From: Barthelona sp. PCE
Taxonomy: Eukaryota
NCBI GenBank assembly: GCA_040285745.1
Contig: JAUFOR010000006.1
Span: 558,001 to 622,000, forward strand
DNA: 64,000 nt
Direction: 5' to 3'
Shown: in pieces, positions 1 through 64,000 of the stretch
Layout: each line of letters starts with the position of its first letter
How positions within the stretch are numbered: the stretch's first letter is position 1
Notes under the pieces: model-generated
The model's database searches: none
What the model was told of the DNA's origin: nothing
Seen by the model: the letters and a program-made list of their open reading frames with translations, nothing else
Program-made: the position numbers and the translations under genes

Positions 1-611
1 TTGAAGCTCGTGAACGTCTTTTGAGTGATGAGGCACTGCAGTACCTAATCCGCCCATCTGCTATGCCTGATACAGTCGTTGTTTCTGTTCGTTATGCCAA
101 GGATATCATTGCAAACTATCGCTTTGGTATTCGTAAGGATCGTAAAACTGGTGCATTCACATTTACATACGAGAATGAGACATATGATTCTGTAGATAAC
201 ATTGCTTCAAGATTTATCGCTTCGCTTTTGCGTCAGTTCAACGCTTGCTTCTATCACCCCAAATTTTGTCCTTCTACAACAGTTGAGGAGGTCAAGGATC
301 ATTTGAAACAGATGGTTGAATTCAAAGAAGGTAGTCACAGCGAATGGTGTCTTGCGGTCGTTAAAGAATATCCAGGTGAAATTTGCATGTTTGTTTATGC
401 TGGTGAGTTCCGTACACCAGTTACATTACGTGCTGTTGTTTCTCACAAGGGTTTCCTGTTTGAAAACCAATCTTATAACCATATTAAGCTACTAATCAAA
501 GGTTTCAAAAACACAATTAGAACTAGAGCCAGTTCTATTACTCAACAGCCTACTGGTATGGTTCCTGTCGAGGAACCTGCTGCTGTGGAAGAAGAGGAAT
601 GGTCTTGGTAA
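1..611 (+). CDS. SPT6: Transcription elongation factor Spt6, C-terminal tandem SH2 region (5' truncated by window edge)
   Basis: YLIRPS...VVVSVRY...TYENETYDSVDNI..RFI, then a second SH2-like unit (PGEICMFVY...KGFLFENQSY..IKLLIKGFK); matches the Spt6 tandem SH2 pattern. The frame runs in from the window start. Confidence 0.75.
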   Translation, partial: EARERLLSDEALQYLIRPSAMPDTVVVSVRYAKDIIANYRFGIRKDRKTGAFTFTYENETYDSVDNIASRFIASLLRQFNACFYHPKFCPSTTVEEVKDHLKQMVEFKEGSHSEWCLAVVKEYPGEICMFVYAGEFRTPVTLRAVVSHKGFLFENQSYNHIKLLIKGFKNTIRTRASSITQQPTGMVPVEEPAAVEEEEWSW

Positions 612-661
612 TAACTTTCAAGAAAAGTCAAGTAAAAAGTCAGTTCACTGAAAGCAGCAGT

Positions 662-1624
662 TTATTTACGACCTCTGTTACCCTTACCACCTCTCTTAGA
701 GTTGATACGTTGTTGTTTACGTTGTTCTTGTTGCATATGAATACCAGTAGCCTTTTTCATATCCATACCCATGGATTCTCTATCAATCTTCCTTAATAAA
801 CGCTGTTGGATCTTCTCTTCTTCTTCTTGCCCAAGGTTCTTCTTGTTCTTTCGGATACGTCTAGGCTCATTCTTTACCTCTCGATCGAACTCACCCATTG
901 AAGCTGTAGCAAATTGAGCATTCTTTAGAGCCTTCTTCATCTGTTGCTTAGCAAGAGCACCCTTTTGCTTTGTTTTACGAAGAGCATGACTGACAAGACC
1001 TGTTGTACCAGGTTGTGCATTTTTGACCATTCTCCTCAAGTTTGCATCTTCACGTTTCTTTTGATTGCGGACACGAGTGCGTTTTTCCTCTTCACGTAGT
1101 GTGAAACCGTCAACTGTCTGACCTGGTTTAACTGCTATAGCAATATCATCAGGGGTGACTTCTTGTTTACCAAATCTACGTTCGTGTTTGCCCGTTTCAG
1201 GGTTGTACTCAAAAGGCGTCCTGCTCTTTTTGTTCTTAATACCCTTAGACTCAGCGAATTTCTCCCACCTGGTCTTCTCAGGAGCTACTGGTACTGGTTT
1301 CTCACGAGGAATGTTTTGTACTGGATATGGGAGATCCACGATCTTACCCTGTTCTGTCTTGCGATCAGAAACAGGTAAATTAAACATCTCATTGCTTAAA
1401 AGCTGCACTAAATTACGTGCATGATTCTGCATATTCAATTCTCTGTGTTCTTCTTGGAAGAATGCTGGGATGATATCACTACCATCAAAGCAAGTGAAAT
1501 TACCAAGATCTGACTCGTAAGTTGCAATTTCAGGGTGCAAAATCTCAGTAAGTTCCATTTGCTGGCTTTTGTGTGCTGCTAGGATACCACTTACATCCAT
1601 TGCTGTTTCATTTGTGCCTTCCAT
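662..1624 (-). CDS. RRS1: Ribosome biogenesis regulatory protein Rrs1
   Basis: DLGN..CFD, ARNLVQLL..EMF, IPREKPVP..TRWEKFAESKGI and ATASMGEFD motifs. Start placed at ATG 1624 (MEGTNET). Confidence 0.93.
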   Translation of the reverse strand: MEGTNETAMDVSGILAAHKSQQMELTEILHPEIATYESDLGNFTCFDGSDIIPAFFQEEHRELNMQNHARNLVQLLSNEMFNLPVSDRKTEQGKIVDLPYPVQNIPREKPVPVAPEKTRWEKFAESKGIKNKKSRTPFEYNPETGKHERRFGKQEVTPDDIAIAVKPGQTVDGFTLREEEKRTRVRNQKKREDANLRRMVKNAQPGTTGLVSHALRKTKQKGALAKQQMKKALKNAQFATASMGEFDREVKNEPRRIRKNKKNLGQEEEEKIQQRLLRKIDRESMGMDMKKATGIHMQQEQRKQQRINSKRGGKGNRGRK

Positions 1625-2295
1625 TGTGCCCCTTAATGTGTGAAATATGTGAAAAGGTAGAAAAACGCAAAAGTAATTTCCTTTACTGTATTTCAAATAA
1701 TTTTCCTTGGAATCCAGAATTTAACTTTACTTTGGGTACGGATACAATGTATAATATTAGCATAAAGCTTTCTGTAACAAGATAAAAATGATATTGCATA
1801 ATTCGCAACACTGTACATCGTTGGGTATCAGACAGGCGAACACCAACGGAACAGTTGAACCTTAGATATGTGTTATATAGCATGTAACTCTATCGTAGTT
1901 TGATTTATGTTTCTTGAACACAACAGGAAAGTGATTCCCCTAGAATATGGTAGTTTATGTCATAATCGTGGAATAAATATGCCTGAAACTAAAAGTTTGA
2001 TGAAAACAAAACTTTACTTACAAACCAACGGAATTTTAACTTTACAACGGTGGTGTGTGGAGATATATTACTTGGTACAACAACATTACTCTCTAAATAA
2101 CGATTTTCTGGTATAGAAAGAAGGAATCTCATAGAATTCGATTTAGATGAATTGATTGTGGACGATCACTGATGTTAAACATGTAAAATGGTTTATTAAC
2201 GCCGAATCGGGGAAGTTGACCAGTAAATATTGTCAAATCATTGTTTTTTTCTTTTCAACCTTCTATTTCTCTTTAATCCGCTTTAACCTTTTATA

Positions 2296-3960
2296 ATGGG
2301 CACAAAACAAGAGAATATCCACAATACTGTTGAAAAAAATGTTGATATTGAAGATATTGAGACAGAAACCTGTTTGAACATTCCTCTTCTTGAAGTAGGA
2401 AATGCAAAGGACCTCTATGAACTAGCAGAGTCTATGCTCGCGACAGTTGATGACAACCATGTTAATGTACCTGGACAACAACATTTAAAATTTCCATTTA
2501 AGGTTCCTGTGGGTCTTTCATCTATTCGTAAGGTTTATAGATCAGGAATCGGCCCCTCATCCAGTCATACAATTGGTGTACAGCGTCTTAGCAAGAAATA
2601 TCTGAAACATTACGAGGATACATATGGTAAACACATAACAGAATTCAAGTTAAGAGTGACACTTTGTGGTTCATTAGCCGCTACTGGAGAGGGCCACTTT
2701 ACCCCCCAGGCGGTAGAACGTGGTTTCGGTGTGCCATTGTCTGATATTGAGCTACATTGGAGAGATGATATTGAAGATGATTTTCACACAAATATGATTA
2801 TTTATGAACTCTTAGATAAGGAGACAAATGAGATCATTGATGGCCCTTCGAAGGGCTACAGTATCGGTGGTGGTGATATTGTAAGTGAATTGTCTCGAGC
2901 TGAAGGTTCTCTCTATGAAGACGATTTCTATGCATGTTATGAAGAAACTACATTTGATGACATCATTAAGACCTGTTACGATGAGGGCATTGAGTTATGG
3001 GAGTACATTTATGAACGTGAAGAACGCTATCGTCAACGTGAAATGAAAAGAGGAAAGGAACGTGAGCCAATTCAAGAACATTTAAGAGAATGTTGGCATG
3101 TTATGCGCAACTCTATCACTGAAGGGGCAGAATTGGAAGGAAAAATGTTTGGTTTTTATAAAAGAAAAGCAAAAGGCCTTTTCCGTTCATATAAAAGAAC
3201 AAAAACGAGAAACATTCTCTTATCTGCTGCAGCATACGCAGCTCTTGAATCAGCTAGTTCACAAATCCCAGTTGTCACATCCCCAACAATTGGATCATGC
3301 GGTGTTCTTCCATCTGTTCTCTTTTGGTTAGAGTCAGAATACAACTTTGAAGAAGATGAAATCATTAAGATGATGGCTTGTGCTGGTTTACTTTGTAACA
3401 TTTTTAAAACATGTATTGGTGTTAGTGGTGCTGAACTGGGTTGTTCCGTTGAAGTCGGATGTGCCGTTGCTGCAGCTTCTTTTGCAGTATCACTTTGTTT
3501 CTACAATTCATCAATTCAAACGGCTGTTAGAGCTGGTGTTCTCTCTTTAGAAAGTATGATTGGTCTGTCTTGTTCTCCATTAAAGGGGTATGTGCTCATT
3601 CCATGTGCTTCAAGAAACGCCATCGGTGCTTGCCAAGCTGTTACAACGGCTGAATTGGCAATGTGTTTGCCTTCCAACTCACAAACAATCAGTTTTGAAA
3701 CCATGCTTCTCGCTATTAAATTGGTTGGTGAAAAGATGCATAATGATATTAAAGAAACCGGCCGAAGTGGCATGAACGTTGCTAAAATGGTTGATGAAGA
3801 ATACAAACGTAAGAAGAGAGAGAAGAGAGAAAATTCTATTGCTTTGGCTCGTACAATCCTCAAGTCTTCATCTCCTGCTTTAACCCCCGATATCCCATCC
3901 AAAGATTTCCCCATAGACCAAGAGCAAGTTGCTCAAACACTCAAAGTTATTGATGAGTAA
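2296..3960 (+). CDS. sdaA: Fe-S-dependent L-serine dehydratase, single-chain bacterial SdaA type, with N- and C-terminal extensions
   Basis: GIGPSSSHT, LCGSLAATGEGH, SIGGG, VVTSPT.GSCGVLP, SGAELGC, GLSCSP..GYV.IPC..RNA and KET motifs; the three cluster cysteines are present. Confidence 0.92.
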   Translation: MGTKQENIHNTVEKNVDIEDIETETCLNIPLLEVGNAKDLYELAESMLATVDDNHVNVPGQQHLKFPFKVPVGLSSIRKVYRSGIGPSSSHTIGVQRLSKKYLKHYEDTYGKHITEFKLRVTLCGSLAATGEGHFTPQAVERGFGVPLSDIELHWRDDIEDDFHTNMIIYELLDKETNEIIDGPSKGYSIGGGDIVSELSRAEGSLYEDDFYACYEETTFDDIIKTCYDEGIELWEYIYEREERYRQREMKRGKEREPIQEHLRECWHVMRNSITEGAELEGKMFGFYKRKAKGLFRSYKRTKTRNILLSAAAYAALESASSQIPVVTSPTIGSCGVLPSVLFWLESEYNFEEDEIIKMMACAGLLCNIFKTCIGVSGAELGCSVEVGCAVAAASFAVSLCFYNSSIQTAVRAGVLSLESMIGLSCSPLKGYVLIPCASRNAIGACQAVTTAELAMCLPSNSQTISFETMLLAIKLVGEKMHNDIKETGRSGMNVAKMVDEEYKRKKREKRENSIALARTILKSSSPALTPDIPSKDFPIDQEQVAQTLKVIDE

Positions 3961-4092
3961 TTTTACTCTCTTTAGTTTCCCCAAATAAATATTTTCAAAT
4001 GATCATGTGGATCAACATGCTGTATACAATTCATCAAGTAAATAAATATAAACTTAAACTGTTGTAAGTCGTTTTATTTACACTTTCATAAT

Positions 4093-5964
4093 ATGAGTTT
4101 CGAAATTATCGATTTCTTAAACACTAAACCCGATCCTCTCACACTTTTGTCGAGTATCAACGCCTACTTGGAGTTCTACACGTACATTGGTGGAGATTCT
4201 GTTTCTCTTCAAGATATTATCGTTTACGATAGAGTCAAGAACCTCAAGCTCCTCGCCAGTGGCCGCTTCGGCTTTGTCGAGAGATGGCTTCAACATATCA
4301 CCACTTCTTTCGATGAGAAATACCTGGATGAGATTCGTGCCGCCGTTTTTGCTGTTAAAATGGAGAAGGCTGAGCCCAACAAGGAGGTTCATGCCCGTGG
4401 CGTTGGTTCCAAGACTGAGGTAGCTGGTAGCATGCCTGAGCTTGAGCACGTCCCAGAGACCGGTGTCGTCACTCGATTCGCACCCGAGCCTTCTGGTTTC
4501 ATGCACATTGGCCACCTGAAGGCACTCATGATCTCTGATTATTATGCTAGAAAGTATAATGGAAAGCTCATTTTGCGCTTTGATGATACTAACCCATCAA
4601 AGGAAAAAGCCGAGTTCGTTGATAACCTTATCAATGATATCGAGTCGGTTCACATCAAGCCCGATGAAACTACTCATACCAGTACCAATTTTGCCTTTAT
4701 CGAACAATGTGCATTGAAGCTAATCAATGATGGCCTTGCTTACATGGATGATACTGTTGATCTTAAGACTCAGCGTGCCAACCTTGAGGCCTCTCCTCAC
4801 CGTGATACTTCTCCTGAAGTTAACCTCGAGAGATTCCGAGTATTACAATCTGGTTCTGAAGAAGGTCAACGTTGGTGTCTTCGTGCCAAGATCGATCACG
4901 CTCATAAGGTCGGTCTCATGAGAGACCCTGTCATATATCGATATAATGGTGAACCTCACCTTATCTACGGTGACAAATATAAGGCATACCCCACTTATGA
5001 CCTTGCATGTCCTGTTATTGACAGTATTGAGGGCGTCACACACGCTATGCGTTCCAGTGAGTACCACGAGAGAGATGCCCAGTACATGTGGTTCTTGGAG
5101 AAGCTTGAACTTCGTATCGTCCACATTGTTGATTTCTCAAGATTAAACTTCAACTATACAATCATGTCTAAGCGTTCCCTGAAGGAGCTGGTTGAAGAGG
5201 AAGTCGCTGAAGGGTGGAATGATCCCCGTTTCCCTACTATTCAAGGTCTTTTAAGAAGAGGAATGACGGTTGAGTCACTTCGTCAATTTATTCTTGGTCA
5301 AGGTTGCTCTAAGAAGCAAAACACACAGGAATGGGAGAAGTTATACACAGTTAATAAGCAGAACATTGATAACGATTGTCCTCGTTATCTTTGTGTTCCC
5401 TTAGAGAATTCTATTGAGTTGGAATTGTCCAATATTGACTCGATTATGTTCAACAGGCCTTTTAACAGACATAACCCTGAGCTGGGTAACCGTGATGTCC
5501 CAATTACAAAGAAAATGCTCTTACCCGGTTTAGAGAAGGATATTATTCCTCAGAACAAAAATCAATTTACAATGATTGGTTACAGTGGTTGTTCAATCGA
5601 ATCAAGAGAAGAGGGCAAGATCGTTGCTTCTGTTTCTGATGAGATTGATCCTCGTAAACCAAAGAACAAGCTTCAATACGTTTCTGTTGATTCTGGTGTC
5701 GAAGTTAAAATGATTTTCTTTGATCATTTGATCACAATTAAGAAGCTAAAGGACGAGGATTGGCGTAATCACGTTAACCCAGAAAGTCGTTTTGAAATTA
5801 TTGGTCTGGCTGAACCTGCTGTTGCGAATTTAAAGGTTAATGACATGATCCAATTCGAAAGAGTTGGTTATTTCAGACTGGATCATATTGATGATAACGG
5901 TCAATTAGTATTTTATAATATTCCTGATGGTAAGTTAGCTGTTATCAAGGTTAGGAGAGATTAA
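4093..5964 (+). CDS. GUS1: Cytosolic glutamyl-tRNA synthetase (stand-alone, eukaryotic/archaeal type)
   Basis: TRFAPEPSGFMHIGH, RFDDTNP, YPTYDLACP, MSKR, GWNDPRFPT and QFERVGYF motifs. Confidence 0.95.
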   Translation: MSFEIIDFLNTKPDPLTLLSSINAYLEFYTYIGGDSVSLQDIIVYDRVKNLKLLASGRFGFVERWLQHITTSFDEKYLDEIRAAVFAVKMEKAEPNKEVHARGVGSKTEVAGSMPELEHVPETGVVTRFAPEPSGFMHIGHLKALMISDYYARKYNGKLILRFDDTNPSKEKAEFVDNLINDIESVHIKPDETTHTSTNFAFIEQCALKLINDGLAYMDDTVDLKTQRANLEASPHRDTSPEVNLERFRVLQSGSEEGQRWCLRAKIDHAHKVGLMRDPVIYRYNGEPHLIYGDKYKAYPTYDLACPVIDSIEGVTHAMRSSEYHERDAQYMWFLEKLELRIVHIVDFSRLNFNYTIMSKRSLKELVEEEVAEGWNDPRFPTIQGLLRRGMTVESLRQFILGQGCSKKQNTQEWEKLYTVNKQNIDNDCPRYLCVPLENSIELELSNIDSIMFNRPFNRHNPELGNRDVPITKKMLLPGLEKDIIPQNKNQFTMIGYSGCSIESREEGKIVASVSDEIDPRKPKNKLQYVSVDSGVEVKMIFFDHLITIKKLKDEDWRNHVNPESRFEIIGLAEPAVANLKVNDMIQFERVGYFRLDHIDDNGQLVFYNIPDGKLAVIKVRRD

Positions 5965-5990
5965 TGAATTAATAATTGATTAATAATTGT

Positions 5991-6437
5991 TTATTCTTCA
6001 TCCGAATCACTATCCTCACTGTCTGTATCGAGTAAAAACGATGCGTCTATCTTAGATCGTTGTTGATTTGTGTGATTAATATTTGCCATATTAAATGCAT
6101 CAATTTCTTCACGTTTTTCTGAAATAAATCCTTCTACTAAAGTAAGAGGTATTCTATTTTGTACGATTAGGTCCCTTACCTGATCTTCTGTTACTCTACG
6201 TTCAATACTTCCACAAATACGATGTGTATTCTCTTCTGAAAATTTCACCACTAATATATCCCCATTAGAGATCCAAACCTTATGCTGGAATCGTGCTGGA
6301 AGATGAACATACTTCTCTGAACCATCAGAAGTCTGTACTAACCAAGTACTCCGTCCCTGATCGGCTAATGCTTTAACAAACTCCCCTTCGCTGTCAGTGA
6401 CATCGTCTAACGCCTGCCTAAAAACTTTAGATTGCAT
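5991..6437 (-). CDS. EIF1AD: eIF1A-domain (S1/OB-fold) protein, EIF1AD-like
   Basis: LPARFQHKVWISNGDILVV...GSIERRV...VRDL motif and an acidic C-terminal tail. Start placed at ATG 6437. Confidence 0.7.
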   Translation of the reverse strand: MQSKVFRQALDDVTDSEGEFVKALADQGRSTWLVQTSDGSEKYVHLPARFQHKVWISNGDILVVKFSEENTHRICGSIERRVTEDQVRDLIVQNRIPLTLVEGFISEKREEIDAFNMANINHTNQQRSKIDASFLLDTDSEDSDSDEE

Positions 6438-6487
6438 AATATTGAAAAGGTTATGAAAGCAAAACAAGAAATAAAACGTTGAATTTA

Positions 6488-7297
6488 TTAACCCATGAAC
6501 TCAATAAGATCTTCGATTGCAGCTGAAAGCTTATCTTCCAATGTACTATGATCATAAACTTCATAAACAATCATTATAATTACTGATATAAACTGTCTAA
6601 ACTTGATATGACTATTATAACTTAATTCCAGGACGATCTCATCGATTCTTCTGTTACTGATCCTACCAAACCAGTTTAAATCTTTAACCATCTTAATTAA
6701 TGATGTTGATTTAATAAACGATTTTCCTGGAGTCCTTTCCTTATATCTAGTGAATAATCTCTTGAAAAGACTGTTGTGTTCGTGCGAAATAATCTCTGCT
6801 TGTGCGGCAAATGAAGCTTGAAGATTCTTTTTGTATTCCAATTTGTCAATTAAAGGTTTAATTCTGGTACTAAAGACAAATTCAAGCTTCTCTGCCAATG
6901 TAAAGTTCTCTGCATAAATGAATTTATCATAAATCATGCGAATAATACATTCTATGAATCCAATAAAGCCCAATAATGGTGCACCACTTTCCGTTTTTAA
7001 TTTGTAAAAGGAAGAAATGTTCTGGAATATGTGGCGGATTGCTGTGGTTGGTAGGTTCTCGCACATGATATTCAGAGACTAAATATTAGTTTTCGAATTA
7101 TTCCCATTTGCGCAACGCGCATATAATCATACTTTTGTGAATGATACAAAGGCGGAGTCTGTGATATAGTCAGAGTTTTGTGTGAGAGACAAAAAGAGTT
7201 TGTACAATGCTTGTGAGTTCTCTCCTACAATCTCGTGAACGGTTGGGATGCTCAGTGCTTCGACGAGGAAGGGTGATGGCTGGTTGCTCTTATCCAT
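6488..7297 (-). CDS. Hypothetical protein with two tandem EF-hand/p25alpha-like helical repeats; exons 7297-7133 and 7078-6488
   Basis: A 55-codon exon (MDKSNQPSP...FVSFTK) splices in phase 0 to SLNIMCENL.... The spliced first half parallels the second half (L.KLF...I....F....K.LN vs LFKRLF...IK..SLIKMVKDLN; FIGFIECIIRMIY vs FRQFISVIIMIVY; LAEKL vs LEDKL). Confidence 0.75.
7079..7132 (-). other. Spliceosomal intron, 54 nt (GTATGA...ACTAATATTTAG)
   Basis: GT/AG ends, CTAAT branch motif, an in-frame TGA just inside the donor, and removal restores the reading frame. Confidence 0.8.
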
Positions 7298-7734
7298 CTA
7301 ATAAGAAAAGAGCTTCAGAAAAGGAATGAAGTTTGAAAACAACATAAATAACTGGAGTAACAAAATTTTGTTGGGTAAAAACAGATATTTAACGGTTTTG
7401 TTCTGTATAAAGTTCTTCAAAATGCTGGTTATAAACTGAGAAACATGAAATCTTTTATCTTCAATTGAATTTGCTCATTGCACTTTCAAACGCGAAACCG
7501 CCATAAAACTGCATTTGAGTATTTTGCAGACTGTATTTCTATTTTATAAGACTGTACGCAAACCTGCACAAATCGTTTGCGTTCTTCTCAAGTCATAATA
7601 CAATTCACAACTTCTCTAGTCATGTAAATAACATGTAAATCATGTGTGCAAATATTTATAAACAGACAGAGAATAGTGACTATGCATTTCAATACATCTT
7701 CTTATCCATCCTCGATTTGTCTTTTTTACAGACC

Positions 7735-9123
7735 ATGAAGCCCAGTCCTCTTCGGAACTGCTTTCTCTTTTGTATATTTTGGATAGCTCTAAAGTTAATG
7801 CTATTTCAAGGGTATTACTCCACAGATTTTGATGTTCATCGAAATTGGCTTGCAGTTACTGCACTCCCCGTAAAAGATTGGTACTATGAGCATACTTCTG
7901 AATGGACATTAGATTATCCTCCACTTTTTGCATATTTTCAGAAGTTTATGGGATTTTTTGCTAAATTCGTCGATCCACAGTTGCTACAAATATCGGAAAC
8001 TCCGCTTTCATCCACATCAATTCGTATTTTTATGAGATTAATGGTTTTAATTACAGATCTTTGGCTACCTTTTGTATTATTCAAATTTTTCAAGTTTGAA
8101 CATAAGAAAGTAACAGCTTTATGTTTGATCCCGGCTCTCTTTTATATTGATTCCATTCATTATCAATTTAATTCAATTCTTTTAGCAATTTTTTGTTTTT
8201 CTTTGTTTTGTTTGACTGAACATAAATACTTGTCGAGTATGATGTCGATGACAGTGTTACTGCTAATGAAACATCTGTTTATTGTATTTGTTCCAGTATA
8301 CGCAATGTGGATTTTTATAGATGTTGTTATTCAACGTAAAATGTATAAAAAATTTACTTTATACATAGTAACTGTGCTTTTGTTTGTATCAATTATAATG
8401 TATCCATTTTTAAATCATTTACCTCAACTTTTTTCTCGTTTATTTCCTTTTAAACGTGGCCTCGTTCATTCACTTTGGGCATCAAATGCATATCCACTTC
8501 TAATTGTATTTGATTGGATCATTTCTAAAAAATCTAGTCCTTATACCAAAGGTCTAGTAGGAATGGGTGAATTTACTCTTTTTAATTCAATTCCTAACAT
8601 TCCTGGTAGTGTTATTGGTTCGATTAGTCTAATCTTAAGCTCTTTACCTGCATTATTCATACCATTCACATCATCTACTAGAAAAAAATCTAAGCTTTTA
8701 GTTCTATCTGGGTTAGTTTATTATTATACTGGGTGGCATGTACATGAGAAAGCGCTTCTGTATCCCACGTTCATGTATGGAGTACTCTTAGGCATAGATG
8801 ATATATTTGCTCTTTTGGTAACTGTGTTAACTATCAATTGTTCATTTTTATTACCAATAGAATTCTATTTCATGAATTTATCTTTATTTGCATTCAATTA
8901 TTACATTAAAAATATTTTTATTAAAGAAAAACAATCCAAATTTAATTGGACTTTGATTAATGTCAATTACGTATCATTTATGGTAACTCAGATCATATAC
9001 AACTTCACTGATTTTAAAAAGATCATAGTTAATACAATAATAGGAAGCTTAACGCTTATGATTACAATATTAAAATTGATCAAATCACTTACTCTCCCTC
9101 AAACAATAACAACCAATGAATAA
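7735..9123 (+). CDS. ALG8: Dolichyl-P-Glc alpha-1,3-glucosyltransferase ALG8 (ALG6/ALG8 family)
   Basis: YYSTDFDVHRNWLAVT, WYYE.TSEWTLDYPPLFAYF, D.IHYQFN, RLFPFKRGLVH..WA.N and GWHVHEKA motifs; multi-pass membrane protein. Confidence 0.92.
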   Translation: MKPSPLRNCFLFCIFWIALKLMLFQGYYSTDFDVHRNWLAVTALPVKDWYYEHTSEWTLDYPPLFAYFQKFMGFFAKFVDPQLLQISETPLSSTSIRIFMRLMVLITDLWLPFVLFKFFKFEHKKVTALCLIPALFYIDSIHYQFNSILLAIFCFSLFCLTEHKYLSSMMSMTVLLLMKHLFIVFVPVYAMWIFIDVVIQRKMYKKFTLYIVTVLLFVSIIMYPFLNHLPQLFSRLFPFKRGLVHSLWASNAYPLLIVFDWIISKKSSPYTKGLVGMGEFTLFNSIPNIPGSVIGSISLILSSLPALFIPFTSSTRKKSKLLVLSGLVYYYTGWHVHEKALLYPTFMYGVLLGIDDIFALLVTVLTINCSFLLPIEFYFMNLSLFAFNYYIKNIFIKEKQSKFNWTLINVNYVSFMVTQIIYNFTDFKKIIVNTIIGSLTLMITILKLIKSLTLPQTITTNE

Positions 9124-10276
9124 ATGAAATTCCACGTGTTGGCAGGTCATTGAAGCACAAATGTGGTCCAAATACTGTTTCCATTACTCTATTAGTCATT
9201 CTACTTTGGGTATTACAGCATTTTAACAAAAAATTTCTTAACCATATCAAAATACGTTTCAAAAGTGGAGGAAGTCTGTTCAAATATCTCACAAGACTGC
9301 TATTAGAAGTAATTTGAACAAATCTAAAAATGGAGCCTGGTAGCAAATCAAAGAATTTCATAATTAAACTAGCCAAAAGGTAACCATCCTCACAATCTAA
9401 GCTCAAAAGAGCTTCTTTTGATGAATTCAATGTCGCAATCATAGAATCTTTCTTGAGACGATCAGCTGGAACACGGAATATTCCTTCTTTAACATATAAA
9501 TTATATTTCTCAAAATTTTCTTCAATTTTGGTAAAAAATAATGGAATATTGATGTTATCATCCATTATCATAGATTCTGGATTCACACCATATAATGAAT
9601 AATTCGTTTTAATGTGTATAGGAATGTATAAAGGTACATAAAACTCTGTTGATGTTTCTTCTTCATCCATAATCTTTTCAAATAATACAAAACCAAACGC
9701 TTCTAACTCACTATAAATGCTTTTAAAACTTATGTCAATATCCATTGTACTCTGTGCTTCAATAATCACTTTAGATGGTTGAACATGTGTTTCTATGAAT
9801 GCTTCCACTGCTTGGGGCAGAAGAACGCTTACAAAATTGTAATTTAAACTTCTTCGACGACAAAAATTCTTCAAAGAAACATTCTCCCTTTTAATATCTG
9901 TATCCAATTCAATATCGAGCATCAGGGGCGTTGTTTCAATCCACACTGCCAACTGAGCAACAACAGCATCTTCTTCAACGTTTTCAAGTGAAGTTGGTTT
10001 GGATTGTCTTGTTAACTGCTCAACTGCAGCACAATAATGGTCGTCCAGGTAAGTAATGTCCTGTTCGAAGTATGTTCGAGCCAGCATTTCAATCTCTTCG
10101 TCTGTTGAAATCTCTAGATTTAATGCTGATATGAAAAGGAGAAATAGATCATTATTAAGATGTTCCGAGTCTGCAAAACGGCTACTAAATGATCTGGATG
10201 GAGTGAAAAGTGTTACAGAATCTCTACGGTCATCACTGGAAAATAAATTCCTACAAAATCTTAAGAAACCTGACAT
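9089..10276 (-). CDS. RhoGAP-domain protein
   Basis: C-terminal IP.FF..I....EGIFRVPA (arginine finger)...LASLIMKFF..LP...SRMT.....VFGP. Start uncertain. Confidence 0.8.
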   Translation of the reverse strand: MSGFLRFCRNLFSSDDRRDSVTLFTPSRSFSSRFADSEHLNNDLFLLFISALNLEISTDEEIEMLARTYFEQDITYLDDHYCAAVEQLTRQSKPTSLENVEEDAVVAQLAVWIETTPLMLDIELDTDIKRENVSLKNFCRRRSLNYNFVSVLLPQAVEAFIETHVQPSKVIIEAQSTMDIDISFKSIYSELEAFGFVLFEKIMDEEETSTEFYVPLYIPIHIKTNYSLYGVNPESMIMDDNINIPLFFTKIEENFEKYNLYVKEGIFRVPADRLKKDSMIATLNSSKEALLSLDCEDGYLLASLIMKFFDLLPGSIFRFVQITSNSSLVRYLNRLPPLLKRILIWLRNFLLKCCNTQSRMTNRVMETVFGPHLCFNDLPTRGISFIHWLLLFEGE

Positions 10277-10637
10277 GTGTTCATGCAAATACGTAAAGGG
10301 GGCGAACGAATGCTAGATTACTTGTGAATACTTAGTTACTAGCACGAAAAAGGCTAGAAAAATTAATACACAAACTCCTTTCAACATAATCTATTTTTCT
10401 TTCGTGTCAACAGCAGATATCGGGAATTCGCACTTGAAATGAATTGACAAAAAGATGAACAGCTTTATGGTAAAAAGCCTGCATTTTATTTCATTTATTT
10501 GAAAAATCCTGTTTAAACATCAGAATCTTTCTTTACATAGAAATACCACCGGTAATCTGAGGATTCTTTTAAAAATCTTGTTGTATTCCTTAACTAAACC
10601 CTTATCTCCCAACTGTTTGTCATCTTTCTGTTTTGAT

Positions 10638-11291
10638 ATGGATGAACACGCACATTCACCACCAAAACTTACTAAAATAGCGCTCAATTTTGCCTTTTGG
10701 AACATATTATTTCCTCATCTTTACTATTTCTTTCTATTTTTGATTGAATATCGTTTTTTTGAAACTTCTACATTCGCTAACTGGAGTGTCATTGCCAAAC
10801 TAGCCCTTTTTTTGCGTATTTTGGAAAATTTGTACAAAAACACATATCATTCAATTCGTAGAGGTATAAAATCTCAGAACAACAGCTCATCACACAGACA
10901 TACAATCCAAATAACGCCAACAGTACTACATTCTATGGGTATAAATCCAGAATATTTTCGCTTGCATCGCATGTTAATGACCAGAGATTTAACACCTCAA
11001 GACTATGAGCTCCTCGAACAACTCGACTCGGTAGATCCCGTAAATCGAGGCTTACCTCAATATATGATTAACATGTTACCATGTTTTCCTTACATACCAA
11101 GTAGTTCAAGCAATGAATGTATTGTTTGTTTCAGTGGGTATACGGAGAACGAGCAGGTCATCAGCTTACCATGCCTTCATAAATTTCATAAAGAGTGTAT
11201 TGAACAGTGGTTAAATGTTCAACCTAACTGTCCTATTTGTCATTTTGATGTTAAAGGGCACTTTACTGGTGGCGAAGCTATATCTATTTAG
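10638..11291 (+). CDS. RING-H2 E3 ubiquitin ligase with N-terminal hydrophobic segment
   Basis: YELLEQLD...RGL, then CIVC...LPCLHKFHKECIEQWL....CPIC. Confidence 0.9.
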   Translation: MDEHAHSPPKLTKIALNFAFWNILFPHLYYFFLFLIEYRFFETSTFANWSVIAKLALFLRILENLYKNTYHSIRRGIKSQNNSSSHRHTIQITPTVLHSMGINPEYFRLHRMLMTRDLTPQDYELLEQLDSVDPVNRGLPQYMINMLPCFPYIPSSSSNECIVCFSGYTENEQVISLPCLHKFHKECIEQWLNVQPNCPICHFDVKGHFTGGEAISI

Positions 11292-11615
11292 CACAACACA
11301 GATAAACTTATTGTAAATAGCAGTTCATTGTTGTGAATTGCAGGGTCACTATCCGACGATTTGTCCCAATTCCACACAGTTTTTCAGTCTCTATGCCTTA
11401 TATGGGTTGCTTGCAAACGAGTGAAAACAATTAATAAGGTGTTTTCAAAAAAATTTTTTATATCAACGTATGAATGCTTTTGGCATTTAAAAGTATCGAA
11501 TACAACTACTATGCTTCATAGTTCTCGTAATAAACCTGAGCGCGCAATGAACAAAAGTAAAGCTAACACGCTTTTTCTATTTTTACTCTTTCTTTCGCTT
11601 GAAAATCACTGTAAC

Positions 11616-13327
11616 ATGCAGCCAGGTGACGCAAGTGGTGTAATGATGACTCACGATGAGTATGGACGTCCATACATCATTCTAAGAGAGCAACTCAACA
11701 AACAGCGCAAAACAGGCGTTGAAGCTTCAAGAGTACGTTTATGCTCACTGAATTTGCACTTAGCGTGTGCTTTTGGTGATTTTTCTCAGATTTTTCTTAC
11801 TTTTAGGAGAATATCATGGCTGCTTCAGTCATTGGTAACCTTATGAAGAGCTCATTAGGTCCTCGTGGACTTGACAAGATGTTACTGGACTCTCAAGGTC
11901 AAAACGTAACAATCACCAATGATGGTGCCACTATCCTTGAGAACCTCGATCTCTCAAACCAGATCAGTAAGCTTCTGGTTGAGCTGAGCACATGTCAGGA
12001 CGATGAGATTGGTGATGGAACAACTGGTGTTGTTGTTCTTGCCTGCGCTTTGCTTGAAGAAGCTGCTAAGCTCTTTGAGAAGGGTATCCACCCCGTTAGA
12101 ATCGCTGACGGTTACGATGAAGCATGTAAGATTGCTGTTCAACGTCTTGAAGAAATCTCTGATATTGTTCCTTTTGGTCCTGACAACATTGAACCTCTTC
12201 TTCGTACTGCTAAAACTACTCTTTCCTCAAAGATTGTCAACAAGCATCTCGATCAAATGGCTCAGATTGCTGTTGACGCTGTACTTTCCGTGGCTGATTT
12301 GGAAGAAAAGGATGTTAACTTTGACCTTATCAAGGTCGAAGGTAAGGCCGGTGGTAAGATGAGTGATACCCGTGTTGTTGAAGGTATTGTTCTTGATAAC
12401 AAGACTTTCTCTCACCCTCAAATGACTAAAGAAATTGAGGAAGCCAAAATCTGTATCCTTTCATGTCCTTTTGAACCTCCTAAGCCCAAGATTAAGCATT
12501 TTATTGAAGTTGAGAACGCTGAACAGTACAAGGACTTGATTGCTTATGAGTCAGAGTATTTCCAGAAGATGGTTCAACAAGTCAAGGATTCTGGTGCTGA
12601 TGTCGTTGTTTGTCAATGGGGTTTCGATGATGAGGCTAACCATCTGCTTATGCAAAACAACCTTCCTTCTATTCGTTGGGTTGGTGGTGCCGAGCTTGAA
12701 TTAGTCGCTATCGCAACTGATGCTCGTATTATTCCTCGTTTCGAAGAAATTTCTCCTGATAAGCTCGGTACATGTAAGGTTATTCGTGAAGACAGCGTTG
12801 GTACTCAAAACGATTCTATGATTGTCTTAGAAGGTTGCCCTAATCACAAGGCTATTACTGTCATGGTTCGCGGTGGTAACGCTATGATTATCGATGAAAT
12901 TAAGCGTTCTTTGCATGATGCTATGTGTGTTACCCGTAACCTCATTAAGGATAACCGTATTGTTTTCGGTGGTGGTTCTTGTGAGATTGCCATGGGTATC
13001 GCCGTTTCTGAAGCTGCTGATTCTCATACTGGTATCGAGCAATACGCTCTTCGTGCCTTTGCTGACGCTCTTGAACAAGTTCCCGCTTCTCTTGCTACTA
13101 ACTCTGGTCTTCCTGCTATTGAAACTTTAACTGAAGTCAGAGCAACACAGTTGAAGGAGAACAACCCTGTCCTTGGTATTGATTGCCTTCAGAAGGGTAC
13201 TTTAGATATGAGAGAACAGAATGTGTTCGAGGCATTAATTGGTAAGAAATCTCAAATTTTACTTGCTACTCAATTGGTAAGGATGATTCTGAAGATCGGT
13301 ACCGTTGTCAGCCCTAGTGAGATCTAA
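11616..13327 (+). CDS. CCT5: T-complex protein 1 subunit epsilon; exons 11616-11732 and 11807-13327
   Basis: Exon 1 encodes the conserved [13 protein letters not shown]. Exon 2 has [28 protein letters not shown] and [13 protein letters not shown]. The splice joins ...EASR|ENIMAA. Confidence 0.97.
11733..11806 (+). other. Spliceosomal intron, 74 nt (GTACGT...TTCTTACTTTTAG)
   Basis: GT/AG ends; phase-0 removal fuses two ORFs in different frames into a full-length CCT5 N-terminus. Confidence 0.92.
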
Positions 13328-13504
13328 TTTTGTGCCAGTCGCAATAATAAAGCAAGACGATTTATTTTTCTTTGTGTTTTACCGTTAAAAAACTAAATAA
13401 ACCTGTTGTATGGACTTGTATATGTAGTTGAAAGCGTATGAACTCTTTAGAACAATAGTACTCCTATGTTGAACTCATTCAATTTTTTCATACCATTTCG
13501 TTCA

Positions 13505-15520
13505 ATGTCAGACCCAAGAGTCGATATTGAAAATCAACAAGTGAAGCCAACCAACCTGGACAATCAAATTTGGTCAGGATACCTGGAGAAGCGTGGAGGC
13601 ATGTTTGCTCAGTTCAAAAACAGATTTTTTGTACTTTGTGAGGATTATATTGTCTACTTCAAGAACGAGACATCGTCACTCAATGGTGCTATTCCTCTTC
13701 AGGATCTCCAAGTACATTACAATCCCCTTGTTAAGGAGCTCACACTTGTAAGCCCTTTCCCACGTCATGTTGGTAAGGGTGATGAACAAAGTATCTTTTA
13801 TCTGCGCGGAGAGAATGCCAAGACCATCTACGGTCATCTATGTGATTTGCTTTTTGATGTTAAGAAGGAAGAGGATGAACTGCCCATCATGCAAACTCCT
13901 ACCAAGCGTGTGCGTGCTGAGACAACTGTCGTTCCCGCCACCCCATCCGTCAATTCCTTAGGTGAACCTTTAGATGAGATGGCAACCCCAATTTATTTAA
14001 CTTATATTTGTTTACCATCTCGCTCAATTTACGCTTTTTATGTCGTGCGTATTGGTGAGTATGTTGCGATTGTTGACACTGGTTGCCATTGCGTACCTCA
14101 TCAGCATATTCAAGAACTTTTAATGAGTAGTGAATATCTACTTAAAGGTGCAAAAGAAGTTGAGCTTTATATTACTCATGATCATGAGGATCATAACGGC
14201 TACACTCGTCAACTGCGCCCAATCTTCAATGAAATGCAAGAGAACGGTGAAATCAAATTTGAATTCATTGAACGTGAGCATGCTGGTGAAGACTGGAACA
14301 CACTTCGTGACAATGATGAGTGGGAGAGCGTTCGTATCGCCCCGGCGTACTTTGAGTCATGTGCTATTGCTAAGAGCCGTCGCACTGGATATCGGTGCTT
14401 TGTTCGTGACTACAATGATGGTCACCCTTTCAAGACCACCATTTATATTCCTCCACCAAAAGCAACTGAGTCAGACAACACCAATCTTGAATCTTTTGCT
14501 GTCGAGTTCGAAGTTAAAATGAAGGATGAGACTAAGGAGCCTTATCGTTGTTTCTTAGCTGGTGATATGGATTTTGTCAAGGTTATGCGCCCTTTTAGTC
14601 ACGCTCACTTCAGTGCGGTTGATTATCTAGTGCAATCTCATCACGGCTCAAAGAATTATACGTCAGTTGATAAATACGCTGCTCTGCCGTGTGATTTTGC
14701 CTTTGCTCCATGCGGACAATTCGGTAAAACTGATTACTACGTTGACGAAGCTCCCCTGAGTGATATGCGCCTTGCCATGGCTGGTTCAAATCGAAAGAAC
14801 GACGGTGAGAACTATGGTGCTTTCACTGACTCTATGCATTCTGTCTGGTTCAATGTTGGGTATGATGGCAAGAACAACTGGACGAACGAGCTGACAGCCG
14901 AACAGGTCAGAGAACGCGGTATCAGTTGTATTCTGCGCCAAGTTCGCATGCGTTCGCGTATGCTTTGGAAATGTAAGGGATGTAAGAAGAGTGATCCATG
15001 TCTTTGTCCCGAAAAGTGCAAGTGGAACCTCTCATTTGATGACTGTGATGCACACACACTTCTCAACAACATTGACAAGGCAGTTATGGAAGACCCTACA
15101 CCTTTACTTGAGGCATTGGGTATGGAAGCACTCCCTTCTCGTGTCAAGACCGGGTATGAGCTGTATCTAAACATTTTGAAGGGCTTGTATGCTGATCATT
15201 TCGGAGATGCTGGCAGTAATAACCCTTCAGTTACTATGTTAAGAGAGTTATTAGAAGAAGGTGTCACTTATCATGAATATGAATTTGCTGAGAATACTCC
15301 CTCACTTCATGTATCCGCTTATGCTTGCCCCAGTCAGCTTGATGCATTTGTATGTGCCTTAACCCATCGTGGCTTTGTTAATGGGTTTATGGTCAGACGT
15401 ACTAACGATACTCAACAGTTTGAGTCTCCACGTGGCAAGATGCCCATGTCTCCTGCAAAGAAAATTAAGGTTGTTAAAGGTAAGTATGGACGTAAGATTC
15501 CAGAAATCCTTTCTCGTTAA
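13505..15520 (+). CDS. PH domain + ComEC/Rec2-like metallo-beta-lactamase domain + Cys-rich segment
   Basis: PH: SGYLEKRGG....KNRFFVL....IVYFK......GAIPL. MBL: IVDTG, THDHEDH, NLES, LAGDM, SHHGSKN. Then CKGC....CLC...C. Confidence 0.8.
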   Translation: MSDPRVDIENQQVKPTNLDNQIWSGYLEKRGGMFAQFKNRFFVLCEDYIVYFKNETSSLNGAIPLQDLQVHYNPLVKELTLVSPFPRHVGKGDEQSIFYLRGENAKTIYGHLCDLLFDVKKEEDELPIMQTPTKRVRAETTVVPATPSVNSLGEPLDEMATPIYLTYICLPSRSIYAFYVVRIGEYVAIVDTGCHCVPHQHIQELLMSSEYLLKGAKEVELYITHDHEDHNGYTRQLRPIFNEMQENGEIKFEFIEREHAGEDWNTLRDNDEWESVRIAPAYFESCAIAKSRRTGYRCFVRDYNDGHPFKTTIYIPPPKATESDNTNLESFAVEFEVKMKDETKEPYRCFLAGDMDFVKVMRPFSHAHFSAVDYLVQSHHGSKNYTSVDKYAALPCDFAFAPCGQFGKTDYYVDEAPLSDMRLAMAGSNRKNDGENYGAFTDSMHSVWFNVGYDGKNNWTNELTAEQVRERGISCILRQVRMRSRMLWKCKGCKKSDPCLCPEKCKWNLSFDDCDAHTLLNNIDKAVMEDPTPLLEALGMEALPSRVKTGYELYLNILKGLYADHFGDAGSNNPSVTMLRELLEEGVTYHEYEFAENTPSLHVSAYACPSQLDAFVCALTHRGFVNGFMVRRTNDTQQFESPRGKMPMSPAKKIKVVKGKYGRKIPEILSR

Positions 15521-15671
15521 TTTCTTTTGTTTTTTTCCTTTGTTTGTGGTATATTTTTTTTCCTTTTATCATCATCGTCATTTAATCTTTAATCCTTAAC
15601 CCCATTTTTTTAGTAAAGTGTAATTTCTAGTTATTGCTCATTTTAACTTCTCTTTCTCCATTTTTTTAATT

Positions 15672-17936
15672 ATGAATATCGAGTTCACCCCATTGAGTGT
15701 GTTCCCGGGCATTGAATTTGATTTTGATCTCCTTTACGAAGAATTAGGAGATGTTTTTCCAGAATACTATGAAGAGATTGAGCATATCACTGAATTCAAG
15801 GATTTTATCACAACTGATGGGCCCCTTGTACTGTCTGAAGCCGATCAATTAGCTGTTGCAGCACTCCAGCAATTTTTGGAGCTTAATTGGGTCTCACCGT
15901 ATTATGAACCCGAATATATAATGCTCAACGCTGACCCTGACATCCTTGGCGCCGAATTTCACTCCCCTTGGCCTAGTACACGTTCGTTGGGTTCCCTCAT
16001 TTTGGCACTTGGTTTAACCAATGAATCTCGAGATGATATCACACAAATGTCATTAATTACCCGTTTCAGGGCACTTATGTGTCTCCAGCGCATTCTCCCA
16101 TCCGAGTCGAAACAAGTTTTCGATGAGTTAGAACGTGTTGTTGCACTCATAGAATTGAATTCACTTTCACAGATTCCCAGAGCTGCACTAATGTTTGAAC
16201 AGTTCTGGTTCCATGTATGGTACCATAACATCGACTATGCAGAGGAGAAATTTTTTGCATTATGTGATTTGCTGAATGTGAAAATAACCAAGCAGGTTAT
16301 CACTGGACAGTTTTCTTCAAAAGGTGCGCAGGAACAAAATAGAGTGCACATTAAATTGAGTGCACCAAAATTCTTGTATGACATTGACATTGAGGAAGAA
16401 TCATTATTAATGCCATATGAAAAGAGCGAGTTTGATCCACGGTTGCTTGAAGAATTCGCAAAGATGGATGAGTTCGAGCCTCTTGGTGTGTTCCTATCTG
16501 CCCTTATGTGCGCTTATTCCACTATGTTGGAAAAAAGCAGGACAAAGTCTCAGATTAGGGATAATGAGCGACTAAGTGCGTTGTTACGGATCATTGCCTG
16601 CCCGAAATCCCATTGGTCAAACTTAAAGGCGCAGCTCGCAGCAGCAGCAATTGATTCAGATAGGCCGTTGATCGCAGAAAGATATTGTTGTCAGTTTGAA
16701 GTTGCTGAAAAATGGTATCAGAAAACACAGAATATATCACACAAAGATAAGTGGAATGGTTTATTGATAACAGGTACTTCTTCATTTTCTGAATTTGTTA
16801 TGGCCCTTGCTAATGAAAACTTTAGACTTGGTGCTTATGGTTATTCACTCAAATTTTACAAAGATTTGGATAATATACAAAAGATGGCTGAATGTCAAAT
16901 TCTAATCCAGGATGAAGATTCTGCAAGAGATACACTTCTTGAATGTATTGATAAATTTAAAGGTCGAAAACAAGCTGAAGCATATCATTCAATGGGGAAA
17001 ATTTCGGACGACGAGGATTTTTACCGTTCTGCCATAGAGGTTTGGCCCAGGTATGCCCCATCACACTTCAAACTGGGTGAAGGTGCCATGCGCCGTAAGG
17101 ATAATGAGGTTGGATTGCAGCACATGCAAGCTGGTGCTGAAATTGCACCTTTCCATGCTGGTGTCTTTTTCAGTATTGGTTATCTGCACATGCAGGCACA
17201 ACGCTTTACAGAGGGTACGTCTGCATTCCGTCGCTCAGTGGAGCTCGATCCCACCGTAGCGGATGCCTGGGCAAATCTAGCAATGTGTTTCATGTACGAC
17301 AATAAGTTGGCAGAGGCACATGTAGCTATCAGGCAGGCCACACATCACTGTGTCCGTAACCAACAGATCTGGAAGCAATTTGCAGTTATTTCTTGTGAAT
17401 TGAGGACAGTTACAGATTGTGTTCGTGCGTTAATTCAGTTGATCTCAGAGCACTCATTTATATTCATTGCTGTTCTTGAAAAGCTCATACATATATTTGA
17501 GTGTAACCTGCCAACAACAACTGTCGACGGTTATGAAGCACTCAAGAACAATCTTCCCTTGGTATTTAAGAGTGTTGAAAAGCACACTACCCCTGACCAC
17601 CGGTTCCATGCATGTGTGTCCCGTTATGAGGCTGCCATTGGTGCAGAACACCGCGCTTTGTTCAGTCAGTTGAAGAGATTGGGCAGCTTGATGGGCTCGG
17701 ATTGGTCTAATGTAGTTGAGTTGTGTGACAAGGTCATTGAGACCGTGGAGCGCATCGAGGAGCTCGTTACATCAGAGGACATTGAGATCTCCAATGATTT
17801 TGCCAGTATGATAAGGGTATCTGTTCAGCCAATTGCACAGAAAGCAACGACGAATATTATGAATGATGACATCACGAAGAAGCTCAATGATGCTGTTGCA
17901 AGTATCACTCATCACATTCAACAGAATTACCAATAA
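15672..17936 (+). CDS. TTC27: Tetratricopeptide repeat protein, TTC27/Emw1-like
   Basis: LQQFLELNWVSP N-terminal motif; TPRs such as FFSIG...AFRRSVELDP..ADAWANLA and NQQIWKQF. Confidence 0.75.
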   Translation: MNIEFTPLSVFPGIEFDFDLLYEELGDVFPEYYEEIEHITEFKDFITTDGPLVLSEADQLAVAALQQFLELNWVSPYYEPEYIMLNADPDILGAEFHSPWPSTRSLGSLILALGLTNESRDDITQMSLITRFRALMCLQRILPSESKQVFDELERVVALIELNSLSQIPRAALMFEQFWFHVWYHNIDYAEEKFFALCDLLNVKITKQVITGQFSSKGAQEQNRVHIKLSAPKFLYDIDIEEESLLMPYEKSEFDPRLLEEFAKMDEFEPLGVFLSALMCAYSTMLEKSRTKSQIRDNERLSALLRIIACPKSHWSNLKAQLAAAAIDSDRPLIAERYCCQFEVAEKWYQKTQNISHKDKWNGLLITGTSSFSEFVMALANENFRLGAYGYSLKFYKDLDNIQKMAECQILIQDEDSARDTLLECIDKFKGRKQAEAYHSMGKISDDEDFYRSAIEVWPRYAPSHFKLGEGAMRRKDNEVGLQHMQAGAEIAPFHAGVFFSIGYLHMQAQRFTEGTSAFRRSVELDPTVADAWANLAMCFMYDNKLAEAHVAIRQATHHCVRNQQIWKQFAVISCELRTVTDCVRALIQLISEHSFIFIAVLEKLIHIFECNLPTTTVDGYEALKNNLPLVFKSVEKHTTPDHRFHACVSRYEAAIGAEHRALFSQLKRLGSLMGSDWSNVVELCDKVIETVERIEELVTSEDIEISNDFASMIRVSVQPIAQKATTNIMNDDITKKLNDAVASITHHIQQNYQ

Positions 17937-18246
17937 AAAGCCCAAGTTTTGTATTGCCTTTGTTCTTCCTTTTACTTTGGTCTTGTTTTTCTGAAGGGCG
18001 TTTTATTGCACACCATGCCAATTGAAAGAGTCCCTGTCCTGGGGTTGCAGTTGGGTGGCAGATTTTGAATTTGAGATGGGCATCTTATCCTATGACGGTG
18101 ATAATAGTTTTGACTTAGAAACAAGAACTATTAACGTTATTGATTTCTTTCTGGATTGTGAGAACTTGAAATTTGTTTAACATACTTAATTAACAATGTC
18201 TTATTTCGTAGGTGTTAATAAATGCATTTTGAAAGATAATCTATGT

Positions 18247-21200
18247 TTACTTTGATTTCATATCCCAAACTGTTGATGTGGGGTTGAGGTTCTCTCGCAG
18301 AATCTTCTTAATACGCTCATTCATGACAATTGACGGACCATCATTGGGGTCAACCTCGAGCGCCTTTTCGAAAAACGCAGCTGCAGGTACCCAATGTTTT
18401 CTACGATATAGATCAAGACCAGTTGCGTAACAACTCAACACCTCGACCTTAGGCCGTGATAAACGAGCTGTTGAAGGTGCAATAAGTTCAAAAATTCGTT
18501 CTGGATGACGTTTTCCAATAACACGAATGACATCCAGCTCACGGACAATAAAGCTGTTCTTAACCTGCTTGTATGTACTCTCACTAATAACGCATGTTAC
18601 ACCATAAGCTTTAGTAACACCTTCAAGACGAGAAGCAAGGTTTACCGTATCTCCAATCACTGTGTATTCCAAACGACGGATGCAACCAATGTTACCCGAC
18701 AGTACAGTACCTGTTGAGATACCAATACCGACTTTGATTGGAATTTTCCCGACTTCTTCACGTTCTTCGTTAAACTTCTTAAGATCATCTAAAATCTTAA
18801 AAACAACCTTACAAGCACGCACACTGTCATCGAGGGATGGGATGGGAACGCCCCACACTGCCATCACTGCGTCACCAATGAACTTATCGAGAACACCACG
18901 TTCAGCAAAGATTGCGTCAACGACGAACGTAAAGTACTCATTGAGCATCTTAACAATATCCTCAGCGTCCATGCCCTCGGAGATCTTTGTGTATGAACGG
19001 ATATCAGCAAAGAATACAGTTGCAATTTGTCGATTACCACCCAGTTTCAAATTGTCAACAGAGACAACCTGAGAAGCGACAGAGCTCGATAGATATCTAG
19101 AAAGGGTCTGCATGATCTTACGTTGTGTGGAGATATCTTCAATCATGACCAAAAGACCTTTGAAGACGGATCCATCAAAAACTGATTGGATCTTGTAATT
19201 GACGGTTTTACCGTTAATCTCAAACTCACGGTATTGGTAAGGCTGTCCAGATGGAGAGGGGGACTCTAAGAACCTGCCTACATCCCAGCTCAGCATTGAG
19301 AAATTTGCCAAAACTTCAACCACAGGATCCGACAACCGGTCTTTTGTGATTTCCAAGAACTGCAATAGTGAACTGTTATAGTTCTGCAGGTATCCGTTCT
19401 CATCGATCCAGAGGACATGCTCGCTTGTGTTATTCAGAACTGCGTTGAGATACATTTCGAAAGTCCTACCAGCCTTTGCCAAATTATACAAATGATGTTT
19501 GAACAAAGCATACCGTAAAATATGATTGAAAAACAGGCCAAGATGCAGGTCATTGTCTCCGAATGATACGGTCCTGCCGTATACCAGAAGACAACCAACA
19601 ACAACAGGCTCAAAGGTCCTACCTCCCACTGACGGGTCGCAGTAACTGATTGGTAAGCTAAAGTAATTGTTTAGAAGGCCGTCTCCAAACCACTGCGCGA
19701 ACCGATGGCGGCTCAGCATCTCCTCTGAATCATCATTTATAAGCACGGTTTCTCCATTGTACAATGATCTTTGAATGAATCCGAGATAACTGTCACTAAT
19801 GTTGATAGCAGCATGCTTATCCTCCAACACCTCGTTAGATAGATCCTCGGGGAAGACTACCATAACGTTTTTGTCTTGTGGAGTTGGAGCCGTGAAATCA
19901 TCACCAGATGTAAGGTATGTGAACTCTGTGATACGTTCCTTGAGCACAGTATCCGTGCGTAACGCGACGCATGCGTTGTCGCACCCAATAATCTTGCGTA
20001 CGTGAAACAAGACATGTTGGATGAAAGTGACCAGATCATGATTTTCCAAATCAGCGCATAGTTGGGCTCCTAGCTCAGTAAGAGCAAACGTATCACTCAA
20101 GACAACCTTCTCTGTCGCAATGACATCGGATGAAGACTGTCTGTGAAGGGGACTAACTCCAAACGCTAAACCTGGCTGGAACATACTTTGGATCTGATTA
20201 CTAACTGCTGTTCCTGCACTGGTTGTGCTGTCAGAATCCCGCAACTCGCCCTGTGACGATGTGCGTGATAGTGTTGAAGAAGCGTTCGTTAGGGCTGACC
20301 CAATTACGCGACGCCAGACTTGAATAACCTCTTTCCTCGATTCAATCTTTTGCTTCCGTATCAAGGATTCGTTTCGCTTCTTTCGTTCGTCAGCAAACAC
20401 ATCCATGGAAACAGTGTTGGCAAGAGTAAGTGCGTGCTCTATAACCGACTGTGCGAATCGCATTGACATTGGCTTGTGATTGCAATTGATGACAGGGGAA
20501 TGGATCTCGGGTTCGAAAATCATGAGTGTAATAGATAAACAATTTTCTCTGCGATAACGGGTGTTAAAACACTGAGCCTCGTCACCTATGCTACGTAGAT
20601 GTTCAATGATCTTGGTATTGTTTGTTCTAAACAGCTCACCCATATTAACTTTCCCAGTCGAGATGTATATACCAAGATCAAACTTCTTATTGCTAAGTTC
20701 CTTTGGTATCACATGCTTTAAAAGAGAAAGTGCAACACCTTGAGCATGATTAATCTTAACCATCTGTGAACGAGTCGCATCAGAGAAATTACTGACTTTT
20801 TCAGCCAAATCTTGATCTATTAGAGCAGTAAAGTCAATTAAGTTATCCTGAGGTTCAATACCATTCAAAAGCCCAATCAAAGAATCTTGCTGGGCAGAGA
20901 CAGCATCGGTACACGCTCCTGATTCCATATCAGTGGAAACAATATTTCCCTCTTGGTCAACAGGTTGTAATTCTCCAGGGTCAACATCTGAGAATTCACT
21001 ATCTATTGAATTATTACGCGTAAAGTTCGATATTTGACTTGCGATACTCGTCTTGCGATAATCTTGTTTCTTTTGCACTGTCGGAACCGTTGTAGTAACA
21101 GAATTAATCTGATTTGCAATGAGAGAGCTAGATGGAGACATTGTTTTTGTTGTCTGTTGAACGTCCTTCTCAACGTTTCCCTCTTGCATTAACCATAAAG

Positions 21201-23400
21201 CGAGTATGTTCCCCAATTCTTGATTCGTCATATTCGGGAGAACGTGTAACTTATTCGGCTCCATGAAAGCACCATCCAAATCTGTGGAAACGCGGTTCAA
21301 CATCTCAAAGACACGCATTAGATCAATCAATAGATAATTGTCGTTGAACAAATATGAGCTATTGATGCTGTCACGTAGCGTCGTGATACTGCTTTCAGTC
21401 GAAGGGATGAACTTCTGTGACATCAACCATGTGTTTCCTGGAGCTCCAGATGGTGTAGACTCAGGTGATGAGACTACACGTAGTTCATCTACATTTTCCA
21501 GATTCAATATCAAGTTACCGGGATAATCGCTGCTAAGTTGGAAATTAAAAGCACCAACAAAGTCAGTGAAGCTCTTGAGACCAATCTTTAAGATCGGAAG
21601 TGGAGAAATCTTTGATCTCCGTGAAGAACGCATGTACGAGATCGACAAAAACTGTTTGTTGAGAGCAGGCATCACGTTCTTACGTAGACGGTCATGGAGC
21701 ATCGCAGTACTCATCATATCAAGGTTACAAATCGTCTGTCCGAACATTTTAGCCATCTGTTGAATGAGTAATCGATCTTCTGAGTTAAAGAATCCTGTCA
21801 CCTTATCATAACAGTCAAGGACTGCAACAATCTCGTTACTAAAGGTTACTTCATTCATGTCACTCTTCTCAAAGTGCAACTCTAACAAATCCTCTTTCTC
21901 CACGCTAATACTCTTGGCCACAACGGTATCCAAGAGAAAGGGCTTATAATCAGCGTATGAGTCCCATCGTGGAACAAAGACGGGTGATGCTAGTTCACAT
22001 TTGAGATCCTCCAACACTGCGTCATTCAAGTACGGGTGCGTGTCCTTCCTGTTAAGTTCAATTGTCTCGCCGTTCTGGGCAACAGCACCGACAACACCAA
22101 CTCCATTTGGTATAATTGTCTTACTGTTCTGAACATAACCACTGTTATTGGTGACAGAGTTCCGACGCGACCTTCTACCACTGCCTCCCTTCGCAATTGG
22201 AAATGGTATTGTCTTGCTATCCATATTAGGTTGGAATAAAAGATACTCCAAGCCATGAATGTGTTTTTTAATAAAATACAAACGACCACCTCGACAATTA
22301 AAGAACCGTTGCGCGACAATGTGCCATAAACTATTGAGTGCTAAGGTATCTAAATGCTTAAAATGAGATAATACATATGCTAAATCATTCAACGTACTCA
22401 GTGTTTCCAATCTGTTATTGAGAACCCTATACCGTGGATTCCGTCCCTCTTCACTCATCTTACGCTCTCCTGAATGAGATATTGAACGTCTAAATCCTTT
22501 ATGATGCTTGGTAGGAGGATTAATACCTTTATGACGTTTTCCATGATCCTTACTATGCCTTTTCTTATCCTCAAGTACACGTAAATTTGTTGGAAAGTTT
22601 CTTTTTTGAACTGTATCATTTGATTGAAAAAAATCATTTTGATTACCATCGTTTTTCTTCTTCTGAACATATTGTATACTTTCTAATTCTCGAATCTCAT
22701 TATCCCTCTCCTTAAGATCCAACTTTAGTTGATTAATTACATTCTCTCGTACTTTAACTTTTCGATTAAATTCATCTTCTTGTTCTTCAACTTTTCTTTT
22801 TAATCGTAAGACTTCATCTAATAATTTCTGTTTCTCATCATATAACTTCAATGTAAGATTGTTGCTCTTCGGCTTATTATCTGTCAAATCTGCTGTTGAT
22901 AAAACTGGTATTTGTATCATATGTTCGCTGCTGTTGATCTTGTGCAAATCTGCTTGAACTTCATCGTTAATATAGTTAGCAAGGCGGGCAACGAGCGGGC
23001 GGGCACCCTTGAACCCCTTCTTTTGTCGATACGGCATTGGTAAAGCACGTGGATCATCTGGTAATCCATCATATTTATCTTCCTCATTGGTTGGCATTTC
23101 TCCGCTGAAAAAGCAGTCAATAGGTTGGTCGCTGTGTGAGGAAAACAAGCTACCAAGACTAGGAGAAATAGGCACTGATGGATGTGTTGGAGAAGTGTTA
23201 GATGAATGATGGATAGGTGAGAGCTCCATTTCTGAGTCGTACACGGAACCCACGGAATCGTGTGATATGTTAGACCCCAAACTTATGTGATCCAAAGATA
23301 GCTGCTCTTCAGCTTCCTCATCCTCTTCAATAAGCATCATTTCTGACATCTTTGGCAGTGGAACCGATGGAACGCGTATTTCTTCTGAACCGTTAAACAT
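18247..23400 (-). CDS. Class III adenylyl cyclase: N-terminal coiled coil, two GAF-like regions, PAS, catalytic domain, C-terminal TPR
   Basis: FADIRSYT, DKFIGDAVMA.WG.P, GIGISTG.VLSGNIG...RLEYTVIGDTVNLASRLEG, RELDVIRVIGK..P; PAS (HVLWIDENGYLQNYN...IEDIS); GAF ends (DKVTGFFNSEDRLL; SFGDNDLHL). Confidence 0.92.
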   Translation of the reverse strand: MFNGSEEIRVPSVPLPKMSEMMLIEEDEEAEEQLSLDHISLGSNISHDSVGSVYDSEMELSPIHHSSNTSPTHPSVPISPSLGSLFSSHSDQPIDCFFSGEMPTNEEDKYDGLPDDPRALPMPYRQKKGFKGARPLVARLANYINDEVQADLHKINSSEHMIQIPVLSTADLTDNKPKSNNLTLKLYDEKQKLLDEVLRLKRKVEEQEDEFNRKVKVRENVINQLKLDLKERDNEIRELESIQYVQKKKNDGNQNDFFQSNDTVQKRNFPTNLRVLEDKKRHSKDHGKRHKGINPPTKHHKGFRRSISHSGERKMSEEGRNPRYRVLNNRLETLSTLNDLAYVLSHFKHLDTLALNSLWHIVAQRFFNCRGGRLYFIKKHIHGLEYLLFQPNMDSKTIPFPIAKGGSGRRSRRNSVTNNSGYVQNSKTIIPNGVGVVGAVAQNGETIELNRKDTHPYLNDAVLEDLKCELASPVFVPRWDSYADYKPFLLDTVVAKSISVEKEDLLELHFEKSDMNEVTFSNEIVAVLDCYDKVTGFFNSEDRLLIQQMAKMFGQTICNLDMMSTAMLHDRLRKNVMPALNKQFLSISYMRSSRRSKISPLPILKIGLKSFTDFVGAFNFQLSSDYPGNLILNLENVDELRVVSSPESTPSGAPGNTWLMSQKFIPSTESSITTLRDSINSSYLFNDNYLLIDLMRVFEMLNRVSTDLDGAFMEPNKLHVLPNMTNQELGNILALWLMQEGNVEKDVQQTTKTMSPSSSLIANQINSVTTTVPTVQKKQDYRKTSIASQISNFTRNNSIDSEFSDVDPGELQPVDQEGNIVSTDMESGACTDAVSAQQDSLIGLLNGIEPQDNLIDFTALIDQDLAEKVSNFSDATRSQMVKINHAQGVALSLLKHVIPKELSNKKFDLGIYISTGKVNMGELFRTNNTKIIEHLRSIGDEAQCFNTRYRRENCLSITLMIFEPEIHSPVINCNHKPMSMRFAQSVIEHALTLANTVSMDVFADERKKRNESLIRKQKIESRKEVIQVWRRVIGSALTNASSTLSRTSSQGELRDSDSTTSAGTAVSNQIQSMFQPGLAFGVSPLHRQSSSDVIATEKVVLSDTFALTELGAQLCADLENHDLVTFIQHVLFHVRKIIGCDNACVALRTDTVLKERITEFTYLTSGDDFTAPTPQDKNVMVVFPEDLSNEVLEDKHAAINISDSYLGFIQRSLYNGETVLINDDSEEMLSRHRFAQWFGDGLLNNYFSLPISYCDPSVGGRTFEPVVVGCLLVYGRTVSFGDNDLHLGLFFNHILRYALFKHHLYNLAKAGRTFEMYLNAVLNNTSEHVLWIDENGYLQNYNSSLLQFLEITKDRLSDPVVEVLANFSMLSWDVGRFLESPSPSGQPYQYREFEINGKTVNYKIQSVFDGSVFKGLLVMIEDISTQRKIMQTLSRYLSSSVASQVVSVDNLKLGGNRQIATVFFADIRSYTKISEGMDAEDIVKMLNEYFTFVVDAIFAERGVLDKFIGDAVMAVWGVPIPSLDDSVRACKVVFKILDDLKKFNEEREEVGKIPIKVGIGISTGTVLSGNIGCIRRLEYTVIGDTVNLASRLEGVTKAYGVTCVISESTYKQVKNSFIVRELDVIRVIGKRHPERIFELIAPSTARLSRPKVEVLSCYATGLDLYRRKHWVPAAAFFEKALEVDPNDGPSIVMNERIKKILRENLNPTSTVWDMKSK

Positions 23401-23661
23401 GATATCTCATCATAATGAAAGTAATGGGTAAGAATTTGTTAAACATTCTGTTATCCTTGTTGAAATATAGTTTGAACAATAACTCGAGTTTTTTTCTGTA
23501 AATATGAAAGAACCAGCCTTAAATACAGAACAAAGAACAAAAAAATTTTTCAAGTAATTAATTACTCAGTTTATTCATGAATCAAAAAATACTGTGGTCT
23601 CTAAACCAGATCTGTGTTGATTTACACAAAAAAAAAGACAATAAACTTTAAAAAAATTTGA

Positions 23662-24153
23662 TTAAAGAAGTTTGTAGTGTCCAGTGTAATCATTAATGAT
23701 ACTAATAGGAAGAGGACCGATTCCAACTGCAGTCTTGGATGATGCAGCAATTTGAGTACGTCCAGCATCACGAATCAAACAACAAGGTAAACCAGCAGAA
23801 CGTACACGTTCATATAATGCAGTTAGTTCTTCATCATCAGGTACCTTTACGCAAACTTTGGTCTGTCCTGTGAGCTCCCAATGATGTACAACCTCAGGAC
23901 ATTGAGCTACTGCTTGCTTAAAACTTCCTAAACAGGCATGAGCAACTTGAGCACCGATTTTACCCTTACCCATCTTTAATGACTGGTTAACTGCAAATAC
24001 CATCTTGCACTCTTCTTCTAGATTATCCTCCTTGATCTCTGCAGTGATATTTTTATCAAGGTCAACATCTGCTTTATCATCTAGCCCATAATAAAACTTC
24101 CCAAGTACAAATCCGAGTACAAAAACAATGATAAGTGCCGGTAGTAAAACCAT
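23662..24153 (-). CDS. PTH2: Peptidyl-tRNA hydrolase 2 with N-terminal membrane anchor
   Basis: KMVFAV...LKMGKGKIGAQVAHA, W...GQTKVCVK, IRDAGRTQI...SKTAVGIGP and TGHYKLL motifs. Confidence 0.95.
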   Translation of the reverse strand: MVLLPALIIVFVLGFVLGKFYYGLDDKADVDLDKNITAEIKEDNLEEECKMVFAVNQSLKMGKGKIGAQVAHACLGSFKQAVAQCPEVVHHWELTGQTKVCVKVPDDEELTALYERVRSAGLPCCLIRDAGRTQIAASSKTAVGIGPLPISIINDYTGHYKLL

Positions 24154-24213
24154 ATTGTGAAATAGAGTTGAATAACTGATTATAACCTCTTTCAACAATT
24201 ATTTCTTTTCTGA

Positions 24214-24951
24214 ATGTTGGAGAACAACTTTCTTGTTGCATCTGGGGCGTTTTTGAACAACATTGACCTTGCAATCAGTATAACAAGCAGCTTCAAACTT
24301 TCCCAACTTATGGAAATCGGGCGCTGGGCTGAAGAGTGTGCTGAGGCATGCATGCCATCTGACCACGCCCTTCAACCCATGGTAATTACGGTAGATGAAA
24401 ACACACGTAGTTCTACACTAAAGACTCTACTGGGACGTGGGTTCAACAAGATCATTATAGTGTGTAAGAGTACATTTTCTTCTGATTTGAGAAATTTCCT
24501 TGATCTGTTAAGGTTATCAAAGAGTTCTGAAGAACAAACAATCATATATAATTCAACAATGTCGATTGTTCCTGCGAAACTTTCATTTTGTTTCATTTGG
24601 TATGAGCGCCTGTTCACAGACATTGATCTGCAGATTGATCTGAACTACATACCTAATAATAGTGGAATAATACCAATCCAATTAGACGAACGAGTTTTGA
24701 ATAGTGTTTTTATTTCTCCATCTATCAAAGCATATATGAAGAGGATCGTGGCAAAGGCAATTGAGATGAGTGAGGAAGAGAGTATGAATCATGTAATTGA
24801 AGTAACAGAAGTTTTATCACGACATTATTCGTTAATTTTGCAAAGAAATTATTGTATACCATCAGATATTCAAGAAATTATGGAATTTGTGTTGAATTCA
24901 AAAGATTTATCTTTAAATAATATTCTTAAACATGTTCCTTCATGTTTATGA
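24214..24951 (+). CDS. Hypothetical protein; C-terminus resembles a MoxR/Mg-chelatase-type AAA+ lid
   Basis: VFISPSIKAYM..IV...YCIPSDI.EIMEFVL...LNNILKHVP; no Walker A motif seen. Confidence 0.5.
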   Translation: MLENNFLVASGAFLNNIDLAISITSSFKLSQLMEIGRWAEECAEACMPSDHALQPMVITVDENTRSSTLKTLLGRGFNKIIIVCKSTFSSDLRNFLDLLRLSKSSEEQTIIYNSTMSIVPAKLSFCFIWYERLFTDIDLQIDLNYIPNNSGIIPIQLDERVLNSVFISPSIKAYMKRIVAKAIEMSEEESMNHVIEVTEVLSRHYSLILQRNYCIPSDIQEIMEFVLNSKDLSLNNILKHVPSCL

Positions 24952-24994
24952 TAATTGTAATATAAATCTCTTTTATTGACACAATAATAACAAT

Positions 24995-25558
24995 TTAACA
25001 ACGGCAAATACTAGTATCTTCTTCTTCATCTACCTGTAACAACTCTTCACTTTTTGAAATATCATCTTTCGTAACATCTTCTGTGTATAATTCCCTAATT
25101 CTCTCTAAAAGTCTATCAATGTTATGTCCTGATTTCGCGCTGATAAGCATATGCTCCTCCTTTATCCCTTCTGTCCAATTAGGAGCTTGATCTGTCTCCA
25201 ATAAATCTGACTTGTTGCCTAAAATGATGATTTTAGCATCAGGTGTCTCATTAATAATATTCTCGTGCCACGTACGGACGTTATCGTAACTGTCAAATCT
25301 TGTTACATCATATAAGATAAGTGCAATTTTTGCTTCACGATAAAAAGATTTTGATAAGGCTCTAAATGTTTCACATCCTGCTGTGTCAAGAAAACTTACG
25401 AAATGCCCTGGAAATATCTCAAACTTTCTAAATGCTACATTTACGGTTGTGCTGGAGAATGCCAAAAATTGTGAAGTGGAGAGTCGATGAAACAAGCAGC
25501 TCTTTCCCGTTGAAGAGTCGCCCACAAAAACTATTCTGTATGATGCGTTGGATAACAT
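24995..25558 (-). CDS. Rab-family small GTPase (divergent)
   Basis: GDSSTGKS, DTAGCE, FYREA, GNKSDL and ISAKSG motifs; C-terminal CxC prenylation motif (CRC). Confidence 0.92.
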   Translation of the reverse strand: MLSNASYRIVFVGDSSTGKSCLFHRLSTSQFLAFSSTTVNVAFRKFEIFPGHFVSFLDTAGCETFRALSKSFYREAKIALILYDVTRFDSYDNVRTWHENIINETPDAKIIILGNKSDLLETDQAPNWTEGIKEEHMLISAKSGHNIDRLLERIRELYTEDVTKDDISKSEELLQVDEEEDTSICRC

Positions 25559-25848
25559 TACAAACCCATGAAGAAACAACAAAAATAGAAAACAAAGTTC
25601 AACAAGCGCACATCTTTCTTACATCTGCTGGATGATTTACCCAACAGTAGCTTCGAAGAAAACTCTAAAAATACCATAAAATATATAAACAGTCAGAAAA
25701 ATTGAAATATCTAAAAGGATCTATTTACACACGATAAATGAACCTAATTGTGGTGCACTGAGCATTTTATCTCATGAAAACTGAAACAAAATTCTCATAG
25801 CACTGTCTTACAAATATTATTCCTTTTCACTGCTATTTGAGCGGAAAA

Positions 25849-28800
25849 ATGCTTCAAGCAGAAGCACCAGACTTTTCCCTTCCCTTAGTGGGAGTTTTCA
25901 ATGTGATACCGCCAGTGGAGCCACTATTTGTTCTGCCTGAAAATGATGCAAGGATTCAGATCCGCAAACTCAATGAAGGAGCAGGTATAGAGACTGTTCC
26001 GCCTGAGAGCAACTTTGGGGTCCTTCATAAAGACTGGTTACAAACACATTCAACACTTTTTCCAACAGTTGTAGTTTTCTTCTTTGAATGGGATCCAATT
26101 CAACAGCCTTCGTTACAGGACTCCATCGAGCATTTCCGAAAGACCGCACCGTCAGCTATTCAGATTGGTCTTACAGTCATTGGTTGTCCAGAAGATGAAC
26201 TCGGTTACATACGTCGTAGTTTAGAAATTGATAACTCAAACATATACAGTATTGGATCGTTTGACGCAATTCCACATCAAGTTGCAAACTGGCAACGGTT
26301 TTTTCACACACTTTGTTGTAACACTCAACGTAAGTGGATTAAACAACTTAACAAGGACATCAATGTACTTCAGTTAGACAATGAGTACAACGTTTATAGC
26401 AAGGAGATACTAAGAACAATGCTTAAAAAGATTTTTTTCTTAAAGCAAGTCGAAAACAGTCAATTACTAAATCAGAATGAAAAAACAAATTTTAAAGAAA
26501 CAAAAAAATGTATTTTAACTTGTATAGAATTTATATTTGAATGTGTAGCTAGTATTGAAATCTGCCATCTGTATAAAGTTTTATTGCATTGGCTCATCTT
26601 AATTGAACAAAAGCGGGGCATTTATTTCGATTACGATTTGATTGTTGAGAACTATATTAAATTCAAATCTTATCTCACCAACAATGAGGCATTTATAGCC
26701 AAGCAGTATGAGAACTGGTTGTATAAAAGTGATCCTAAAGCTATATGTGAAAAAAGAACCAAGTATTATTTAAAACTTATTTTACTAAAAATGAACTTAA
26801 CTATTGGTATTGAGTTCAGTAAGCTCAGTAATCTTGACAGCAATAACAGTTACCTTCATCCATGGTTCTATTTCATTAATTGCTATAAATATCTGAAAGA
26901 CCTCATAGATTTGGATTTCATGTTTCAATCACATGATTTATCGCAATATAACAAGAATGGCAACGGTATGTACCGCCTCAATGAACAAGAGCAGTTGTTT
27001 TATGGTGTAGTTGCTCCCGGTCCGTTGATCCATGAAGAGCTTTCAGATTTAATTAGTGTACCAAAAGAAGATTTTAATGATGCGCTTATACAGACGCTAA
27101 ATATGGCTATCAACAGCTTCGACATTGATTTATTTAAATACAATAGGGGATCAAAGCGTTTCTTTTTTAAAAAATGTCATATTCAATATTATCTTGTTTT
27201 GGAGCTCATCAACAACGGGGACATCAAGCAGGCATACGATCTTCTTTTCGAGCTAATTGGTGTATATGAGGACACTCATCATAAATATATTTACCTGTTG
27301 TTGTTATACCACTTTCAAGAATGTCAAGAATTGCTAGATTTAGAAGAGGAGCGTGTCATCACACTGTTGCAGCTCCTGCACAATGACTTTCTTTTGGAAA
27401 ACAATGAACGGAGTTATGAGGAGGTTGAGCAATTTCAAAAAGTTTCGTTTTTACTAAATAGTGTTCCAAGTGCTTATAATGTTAATTTAACAGACATATC
27501 ACCGTTTGTTGACATTGTTATTGCTTTTAGTGATACAAAAACTAAACTTTTTGAGCTTCATAGTTCAGTTGGTATTAATATATCAATTAAGAGTAGGTGT
27601 ATTGGTCCAATAGATTTTAGTGGTGTTGAGCTCGTTTACAGCGACTCGTCACTGAACAAGTCCTTCACCATGAGTGCTTTAGATGATGATGAAGATGAAT
27701 CTTCATCTGAAGATGAATGTTACTGTGATTTATCATTACTGCCTGGTAAGTCATTGAAGCTCACACAACAGTTTGACACAAGTGAGGCTAAAAAAATTCA
27801 GTTGGTCAATGTTATTGTTCGTGTTGGTAAGATTAGCGTCTCTCTTAAAGACTTAGTTCCACCTAATGTTTGTATAGAAATTTTACGTTTTCCTAATGCA
27901 ACTATGGATTTTCATGGACCTGAGAAAGCATATTTCAACCTAGCAACACCTTTCACTCTTGATATTAATTCCAATGATGATTTAATGCATGGTATTGAGT
28001 TCGAGTTTAAATCAAAAATGTCGGATAGAACACTCATTGTTGCCTTTGCTGATAACCATGCTAATCGGTTCATGCGGGTGTATCCAACGATGTTTGATGC
28101 TGTTATGCTCCAAACTGTGAACCCAATCACGTGTGAAGACATTGAAAAGAATGAAGATAGAAGGGTTGTTTTTGAAGTAATTTCACCATGGTGTGTTATG
28201 GCTGAGTTATCAGTAACTATGAGCTATAAGCCATCTTTGGACAGTGACCTCCGTCTTTACGTTACTCGTTCATTGAAAACACGATTTTTACCACCTTTTC
28301 AACCTAATATTCTTGTTTTTTCAGATTTTCTCTCTTTAGATCGTTCTTACGTTTACAATGACGACTGTTCCATTCTTTGTCAGTTGGACGAACTCTCAGA
28401 ATCAATTATTATTCACAAAGTAAGTGTACCAAGTGAAGAAAAAAAATTTTCTCAGACCATTTCTAACGATGAAGCGATCAGTATTGAATTAAAAAGCAAG
28501 TTCTCAGAGTTTCAATCAGGAATTTCAGTTGAATGGAGTCTATCTTCAAACCCTCAAACCAGAGGTATTTCTAAGTTACACATTCCAACTTTCAAATATC
28601 AAAAATCAAATTTAAGAGTAGTCTATGATGTGCCTGAGGTTGTAACACAGGGCATTCCGTTCACTGCTAACATCCACATAGAGAATATATCAGATACTGA
28701 TTTCATTCAAGGAGTAATATCATTGGATACACCTGATACTAATGATATTCAACTAAAACAATCAGATGTTGACTTCTTGTTTGGCGGATTCACGCACACC

Positions 28801-28962
28801 AAGGTACTGCTTGCTCCCAAAGATGTTATTAGTTTAGAATATAGTGTTATTCCCCTGCATATTGGTTATCGAAATTTTCCTCGTTTTTCTGTTGAAATTG
28901 ATAAGCTTTTTGTGTTTAATATACCTAATCCACCAACTGTATTTGCCAAACCTTATGAATAA
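25849..28962 (+). CDS. TRAPPC11: TRAPP complex subunit 11 (foie gras/gryzun)-like
   Basis: GVLHKDWLQTH...FPTVVVFFFE N-terminal motif; C-terminal Ig-like region FLFGG....VLLAP....LEYSVIPL.IGY..FP. Confidence 0.8.
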   Translation: MLQAEAPDFSLPLVGVFNVIPPVEPLFVLPENDARIQIRKLNEGAGIETVPPESNFGVLHKDWLQTHSTLFPTVVVFFFEWDPIQQPSLQDSIEHFRKTAPSAIQIGLTVIGCPEDELGYIRRSLEIDNSNIYSIGSFDAIPHQVANWQRFFHTLCCNTQRKWIKQLNKDINVLQLDNEYNVYSKEILRTMLKKIFFLKQVENSQLLNQNEKTNFKETKKCILTCIEFIFECVASIEICHLYKVLLHWLILIEQKRGIYFDYDLIVENYIKFKSYLTNNEAFIAKQYENWLYKSDPKAICEKRTKYYLKLILLKMNLTIGIEFSKLSNLDSNNSYLHPWFYFINCYKYLKDLIDLDFMFQSHDLSQYNKNGNGMYRLNEQEQLFYGVVAPGPLIHEELSDLISVPKEDFNDALIQTLNMAINSFDIDLFKYNRGSKRFFFKKCHIQYYLVLELINNGDIKQAYDLLFELIGVYEDTHHKYIYLLLLYHFQECQELLDLEEERVITLLQLLHNDFLLENNERSYEEVEQFQKVSFLLNSVPSAYNVNLTDISPFVDIVIAFSDTKTKLFELHSSVGINISIKSRCIGPIDFSGVELVYSDSSLNKSFTMSALDDDEDESSSEDECYCDLSLLPGKSLKLTQQFDTSEAKKIQLVNVIVRVGKISVSLKDLVPPNVCIEILRFPNATMDFHGPEKAYFNLATPFTLDINSNDDLMHGIEFEFKSKMSDRTLIVAFADNHANRFMRVYPTMFDAVMLQTVNPITCEDIEKNEDRRVVFEVISPWCVMAELSVTMSYKPSLDSDLRLYVTRSLKTRFLPPFQPNILVFSDFLSLDRSYVYNDDCSILCQLDELSESIIIHKVSVPSEEKKFSQTISNDEAISIELKSKFSEFQSGISVEWSLSSNPQTRGISKLHIPTFKYQKSNLRVVYDVPEVVTQGIPFTANIHIENISDTDFIQGVISLDTPDTNDIQLKQSDVDFLFGGFTHTKVLLAPKDVISLEYSVIPLHIGYRNFPRFSVEIDKLFVFNIPNPPTVFAKPYE

Positions 28963-29006
28963 ATTAGAATAGAATGTTCTTCGTTATTTAACCCGTATCT
29001 AATTCA

Positions 29007-29798
29007 ATGAACGTATCAGAGATCCCTGAAATCGACTCAGAGCAAGACGACATCATTAACTTTGCACCCAAAGATGACAGTGAAACAATTTCAATGGAAA
29101 TTGAATGTGTTCGTCCTCAAACTAAGCACGCTGCTACAATTAGGAAGTTCCTCACTGACAACATGCCGCATCCCAGTGGATTCAATGCATCCCACCTGGC
29201 TCTGAACATTGCAAAGCAAGAGTTTGTTGGCTCTTGCATTTTTGCTTCAGTTGTCGATGATATCATTGCATTTTTAAGTGTTCTGAGCTTGCAGAAGTAC
29301 CATAATCTAAGTCCTATTCAAAAAATTCACAGTTACCTCAAGAACGAATTGCCAACCAACGTACACAGATTTATCGATGAATTGTTCGATGAGAACGCTG
29401 AAAAGCCAAACTGCGTCCTCTTTAATGAACGTATCATTAACACACCAGTTCAAGTCATTCCACCAACATTTAATTCTTTAAGAGAAGAGTTGGAATGGGC
29501 TGTTGAAGATGGAGTAATGGAATATGACTTCGAATGGTTTATTTATATTACCAAAAAAGCTAATGATAATGAAAATGAAGATGAAGAATTGTTCTTCAAA
29601 TTTGAAGATGAAATTTTTGAAGAAGAAGCTGAATATGTTTTTCCCTTACCAGTTATGGAAAATAACCCTCAACATGTAACTTTCGGTACTGTGTATATCT
29701 TTAATATGGAACAATTCAAAGGTATTGTGGAAAAATTATTGGAGCATCAGATCGAGTACGATTCTTTTGCTCTACAGGAACGTGCTATGGCCGTGTAA
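29007..29798 (+). CDS. BCP1: BCP1/BCCIP family protein
   Basis: IAKQEFVGS, FLSVLSL, LFNERIINTP.Q..PP....L.EELEWA and F.FEDEIF motifs. Confidence 0.85.
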   Translation: MNVSEIPEIDSEQDDIINFAPKDDSETISMEIECVRPQTKHAATIRKFLTDNMPHPSGFNASHLALNIAKQEFVGSCIFASVVDDIIAFLSVLSLQKYHNLSPIQKIHSYLKNELPTNVHRFIDELFDENAEKPNCVLFNERIINTPVQVIPPTFNSLREELEWAVEDGVMEYDFEWFIYITKKANDNENEDEELFFKFEDEIFEEEAEYVFPLPVMENNPQHVTFGTVYIFNMEQFKGIVEKLLEHQIEYDSFALQERAMAV

Positions 29799-29799
29799 A

Positions 29800-30042
29800 T
29801 CATTCATCCTTTTGTGCTGTGAATTGTTTGCGTCCAATCCAACGAATGTGAGCAAAAACTATTGATGTTACAAATATAGCAGAAAGTCCATTTGTGGCGA
29901 GTGATTTCGACACGAAGAAGCTCATACAGCCCATTAAAATAAACAATAACCCTAATCCTATGATGAAAATTCCAAAAACATCCTCAATGGATAGTCTGCT
30001 GTGAAAAAACGTGCGAAAATAGCTTCCAAGATCAATTGCCAT
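29800..30042 (-). CDS. Small membrane protein, possibly Got1-like
   Basis: 80 aa with two hydrophobic segments; FGIFIIGLGLLFILMG..FF...LA.NG loosely resembles the Got1 N-terminus. Confidence 0.45.
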   Translation of the reverse strand: MAIDLGSYFRTFFHSRLSIEDVFGIFIIGLGLLFILMGCMSFFVSKSLATNGLSAIFVTSIVFAHIRWIGRKQFTAQKDE

Positions 30043-30424
30043 TGTTCACAGTGATTCAATTCCAGAAAAATGCAATAAATGTGATTACAAAAAAGTTGTC
30101 ATATGTCGGAATTCTGGTTTCTCTTCAGGTTTAAAAATGCATGTAAGATATTTCTAAGCCCTTACATCACATTAAATATATAGAACAGCCAACAATTTCC
30201 AAAATCATCTACCCACTTGGAAAACACCATTATCTGTTCTTAAATCGTCCTGTGGTCAGCAAATATACGACAAATACTGCCCTCAGCTCAGAAAACGTAC
30301 TATTGAAATAAACGCTTGTTTTTCAAAAATAATCCTTTCTTTACCTAGCTAAGGATATTCTTTTTTACCCAACGTCGTTATTTTTGATCCCTATTGCATT
30401 TTTAACGAATATTTATAGTACATA

Positions 30425-31549
30425 ATGAGCTCAGCTATCGATCCCTACATTCATAGGAAATATGAGCTTCTGTGTAAGATTGGACAGGGTGCCTACGGAT
30501 ATGTGTACAAATGTATCTCACACAAGAACAGAAAAGTCGTTGCTCTTAAGAAGATTTTTGATGCTTTCCAGAATGCTACAGACTCTCAAAGAACCTTCCG
30601 TGAGATATGTTTTCTTCAAGAACTCGAGCATGAGAACATCATTCGCCTTCTAAATGTTCTTAAAGCTGATAATGATCGTGATATTTATTTGGTTTTTGAA
30701 TTTATGGAGACAGATCTTCATGCCGTAATCAGAGGTAATCTTCTGGAGCCCATCCACATCCAGTACATCATCTATCAGATCCTCAAGGCCCTCAAGTACA
30801 TGCACAGTGGTGACCTGATCCACAGAGACATGAAGCCCAGTAATGTACTGCTCAACAGTGAATGTCATGTTAAACTTGCTGATTTCGGCCTTGCCAGATC
30901 CCTCCGTGCCACCAGTAACTCTGGTCCTGTCATGACTGATTATGTTGCGACGAGATGGTATAGATCTCCAGAGATCTTGGTTGGATCACAGCATTATACA
31001 GGTGCTGTTGATTTATGGGCCGTTGGATGTATTCTCGGCGAGGCATTAGGCGGCCGCCCCATGTTCCCTGGTCGTTCAACTATGAACCAGCTTGCAAGAT
31101 TGATTGAGGTTACAGGAATGCCAATTGAGAAAGATGTTGCTGCTTTACGTTCTCAGTTTGCTGAAACTATGCTTGGTAATCTCCCCCCGATCAAGAAGAG
31201 ATCTCTTGAAGAAATTTATCCTCATGCTACACCTGATGCCCTAGATTTACTAAAAAAATTGTTATGCTTCAACCCAGACGAACGTATTACTGCTGAAGAA
31301 GCATTGGAACACCCATACGTTGCCCCCTTCCATAACCCAGCCAACGAACCACGTTGTACGAAAGTTATCAGAATCCCCATTGATGACAACATTAAGTATT
31401 CAGTAGATGATTACAGAACTCGTATTTATCAAGCTGTTATTCGTCGTAAGAAGGAAATGAAGAAGAGACAGAGAGCTGTTCGTGCTACAAGGTCAAGGTC
31501 AAGAAAAAGTACTGGTGCTGCTAATTCTTCTAATTATAAGAGAAAGTAA
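30425..31549 (+). CDS. MAPK15: MAP kinase ERK7/MAPK15
   Basis: ALKKIFDAFQNATDSQRTFREI, KADNDRDIYLVFEFMETDL and activation loop TDYVATRWYR. Confidence 0.93.
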   Translation: MSSAIDPYIHRKYELLCKIGQGAYGYVYKCISHKNRKVVALKKIFDAFQNATDSQRTFREICFLQELEHENIIRLLNVLKADNDRDIYLVFEFMETDLHAVIRGNLLEPIHIQYIIYQILKALKYMHSGDLIHRDMKPSNVLLNSECHVKLADFGLARSLRATSNSGPVMTDYVATRWYRSPEILVGSQHYTGAVDLWAVGCILGEALGGRPMFPGRSTMNQLARLIEVTGMPIEKDVAALRSQFAETMLGNLPPIKKRSLEEIYPHATPDALDLLKKLLCFNPDERITAEEALEHPYVAPFHNPANEPRCTKVIRIPIDDNIKYSVDDYRTRIYQAVIRRKKEMKKRQRAVRATRSRSRKSTGAANSSNYKRK

Positions 31550-31566
31550 ATGATGTACATTTATTG

Positions 31567-31842
31567 TTAGTCTGTTGTATTAAGGAATTCTTGGTTCTGT
31601 GTGCGAACATCTAAAGCCAATGCAGGATTCTTGTTCTCAAAAATTTGCATAGATTGTGATAGTTTAATACCCTGTGCGAATTCTTCCTTCTTTTCTGTAA
31701 GAAAAGCAGTAAAGTATTCATCGTTTACCCGTTCTAGTCCGGAAATTATGTCTTCATCGTATTTTTTTTCTTCAAATCGCCAAGAACTACCCTGTAGAGG
31801 TTTGTATGTTGTGAAAACCATCTCTTCTGTGACTTCCTGCAT
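31567..31842 (-). CDS. Hypothetical 91-aa protein
   Basis: ATG-initiated ORF filling the gap between genes, with protein-like composition; no confident family. Confidence 0.5.
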   Translation of the reverse strand: MQEVTEEMVFTTYKPLQGSSWRFEEKKYDEDIISGLERVNDEYFTAFLTEKKEEFAQGIKLSQSMQIFENKNPALALDVRTQNQEFLNTTD

Positions 31843-32033
31843 AAATAACTGCTAACTCTCCCACAAAATCCCGATAATGGTAAGATACATGAAAGCATAA
31901 AAGACAAATGCTTTGAACTCTATCTACTTGTATCTACGGTCTGAAAATCAAAATTTAACCCGGTCTTGACCAAACAAACATAAAACAATACCATGTAAAA
32001 TGTTACTTTATATATACCCCTTCTTTAATATCC

Positions 32034-32819
32034 ATGAGCTTAAAAAGCAGGAAAGTATCTGCAGCTAACACAAGGCGTGCATCATCCACACTTGAAAATG
32101 ATAAATTTAGAATTTTCAATGAAATGGTCGAGCAATACAACGAAGATTCACTAAAAGTCCGTGGTGTTATTGGTAAGTGGGCAGAACTTGATCCTTTGTT
32201 TGTCGTGGACCCACAAACACAAATATACCTCGACATCTATACCAATACCTTTAGTTTTTGCATAGAAAATTCGTTTCCTATTGATATTGTTGCAATAATC
32301 CTCCCACAAACAAAGGAATTCCTCTCAAAATTGTCCAGAGGAGAGATAGAAAAAGCAAATCTTCGAAATACAATCATTAGTTTAATGGCAAGCATTGTTA
32401 ATGAAGATGCCCTTCAAAAGATTGTCGAATACCTTTATGATTACTTCTATCCAACATGGTCTTTATACACCAAGGTATTAGAAGTTGACACAGAAACAGG
32501 TTCTCATGTATTTAATCCCCAACAACCTAAAGAGAAAGAGACTGTATATTATACAACATTAAAAGAAGATTATTTGAATCGTAAATTAAGCACAGCTAAC
32601 ATGCATCCTATTCCATATTCTAAAGAAGAGTTAAAGAACCCTGAAGTAATTGATTTATTGTTAAAAGCAAAAGAATCTATCATTGAATCAATAGAAACTG
32701 CTTATATTCAGCATTGGCAAGAAAGAGAAGAAGATTTTGATGAATATGTTGAACATACTAGAAATGTTCTTAATGGTGATGGTAATACAGCTAGAAAAAA
32801 GAAAAAACCCAAGCGTTAA
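32034..32819 (+). CDS. Flagellar C1a complex C1a-32/CLAMP (CFAP119/CABCOCO1-like) domain protein
   Basis: IYLDIY..TFSFC....F....VAII and LQKIVEYLYDYFY..WSLY..VL patterns. Confidence 0.6.
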   Translation: MSLKSRKVSAANTRRASSTLENDKFRIFNEMVEQYNEDSLKVRGVIGKWAELDPLFVVDPQTQIYLDIYTNTFSFCIENSFPIDIVAIILPQTKEFLSKLSRGEIEKANLRNTIISLMASIVNEDALQKIVEYLYDYFYPTWSLYTKVLEVDTETGSHVFNPQQPKEKETVYYTTLKEDYLNRKLSTANMHPIPYSKEELKNPEVIDLLLKAKESIIESIETAYIQHWQEREEDFDEYVEHTRNVLNGDGNTARKKKKPKR

Positions 32820-32823
32820 TTAG

Positions 32824-34626
32824 TTATGAATCAATAAACTTAATGGGAATCTTTATCAGATGTTCAAGACTTCTAGTAAACTTTTCCAATAATTCTACAT
32901 CATTTGTAGCTAAATCTAAAATTTTATGAGCTGAAGTAATAGAAAATTTAAATTCATCTGTGAGCTTACGAACATCGCTAAAATTCCATATACCAACATT
33001 AATCTCGGATATATCTGACAAAATTATGCTTTTCATCTTCTTTCCAGAATACCAAATCAGCTCTTCCATACTGTTTGATAATCTAAAATGACGAACATGG
33101 GGTCTACCCGATGTAACTCCTTTTGTAAAACTTGATCCTTCAAGTAAGAACGCCTTGGAGCGCTCATCTTTCATCATTCTTATCTTGTTTTGGGTGTCAA
33201 TTCTTAAGAAAACAGAAGAAAATATTGAATCAAATAAATTAATGCAATCGTTCTCTAAAGTCTCCCGATATTCACGGCGTACCTCTTGCCTGATCCTGTT
33301 GATCTCATCAAGATCCTCTTCCATACTATAGATGTTAACAATGCATTTTGCATCCATCAACTTCTTCTCGACAGGAGACATTGTAGGGGCAACTGGTGAC
33401 GGATCCCTACTCTCAATTATGTGTTGCGAGATGGAATCAAATATTAAAGGATCTGGTGTATCTGGAATGGAAAAATCCAAAGTTTTAACCTTCTTTGGTG
33501 TTTTTTCCACAGTATCTTTTGTAGTTCCTTTCCTCCGCACCGACTTAAGCTTCTTTTTCCTCGATGTACGTTTAACTGGAGGTAATACTCTTGAAAATAA
33601 ATCCTCTTCCTTTCTTTTTTCCTCTTTCGCTCTCTTCAGTTCCTGAGCACGTTTCATCCTCTCAATGTGCTTCGAGGATGCGCTGGATTTCCTCGCATAT
33701 GCTCTCTTTACCGTGGATTTCTTAGGGGAAACAGATAATAAACTGGTTAAATACCTGCTGCCAACATGTGCATATTTCTTACGAGATCTAGCACTGGTGA
33801 CCTTTTTCTTGTTCGACAACGCCTTTCTACGTAATATTTCACCCCTTGTTAACTTCACAACAGGTTTTTTAGTTTCAGGTGTATCTAATGAGAGTGTAAT
33901 CATTGGTTTCTCATCGATTGGAACAGCACGGGGACGTACATCCGTGATAACGGGTTTGATTGTCCTTGGTTCCTCTTCATCTAGATTTAAATTAAAATGC
34001 ACTGCCAATGGTGTACCTGGTTCAATACTTATGTCTTCTTCTGATTCGTCTTCTTCTTCTTCGATGGGGGACGATGCCAGAGGGGGGGTGTTCGAGCCGG
34101 AGCTTACCTCCTTGACTTCAATATCCTCCTCTGTATGGGTTTGATGATACATCAACATTGCTGAAATTATATCTCCTGGATCTGCTTGCTCAATGATCTG
34201 TGGGGAGAAGTGTGGGGATGCGCGGTCGATGTGCATGTACTCTTCATCACTCTTTAATTCAACTGGTTCGTATTTCTTCTCAGGTATAATTGCAAATGCA
34301 TCTTTGGTGTGTTCTGGCGAATTTGGCGATGAAACCACAGCTGTTGCTGTCATTGCGGGTACTGCCATGCTGAACTCATCCTCTAAACTAATATTCTCAC
34401 TTTGCGCAGTCAAATCTATGTCCACAAATTGCTTTTCATCAAGAACAAAGGCGTCTTTTGAATAAACTTCGATGTAGTGGCCCTGAGTAGTTATGTAAGG
34501 ATCTGAATCCAACTCTAAGAAGCTGTAAAACACTTTGCTACTGTCGTAAGCATTTCTAAAGCAAAAATCAGGGAAGATTTCCTTTGGAGGCACCCTGCCT
34601 TGTTGCAGGTAATCAATTTCTGACAT
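32824..34626 (-). CDS. Low-complexity protein with C-terminal PLC-type PH domain
   Basis: LLEGSSFTK....RPHVRHFRLS....ELIW......I.LSDISEINVG...FSI......LDLAT.......F..SL. Confidence 0.75.
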   Translation of the reverse strand: MSEIDYLQQGRVPPKEIFPDFCFRNAYDSSKVFYSFLELDSDPYITTQGHYIEVYSKDAFVLDEKQFVDIDLTAQSENISLEDEFSMAVPAMTATAVVSSPNSPEHTKDAFAIIPEKKYEPVELKSDEEYMHIDRASPHFSPQIIEQADPGDIISAMLMYHQTHTEEDIEVKEVSSGSNTPPLASSPIEEEEDESEEDISIEPGTPLAVHFNLNLDEEEPRTIKPVITDVRPRAVPIDEKPMITLSLDTPETKKPVVKLTRGEILRRKALSNKKKVTSARSRKKYAHVGSRYLTSLLSVSPKKSTVKRAYARKSSASSKHIERMKRAQELKRAKEEKRKEEDLFSRVLPPVKRTSRKKKLKSVRRKGTTKDTVEKTPKKVKTLDFSIPDTPDPLIFDSISQHIIESRDPSPVAPTMSPVEKKLMDAKCIVNIYSMEEDLDEINRIRQEVRREYRETLENDCINLFDSIFSSVFLRIDTQNKIRMMKDERSKAFLLEGSSFTKGVTSGRPHVRHFRLSNSMEELIWYSGKKMKSIILSDISEINVGIWNFSDVRKLTDEFKFSITSAHKILDLATNDVELLEKFTRSLEHLIKIPIKFIDS

Positions 34627-34911
34627 TCCCCGTTGAATAAGAGATTAAAAAAAGTTTAACAAATCTTTTTGTCTGTCAACGAATTTTTTCTGTCCAAATC
34701 ATGGGCATAATACATTATTGCTTCATACAAAGAAATAGAAACATGCATACATTTCTTTGTCTATAATGTTGCAACACCGGTTTCATTTTGTATCTCTATT
34801 TGTGGTTTACATTGCTAGTAACATCTACAATAACCATTTTTAATGCTAAAAACTACATTTCGACAATATTTGTGAAGTGTTAAAGGTTTTTCCCCCTATC
34901 ACAACCCTGCA

Positions 34912-35625
34912 ATGAAGGAATGGAATAACTCGACAAAGGTTGAATACAAAGCGGGTAATAGAGCACACGCAACACGTTGCTGTACACTTTCAGAGGGCAA
35001 GAACAAAGTACCTCAAGCAGAAATGCTTAGGGATTTTAATTTCCGGGCTGAGCAGCTTCCTGACGTCCACAGACCAGATGATGAGCTCATGCTGACGCTT
35101 CAAAAGAGTGGATTCAAAACGCTGCCAAACAACCCAAAACTAGCTGATAAAGAAGAGTTTAACCTCCATACAGCAACGATTGACCGCAAAGGGCTGGAGC
35201 AACGGACGTTAGAGATGACTAAGGAGTCAAAAAAGAAAAATAAGCCATATAATAATAGTGTTCGACGAACAAGTTTAATGAACAGAGAGAAACAATTTGA
35301 GAGCACATTGAGGGAGTGCAGGTTGCTCGACAAGCAGATGGTATCAATTAATGATATGAAATTGGCAGAATTAGAAGCTCAAGTAGATATGGATTTAAAA
35401 ACGATGCGATTAGAATTACGTCAACAACTATCACGTACCAAAGGTAAACCCAATGTCACATATGAACACTATCACACAGGTGTATTTGAACAGACCCCTT
35501 TTGAGGATGAACCAACTTGGTCTTGTTGTATGAAATTCGGTGAAGATGCTAAAGGTTGTCAACGCAAGAAATTAAATAGGGACCGTTGGTCACTAACCAG
35601 CTGTGTTCCTTCTCTCAGTAGTTAA
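34912..35625 (+). CDS. Hypothetical coiled-coil protein with C-terminal Btk-like Zn-binding motif
   Basis: YHTGVF........WSCC......KGC near the C-terminus. Confidence 0.6.
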   Translation: MKEWNNSTKVEYKAGNRAHATRCCTLSEGKNKVPQAEMLRDFNFRAEQLPDVHRPDDELMLTLQKSGFKTLPNNPKLADKEEFNLHTATIDRKGLEQRTLEMTKESKKKNKPYNNSVRRTSLMNREKQFESTLRECRLLDKQMVSINDMKLAELEAQVDMDLKTMRLELRQQLSRTKGKPNVTYEHYHTGVFEQTPFEDEPTWSCCMKFGEDAKGCQRKKLNRDRWSLTSCVPSLSS

Positions 35626-35944
35626 GAGATTGTAAACTTCTTTTGTACATATGCGATTTTTTCACACAATAATTGTTTTTTCTTTTTGTGAGTGAGCTGT
35701 ATTTCTGTTCAGAACACCGTGCTATACACACTCTCCATGCGCGTACTGAAGCACAAATGAACAGGTTAAGAAAAAAATGAAGTATATTTCCAAAATGTTC
35801 TCGAATTATTCTGCTGTGAAATAATCAATGATATGCAGTTCAACAATTTCTTGTATCTAAGGGATCCAACGCTTGTAAGTATGATAAAACCTGTAAACTG
35901 CAAGCTATCCTTTTTCGCTTTATCCATTGTTTTGATATTGTCAG

Positions 35945-36679
35945 ATGCATTCCTCCAGTTCCCCCTTGGACACCAACTGTTGCGTTTTTGAGTCGTCAGC
36001 CCATTTTGACGACACTATGGTAACAGAAATAACCAACGCATTATGTGTTTTTAATGCTGTTAAACCTCCCAGTCCTACGGATTACCCTTCCCCAGATAAA
36101 CGGGATAGAAGCGTCCGTACGAAGAAAAGAGAAGGTTTGCTTGGTGGTGATGGAGAAGATGTTAATGGCTCTTTTAGTGTTGATGTTGGCTCTTTGAATG
36201 TTGAAGATTTTTGTGAGCGTATTTTGCATGATTTCCCCAAGTTTTTAACTACCAAGAAACTTGCAACGTTCTACAATATGAAGGAGAGTCAATTGAACAA
36301 GTTCATCAATAACAACTTTGGTGATAAAGACCAACGCCTTTTGCGTTATGGTATTACTGCGGAAAATCTCGTTTCACGTTTGAACGAGAATGAAAGCTTC
36401 AGTAGCTTAGCATCATCTATTTGTGGAGGATCTGTTCAGAAATTAAAGGAACTCATTCACGAAACTCTGAATGATTGTGAGATCAATGATCTATGTGAGG
36501 TAAATGATGATATTTTCAAAATGAAGGGTCACAGACTGCAGAAAATGCAGCAGAACGTTGCTGGTTTTCCAACTATTACAACTGAGGAATACAATGACAT
36601 AAGAGCTAAGATTGGACAAATCAAGCAGAATCCCCAACTTAATGGGATTCGATCAAATATAAGTGCATTCAGCAAATAA
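35945..36679 (+). CDS. Hypothetical protein, possibly with tandem HTH motifs
   Basis: 244-aa ATG ORF; no recognised family. Confidence 0.6.
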   Translation: MHSSSSPLDTNCCVFESSAHFDDTMVTEITNALCVFNAVKPPSPTDYPSPDKRDRSVRTKKREGLLGGDGEDVNGSFSVDVGSLNVEDFCERILHDFPKFLTTKKLATFYNMKESQLNKFINNNFGDKDQRLLRYGITAENLVSRLNENESFSSLASSICGGSVQKLKELIHETLNDCEINDLCEVNDDIFKMKGHRLQKMQQNVAGFPTITTEEYNDIRAKIGQIKQNPQLNGIRSNISAFSK

Positions 36680-36762
36680 TAAATATTGTTTTTATTTTTT
36701 TTTTGGATGAAAAAATATTTTCTTCCTTTTCCTTCAAAAGAAATCTCTAATTCTATGAAGAG

Positions 36763-39159
36763 ATGAAGCCAGTACCAACATCTGACATTTTTTGCAAAGG
36801 ATGGATCAATTCCATTGCTTTTCAACTGACAGATCGTCAGAAAAACGACGATGCTTACACTGGGGCATTAAAACTGGGTATATTCGCTGATCCAACCTTC
36901 AGATTTGTTGCAGCACTCTACTTATCATTGAGTTTGGGCTTTTTATTCACTACTATAAGTTCAACGTTTGTCCTTTTCTATTATGTTATAGTACCTGTTA
37001 TTCTCACACTTATTCAATTCAAATTTGCACTCAGAACAGTCTTAATTCCAGCTTTAGGAGAATTTTTTTTCCGTTTTCTTCTGGTAAGTTCTACACCCTT
37101 TCTGTTCGCTAGTTTCCTACGCCTCACGGTGTTTGGCAGCCTGTTACCCTTCTGCTACCATTCCTTATGTTCATTTAGCATGGTCATGACGCTCTATCTT
37201 GTCAACCATCACATTATATGGATAACTACATCTTTAACAGTTATATTTGCATCATTTCTCTTATACTTCGAAGCGTTTGCAAGACCTAATATATTCCTAG
37301 TTTCAATTTCTTTGTTATTTATATGTATTTTTGGTTATCAGAATGTTAAAAGTATGCAAAATATTATTAATTATATGGTTAACACCAGACAATATATCAA
37401 GGGTTTGAAGATTATTAACAAAATCAATGCTCGTTTTGTAACTGAAGAGTTTAAGAAACAAAAAGTTATAGGATGTGGTTTTCCTTTACAAACAATGAAT
37501 ACAATCTACCCTTTTATTCATGGAAGCGCGAATTTAGTTGCTCTAAGGTATCATTCAGGCTACATCATGCTGTTTTTTAGTTCATTGAAACCCGTTGTAG
37601 ACTTAGTTAGTATAGTACAAAAATCACCTACTTTACATGCTGTATACGGTGTAATCCCGCTCTCTGAGGGGGTGATCGAATTCTCACACAATAGTAGGAT
37701 TGTTTTTGGAGAGCCTGTACAGGAAATGATGAGTGTTATAGACGAGTATATAGAAACACCCATTACTACACGAGTAGTCAAAAAATGTGCTTCTTATTCA
37801 AGACCTATCCCTACGCCTCAGATTGTGAAGTTTCCACAGACAATTGAGGAAGGGGATATTACAAATTCTTTACAACAACAATTGTTTTCTCAGAAAAGAC
37901 GTGTGGTGATGAAAAGTACTACGCAGATGCTCACAGTGAGCGCTTGCCTATGCTTGTTCGCGGCTATTTCCATTCTGGTGTCATTTAATCCTTATTCGAG
38001 ATCAAACATCGAAGTTTTTGTTACTTTTGTTATATTATTGTGTTTATTCGCCCTCACAGTTCTGTTTGCACTCAGCATCAAGTTGAACAATCTTGGTAAA
38101 GCCATCACTGTAATCACAACCATTGGGTTGCTGGTTGTTGTATTCTTAAGCGTGACACCACCAGAAGTTATCGTTGTTTGTCTTAGTTTACTTCTTTTCT
38201 TGGCTATATATAACGACTTCTATCCTATATTTTGTCTTGGCTTCTCTGTAGCTGTATCAATTTTGACAACCAGGTTCGATATTCTTCAGTTAAACAATAG
38301 CATCGCTTCTGTCATCCTTGGAGCCATTGTGGGCATCACATTCTTCTATATCATCTATCGCAAACGGGTATTAGCAGCTGCGTTCATCAATTCAACAGAT
38401 GATAAAGAACTCAGTCTATCAAATCTATTGCAATCAAGAAAGAGACTATTTCAGGTTATCAAGGAGACTCCTCTTCGCCCCATCCTTTACTTTGGCCAAA
38501 ATGGAATCCCCAACCCAACTAATTGTCCAGAATGGAGATGTCTATCAATGGATGTTACTGTTTTTGGTGTCAGCGTTGACGAATTAGATTTAGATCATTA
38601 CAGACGAATGTTGAATAATAACTTCTCACAAGATATCTCACATGAAGCGTTTTTTGTTGAAATTGATCAAGAGAGGTCTTTTCTGTGGTTTATATTTTCA
38701 AACAATAGGAACGCTGCAGCAGCGCCACTCATCAATCTTGACTTCGATAGCAACGATGAGGGGTCTGACCTTGAGATGCTGTTGAGTAGTATTGCTTCAA
38801 ACAGTATTACTAACCGACAGAACAGTGATTCAATACTGCTTCAATTCATTGATCGACTATTCACAAGTGATAACACCCTTGAAGGGCACCCCATCAGCGT
38901 TGTGTGCGCTACAGGCAATGTGTTGTTGAATATCTTGCACCTCAACGAACGTATTCCAGTGTCGTTTTTTTTGAGTGGTGAATTATATACTTCACTAAAA
39001 GAATTATTAGTGAGACACGACCAGACCATATGGCTGAGTGATGAGTTTTGGGAAGCAGCATTGGTAACTATGCATTCTGAATGGGAACCTATGCAATTAG
39101 TGGAACAGTTAGCACATACTGACTCAGAGATGGTTGCCTTTAAACGATTAAACACATAA
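36763..39159 (+). CDS. Polytopic membrane protein with two TM bundles, each followed by a soluble domain (degenerate cyclase-like)
   Basis: Two hydrophobic clusters (about aa 45-195 and 390-530), each followed by a soluble region; see finding. Confidence 0.65.
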   Translation: MKPVPTSDIFCKGWINSIAFQLTDRQKNDDAYTGALKLGIFADPTFRFVAALYLSLSLGFLFTTISSTFVLFYYVIVPVILTLIQFKFALRTVLIPALGEFFFRFLLVSSTPFLFASFLRLTVFGSLLPFCYHSLCSFSMVMTLYLVNHHIIWITTSLTVIFASFLLYFEAFARPNIFLVSISLLFICIFGYQNVKSMQNIINYMVNTRQYIKGLKIINKINARFVTEEFKKQKVIGCGFPLQTMNTIYPFIHGSANLVALRYHSGYIMLFFSSLKPVVDLVSIVQKSPTLHAVYGVIPLSEGVIEFSHNSRIVFGEPVQEMMSVIDEYIETPITTRVVKKCASYSRPIPTPQIVKFPQTIEEGDITNSLQQQLFSQKRRVVMKSTTQMLTVSACLCLFAAISILVSFNPYSRSNIEVFVTFVILLCLFALTVLFALSIKLNNLGKAITVITTIGLLVVVFLSVTPPEVIVVCLSLLLFLAIYNDFYPIFCLGFSVAVSILTTRFDILQLNNSIASVILGAIVGITFFYIIYRKRVLAAAFINSTDDKELSLSNLLQSRKRLFQVIKETPLRPILYFGQNGIPNPTNCPEWRCLSMDVTVFGVSVDELDLDHYRRMLNNNFSQDISHEAFFVEIDQERSFLWFIFSNNRNAAAAPLINLDFDSNDEGSDLEMLLSSIASNSITNRQNSDSILLQFIDRLFTSDNTLEGHPISVVCATGNVLLNILHLNERIPVSFFLSGELYTSLKELLVRHDQTIWLSDEFWEAALVTMHSEWEPMQLVEQLAHTDSEMVAFKRLNT

Positions 39160-39999
39160 TATCTCATCAACAACGTTGTCTTCCTTGAATTCATTGCCGA
39201 TTGCCAGCCAACCTGATCGTCGATTGTGTGGTCTAGCGAATATTTCTAAGCGACGATTGCCAACAATGAAGGACTCCAATAGACCGTATATTTCATGTGG
39301 TTTCTTAGAGGAGGATCGCAGGGGTGCACATATAACATCAAAAATTGTATTTCTGTTGAGAGTAGGTGATCCCTTCACCCCTAATAAACATAATTCCTTT
39401 GAATGATTCATCCAATGACCTGTTATACCACTCTCTTGTATCGCATACAGTTGGTTTGTCTTGCACCATACAACATTTCCAATTTCAGTGAATCCCCACT
39501 GTTGAAGACAGTACTGTCCCAAACGAAAAGTGCGTCCAGTAACCCATAACGCACAGACACCTGAATGAATGAGAGAGCCGATTGGGAGCTGGGCCATCGT
39601 TTGATCACTGAGTGTGGGATATGGTAGTTCCATAGCAATTCTCCATGGAGGATCCAACATTATTACGTCAAAGAACCCTAATTTAGAAAAATCAAAGTCT
39701 AAAACGTTCACATTGAGGTACTGTGCTGCGCTTTTTGATGCTGGTTCTGTTAGAATCACAGGGCATATCTCTGGTTTTTTAACATGCATATACTCACATT
39801 TCTCACTTGTGCAATGTTCCAAAAATGAACAAAAGCCCTTTTCACGACTTAGTTGGTCCTCTACAAGTTCAAAATGCAACAAAACACAGTTTTCATCATT
39901 ACATCGTGATCGGGAAATAAACGGGCATACCGTCATCCTGTCTTGTTGATTTGCCCTCCGCTCTATCTCATCCAAAACAAGGTCACTGTAGGAAAGCAT
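39148..39999 (-). CDS. METTL3: mRNA m6A methyltransferase catalytic subunit, MT-A70 family (METTL3/Ime4-like)
   Basis: Two CCCH-type Zn fingers; FDVIMLDPPW.I.MELPY.TLSD, LWVTGR, TGHWMNHSKE.CL.GVKG, SKKP.EIY and LEIFARPHN motifs. Confidence 0.92.
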   Translation of the reverse strand: MLSYSDLVLDEIERRANQQDRMTVCPFISRSRCNDENCVLLHFELVEDQLSREKGFCSFLEHCTSEKCEYMHVKKPEICPVILTEPASKSAAQYLNVNVLDFDFSKLGFFDVIMLDPPWRIAMELPYPTLSDQTMAQLPIGSLIHSGVCALWVTGRTFRLGQYCLQQWGFTEIGNVVWCKTNQLYAIQESGITGHWMNHSKELCLLGVKGSPTLNRNTIFDVICAPLRSSSKKPHEIYGLLESFIVGNRRLEIFARPHNRRSGWLAIGNEFKEDNVVDEILCV

Positions 40000-40208
40000 G
40001 AAAAGAGTGAAAATTTGATAAACAGGCTACTTAATATGCAATAAAATAATGCTTTCAAACATCAAGACTCATTTATTTGTCGTATAGATCTGGTATACGA
40101 TGAAGAAAACTGAAAGAAAAAAAAGAAAATTTGTAAAAAGATGAATGCCTTGAGAACAAATGATTAATACAATAAAACATGACCAAGGAGTGGTTGATAG
40201 TATCAAAA

Positions 40209-40760
40209 TCAATCATCCTCAATCTCAATACCAGTATCCAACTGTACTTCATTGCCAAACTGATCAAATATCCTCTTCTTATTAATTTCTGTCTTCAGCT
40301 GTGCCTCTAGCTGCTCTCTCTTCTCACCTTGTATAAGGTTCGAGCTCAGCTCTGCCACAATATCATGCTGATCATCTATAACCTTAGTGTGTGTTTTACC
40401 TGCTTCTTGATATCCTAATAAACGTTCAGTAAATGACATAGCAGCTTCTTTCCCACTGGTTTCACTCTGTGTTTCTCCCTTGGATTGGAATTCAAGCTTT
40501 AATGATTTGCCACAAAAAAGACAAGGTCCATAACCTTCTCTTTCACAATGAATACGTCCACAAAATAAACAATTACAAAGAAAAGGGTGCTTCCTGGCCT
40601 GACAAGGACATGGTTTCCTTTCTACTTCAGACAAATCTTCATCACGAACGACTGAGGTCGCCATCTCGGCTCTTCTTGCATCTCGAAGTGAATTGTATGA
40701 TTTCTTAACCCTTTTCCCGCTCTTGCTTACTGTTTCAACCGTTATCTCACCCCCAAACAT
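40209..40760 (-). CDS. TRIP4: ASC-1/TRIP4 (Rqt4-like) C2HC5 zinc-finger protein without ASCH domain
   Basis: CPCQARKH....NCLFCGRIHCEREG.GPCLFCG and RLL.Y......TKVIDDQ motifs. Confidence 0.85.
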   Translation of the reverse strand: MFGGEITVETVSKSGKRVKKSYNSLRDARRAEMATSVVRDEDLSEVERKPCPCQARKHPFLCNCLFCGRIHCEREGYGPCLFCGKSLKLEFQSKGETQSETSGKEAAMSFTERLLGYQEAGKTHTKVIDDQHDIVAELSSNLIQGEKREQLEAQLKTEINKKRIFDQFGNEVQLDTGIEIEDD

Positions 40761-40830
40761 AAAAAAATTTTTAGAAGTAAGTTGAATATAAAATTACATC
40801 CCGCTTACAATTGCTTAGGGCTTACTTTGC

Positions 40831-41979
40831 ATGTCTTTGGAAACCCTCCTACAAACACAGGGTGTGACGCGTTTGAATAGTCCATTTTCAAGGAAGAAGA
40901 GAAACATTAATGTGAATACCTCAGATCTTATGTTTTCCAACACAGCAAGCTTCAAAAACCAGCTGAGGAAGATCCAAGAGAGCTTTACACCCGAATCGAT
41001 AACTCCAGTAGAACGAACAATTGTTTCTCCCCACAAAAGTTCTGCCCAACCTATCAAGCAGGATCTCTTCGACTATATTCTCACAAAGACTAGAAGAGAG
41101 GGCCCCTCCGTGTCGGAGACATACTCTCCAAAAATCAATCGCACAAGTCGGAAACTAGCACAACGGAACGAGCTACTCGTTGCAGAACAATTAACCAACC
41201 TTATATTTGGGACGGAAACGCACATGACGTATGCGCAGATTGAGCTCGCAATGAGAAATGTGAATGAAGAGTTGGAGCAGGATTTTTCGGGGATCATCAA
41301 TGAAACGATGAAAGAGCATAGAATACAGCATTTAGATAGAGATGTTTTTGGTGGAATAATTGCACAGAGCCTTGAGAAGCCACACCTGACGCATTGGAAG
41401 GTTGTATCGCATCGTATCTCAAAAAAAAGAAGAAGACAGAATATTGAACCAAAATTTATTGATTTTGATACACAGTCAGTTAATAATGACAAGAAGCGAA
41501 GGGCCAGCAGGCGGACGTTTGAGAGGCTGTATAAAGATGCAGAAAAGAAAGAGAAGAAAATTGAAAAATTAAAAAATTCAAATATAATAGAATATTCTTT
41601 TAAACCTGTCATTAATGATAATTCTCACAAGCTTGCACCATCATATGTACCCTGTGTTGAGCGTCTGCTGAATAAGAAGGTCTCCAAGCCAAAACAAGAA
41701 ACAAAAAAGTATTCCTTCAGTCCAAAGATTAACCCCATGCCTGAATACATCCATTCAATAAGGCAACGTGCTTTAAAGAAGGGCGATATCGAGAGAATTA
41801 TGGAAGAGGGTATTATGGACCGTGTTGAGGAGTCTGACGATGGATATTCAAATATGTTGAATATGAATGACTACACGCCACTCAAGTATAAGACCCCTAA
41901 GAAGCAAAACAAGAGGTATTACGATTTTAGTGTGCTGTCTCCCACCATTCCTCTAACACCAACTCGTCTTCATAAATAA
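40831..41979 (+). CDS. Hypothetical basic protein with repeated (Y/F)SFxPxIN motifs, probably cytoskeletal or flagellar
   Basis: TYSPKIN, FERLYKDA, YSFKPVIN and YSFSPKIN repeats. Confidence 0.65.
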   Translation: MSLETLLQTQGVTRLNSPFSRKKRNINVNTSDLMFSNTASFKNQLRKIQESFTPESITPVERTIVSPHKSSAQPIKQDLFDYILTKTRREGPSVSETYSPKINRTSRKLAQRNELLVAEQLTNLIFGTETHMTYAQIELAMRNVNEELEQDFSGIINETMKEHRIQHLDRDVFGGIIAQSLEKPHLTHWKVVSHRISKKRRRQNIEPKFIDFDTQSVNNDKKRRASRRTFERLYKDAEKKEKKIEKLKNSNIIEYSFKPVINDNSHKLAPSYVPCVERLLNKKVSKPKQETKKYSFSPKINPMPEYIHSIRQRALKKGDIERIMEEGIMDRVEESDDGYSNMLNMNDYTPLKYKTPKKQNKRYYDFSVLSPTIPLTPTRLHK

Positions 41980-42010
41980 AACAATTATTGATTTCAATTA
42001 TAAAAAATCA

Positions 42011-42922
42011 CTAAAGATCCTTGGAAATGGTTTCCAACATCTCAATTGCTTCACTAATATTATTATGTGATTGACTCAATGCTGAGGACGCCACGTCGGC
42101 TGGGAACCCTGCGTCAACAAACAACTTCAGGATGTGAGGTTGAACGGAATCTGTCTCAGATTGATAAGCGTGATCTGGCCTGATATAAGGACGTGCCAAA
42201 GGTTGGTTGGGGGCTGAACGGGATAGTACTCGCTGCGATGTGACTAGAGAGAGATCCGTTTCAGAAAGGTTTTGAATCATGCCGTAGAAACTTCGAAAAT
42301 ATTCACTTCCGAAAGTTTTGAACTTTTTTATCAACAAAGAAGGGAAAATTATCCTAATAATGTATGTAAGTCCCTGTCTGATGCGAGGAGCTTTAAGCAT
42401 TATGAAACCTAAACCTAAAAATACTAAACATACTATAATGTTAAGTGTGGAAACAAAAAACAAACAAAATAGTGTGCATACCAACAAAGGGAAGTAAATT
42501 GGGGGAACAAATAGGTTCTCATATTTGAGTTTAGGTGATAATTTCACAATAAAAGGGATAAAGAAGAAAATAACACAAAACATGTTGAGAGAATCATCCA
42601 CCATGATTGTGTTAATAAGTGAAAACGTAGTCAAGACCACTGCGACGAAAATTACAAGTGCTATATATTGAACATGACCCAAAGCACGCTCGATTCTGCG
42701 ATTACTGTACAGAAATATTGCTAGAATAAGTATTAAAATAGGTTGATCATAGTAAAACAGCAAGTATACAATGCCAATCTTATTTTTCCTAATATCATTA
42801 GTCGTGACACAGCTTTGAATATCAGTTAGAACTCCAATTGCAAAATTAAAGATGACAAACACGTAAAGTAGCACCTCTGATACCGTTGCTTTAAAAAATC
42901 CTGGGTTGCTCCCTAAAAACAT
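42011..42922 (-). CDS. Rhomboid-like pseudoprotease with C-terminal UBA domain (UBAC2/Dsc2-like)
   Basis: LYSNRRIERALG...Y motif within the TM region; C-terminal UBA (FVDAGFP...A..AL..SHNNI..AIEML). Confidence 0.75.
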   Translation of the reverse strand: MFLGSNPGFFKATVSEVLLYVFVIFNFAIGVLTDIQSCVTTNDIRKNKIGIVYLLFYYDQPILILILAIFLYSNRRIERALGHVQYIALVIFVAVVLTTFSLINTIMVDDSLNMFCVIFFFIPFIVKLSPKLKYENLFVPPIYFPLLVCTLFCLFFVSTLNIIVCLVFLGLGFIMLKAPRIRQGLTYIIRIIFPSLLIKKFKTFGSEYFRSFYGMIQNLSETDLSLVTSQRVLSRSAPNQPLARPYIRPDHAYQSETDSVQPHILKLFVDAGFPADVASSALSQSHNNISEAIEMLETISKDL

Positions 42923-43092
42923 GTTGATGAAAACCCTGAAAAAGAAAAATTATCAGAAAACAGTGTTTTCTTTAGTATTTAACTATATCATCCATAAAAC
43001 TTTATTGAAAAGGAAAAAACACATCACTCAGCGTACTAAAACACCTGAACTTTATAATCGATTATTGTTTTGCATTTTTCTCTTTCATTCAG

Positions 43093-44187
43093 ATGAAAAC
43101 TGATATTAAAAGTATTATTAGGGCAGCTGCTTTCAATACGGGGGTCCTTTCAACTCCAATTTTTAGGGCTGGACATATTCCCACACCAAGTTACAGTCGC
43201 AGATATCATAACTCAGTCGGAGAAAACGTATACAGCGTTGGAACGGTTGGAGGCGGTCCTCTGGAGTTCGCTTGTGACCAATTAGTTGATACAGTTATGG
43301 CTGAAGAAACAGGTTATGTGCAGTACATCTTCCTTACAGCCCAATCTATTGACAGTAATGAGCCCACGTGTGGCGGACGTGCAGCTGTGCTCGTTGAGCC
43401 CACAACAGTTACACATAGTCTTTTGGAGCAATTTTCTACAATATTAGACGAACGAAAACCTTTTTATGAGGTTATAGTTTTTGAGACTGACCATGTCACT
43501 AACGCAGAGCACCCAGATGATGAGAACTTCACTGTGGCACACCCTGTGCAGTTTACAAGACACATTATTCCAACTTGTGCCCTTGAATCATACGATATAG
43601 AGGATGAGGCTAAACACATCATTTCTAATTTTGATGGAACAGAGGAATACTTCCCAATGTCAAACAACAGGGCATTGTACCTGGCGTATCACCGTCCACA
43701 CCCCAAACTTTACATATTTGGTGCTGGTCATGTTGGTCAGAAAGTTGCACCTATAGCAACCATTGCTGGTTTTGAAACTGTTTTAGTTGATAATAGACAG
43801 GGATTACTGGACATTTTAGCTCCTTCCAATGAGTATACTACTGTTTTCAGTGATTACACAGATATCATTGAAACCTTTGGCATTCAATCTTGTGATTATG
43901 CAGTTATTGTGACATACGGTCACAAGCATGATCATACTGTCGTCCTCCAGCTACTTCCTGTGCACCTAAAATATGTTGGAATGATTGGAAGTCGTGTTAA
44001 AGTTGCAGCAATGCGTAGAAAACTTAGTGAAGAAGGTTTTACTCAACAAGATATCGATTCGGTGTATGCTCCTATTGGATTGCCTATTGGTGGTGATACT
44101 GCTGGTGAGATCGCTGTGGGTATTGTCGCACAGCTCATCAAGGTAAAGACCGGAGGTAAAAAAGGAAACAAATGTGGCAGTAAATGA
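43093..44187 (+). CDS. xdhC: XdhC/CoxF-family xanthine dehydrogenase accessory protein (molybdenum cofactor chaperone)
   Basis: GTVGGG.LE, CGG....LVEP, LYIFGAGHVG, VIVTYGH.HD, YVGMIGSR.K and APIGL.IGGDT.GEIAV.IVAQLI motifs. Confidence 0.92.
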   Translation: MKTDIKSIIRAAAFNTGVLSTPIFRAGHIPTPSYSRRYHNSVGENVYSVGTVGGGPLEFACDQLVDTVMAEETGYVQYIFLTAQSIDSNEPTCGGRAAVLVEPTTVTHSLLEQFSTILDERKPFYEVIVFETDHVTNAEHPDDENFTVAHPVQFTRHIIPTCALESYDIEDEAKHIISNFDGTEEYFPMSNNRALYLAYHRPHPKLYIFGAGHVGQKVAPIATIAGFETVLVDNRQGLLDILAPSNEYTTVFSDYTDIIETFGIQSCDYAVIVTYGHKHDHTVVLQLLPVHLKYVGMIGSRVKVAAMRRKLSEEGFTQQDIDSVYAPIGLPIGGDTAGEIAVGIVAQLIKVKTGGKKGNKCGSK

Positions 44188-44192
44188 TTTTT

Positions 44193-45485
44193 TTAAAAAA
44201 AGGCACTATACTTTAATTTTGCTTCCATACAATCAGCTGCTGTGGCTCTCAGTAAGTTCAAATTCTGTAAAAACTCATCATCCTCACACAATTTCTCGAG
44301 CTGGTTACTATTCTCAACATACTCCATTAAACTCGTTAAACGACGCGTAACCCGTGACAGCACCTCGGCGGTGGACTCAGGCATGCTCATCAACACAGCT
44401 CTTGAGTGTTCGTTAACCTTTCGTACAACCTTCATATCCTCCTTAGTATTCAACAACATTACCATCAATGAATCATCGAATAGTTGTCTTATGAGCTCAA
44501 TATCGCGCCCCTCGGTGTTTATGGACTCAATAATAACGTGATTGCTGTAAATACCACGTGAATCAACACGCTCATAAATAACGCTAATAGAGAATGGGAA
44601 AACAACCTGATTACGGTCAAGCATGAAGCTGAGGTGCTCTGCGATGTCCTCGTCACCATAAAGCGCCTTTAAATCAAGAGATTTTGCCCAAGTACCTGTT
44701 TTTGGGCAAAAAAACTGTAACCCCTCATTAGGACCACTAAAAACTACATTACGCAGACGAGAGAACACAAGTCCGTTGAGGATCTCGTCCACTGCAAGCG
44801 ACATGTGTTCAGAATCTTGAATTGTGTAAGACCAAGCATTCATTTCTTCACAAAGTTCATTAAAATCAATGTTTTGCGTTTTGAAGCCAATGAAAGTATG
44901 GAAAAAATTCGTAATTGTATTGCTCAGATTGCTGACAATATCCTTAAAAGAGCAATAATGCTCCGTCGGAATACCGTCAGAAAGAACTATAGAGGAATTT
45001 ATAGCCTTTGTGTTGAGATATTTAGCGCTCTCGTTGACTGCATCGAATAGATCAGTGAGCCCTCCAATCTCAATGTCTTCTAATTTTCTGAACAAAGAAG
45101 ACATATTTGATTTTAAACGTCCACTGTATAACTCTTCCTTAACATCTTCTTTGAAGGCAACGACGTGTACTGACACCTTAGCCACCTTTCCCTCCTCGAG
45201 AATTGTGTGTAGAGTTGTTAACATATGACGCAAAGTCAATACAGCCATTTGGAACATATTTATACCATCCTTTACCGTTCTATTCATACTTGCTGAAGTG
45301 TCTAGTGCGAAGTATAAGTTCAGTTTCTGATTCTTGATATCGAGAGGCAACAAATCATTATCCAAAATGTTAAGAGCAACAAAATCAGTGCTATCGACTG
45401 TTCCTGTGGGTACTGGAAACATATCACGCACATCGTCTGGAATGGAGCTCAATGTAATGCCCTGAAGTGCTTTAATCCTATGCAT
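44193..45485 (-). CDS. von Willebrand factor A (vWA) domain protein
   Basis: MIDAS motif LDTSASM, GGLTDL and VLSDG.PT. Confidence 0.85.
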   Translation of the reverse strand: MHRIKALQGITLSSIPDDVRDMFPVPTGTVDSTDFVALNILDNDLLPLDIKNQKLNLYFALDTSASMNRTVKDGINMFQMAVLTLRHMLTTLHTILEEGKVAKVSVHVVAFKEDVKEELYSGRLKSNMSSLFRKLEDIEIGGLTDLFDAVNESAKYLNTKAINSSIVLSDGIPTEHYCSFKDIVSNLSNTITNFFHTFIGFKTQNIDFNELCEEMNAWSYTIQDSEHMSLAVDEILNGLVFSRLRNVVFSGPNEGLQFFCPKTGTWAKSLDLKALYGDEDIAEHLSFMLDRNQVVFPFSISVIYERVDSRGIYSNHVIIESINTEGRDIELIRQLFDDSLMVMLLNTKEDMKVVRKVNEHSRAVLMSMPESTAEVLSRVTRRLTSLMEYVENSNQLEKLCEDDEFLQNLNLLRATAADCMEAKLKYSAFF

Positions 45486-45666
45486 AGAAAGGTGAAGAAA
45501 GTAATTGCATGCTAGATTCTTTATTCCATAAATCAGTCCACATTACCCTATCTATAATATCTTTACGCAAGCATTACCACTAAAAAAACTGTGACTTCCA
45601 AAAAATCTCAAATCCCAAAACTGGGAATCATGTGTCCAATTACATTCTTGATATGCATTTATTACC

Positions 45667-46437
45667 TTATCCGTAAAGAGACTGATGCTGTCTCGTCCTG
45701 CCCTTTGGTTGCTTAACGAGCTTAATGTTCTTCACTAAAAGATCATAGATCAAAAGATAATTGTTCCTAATATCCAAGAAACACATTGTGACATTCATTC
45801 TTTGCTTTTCATCTAACTCAAAAATGGCATTGATGTAATCCTCTAACTTAGGATATTTATAACTCTTACTAATGAGCTTACCACGGGTCAGGAAGTACTT
45901 TGTGATCTGTTCAAGAGTCTCCAAGGCTGCTTCTTCAGCGTTACCAAGCTCTTGGATAATTTCTGATTGGACAGCTGCTCCAAAATTGTTTCCATCTTCT
46001 ATCTTGGGGACACGCATCTGGATCCAGTGCTTGACCTTGCCAAGCGAATCAATGTATGAGAAAAGTTCTGCTTTGAGATCACGTAAAAGGCCTTGCAATT
46101 TTCTGTTCATAGGAACCCGATTCGAAGCACAGTAGTTGTATTTGAATGACTCGGAGTCGACATCTTCAAGAACACCGTTCAAATTTGATGCTGTACGCTT
46201 ACGAGAGAGAACTTCTGGAGGAACAAAGTCCCTAAAATCAATGAGCACGTCTACATCGAATAAAGCTTCGGGGGTTGACTGAAGCTCGCGGACCTTCTTG
46301 CTCAATTCCAGGAATCTGCGTGGAAAGACATGATAAATTAAATGCTCAGCTGTCTTTGCTGTTTCAGCCTTGTAATCGTCAATAGCCTTCAGAATATCGC
46401 TGGGAGTTTCGTTCTTTTCGTCTTTATCGAAATCCAT
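45667..46437 (-). CDS. PSME3: Proteasome activator PA28/11S (PSME3-like)
   Basis: WIQ..VPKIEDGNNFG..VQ, YFLTRGKLISK..KYP..EDY and IRNNY..IYDL..KN...V..P motifs. Confidence 0.93.
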   Translation of the reverse strand: MDFDKDEKNETPSDILKAIDDYKAETAKTAEHLIYHVFPRRFLELSKKVRELQSTPEALFDVDVLIDFRDFVPPEVLSRKRTASNLNGVLEDVDSESFKYNYCASNRVPMNRKLQGLLRDLKAELFSYIDSLGKVKHWIQMRVPKIEDGNNFGAAVQSEIIQELGNAEEAALETLEQITKYFLTRGKLISKSYKYPKLEDYINAIFELDEKQRMNVTMCFLDIRNNYLLIYDLLVKNIKLVKQPKGRTRQHQSLYG

Positions 46438-46752
46438 TTTGTGAAAGAAAGAATATTTGAAAAAGGACAGTTTGTAACTGAATTAAACTGCACATCTGTG
46501 CTGACACGGTATTTTTCAATGGAGTAGGTTGAATACAGTTTGCAAACTCTAGCTGAGAAAGATTTTGCAAAATAGGCCCACATTCTCTATTGTTATCACT
46601 CATCAACAGCATAGATTGAAACGTTCAGAGCATGTATTCCAAATTCAAAGTATGATTGTTTCATTAAACCTAAAATAAGATGTATTGTGTTACCACACCC
46701 ATCTCTTTTAATTTTTGCATTTTATTGCATTTAAAGGACCACACATTGGGAG

Positions 46753-47262
46753 ATGACAAGCCAACACGCAGTTGATGTTGTTGTAGGGGGCAAACTATTC
46801 ACATCTACATGGGAAACCCTCTTATCACAATCTAATAGTTACTTTTTCTCGCTTCCACGTTCCACTTTCGTATTTCTTGACCGTGATTGGACTCATTTTC
46901 CACGGATTCTTGAATATCTTCGTTTAGGAATGACAAACCTTGATTTTGAAAAAATGAATCTGTTAGAACTGAATGAATTCATGATAGAGGCAAAGTTCTA
47001 TCGTCTTACACATCTTAAGCGTGCTATAGAAAACGAAATTATGCTGAGACAATCGCTAGAAGAGGAAAAGAATTTTATTTTCTCAAAACAATATAATTTT
47101 GATATTCCACCACTGAATTATAAGCTCATCAAGTGTGGAAATCATAGTAAGGAAGAAGTACTAATAATGTTAAACAATTTGGGCAGAGCAGGCTATTTTT
47201 ATGAAAAAAATTACTATAATAATGAATTAATCATCATATTAAGTAGAAGAGTTCCTAAATAG
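46753..47262 (+). CDS. BTB/POZ (KCTD-type) domain protein
   Basis: VVGGKLFTST..TL....SYF...FLDRD..HF..ILEYLR.G...EAKFY.L. Confidence 0.88.
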   Translation: MTSQHAVDVVVGGKLFTSTWETLLSQSNSYFFSLPRSTFVFLDRDWTHFPRILEYLRLGMTNLDFEKMNLLELNEFMIEAKFYRLTHLKRAIENEIMLRQSLEEEKNFIFSKQYNFDIPPLNYKLIKCGNHSKEEVLIMLNNLGRAGYFYEKNYYNNELIIILSRRVPK

Positions 47263-48061
47263 AAAGGAAACGTCTATAAAACACAACCAACTGTTCACCT
47301 AGCTCCTCCGCGTTGGAAATTTGGAAGCAACTATAAGTTTTATCAAAGAACAACGTCATCATTTTTCCCATTTCAGTTTGATGATCGATTGCGTTAGGCA
47401 GCGTTTGTAAACTCTTTGTTACAAATACAACTTGTTTGGTTTGACAGATTAAAATCAATTTTTCCTCATTACCTTCAATCAATTGCTTCCATACGGGTAT
47501 TAAACGACGAATATCGACACGGTACTTTCCGTCTGTGAGTAAAGATCGGGCAAAAACCGCCTTGAAAGCATTCTCCATTGGTTCGTTGACAGTTAATACA
47601 GCTTCTTCAACCGTCACTTCCTTTCCAAAAGGACGGCGGTTAGCAAGGATGGGGAGCTGGCGGTCGATGGAGAGCAACGCCTCTTCGTTGTACGCGAGAA
47701 CATAATAAGCAACACATCGATCACTAATTGAAGGAATTAAAAAAAAAAAAAGTGCATTTGCTACGATAGTACCAACACCGTGACAAATAACAAAGAAGTG
47801 GCGTGGGTTGATCTCTTCAATCAAGGATTGAAGGGCACCGACAGAAATGTCAATAAAATCACTATATTCGCAATCTGATGATTGACCATGGTTAGGGAGA
47901 TCGACTACAAGAGTATTGAACTGCTCAACTGCACCGATGAGAGGTTCAAAACTCGTACTGCTCGAGAATATGTTGTGTAAACAAATGATAAGTGGATTGG
48001 TTTCGTTTCTGATGTTTACGTTGTAGAAAACGCTTTTATCTGAGATTTCGACGAAAGGCAT
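47255..48061 (-). CDS. Alpha/beta-hydrolase-fold protein, probably catalytically inactive
   Basis: IICLHN...SS..F and VDLPNHGQS motifs; the nucleophile elbow reads ICHGVG with no Ser. Confidence 0.75.
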   Translation of the reverse strand: MPFVEISDKSVFYNVNIRNETNPLIICLHNIFSSSTSFEPLIGAVEQFNTLVVDLPNHGQSSDCEYSDFIDISVGALQSLIEEINPRHFFVICHGVGTIVANALFFFLIPSISDRCVAYYVLAYNEEALLSIDRQLPILANRRPFGKEVTVEEAVLTVNEPMENAFKAVFARSLLTDGKYRVDIRRLIPVWKQLIEGNEEKLILICQTKQVVFVTKSLQTLPNAIDHQTEMGKMMTLFFDKTYSCFQISNAEELGEQLVVFYRRFLSI

Positions 48062-48115
48062 AGTATGCAAAAATGGAAAGAGAGTGTAAACAAAAATACA
48101 TTCTCATTCATTAAC

Positions 48116-49435
48116 ATGGCTGAAGAACAGGAGTTACCGGAGTATGTGCACTTTGCGGCTGAGGCTTTGAGTCCATTCCTCCCCTCAGAGGCTATAATTC
48201 TGGAAAGGCTAGTACGTCCCAAATTTAGATACTTACATTACATTATAACTGGGGTTTTCCATGCAACAGGGTTTGCAGAGGGGCTATATGATGATGCTGA
48301 GATGGATGCAAAGAGCTACGGCTCAAAGGAAGATAAAATGCGTTTTTTCGCTAAAGCTATTGCTATTGTAACATTAACACTTCAGAAACAGATGCCCACC
48401 AAGCCAAGAAACATTGTTTCGGGCCAGGATGCAGATAAAACGTCGGATTTCTTAGTTTATCTAGTTGATGCCGCAAGTTCAGGGAAGGATGTGACACCTT
48501 TTGTAGCAAAAATTAGAGAAAAGACCGATCCCAAACCACAGGAGGATCCTGAGCCAAGTGCACCTGTTGCTCATCGTGATCCATCACCCGAACCTGAACG
48601 TGAGATTGATCCATCACCTGAACCTGAACGTGAGATTGAACCAGAACCTTCAGTTGAGTACAGAGATCCTTCACCTGAACCTGAGGAACCAGCCGTGTAT
48701 ATGCCAGAGCCGAATATCGGTGAAAGACCAGTGTCTCATGCAGCTGAATCTCCAATGGCACCTACCCCAACAAATGAAGAAATTGAACGACCAACTACAC
48801 GTCTCACGGGTGAAGATATCCAGAGTAGATCACGCAGAGGACCACCTCGTTCTAGAGCTTCATCCACTCGTTCTGTAGCATCAGCTAAACCTGAACAAGT
48901 ACGAAAGATGAGTATAGTTGTTGAAAGTGAAGGAGAAAGTGAAGAAGAAGTTGTTGATTTTGATGAATTTGCACCTGAAGAAGAAGGAAACGTAGAAGTA
49001 AGAGGAAAATTAACATCAGATTTGGTTGCAGAAAAAAAAAGATTGTCAGCAAGACGTGATTCTGGAAGATTATCTTCAAGAAAATCATTGCAATTAGATG
49101 AAATTGAAAGTTTAAAGGATCAGATTCAATTATGGTGTCAAAAAACTATTCCAATCACAAGGAATTTAGATTTCGTAATGGAAAATGTAGGTGATATGAT
49201 GACTGAATTTAAAAATTATCTGGATTTAATTGACCAATTAGAAGGTCAACTAATGGAAAGTGAAGATGCTTTGGAGATTAATTTGATGCCAATTAAAAAT
49301 CAAATTTTAATTAAAGAGCAAAGAATCACTGATTTAAAGAAGAAGACTACTACATTGAAGGGTTTATTATATGAAAGTGAAAATACAATTAATCAGTTAG
49401 TAATGTCAACCGTTAGTAACTCTGAATATAATTAA
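48116..49435 (+). CDS. IFT54: Intraflagellar transport protein IFT54/TRAF3IP1 (MIP-T3)
   Basis: L.RPKFRYLH.II..V...TGF.EGLY...E, K.DK..F..K.I and IVSG....KT..FL motifs; C-terminal coiled coil with GKL..., IQ..C....P....LDF..E. Confidence 0.88.
   Translation: MAEEQELPEYVHFAAEALSPFLPSEAIILERLVRPKFRYLHYIITGVFHATGFAEGLYDDAEMDAKSYGSKEDKMRFFAKAIAIVTLTLQKQMPTKPRNIVSGQDADKTSDFLVYLVDAASSGKDVTPFVAKIREKTDPKPQEDPEPSAPVAHRDPSPEPEREIDPSPEPEREIEPEPSVEYRDPSPEPEEPAVYMPEPNIGERPVSHAAESPMAPTPTNEEIERPTTRLTGEDIQSRSRRGPPRSRASSTRSVASAKPEQVRKMSIVVESEGESEEEVVDFDEFAPEEEGNVEVRGKLTSDLVAEKKRLSARRDSGRLSSRKSLQLDEIESLKDQIQLWCQKTIPITRNLDFVMENVGDMMTEFKNYLDLIDQLEGQLMESEDALEINLMPIKNQILIKEQRITDLKKKTTTLKGLLYESENTINQLVMSTVSNSEYN
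48578..48684 (+). repeat. Coding tandem repeat: 30-bp unit GATCCATCACC(C/T)GAACCTGAACGTGAGATT x2 plus a partial third copy (DPSPEPEREI)
   Basis: Directly visible at 48578-48607 and 48608-48637, with a partial copy from 48665. Confidence 0.9.
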
Positions 49436-49511
49436 GGTGGTTGTAAAAATATCTAAGAATGATTTCTTTGTCATTCAACAAATAATAAAGTGCTATTTAC
49501 TATGATGCGAA

Positions 49512-50057
49512 TTACTCCTCAGCTGCAGGTTCAGAAACAGTGGTAGAGGGAGCAAGAGTTGAAATGAAATCCTTGACAACATTATGTGTTGGAGAAGTTG
49601 CTGCTTTGATTCTAGCAACTAAATTACCCTGTGTGTCAAAAATCCACTTGCTAAAGTTCCACTCGATGGCACCGCCAAGTTCTGATGCAATAAGTTGTGC
49701 ATAGAAAGGGTGAATATCATTTCCTTTAACATGAATAAGATCACCTAGGATATAATCAACGTCAAATTCATCCATGTAACATTCGACAACTTCTTCGTTT
49801 GTACCCTTTTCTTGATTTAAAAAGTCAGACGTGGGCATTCCAATGATTTCAACAGATGGAAACTCCTTTTTTAATGCTGTTAATTCATTAAGCTGTCCCC
49901 TGTACCCGCATTCGGAAGCGGTGTTGACCAACATAACAACCTTACCCTTCAGCTTCTCGGAATCTACGCCGGGTAGTTGTGCTTGTTGAATATTTAAGTC
50001 AGTAATTGGTTCTGAAGCGGTTCTTAACTTGCGCCCGATTAATCCAAAGAAAACCAT
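49512..50057 (-). CDS. GPX: Cys-type glutathione peroxidase-family peroxidase
   Basis: VNTASECGY (Cys codon, not TGA), P..DF.NQE and WNFSKW motifs; second Cys in EVVECY. Confidence 0.93.
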   Translation of the reverse strand: MVFFGLIGRKLRTASEPITDLNIQQAQLPGVDSEKLKGKVVMLVNTASECGYRGQLNELTALKKEFPSVEIIGMPTSDFLNQEKGTNEEVVECYMDEFDVDYILGDLIHVKGNDIHPFYAQLIASELGGAIEWNFSKWIFDTQGNLVARIKAATSPTHNVVKDFISTLAPSTTVSEPAAEE

Positions 50058-50978
50058 TGTACTTTGTGTATTAAGTGAAAAATGTGAAAGCAAGTATTCT
50101 GAGTTGTTATAGTATTCTATCTCTGGTAAATACTACTTTATATCATAAGTTCTCCCTTATTTACTTAATAAAATTGGTATATTTTGAACGCATGTACTAT
50201 TCATTGATCAATTAGGCTCACCAGTAATGTTTTCTGTCATTTTTAAAGTACAGAGGTTCCTTATTGCGTATATATTCCGTGTTAACCCGATAGTATAAGA
50301 CTAATGAAGCTTTGAAAACAACAAATCTTCCAATGAAACCTGCACAATACAATGGCATTCAATATCACTAAAACTAATTTATTACATATTATGGTCCATG
50401 AATATTGTGGATTATTGCTTTAAAATATGTTTAACTAATACAGATATAAACTTTCTTTTTTTAATCCCCAAATTTGATGTAAATACAGTTTCTATTTACT
50501 CTAATGAATAATTTGGTCTTTATAATGCAGATTTTTTGAGGCATAATCCACAGTATTTACTTTGAGTCTTATAATGCTATTAATTCAATCCCCATACCGA
50601 TAATCCATGGATATAACTCCAATTATACACTTTGAATAGACTACAGTAAGTAGCATTTCTCATATAATAATCCATAAAAGCTTATAAAAATTAAACATTA
50701 GTAGAGGGTTAAGTCTTATAATTTTTTATTAGTAAACTTGAAATTCTTCTACATCTATACGAAAATTAAAGTTTACATTAGATTTTTGATTTTCCCTAAT
50801 ATAAGAAATATCTTCCTACAATGGTAATAACTCAATTTCACACATTCTTTTAACTTAAAAACGCACATTTTAAAGGTCAAATGTCAAGCATTATAGAAGA
50901 AAATCATAAATTGTCATTCATAATTATTCCAAAAAAGCAGATAGTTTTACATATTATTTTATTGATAAAGATCAAGAA

Positions 50979-53021
50979 TTAGTTGGCCTGGGCTTCTAAC
51001 TCGTTGAGATTAACACGTAATGGAATGTTCTCAGGAACAAACATTTCAGAAATTTCATTAGCATAAATTTTTTTGATGTTTTTAGCAACGAGTTTAGAAG
51101 AAGGGGTGAGTGTACCTTCATCGACACTGAACTCAGTCTGGACGACATGAACGTTTCTAACAAACTCAAAAGGACGAAGACCAGAAAAATAAGAAATTTT
51201 TTGGAACTCTTCCAATAAGACATCTTTAACGTTCCCCATATCTTCATCCAGTCTTTCGACAATAGATGCAGGAATACCTTCCAAACTATCAACAACCTGA
51301 ACAACAGCGCACAAGAAAGAACGGTACTCACTTCCAACGACAATGAGGTTGGCAACTAGAGGACAAGCCTGTAAGCACTGTTCGATTTTGATTGGATTAA
51401 TGAATTCGCCTTGTGCAGTCTTGAAGATGTTTCCAACACGTTCAACAAATCGCAATTGTCCATTTGGAGTGATGGTGACGATATCACCAGTCTTATAGAA
51501 ACCGTCTTCTGTGATCTTAGTCTTTGTCAGGTTGGGGTCATGATAGTATTCCTTCATGACTGCGTCTGAACGCACCCAGAGCTCGCCACGTTTTCCACAG
51601 TAATCCTTGAGATAGTCTGGCGCATCCCAATGCCATTCACCGGGGACAGTACCCTCCTGTTGGGCAACGAAAATACCTTTTTCAGGACAATCAGCCAGTT
51701 TCAGTTCGACATCAGCGAAAGGGGTTCCACTATTTCCAAACTCGTAGATGGGGAATACCTGTGAAGCAATACCCGCGCTTGTTTCGGTGGTACCAATGCC
51801 GTCGACTACGGGACAGCTCAGACAAGCCATGAGAGTTTTTTGAACAATACCTCTAAGAGGCGCACTACCTGAAATGACCTGTTTCACTTTACCACCCAGC
51901 ATGCTTCGGATTTTACCAAAGACGATTCTATCGTACAACCAATGCGTGAGATCAAGACCGTGGGATCTATCGATGTTCTGAATCTTTGTGTTAAGAGCTC
52001 TATTAAAAAGACCTCTAACCACAGAACTACTACCTTCGACCTTTGCGAGAATACCAGCGTAGATCTTATCTAAAACACGAGGGACAGAAACAAACATTGT
52101 AGGCTGGGCTAATTTAATTTCTTCCAATAATTTTGGACGATCACCAGAGAAAAAGAAAGAAGAACCACCGCTTGTGATTGCAAGCCACTCAAGCTCAAGA
52201 CCAAAGACATGTGATAATGGAAGATATGAGAAAGAACGGAAGGGGACGACTGCAGCAATAAATCTAGTCATATACTTGTCGCACGTTCCCAATATATTTC
52301 TATTCGTAAGAACAACACCCTTGGGTAAACCAGTGGTACCGCTTGAGAAGATGATGGAAGCGTTGCTATCAGCATTAGTGATACGGATAGGCTCAATGAA
52401 GTGTTCCTCAGCATCAATCTCAATTTCGGAAATTATAGCAGCACCAGTATGGATAATTTTGTTGAATGCAATGGCCTTTTCTCCAAGAACAGCTTTGATT
52501 TCATCAGAAATTTCATCACAATTCAAAATAACATAAATTTCAGGTTTGGCGAGCTCTTCAGAACTCAGTTGACTGAGAGTTTTTGTGACATATTCAGCCT
52601 GGACAACGACAACACGAGGTTTAACAGAGTGCCAAATGTACAACAGGTTTTCAGCAAAAACAGCTGTGTAAAGAGGCACAAGAACTTTTTGCAAGGAAGT
52701 AGCACCAATTGAACATGTCATCCAATCAATGGTGTTGTTACCCATGATAACTATCTCCTCAAAATCTTCATCAATTTGGGGAAAAATATTACGAAGACCA
52801 TAAACAAAACTGTTAACTCGTCCGTTCATTTGTCTGTATGAAATCTCATGGTATGCATCGCGAGTTTCATTTAATACACCGTAAAGAGTACTATCATTGA
52901 ATGAAGTTACTGAATTACAGAATGCTTCGTACATAGTACGTTCTGCCGGTTTGTAATCCCTGTAGGTGAAGGGCATGTTCGGGATAGGCCTGCGTGGCCA
53001 TTTTTCGTTCTGCACTGACAT
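50979..53021 (-). CDS. Long-chain fatty acyl-CoA synthetase
   Basis: IIFSSGTTGLPKGV, SYLPLSH, VPRVLDKIY, SGSAPL, GTTET, YKTGD and FKTAQGEFINP.KIE motifs. Confidence 0.95.
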   Translation of the reverse strand: MSVQNEKWPRRPIPNMPFTYRDYKPAERTMYEAFCNSVTSFNDSTLYGVLNETRDAYHEISYRQMNGRVNSFVYGLRNIFPQIDEDFEEIVIMGNNTIDWMTCSIGATSLQKVLVPLYTAVFAENLLYIWHSVKPRVVVVQAEYVTKTLSQLSSEELAKPEIYVILNCDEISDEIKAVLGEKAIAFNKIIHTGAAIISEIEIDAEEHFIEPIRITNADSNASIIFSSGTTGLPKGVVLTNRNILGTCDKYMTRFIAAVVPFRSFSYLPLSHVFGLELEWLAITSGGSSFFFSGDRPKLLEEIKLAQPTMFVSVPRVLDKIYAGILAKVEGSSSVVRGLFNRALNTKIQNIDRSHGLDLTHWLYDRIVFGKIRSMLGGKVKQVISGSAPLRGIVQKTLMACLSCPVVDGIGTTETSAGIASQVFPIYEFGNSGTPFADVELKLADCPEKGIFVAQQEGTVPGEWHWDAPDYLKDYCGKRGELWVRSDAVMKEYYHDPNLTKTKITEDGFYKTGDIVTITPNGQLRFVERVGNIFKTAQGEFINPIKIEQCLQACPLVANLIVVGSEYRSFLCAVVQVVDSLEGIPASIVERLDEDMGNVKDVLLEEFQKISYFSGLRPFEFVRNVHVVQTEFSVDEGTLTPSSKLVAKNIKKIYANEISEMFVPENIPLRVNLNELEAQAN

Positions 53022-53552
53022 TGATTTAAGTAGAATACTTTAAAACAGGCTTAGTTCTTTTGTGATGCAGGTATTTCACTTGGATATGGTAGTTGTATGC
53101 ATATCAGTAACGTTGCACATGCTTTAAAAGCTTAGACTGGAATAGCAAAATCATGTTTTCTCATATCAAAATTTCTAATTTATTTTCGATAATTTTACAC
53201 ACGCAGGAGGGTTATGTCAAGATTTTCTTTGAACCAGCTTTTATTGAAAGATTCTTGTTGAGTTGTCATCTTGAGATAACAATTTTTAACTTATTAGTTC
53301 TTTGAAAGGGGGATTCACTGTTTATTAAGTGGCTAAATCAGTTCAATACCCCTGTACTGGAGAAAATTCATTGATTGCATTCGTTAATTTCTCAAAAGTT
53401 ATTTATTGGGTTTTATATCCAGAATTAAGTTTAATACGATAGATTCAGCCACAGAGACATTTTTGCTTTGCTTTTTTTTCTACATCCCTTTTTTCTTTTT
53501 TTGTAATTGAATGCAAAAAATTCAGTACGAACAAAGTGGAGAGAGAACAAGC

Positions 53553-55934
53553 ATGTGCTTTTTCATCTCTCTTTTCATCTTTATTCTCTTGATATTTTTT
53601 AGTGCAGATAGACCGTCTGTAGTTTATGAGAGACAAGTTTACGATGATTTATTGGGCAAGTTGGACGTTGGTCCCCACATGGCTGGCACACCAGCATATA
53701 AATTAGCTCATAACAATGTGTTGGAGTATTATCAGAGCCTACAGAACATTTATCCTCAGCTTGAAATCGAAAATGAACCTATATCTGGTTATGAGGAGAT
53801 TATTGGTCGTAATATAAGCTTTAAAGGTCTCAGAAACATTGCTGTTCGTATACCTGGCACCAAATCAAACAAGAGCAAGGCAATTTTGCTAAGTGGACAC
53901 CTTGACTCCGTCGATTACTCGCCTGGCGTAAGCGATGATGGTGTAGCAGTCATTTCAATGATGTCATTAGCAAGTAAGCTCTTGGTTAAACCCATTGAAG
54001 TTGATGTGATCATCCTTCACAGTGAGGGCGAGGAAGTGGGCCTCATGGGCGCGCACGTGTTCACCAAGTACTCAAAATGGAAGGATGATATCGCCTTTGC
54101 TGTGAACCTAGACGCTTTAGGAAGCGAATCAGGACAAGTTTTATTCCGCGTTACTGGTCCAACATCATCACTGGTTGCGTTACACAACACATACGAGAGC
54201 TCAATGAGCTTTCTTGGACTGGGTGCGTTACATGCCTCGCGTAAAATAGGTTATGTTAAGTCAATCACAGATACAGAGATTCTTAAGGAAAATTACCCAA
54301 CAATGGACTATGTGATGTTGCCCAAAACACGATTTACATACCACTCAAGAGCTGATTCAAAAAAGTACATGAATTTTGATGCTTTTGCACTTGCTGAGCA
54401 GCAGATATCAAGTATTCTGAGGAGTGTTACACCTTCTCAAGTGAATGAAATCGCCAATTCAAATGAAAAGAGCGATACAGACGTTGATGATAGTGCCTTC
54501 ATGGGTATTTCTACTTTGACTATAGTAATAGTTTCAATTATCTGCATTTCCTTTTCTCTTTACATTATGCCCAAGAAGAAAGAGATTTTGGCAGCTTATG
54601 GTAAAAGCATGGCATCTATTGGTCTGATTCCATTAGTTTATCTGATTTTTTTCAATTTGTTTGATTTGTTTGATCTATTTATTCCTTTCACCTATTTTCA
54701 ACCAAAATTCGTTTATCTAGTGCTCATAACTATGGGAACAGTATCTCTTATTGCATTTTCATTTATTCCCAATTACCGTTTCCTCTACTTTCTTGTTGGC
54801 ATAACTTTTTCTTGGTTGACTGTTGCTTTACTTGTGTTTGTCGCTTTGGTTTTTGGAGGTTCATCATTAAACCGCATTTTCGCTGTTGTAACAGGTAGTT
54901 TGAGTACATTAGTAACCATTATTTCATGCTTGTGCTTTGCTGATGATCGAAAAATGGAAAAAATTCGTGATTCGTATAGACTAATTAACGACGACGATCG
55001 CGTCAACCGTGATCATTTCACAACCTTTTGGGGTAACAAGTACAACATGGAAGCTGTTATTCTTGTTGTTGGTAGTGGTTGTTTGGGTATAATATATATG
55101 GCTCCAACAATTTTACGCCTTTTACCATTGCTTATTTCTCAATATTTTAGACCGATTTTGTCTGTAGATGCGTGGTTGGATTCATTGATAAAGGTTTGGA
55201 TCTATTTTGGATCATTTGTTACGATTTTAATTGTATTTCCAATTTCTTTTGTTATGTACTTTTTGAGAAAGTCAAGAAAGAGATTTTTATTCAGCTCAGT
55301 TATTCTTCTCATTGCAATGATCATTGCAGCATGTATCATAACACCTTACAGCGATGCATCACCTGCCTTGGTGCAACCTGCTTCCGTGTGGGATGTTAAC
55401 AATGACCGGAAATTCACAATACTTCAAGCACAGACTCCTATATCACGTGATACTTTGTCAGCAATAGCAATCAAGGATGATATTCAAGAAATAACAGATT
55501 GCCCACATTTCAACAACCTGTTCAGTATGGATGATAGCAAGAGGAAGAATAATGGGAAATATAGATATCTAGGGGAAGTATGCACAGATGAGGTTGATAC
55601 TTTTCCCGAGCAGCGTCCAACAATAACAACAATTGCATCAGATGCCGAAACAGTGACGCTACGTTTTTATGCATTCAATTCTTCAAGGATTTCAGTTTTT
55701 GGCGAGGACAGTCATAATCTTGGGTTTATATTGGGTGACACACCGGAAGTTGTTTTCCAGTACCCGAAAAAGCAGGCCAACTATCACTTTATCGCAGGTT
55801 ATAATGGCTATCCCAATGTATACAGTCGTTATCCTTCATATATTAGTGGTTTTGGTGGTAGCATTGATATTCCACCCAAATTTATGTACATAGGGTTCAG
55901 CATTGATGATAATGGAAACGTAACCATTGGTTAA
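53553..55934 (+). CDS. M28-family membrane metallopeptidase (ERMP1-like)
   Basis: SGHLDSV...PG.SDDG..V, EGEEVGLMGA, NLDA.G, TD and YHS..D motifs, followed by multiple TM helices. Confidence 0.88.
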   Translation: MCFFISLFIFILLIFFSADRPSVVYERQVYDDLLGKLDVGPHMAGTPAYKLAHNNVLEYYQSLQNIYPQLEIENEPISGYEEIIGRNISFKGLRNIAVRIPGTKSNKSKAILLSGHLDSVDYSPGVSDDGVAVISMMSLASKLLVKPIEVDVIILHSEGEEVGLMGAHVFTKYSKWKDDIAFAVNLDALGSESGQVLFRVTGPTSSLVALHNTYESSMSFLGLGALHASRKIGYVKSITDTEILKENYPTMDYVMLPKTRFTYHSRADSKKYMNFDAFALAEQQISSILRSVTPSQVNEIANSNEKSDTDVDDSAFMGISTLTIVIVSIICISFSLYIMPKKKEILAAYGKSMASIGLIPLVYLIFFNLFDLFDLFIPFTYFQPKFVYLVLITMGTVSLIAFSFIPNYRFLYFLVGITFSWLTVALLVFVALVFGGSSLNRIFAVVTGSLSTLVTIISCLCFADDRKMEKIRDSYRLINDDDRVNRDHFTTFWGNKYNMEAVILVVGSGCLGIIYMAPTILRLLPLLISQYFRPILSVDAWLDSLIKVWIYFGSFVTILIVFPISFVMYFLRKSRKRFLFSSVILLIAMIIAACIITPYSDASPALVQPASVWDVNNDRKFTILQAQTPISRDTLSAIAIKDDIQEITDCPHFNNLFSMDDSKRKNNGKYRYLGEVCTDEVDTFPEQRPTITTIASDAETVTLRFYAFNSSRISVFGEDSHNLGFILGDTPEVVFQYPKKQANYHFIAGYNGYPNVYSRYPSYISGFGGSIDIPPKFMYIGFSIDDNGNVTIG

Positions 55935-56174
55935 TTAAGTAAATATGTTTGTTTTTTTATAAAGGTATTTTTGAAAAGAAAGTAAATACTTCAATTTAGA
56001 ATATCATTTTCGAATTCACTATTTTATGATCAAATCCAACAAATATTAACAATACAAATGTAATTGAAAGAAAAATCCTAAAATATGAACGTGAATGAAT
56101 TTCCTAAACATATGGATATATCAACACATGTTTATACATACGTTCATTGTCAGACATTAACACCCATTCATTGG

Positions 56175-56426
56175 TTAACCAAAAATTACATCCATTCCTA
56201 TCTCATAGTCGGTTTCAGAACCACTTGAAGATACATTACGATGTGTAAAGTCTGTAGCGACATTTTTACCCATATCAGCAACTTCATGCTCGATATCTGT
56301 CATCCTTCTCACCATAGCTCTGACTTCTTCACCTAGCGCGAGAACATCCATTTCAATTTTCTTCTGATTTCTTGCAATTTTGTACAGATCATTTTCTACT
56401 GCCTCGATCTTGTCTTTAGCAGACAT
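56175..56426 (-). CDS. Small coiled-coil protein
   Basis: 83-aa ORF with heptad pattern (IEAVENDLYKIARNQKKIEMDVLALGEEVRAM). Confidence 0.55.
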   Translation of the reverse strand: MSAKDKIEAVENDLYKIARNQKKIEMDVLALGEEVRAMVRRMTDIEHEVADMGKNVATDFTHRNVSSSGSETDYEIGMDVIFG

Positions 56427-56598
56427 ATTCACACAAATAATGAATGAAAGAGAAGAAGAAAAATTTTACAAATTTTTTTTCATATCTAAGTTCCAAACGC
56501 CCATATGCTTCGTTACTGAACTCCACTGTCTGAACAAACCTTTAAAAGTAGGCATTCGAACTTCCATGATTGGACCTATATCGTAATTAGTGGAAATC

Positions 56599-59500
56599 TA
56601 GTTGTGCGCAAGAGACCATATGTATTAGTAAACACCTATGTCCAACATTCAATTTATTTGATTTTATAGATTTCAGTCCAGATTTCTAAAAAAACTGGAA
56701 TTACTTTAATCACCCCTATCTAACAACGAGTATAAAAACAAAGTTGACAGATGGCATACCCTCTCTCAGAACTGCTCATATCAAGAGAGGATAACTTCTT
56801 AATGGTTGAAGAAGAATATGAAATTCAAAAACCTACGCTATATAACGATGAAAACCCTGCACCTGATCCAGGCACTAACGATCTTGTTGTGGAAGCGATT
56901 TATAACAGTCAAGGTATAGAGTTCAAGAAAAGGGTTGATATTCACAATTTAATACATTTGCCCTGTTCGTATAAAGATTTCTCTTGCAGGCTGATCCCTA
57001 TTGCCAACAAAGACTCATTTTTTAACAACATTTTGAGGGATGGTGCTGATGTAGGTAGATACAAAAAAAATGCAATATCACTCAAAAATTGGCTGTTTAA
57101 GCTGATAGATCCATTAACGGGGCAAGCTGTATATAACATGCTACCTTTTCTAAATCGTTTAAGAATGCTGTGTGCATCTATAGTCAAAAACCCAAATTAC
57201 CCTTATTCTGAAAAGCTAAAAAAGGATTACCAAACTTTGATAGATTGCGCAAATAACGGCAGAATAATTAAATATGAAGGTAAGAACATCACAAAAAGGG
57301 TTAAAGATGCGATTTACAATCCACCCTTATCGTATCACAAGAGTTCAAGTTTTTTTTGTGCAAAGTTTTGGTTAAAGGTGTATAGTTTGAAGTACAGTGT
57401 AGCCAAAAGGTTGTTTGAATGCGAAATCCCGAATATTCTTTATAATCCCTTTCTTTCAAATATTTCTACATGCGAAAATAGGAATATAGTAGCGATGTCT
57501 GTTAGAATTAACAATGAAAATGTGATTAATGACAATTCAAAACATGTTTCCAGATACTTCTCTAAGCTAGTATTAGCAAATAGTCTTAGGAACGCGAAAG
57601 AAAGTATTAAGGATGAGTTCACCACCAAGCGGGGGGTGGAAGGAGCATTCTTTAAATACCTCCGTATTATAACTAATTTTCATGCATTTATCACTGAATG
57701 GTTGTTAAAGATTTTTATTGAAAAAGACTTGCCAATATGTTTGCAGTATGATGCTTCAAGATTAGATGGTCGTGAGTCTATCATCATCATGCTTGATGTG
57801 CCAAATTTTGGTGAACATAATGTACCTCCACCAGAGCATGAAATTTTTAATGAAAAAACTGAAGTTTTTATAAGCAACACTATGACAATAGATGTCATTA
57901 GATATCTTGACTGGCTTAAAAATAAGAACCTTGTTGTCCTATGCCAAAAGATTAATGGCGTTAGAAGTTATGGTGAGCCTCCTTTTCACCGAACCTCAGT
58001 TACGGGAAAAACAGCGTATGATCTGGGTATTTGGCTGCTTGATTTCTTAGTTGACAGAGGAATTTTGAAGACTTATTCATTACCTACTTTCTTATTTCAT
58101 GGAAAATCTCCAATAATGGTAGAAAATACCATATCCACATTTCCAGAGAAAGTAACGTACAAATTGGATGCTAAAAGAGAGATTGAATTAACATTTGCAT
58201 CATCATATATTGAAGAAAATGTGAGGATCATCATTGGAACTGATGGTGGTAATCCTGAAATTATGTTGTGTGAAATGCTATCCCGCCATCATGAACAGTT
58301 TATGCACTCTCCATGCTTTGCACACATATCGCACAACTTGATCACCAAGTCGATGACGTTTAACCTCGTATTAGAGGATGCAGAAAGATGCTGGTCCAAT
58401 TTATTAAACGTTATGAATTGGAAGGAGTTAGGAGAAATGATTACCAACGGACAAAAAAGTCTTTTAGCTGAATTCCGGTTGATCTTAAACTATTTCAATG
58501 GTGGTGCAAGTGTTCCCAGTATTGATTCAAACTACTTCAAAAAAGTTAAATCTATTTGTCTTTTGAAGACATTCCGTAATGCAGGAATTAGCATCGAGAA
58601 AAACCCTATCAATCGTTGGAACAATAAGGTTGATTGTGAAGTCATTGAGCCTTCAGATGCAGAGTTGAAGAGCAACCCTATGATTTGTGAAGATTTTTTA
58701 ATGGGGTATGAGAATCGCAAGCTTCAAGTACTCAAAGAGCTCGGACAAGATAGGAAATATATGGGTCTGAGGGTTAATGACAAGATCAGAAACGAGGCAG
58801 GTGTTGAAATTGAAGATTCAGATAGACTGAAGGAGATGTATGATAGATACAAAAAATTCTCATACATACATTGCAATATTCCCATTATTACCATGGCATC
58901 AATCATACAGAAGGAACACGTGGAACTCAAGTTCTTCGCATATGTTCAATCGTTGATCAATGTTGAGTTGTGGAAGATATTTTTAGAAAATGATGATAAT
59001 AAGTTAGATAATGTACGTTGGCAAGCAACTGAAGACTTCTTCCGTGTATTCACTATGTGTTTTCGGCCCGATGAATTGAAAGAAGAGTTCAAACTAGGAG
59101 AGGATCTTTTGGGAATGTAGTAAGATATACAGGATAATTATGGAGAGATTTATTTTGATCCAGCGTATTGCTTGCTCTGCTCGATACAGCGTGTTGAATG
59201 TTTACTGTGAGATTTCACAAATGCTTGTAGTTTTAACGTTTTTGAAGGAGAGGTTCGCCAACAATAGTTTTGTTTTACGTTACACAAATGCTTTGGAGAT
59301 GTATGTTGTTCGATATTTGAGTGAGAAATTCATTCAAGCTCAAGCATTAGTAGCTTTTTTGATGTGTGATTTAGATTCAGTTAAGTTAAGTGGTTTTGAT
59401 TTTGGTGATACAGCTACAGCTAATTATCTCTCCCAGTTGAGCATCAAATATGTTGATAAAGATTTGACAACAGAAACTCTTAACGGACTCAAAGTAACTA

Positions 59501-60555
59501 TGTGTTACCATTTCCTTCGATCACGATTGAACCCTGATAAACAGAAACCCAACACAACAACAGGTTGTTTTGATACCTCCCACTTCACAAATTGGTCTCA
59601 GTATGCTTTGAGTTATGTCTATTATGCCGAAAACAGGGGTGAAAAGGTGAGAGGTTTGGTTGGTTATATTGCATGTGTGCTACAAGATTCCAAACACTTT
59701 GCTTACTCACCTAATGATCCCATTATGCCGCCAGAAGAACCACTACAACTAGATTTGGAGCCGAATAATCGTCAACAATATGACAATGCATCCGAGTATT
59801 ATAAATCTCCCGAATCACAACGGCGAAAAGCTAGAATTGCTGCAGCGAGCTCTGCTAACGTAATGGAACTACCGCGCCAATTACAGAGGACATCTTCAGA
59901 ACCGCAATCTGCAAGAACGGTTGACGATGCTCTGGATTATTTAAATAATGATAGTGTTCGAAAGTTTTTTGATGGAGAAGAAGGTTCCTCTAAGTTTGTC
60001 AATTCGGAAATGATCCGTATAGCCTTAGTTAGGGGTTACACTGCACTGCCAAGTTATCTTCAATCGAGCTTTAAAAATTTCCTTACTCCTTTCAAATTCT
60101 ACTCACCCTCTAACAACGCTGTTGAAAGTGCTTTCAGTAGATTGAAGAATAATATTAGTAGTAATCAACAACGAATTGGAGACGATAATTATTATGGTTT
60201 ATTTATGGCTCGTGTCGTTCCAGGAACACCTGTGTTACCATATATAACGATAACACAACAATAAATATATGTTTATGATGTTTAGACACCTTTTTTTCAA
60301 CTGCTGCAACTCCAAGAATAAAGCAATCAAATCTGATTAATCTGTATCCAAAACCTATATTCAAAACCTATATGTTTACATTAGCGTTCCCTATCATTCA
60401 ATGTTACGACATTAGTAAATCTATAATCTATATTTGGCAAACCCTATTTAAAAGCATAATACAATCTATAGTAGATTTATTGGAAAAATTCAGCATCTGA
60501 ATGGAAGCAAAGTGACAGAAAAACAGCTCTTTAACATATGCTCTAGTGTAAACTA
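56599..60555 (+). mobile_element. hAT-superfamily DNA transposon (about 3.96 kb); ends inferred from degenerate TIRs
   Basis: Contains a hAT transposase. Left end TAGTTGTGCGCAAGAGACCATATGT vs reverse complement of right end TAGTTTACACTAGAGCATATGT; flanks GGAAATC / GGTAATC. Confidence 0.65.
56751..60264 (+). pseudogene. hAT transposase (about 1170 aa if fused) split by a +1 frameshift near 59106-59110
   Basis: ORF1 has LQYDAS (D1), IGTDGG (D2), PCFAH..HNL (CxxH) and VRWQAT. ORF2 ends in the hAT dimerisation motif SPSNNAVESAFS....S...RIG (catalytic E). Removing one T from CTTTT joins the frames as EDLWECSK. Confidence 0.85.
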
Positions 60556-60598
60556 GGTAATCAATGAAGCTATGAAACTCCAACTACTGTTCAGAGTT

Positions 60599-62239
60599 CT
60601 ATTCACAAGGAATCATCTTTCCCCTCATTTCAGGTGTTACAGGAGTTTCCTCACGGTCCCTTTCATCATCGGCATTGGCTGTAGTAGCCCTGGTTCTGGA
60701 TATGAGCTCATTACGGACCTTCATAGATGTGTTATGTTGGACGCAGAGCCATAACATATTCTCTTCATGTTCTGCGGTGCTATATAATGGTGCAAGGTAT
60801 GGTTCACCAGTGATGAACGGGTGCTTCAACATCTCAGTTGCAGAGGCACGCTCTTCTGGTTTCAAACGTAAACAACGTTCCAGGAAGTCAATAAAAACGG
60901 CACGTTCGTATTTGATCCATTCCAGTTCTTCACTGTCAGCTTTATGCGGGTTAGGACGACCTGTGTAACGCAATGTTTCCTCGGGAAGTTGTAGAATTGG
61001 ATAATTATGAATGGTATCTGGAAGATAACGATACTTGAAGTAACGGCGACTGGGGGGTGTGGGAGGGTTAGCCACTTGCCATTCACTTTCAGATTTAATT
61101 GCCAGGTTGTCTGCTGGATTTCCAGGACGACGTGCTCGATACTCATACCCGCAATAACTCTTTCTCAGCACAACTCTTGATCTTGTGATACGGCTGTCAT
61201 CCACCTTAAAATACTTCTTTTCGTTCTTTGCACCAATCACCATATCAGCGTGTGGCATACCTCTCATTTCAACGATACGTGAAATCTGGTTGTACTCAGA
61301 AACACCAGGGAAGATCGGTAGGCCCAGGAAAAGCTCAGCTGCCACACAACCTAAGGACCACATATCAATCTTTGTGGAGTAAGAACAACCACAGATGATC
61401 TCTGGAGAACGGTAAAACCTACTCTGGAGGTAGCTGAAGATCTTCTTATGTCCATAACAACTGCTACCGAAATCAATTACCGTTACGTTCGTTTCTAAAT
61501 TATGAATATTGGTTGCTAAAATATTTTCTGGTTTTAGGTCTGAATGAATGATATCATTTTGTTCCAGTATACTGAGTGTGGTGAGGATATTCTTAACAAT
61601 GTTACTACAGGTCTTCAAAGGATAACCACAGAAATGATTAAAATGAATTAATTCATATAAATTCAGTCCTAACATATCGGTTACAATAAATAAATGGTTC
61701 TGGAAGTCGAAAAACTCAAGAATCCTCAGTGCATTATAGTCCTTTTGTACCCTCAGGTTCTTAAGAATCTCAATTTCTACTTTGGCTTGTTTAAAATAGG
61801 CTCTTTTGTTCTTGATCACCTTGACAGCGTACATCTTGCTGGTTAAGTTGCTCTTGCACTTGAACACCTGGCCAAATGTACCAGAACCTAATGAATCAAC
61901 TACAGTGTATTGACTTCCTGTGGCACTTAAGAATACATCTCCAACAAAGACAATCAAGTCGCCATTCTTGTTGTCAAAGCCGTTATTCGAGTATGCCTTA
62001 CCTGGAACAGTTAAACGCCTCCTAGGACAACAACTTCTATTCCAAGCATACTCAGAATTGCATGATTTCAGCATATTTAAGAATCCTGTTGTTAGGTTCT
62101 TGATCTTGTGCCCGTCTGTACCAAAAGAATCAACGGATTTAGGATCGAACGATGAAGTTTCTAGAAAAGAAAACGCTGACTCATATTCGTTGTAGCTCAG
62201 CTGTCCTGGCTCACAAAACGTGGACGAAACAGACTGCAT
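60599..62239 (-). CDS. YAK1: Yak1/DYRK-family dual-specificity kinase
   Basis: RLTVP....SNNGFDNKNGDLI..V.D, LGSGTFGQV.KC, AVKVIKNKRAYFKQ, HSDLKPEN, YLQSRFYRSPE and ELFLGLPIFPG.SEYNQ motifs. Confidence 0.93.
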   Translation of the reverse strand: MQSVSSTFCEPGQLSYNEYESAFSFLETSSFDPKSVDSFGTDGHKIKNLTTGFLNMLKSCNSEYAWNRSCCPRRRLTVPGKAYSNNGFDNKNGDLIVFVGDVFLSATGSQYTVVDSLGSGTFGQVFKCKSNLTSKMYAVKVIKNKRAYFKQAKVEIEILKNLRVQKDYNALRILEFFDFQNHLFIVTDMLGLNLYELIHFNHFCGYPLKTCSNIVKNILTTLSILEQNDIIHSDLKPENILATNIHNLETNVTVIDFGSSCYGHKKIFSYLQSRFYRSPEIICGCSYSTKIDMWSLGCVAAELFLGLPIFPGVSEYNQISRIVEMRGMPHADMVIGAKNEKKYFKVDDSRITRSRVVLRKSYCGYEYRARRPGNPADNLAIKSESEWQVANPPTPPSRRYFKYRYLPDTIHNYPILQLPEETLRYTGRPNPHKADSEELEWIKYERAVFIDFLERCLRLKPEERASATEMLKHPFITGEPYLAPLYSTAEHEENMLWLCVQHNTSMKVRNELISRTRATTANADDERDREETPVTPEMRGKMIPCE

Positions 62240-62656
62240 CGGACCTAATTACAAATGTACAGGTCGGAAACGGAGAGAAAAAAGAAAAACGATGCTTTAG
62301 CAGTTAAAAGTGTACTATAATTAATATTCAGGGCTTTTTTGGGCACGTGCACCATGCTACATCAGCAATTTTTATCGTATGATATGGAGTGGCCTCTTTT
62401 AGCATTTCTTTTTTGTGTACAATTTTTCACAAAGTATATACCCTTGGCAGGTGTTTACAGGTACAACATTCCACAATCACTGGATATAATGTGCTCAATA
62501 TGTGAATACACAATGTATCCTCTATTCTTATGTGTAGTGAGTATTATTATAACATTATGTACCACACAGGGCTTTTTATGAATATATCACATCAGTTGAC
62601 CGAATAAAATTCCTAAAAGAAGTGTTTTCGATTATTTTTTTCCTTCCATTAGAAGA

Positions 62657-63928
62657 ATGGATGACTTCATAAATTCATACCTGACGTCGGAACCGAGAAA
62701 CGAGTCAGCATTTGCTGAAGAATCGGATCTAGAACGAGCAGCGCACTACATCAATGGGAGTTTGAAAATTTATCACATCAGTCCTTTGAATTTTTGTAAT
62801 CCTGATGGAAAGGACTGCACAAAGATAGTGAACGCGTTCTATTCGATATTGGAACGCATGGGAAATAGTGAAGAACGAGTTAAAGATCTTGAATCTAAGT
62901 TGGCTCGAAGCAAATCGAATTTTGATACCGTTAAACAGAAGCATGACGTCATTGCTGGGAAGCTGCAAACATCACGATCACAGATTAGTGAGAAAGATCA
63001 TGCCATCAGAAATCTGGAGCGAGATATGAAGAGCACTAATTCTTCTGTACATCGTGAAAATAAGAATCTACAAAAGTCCATCAATGAGCTGACATTCCAG
63101 TGTAAGAAATATAATAAGGAATTGAAAAGGAAAGAAATCGAAACGAACAGATTAAAGGAACGTATTCAAAGGATGAATGATAATTATTTAGACATTGATT
63201 TTGATTACAGACCAATCAGCAAGCGCCTCCCCGACCCGCAATCCAATCAACTGTATCAGACTTTGATTAGTAGTCACAAAAATAGATTCGACGACTTGGT
63301 TAACCAAACAGAGGTTCTAAGTACTTCATTAGGTATAGTTATTGAGCAAATGAACGGATTAGTCGCAGCATTTCCTCATGTTTTGTGTCAGTATGTTGAT
63401 ACATCACGTTTACCAGTTGAATTTATTGGTAATACATTTACTAATTTAATTAATGATTTAGAAAGAGTAGAAAAGGAGATAACAGAACTTCCAAGTCCTT
63501 CTTACCTTTTATCGCAGTTGAATGGTGAAGATGTACATAAACAATTTTTATATAGACATATTGAAATTTTAAGAGAACGTGTTGAAGAATCTGAAAAACT
63601 GTTAGATATGCAGAAACTTCAGTTTAGTAAGCAAATTGAAGTGTTTGGAGCCCAAAGACAACAAGATATTGTGACAGATGATATTGTTGCAGCTAAAATG
63701 GAAGAATTGCAAATTTTAAGAAATGAGTTAGAAGGACGTGAGAAATCTATGCAAGAACGTGAGAGGAGTTTTGAGATTGAAAGACAGATGTATATGTCCA
63801 CAATGGATTCGTTGACACCAAATAGAACTCCTGGTCGCCCTTTAAGGAGTGTTTTTGATGGGTTAAACTCGCCAACGGACTCCCCCATGAGGTTTGACTC
63901 ACCTTTAACAGCTAAAATAAAGAGATAA
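62657..63928 (+). CDS. Coiled-coil protein, ADIP/SSX2IP (Msd1)-like microtubule-anchoring protein
   Basis: YIN.SL......PL.F........IVN..Y.IL followed by a long coiled coil with Y.KELKRKE.E..RLKERI. Confidence 0.6.
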   Translation: MDDFINSYLTSEPRNESAFAEESDLERAAHYINGSLKIYHISPLNFCNPDGKDCTKIVNAFYSILERMGNSEERVKDLESKLARSKSNFDTVKQKHDVIAGKLQTSRSQISEKDHAIRNLERDMKSTNSSVHRENKNLQKSINELTFQCKKYNKELKRKEIETNRLKERIQRMNDNYLDIDFDYRPISKRLPDPQSNQLYQTLISSHKNRFDDLVNQTEVLSTSLGIVIEQMNGLVAAFPHVLCQYVDTSRLPVEFIGNTFTNLINDLERVEKEITELPSPSYLLSQLNGEDVHKQFLYRHIEILRERVEESEKLLDMQKLQFSKQIEVFGAQRQQDIVTDDIVAAKMEELQILRNELEGREKSMQERERSFEIERQMYMSTMDSLTPNRTPGRPLRSVFDGLNSPTDSPMRFDSPLTAKIKR

Positions 63929-64000
63929 TACTGTTTTCCAAAATTCCCATTTCCTTCGATTTGTTTTTTGTGATTGTGGTTATTTTTATTCCTTAGGACA

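Follow-up and report, generated by a model that had tools for sequence, protein, structure and literature searches.

The window analysed here, a stretch of 64,000 nucleotides from Barthelona sp. PCE, carries on its forward strand an uninterrupted reading frame at positions 13505-15520 that encodes, from the ATG at 13505, a protein of 671 amino acids (P0001); the open frame itself extends from 13466 to 15520. The protein consists of a PH domain, a metallo-beta-lactamase (MBL)-fold domain, a cysteine cluster and a helical C-terminal region with a basic tail, and the prediction that PH domain, MBL motifs and Cys cluster lie in one open reading frame was thus borne out to the base. The features are as follows, in positions of the window.

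13505..15520, + strand: coding sequence of P0001, intronless, 671 aa plus stop; single open frame, identical NCBI protein
13559..13864, + strand: PH domain, about aa 19-120, with K29 ... K38-N-R40 in the beta1/beta2 region (Pfam, phmmer, model)
13865..13984, + strand: acidic linker rich in Pro, Thr and Ser, aa 121-160, containing T131-P-T-K-R (pI 4.4; pLDDT < 50)
13985..14914, + strand: MBL-fold domain, ComEC/Pce type, aa 161-470 (family profile, Foldseek, VIA-align)
14069..14083, + strand: motif I, I-V-D191-T-G (IVDTG, aa 189-193), aligned with LIDCG of the bacterial ComEC P0013
14174..14194, + strand: motif II, T-H225-D-H227-E-D229-H230, canonical HxHxDH, aa 224-230 (alignment)
14483..14494, + strand: motif III position, N327-L-E-S330 (alignment); Asn as in ComEC, not a Pce-like His
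14558..14566, + strand: motif IV, A352-G353-D354, with the metal-bridging Asp; G353 invariant in alignment A1
14639..14650, + strand: motif V, H379-H380-G381-S382, aligned with ComEC PHHGS; H380, G381 and S382 invariant in A1
14708..14716, + strand: P402-C403-G404 site without His; relatives mostly P-S-G-x-His, aligned with the ComEC 'GHP' His
14972..15019, + strand: Cys cluster C490-x2-C493-x5-C499-x-C501-x3-C505 in a basic segment (segment pI 9.9)
15020..15409, + strand: C-terminal region, mainly helical, kept with P0007 to about aa 604 (model helices pLDDT < 50)
15410..15517, + strand: Lys/Arg-rich C-terminal tail, aa 636-671 (pI 10.8)

The gene of P0001 is genuine and intact; its host is a free-living anaerobic protist, a metamonad whose genome is gene-dense and poor in introns. 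One neighbouring gene encodes a subunit of the CCT chaperonin and the other a TPR protein, neither of them a protease, and tblastn found no paralogue inside the 64-kb window. That the fusion is an artefact, in which an assembly error or a gene model that runs too far brought separate genes or molecules together, is highly improbable. Such a reading could draw on the low complexity of the linker and on the PH domain being found in none of the ten relatives described below, but the 2,013 coding bases form an unbroken frame in a window with zero N, and an NCBI protein identical over all 671 residues sits on a contig of 688,707 bp. GC3 lies between 0.37 and 0.41 in the PH, MBL and C-terminal parts as well as in both neighbouring genes, with GC likewise uniform; the linker (35 aa) is the sole part above this range, at 0.49. 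The PH/MBL junction is free of detectable repeats, and no plausible internal start is present just before the MBL core, whose first strand begins at aa 161, right after the linker. The gene is bordered on either side by a short, AT-rich intergenic spacer, which the linker does not resemble.

The PH domain and the C-terminal half

Pfam PF00169 matches P0001 with 30.4 bits (E 5.9e-7), above its gathering threshold of 25.1 bits, and the match, at aa 24-75, spans profile positions 4-60 of 105, that is, the first half only. PH domains (pleckstrin, GRP1/cytohesin, TAPP1, DAPP1) accounted for 15 of the 18 chains among the matches listed in a phmmer search of the PDB, each of them individually non-significant (best E 0.014). 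The Pfam score and the predominance of PH chains among the listed matches uphold the canonical N-terminal PH domain of the original prediction. A single-sequence AlphaFold model of this region (mean pLDDT 53.9) contains seven strands and a helix at aa 103-117 and, at this low confidence, places a helix where strand 1 is expected; the matches that Foldseek listed for it were all PH-type folds (best E 4.8e-4). A word-based search of the PH region against longer proteins returned no match up to E 10.

The phosphoinositide-binding subclass of PH domains is marked by a basic signature in strands 1 and 2, K-Xn-(K/R)-X-R. In P0001, K29 ... K38-N39-R40 align with Lys ... Lys-Arg-Arg of GRP1 and reproduce this pattern, making the domain a candidate phosphoinositide binder. 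Among PDB sequences, aa 21-71 are matched best by the PH domains of GRP1/cytohesin-3, TAPP1, DAPP1 and pleckstrin, at E values of 0.014 to 0.2. Basic and aromatic residues of GRP1 align with K29, K38, R40 and Y51, but two of its Arg residues are replaced by M33 and N60, and, as a further difference from these domains, the C-terminal helix contains no Trp. The two substitutions at GRP1-aligned basic positions and the Pfam coverage of the first half count against the PH-targeted enzyme proposed below.

The linker aligns with STPTK repeats of the relative P0002. Downstream of the MBL domain, the anticipated CxxC-x5-CxC-x3-C cluster was confirmed at 14972-15019, and C490, C493, C499 and C505 are kept in a second Barthelona protein, P0007, to which aa 421-604 of P0001 are 29% identical (BLASTP, E 7e-23). 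Residues 480-671 gave no Atlas lead, no Pfam family and no similarity to the C-terminus of the Kipferlia relative P0004. The MBL core is acidic (pI 5.2). Neither a signal peptide nor a hydrophobic segment is present in P0001, where hydropathy over 19 residues peaks at 1.21, suggesting a soluble enzyme of the cytosol or nucleus. PH domains act on cytosolic membrane leaflets; on this topology, the proposed phagosome-associated role does not extend to DNA degradation in the phagosome lumen, and we rejected a lumenal DNase.

The active site and the subgroup of the MBL domain

The metal-binding motifs I-V of MBL enzymes (D; HxHxDH; H or N; D; H), as defined in the available text of PMC8579336, are all present in P0001, and the order DTG, THDHEDH, NxxS, AGD, HHGS was found with each motif exactly where it had been predicted. 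According to the same portion of that paper, motif II reads HxDxDH in ComEC and HxHxDH in Pce, and motif III carries Asn in ComEC and His in Pce. HxHxDH is kept in nine of the ten family copies that cover the site. In the accessible parts of PMC12455585 and PMC8579336, the ComEC counterparts of the P0001 active-site residues are required for Mn-dependent nuclease activity, the Ser of HHGS is the proposed holder of the DNA 5' phosphate, and the 'GHP' His does not figure among the ComEC metal ligands given. This His had been described as not obvious in P0001 and is indeed absent, the site reading P402-C403-G404-Q-F. A His occupies the position in six of the ten family copies covering it, and three of the four copies without it (P0001, P0002 and P0009) have Cys for Ser. 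With motifs I-V intact, the enzyme is probably active, and their preservation at an overall identity to relatives of about 20-50% argues for selection on the active site.

Sequence comparisons with the family point to ComEC. When the family profile A1 was run against the PDB, the best six chains were all ComEC/Rec2 or competence-protein (ComEC) chains, with E values from 2.8e-7 to 1.6e-3, followed by RNase J at 2.1e-3, while Pce was absent up to E 10. Against 5.8 billion sequences, the same profile returned only the family members P0009 and P0010 and one bacterial protein, a full-length Firmicutes ComEC/Rec2 (E 7.8e-6). NCBIfam ComEC_Rec2 matches 6 of the 11 alignment rows (best E 1.1e-10); the PADLOC models LmuA, RTasMBL and Avs1a match five, four and three rows, respectively, and 6A-MBL matches two (best E 4.7e-8). 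All NCBIfam and PADLOC models matched by at least 3 of the 11 rows are ComEC or defence-system MBL models. P0001 by itself matches none of the ComEC or defence models of these collections at E <= 0.1; its match to Pfam Lactamase_B is weak (13.5 bits, cut-off 22.7), and a single-sequence family search gave RNase J1 at E 0.11.

Structural comparison relied on an AlphaFold model that includes the MBL domain and has a mean pLDDT of 55.9, in which the core (model residues ~20-260) mostly reaches 60-94, with dips below 55 near 121-150 and 181-190, and the linker, at the start of the model, and the C-terminal helices stay below 50. The model has the alpha-beta/beta-alpha sandwich of the MBL superfamily. 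Foldseek placed Pce first (1.7e-6) and ComEC 9ic4 close by (2.6e-6), and VIA-align gave 9ic4 a Z of 16.2 (rmsd 3.6, 217 aa), with the Pce structures 2bib and 1wra at 16.1 and 16.0. The next fold followed at Z 14.0, or at 13.4 in a search independent of Foldseek, a gap of 2.2 to 2.8. A wide fold search yielded 70 chains at Z >= 8, and the matches listed are MBL-fold proteins; NAPE-PLD and yeast PDE1 were matched at Z 11.1 and 11.9. Family profile and model thus support placing the domain in the ComEC/Pce subgroup, and profile, Foldseek and VIA-align agree with the earlier view that it is not of the beta-CASP, RNase Z or glyoxalase II type.

Relatives and origin of the family

An exhaustive HMMER (phmmer) search of 1.84 billion representatives at E <= 1e-3 recovered just 10 relatives of P0001, eight of them from metamonads (Barthelona, Kipferlia and Aduncisulcus) and two from metagenomes; bacterial proteins were not among these matches. 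A word-based search with full-length P0001 had P0002 as its sole match, and 592 pattern matches of the smaller alignment A3 in metagenome contigs included no confirmed relative. In the tree, P0001, P0002 and P0003 form a clade (support 100/99), and the internal branches of the family are otherwise not resolved. P0003, nearest to P0001 in the tree, has lost motifs II-V, with TYTDDSY in place of THDHEDH, GGG for xGD and NHGS for HHGS; within this clade, the constraint on catalysis may therefore have relaxed. Relative to P0001, P0007 begins where P0003 ends, and P0003 and P0007 might be the N-terminal and C-terminal halves of one split Barthelona gene, although on the contig that they share a distance of 200 separates their locus tags.

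None of the ten sequence-detectable relatives has a PH domain. P0005 carries a formin FH2 domain (1.6e-57) and P0006 a Sina zinc finger (Sina/TRAF; 4.4e-9). The family is small and divergent, and eukaryotic modules of different kinds (PH in P0001, FH2 and Sina/TRAF in relatives) have repeatedly become attached to its catalytic core. It is previously undescribed and so far found almost only in metamonads. Literature searches, in which some papers were represented by their title or the start of the abstract, turned up neither a protein combining PH and MBL domains nor this family, in line with the original remark that a described protein of this architecture was not known, and neither 'lactamase' nor 'ComEC' occurs in the main text of the genome paper on barthelonids and skoliomonads (PMC11316075).

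A bacterial MBL of the ComEC-like kind, acquired by transfer in the distant past, is the most plausible ancestor of the family. The original prediction, a bacteria-derived enzyme wired to a PH domain, stands as far as a ComEC-type MBL fused to PH in one open reading frame is concerned, but P0001 is not a fresh bacterial import: what gained the PH domain was one protein of a divergent family that eukaryotes already had, and whose other members carry other fusions. The bacterial origin itself is read from a single link, the Firmicutes ComEC match of the family profile at 7.8e-6. It is possible, if unlikely, that the family did not enter the ancestor of Fornicata and barthelonids by transfer from bacteria but is an old vertical eukaryotic MBL lineage, perhaps shared with the ComEC-like proteins of Entamoeba. 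The lack of bacterial proteins at E <= 1e-3 in the exhaustive search, the deep divergence of the family with its unresolved internal branches, and the MBL-only ComEC-like proteins described for Entamoeba in the available text of PMC4161402 would all suit a vertical descent; against it, the named members are confined to three metamonad genera, no sequence from Entamoeba, Naegleria or a further eukaryote is among the ten matches, and the relatives reached outside the family are all bacterial.

Predicted function and known systems

We consider P0001 best explained, with a probability of roughly 0.55, as a PH-targeted binuclear MBL phosphodiesterase, most likely a nuclease, of a divergent metamonad family. 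Its catalytic part would be a binuclear-metal phosphodiesterase of MBL fold and ComEC/Pce subgroup, with nucleic acid as the most likely substrate by analogy with the characterised proteins closest to it in sequence, the C-terminal nuclease of ComEC and ComEC-like anti-phage pro-nucleases; the available part of PMC12799240 reports that ComEC-like MBLs of defence systems cleave DNA upon activation. The PH domain may position the enzyme on membranes that carry phosphoinositides, or on a partner protein, or gate it there. The acidic core lacks a substrate-binding surface, and the Cys4-type cluster and the tail, both basic, could provide one.

Several observations run counter to this explanation. 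P0001 itself has no match to ComEC or defence models, its Lactamase_B score is below cut-off, and the sixth conserved His, at the 'GHP' position, is missing. As regards a nuclease in particular, motif II resembles that of Pce, a non-nuclease that equals ComEC by fold, and the core, at pI 5.2, is unlike a typical DNA-binding surface. A PH domain, like the FH2 fusion within the family, would be more at home in membrane or cytoskeletal signalling than in DNA metabolism.

The same chemistry could act on a lipid head group or small phosphodiester instead of nucleic acid, for instance phosphocholine- or phosphoinositol-type esters, glycerophosphodiesters or cyclic nucleotides. The PH domain would recruit the enzyme to a substrate in the membrane, and its action would resemble that of Pce or of the MBL-fold lipid enzyme NAPE-PLD. 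We regard this as distinctly less probable. The level fold scores of Pce and ComEC, with Pce first by Foldseek, the HxHxDH of motif II, the similarity to NAPE-PLD and yeast PDE1 and the acidic core are all compatible with it, as are the solubility of the protein, the basic signature of its PH domain, and the FH2 and TRAF/Sina fusions, which point to cytoplasmic signalling. Yet the family profile reaches ComEC and, up to E 10, not Pce; motif III has the Asn of ComEC; the Ser of HHGS, for which the accessible ComEC literature proposes contact with the DNA 5' phosphate, is invariant; the models matched by at least 3 of the 11 rows are all of ComEC or defence MBLs; and Pfam detects neither choline-binding repeats nor other lipid-enzyme features.

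A catalytically inert MBL domain, serving as a scaffold or binding module for a phosphorylated ligand or partner protein, would account for the sixth-motif His lost in P0001, P0002 and P0009, for the degenerate motifs of P0003 and for a divergence too great for any MBL model to score above cut-off. This seems rather improbable in view of the five canonical metal-binding motifs that P0001 retains. In addition, the ComEC ligands listed in the available text of PMC12455585 and PMC8579336 do not include the 'GHP' His, and the Cys for Ser two residues upstream in all three of these His-less copies looks like compensation, not decay. At the far end of what P0001 as a targeted nuclease could mean, the family might comprise eukaryotic heirs of the bacterial ComEC-like nucleases of DNA uptake and anti-phage defence, rewired as a signal-gated cytosolic DNase that would serve these free-living, bacterivorous protists as an effector of innate immunity or cell suicide. 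P0001 would be triggered by phosphoinositide signals reaching its PH domain, and its relatives through TRAF/Sina zinc fingers or the formin module, and the long insertions of the catalytic core could be autoinhibitory, as in bacterial pro-nucleases. We mention this as a long shot.

The ComEC-type MBL is the strand-degrading nuclease of bacterial transformation and has lately emerged as the effector nuclease of several anti-phage systems. What we describe is an unannotated small eukaryotic family built on this domain, confined, as sampled, to the Fornicata/barthelonid part of Metamonada, whose catalytic core occurs fused to no fewer than three kinds of eukaryotic module for targeting or signalling (PH, FH2, Sina/TRAF zinc fingers). 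If the family is active, it would clearly illustrate how a nuclease or phosphodiesterase domain of bacterial type can come under the control of eukaryotic membranes and signalling, and would open a way into phosphoinositide-dependent processes in organisms about which next to nothing is known. The claim is limited to a single gene from a single genome, and its domain types are familiar ones.

Among known systems, the nuclease domain of ComEC/Rec2 (Moorella glycerini, 9ic4) is the best match to P0001 both by fold and by profile. The two share the order D, motif II, N-x-x-S, G-D, H-H-G-S and the Asn at motif III. P0001 differs in being a soluble eukaryotic protein without OB fold or transmembrane competence channel, in having HxHxDH and no 'GHP' His, in a stretch between motifs II and III that is some 40 residues longer (96 aa versus ~59 in ComEC P0013), and in its fused PH domain, Cys cluster and helical C-terminal region. 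Pfam and NCBIfam detect no competence domain (TIGR00361, PF03772) in P0001; TIGR00361, with an equivalog cut-off of 190 bits, gives no match to it and 40.3 bits to the best family member, over the MBL part only. We rejected P0001 as a ComEC protein, as it shares the MBL domain type but has neither channel domain nor membrane segment.

Pce/CbpE is a secreted bacterial surface enzyme, the phosphorylcholine esterase of teichoic acids. The Streptococcus pneumoniae protein ties with ComEC by fold to P0001 and has the same HxHxDH, but it carries His where P0001 has Asn327, as well as choline-binding repeats that Pfam does not find in P0001; with these two differences and no profile match, P0001 does not classify as such an esterase. 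Two 'Amebic ComEC' proteins of Entamoeba histolytica, EHI_169340 and EHI_156240, are described in the available text of PMC4161402 as MBL-only, annotated as ComEC and devoid of a competence domain. By that description they are eukaryotic and MBL-only like P0001, with no PH domain reported there; they are not among the ten matches of the exhaustive search and are thus not close relatives.

The MBL effectors of anti-phage systems (Avs1a, the MBL form of Lamassu LmuA, DRT RT-MBL, Hachiman HamM and 6A-MBL) are soluble, stand-alone ComEC-type MBLs which, according to the accessible part of PMC12799240, carry insertions relative to ComEC, as does the P0001 family. Their models are matched by family members and, at E <= 0.1, not by P0001 itself. 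The protease-activated pro-nucleases of this kind (HamM, Avs-associated) are marked by an adjacent partner protease; the genes next to P0001 encode a CCT subunit and a TPR protein, and operon logic is not transferable to a eukaryote. P0001 is set apart from these effectors by its eukaryotic context and by the fusion to eukaryotic modules.

Locus and catalytic domain

The gene for P0001, the 671-aa protein in which a PH domain is joined to a metallo-beta-lactamase (MBL) domain and a Cys cluster, lies in a single frame between two genes on the same strand.

P0001 gene and flanking genes
11816-13327, same strand as P0001: TCP-1/CCT chaperonin subunit (Pfam, 4e-153)
13466..15520, + strand: open frame of P0001, a single frame in the ORF listing; the ATG at 13505 gives 671 aa
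15672-17936, same strand as P0001: TPR-repeat protein, 754 aa

Because the exact P0001 sequence is on record at NCBI, on a 688,707-bp contig, the gene coordinates of the original prediction are those of the deposited gene model. The spacers to both flanking genes are AT-rich and about 150-180 bp long, in a gene-dense window whose 64 kb hold 34 ORFs of 200 aa or more and 0 N bases; we see no apparent functional link between the CCT/TCP-1 or TPR gene and the PH-MBL gene. GC3 is 0.41 for the PH, 0.38 for the MBL and 0.37 for the C-terminal part, compared to 0.36 and 0.41 for the two neighbours, and a search for repeats around the PH/MBL junction yielded none of note. Nothing in the sequence suggests foreign or mis-joined DNA at this locus.

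On its own, P0001 is scarcely recognisable as an MBL (Lactamase_B, 13.5 bits). Across an 11-row alignment of the family core (A2), matches were obtained to the NCBIfam models ComEC_Rec2 (6/11), PRK11539 (5/11), Avs1a (3/11) and 6A-MBL (2/11) and to the PADLOC models LmuA (5/11), RTasMBL (4/11) and Avs1a (3/11), none of which matched P0001 itself. With a profile built from nine family sequences (A1), the first six matches in the PDB were ComEC/Rec2 structures (E 2.8e-7 to 1.6e-3), followed by RNase J (E 2.1e-3), Pce being absent from the matches listed; against 5.8 billion sequences, the same profile retrieved a full-length Firmicutes ComEC/Rec2 (E 7.8e-6). Modelled with AlphaFold, aa 140-671 reached a mean pLDDT of 55.9; most of the MBL core came out better than this, and the C-terminal third stayed below 50. 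Foldseek matched this model best to Pce (1.7e-6), with the ComEC domain 9ic4 second (2.6e-6), and VIA-align gave Z-scores of 16.2 for 9ic4 and of 16.1 and 16.0 for the Pce structures 2bib and 1wra, the next fold following at 14.0 (re-ranking) or 13.4 (Foldseek-independent search). On the strength of the profile, Foldseek and VIA-align results, the originally predicted assignment of the MBL domain to the ComEC/Pce subgroup holds; beta-CASP, RNase Z and glyoxalase II, from which it had been set apart, are clearly farther, and so is RNase J.

Active-site motifs of P0001
Motif I: IVD191TG
Motif II: T-H225-D-H227-E-D229-H230
Motif III: N327-L-E-S330
Motif IV: G353-D354
Motif V: H379-H380-G381-S382

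The ComEC domain has been described as a Mn-dependent phosphodiesterase and nuclease that retains the Pce ligands except for one motif II His, which is replaced by Asp, and the motif III His, which is replaced by Asn (PMC8579336). For Moorella glycerini ComEC, H598, D600, D602, H603 and D700 are reported as metal ligands and H725 and S728 as putative substrate contacts (PMC12455585). Compared with these published ligands, the active site of P0001 is, by its motifs, a mixed one, since the HxHxDH motif II is Pce/canonical-MBL-like and the Asn of motif III is ComEC-like. Only G353, H380, G381 and S382 are invariant columns of A1.

The His of the ComEC 'GHP' motif aligned to a family P-S-G-x-His, which is present in 6 of the 10 copies covering the site. 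P0001 (window 14708-14716) and its relatives P0002 and P0009 lack this sixth-motif His and all read P-C-G, while copy P0005a has neither the His nor the Cys. Thus, in three of the four His-less copies, a Ser two residues upstream of the lost His has become Cys, a change that possibly compensates for the missing His, with the Cys as substitute ligand. Motifs II-V are lost in P0003, a 247-aa protein of Barthelona sp. PCE that stands closest to P0001 in the tree: opposite window 14174-14650 it carries TYTDDSY for THDHEDH, GGG for xGD and NHGS for HHGS, which probably makes it either a pseudoenzyme or a copy in decay.

PH domain and C-terminal region

The PH region of P0001 scored 30.4 bits against Pfam PH (cut-off 25.1), in a match confined to the profile's first half. 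In a phmmer search of the PDB, 15 of the 18 chains listed were PH domains, led by pleckstrin, GRP1/cytohesin-3, TAPP1 and DAPP1 (E 0.014-0.2); a search for a close relative of this domain found none. A single-sequence AlphaFold model of the region, though poor (pLDDT 53.9), shows strands followed by a C-terminal helix, and among the matches listed by Foldseek for this low-confidence model there were PH-type folds only. Phosphoinositide-binding PH domains typically carry a K-Xn-(K/R)-X-R signature, and K29...K38-x-R40 of P0001 fits this pattern, which we regard as a lead. In the alignment with GRP1, K29, K38, R40 and Y51 stand opposite Lys, Lys, Arg and Tyr, whereas two GRP1 Arg residues are replaced by M33 and N60.

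Beyond the catalytic core, which is acidic (pI 5.2), C490, C493, C499, C501 and C505 form a Cys cluster within a basic segment (pI 9.9). Barthelona P0007, which is 29% identical to P0001 aa 421-604 (E 7e-23), keeps C490, C493, C499 and C505, a possible four-Cys zinc site. The helical region that follows could be placed in no recognisable family, including those of Pfam, and a strongly basic tail (pI 10.8) makes up the C-terminal 36 residues. A hydropathy scan of P0001 found no hydrophobic segment, the maximum over 19 residues being 1.21.

S/T-P-x-K/R is a proline-directed kinase consensus, and P0001 holds two possible sites of this kind, T131-P-T-K-R (window 13895-13909) and S649-P-A-K (15449-15460). 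Both adjoin basic, NLS-like stretches, and the former aligned to STPTK repeats, of which Barthelona P0002 has four in its N-terminus.

Family and domain fusions

An exhaustive phmmer search with P0001 aa 140-671 against 1.84 billion representatives (E <= 1e-3) returned only 10 proteins, four from Barthelona sp. PCE and two each from Kipferlia bialata, Aduncisulcus paluster and metagenomes. At E <= 0.1, a PH domain was found in none of the 10. In the metagenome protein P0005 (1127 aa), a formin FH2 domain (Pfam, 1.6e-57) precedes a tandem pair of ComEC-type MBL cores, an architecture for which we know of no precedent. The N-terminus of P0006 of K. bialata (1015 aa) is coiled-coil-like, and its C-terminus carries zinc fingers of the Sina/TRAF type (4.4e-9 and 5.1e-5); other members have long N-termini that are coiled-coil-like or of low complexity. 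A tree of 11 core sequences (274 columns), with bacterial ComEC taken as the outgroup, unites P0001 with P0002 and P0003 at 100/99 support; within this clade P0003 is sister to P0001 (86/74), and resolution is lost in the deeper branches. Based on the absence of PH domains from these relatives, their different fusions and the tree, the PH fusion is specific to the P0001 lineage, within a family prone to domain shuffling.

Relative to P0001, the end of P0003 adjoins the start of P0007, in the manner of a split gene; both are from Barthelona sp. PCE and lie on one contig, but with a difference of 200 between their locus tags, which speaks against one split gene.

Proposed function and comparison with ComEC and Pce

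P0001 is a soluble protein encoded by an intact gene, with a PH domain and an MBL domain of the ComEC/Pce-type fold in which motifs I-V are complete. It would act as a binuclear-metal phosphodiesterase, and its PH domain would bring the enzyme to phosphoinositide membranes or to a partner. By analogy, we favour a nucleic acid as the substrate because the sequence affinity is with ComEC and ComEC-like nucleases of defence systems, the latter described as cleaving DNA (PMC12799240), and because the HHGS Ser is invariant. The same two points weigh against a lipid or small phosphodiester, which is nevertheless a serious alternative: the fold matches to Pce and ComEC are equally good, motif II has the HxHxDH form, the pI of the catalytic core is acidic, and PH and FH2 as fusion partners suggest a role at membranes or in the cytoskeleton.

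Eukaryotic ComEC-like proteins consisting of the MBL domain only are already annotated in Entamoeba, according to a published account (PMC4161402), and these were not among the 10 matches of the exhaustive search at E <= 1e-3. Our literature search found no description of a PH-MBL protein or of the P0001 family, in agreement with the original prediction, whose author likewise knew of none. In contrast to ComEC, P0001 is devoid of a channel domain and of an OB fold, and it scores far below the curated cut-offs. P0001 is neither a ComEC nor a Pce, but has the type of catalytic domain alone in common with them.
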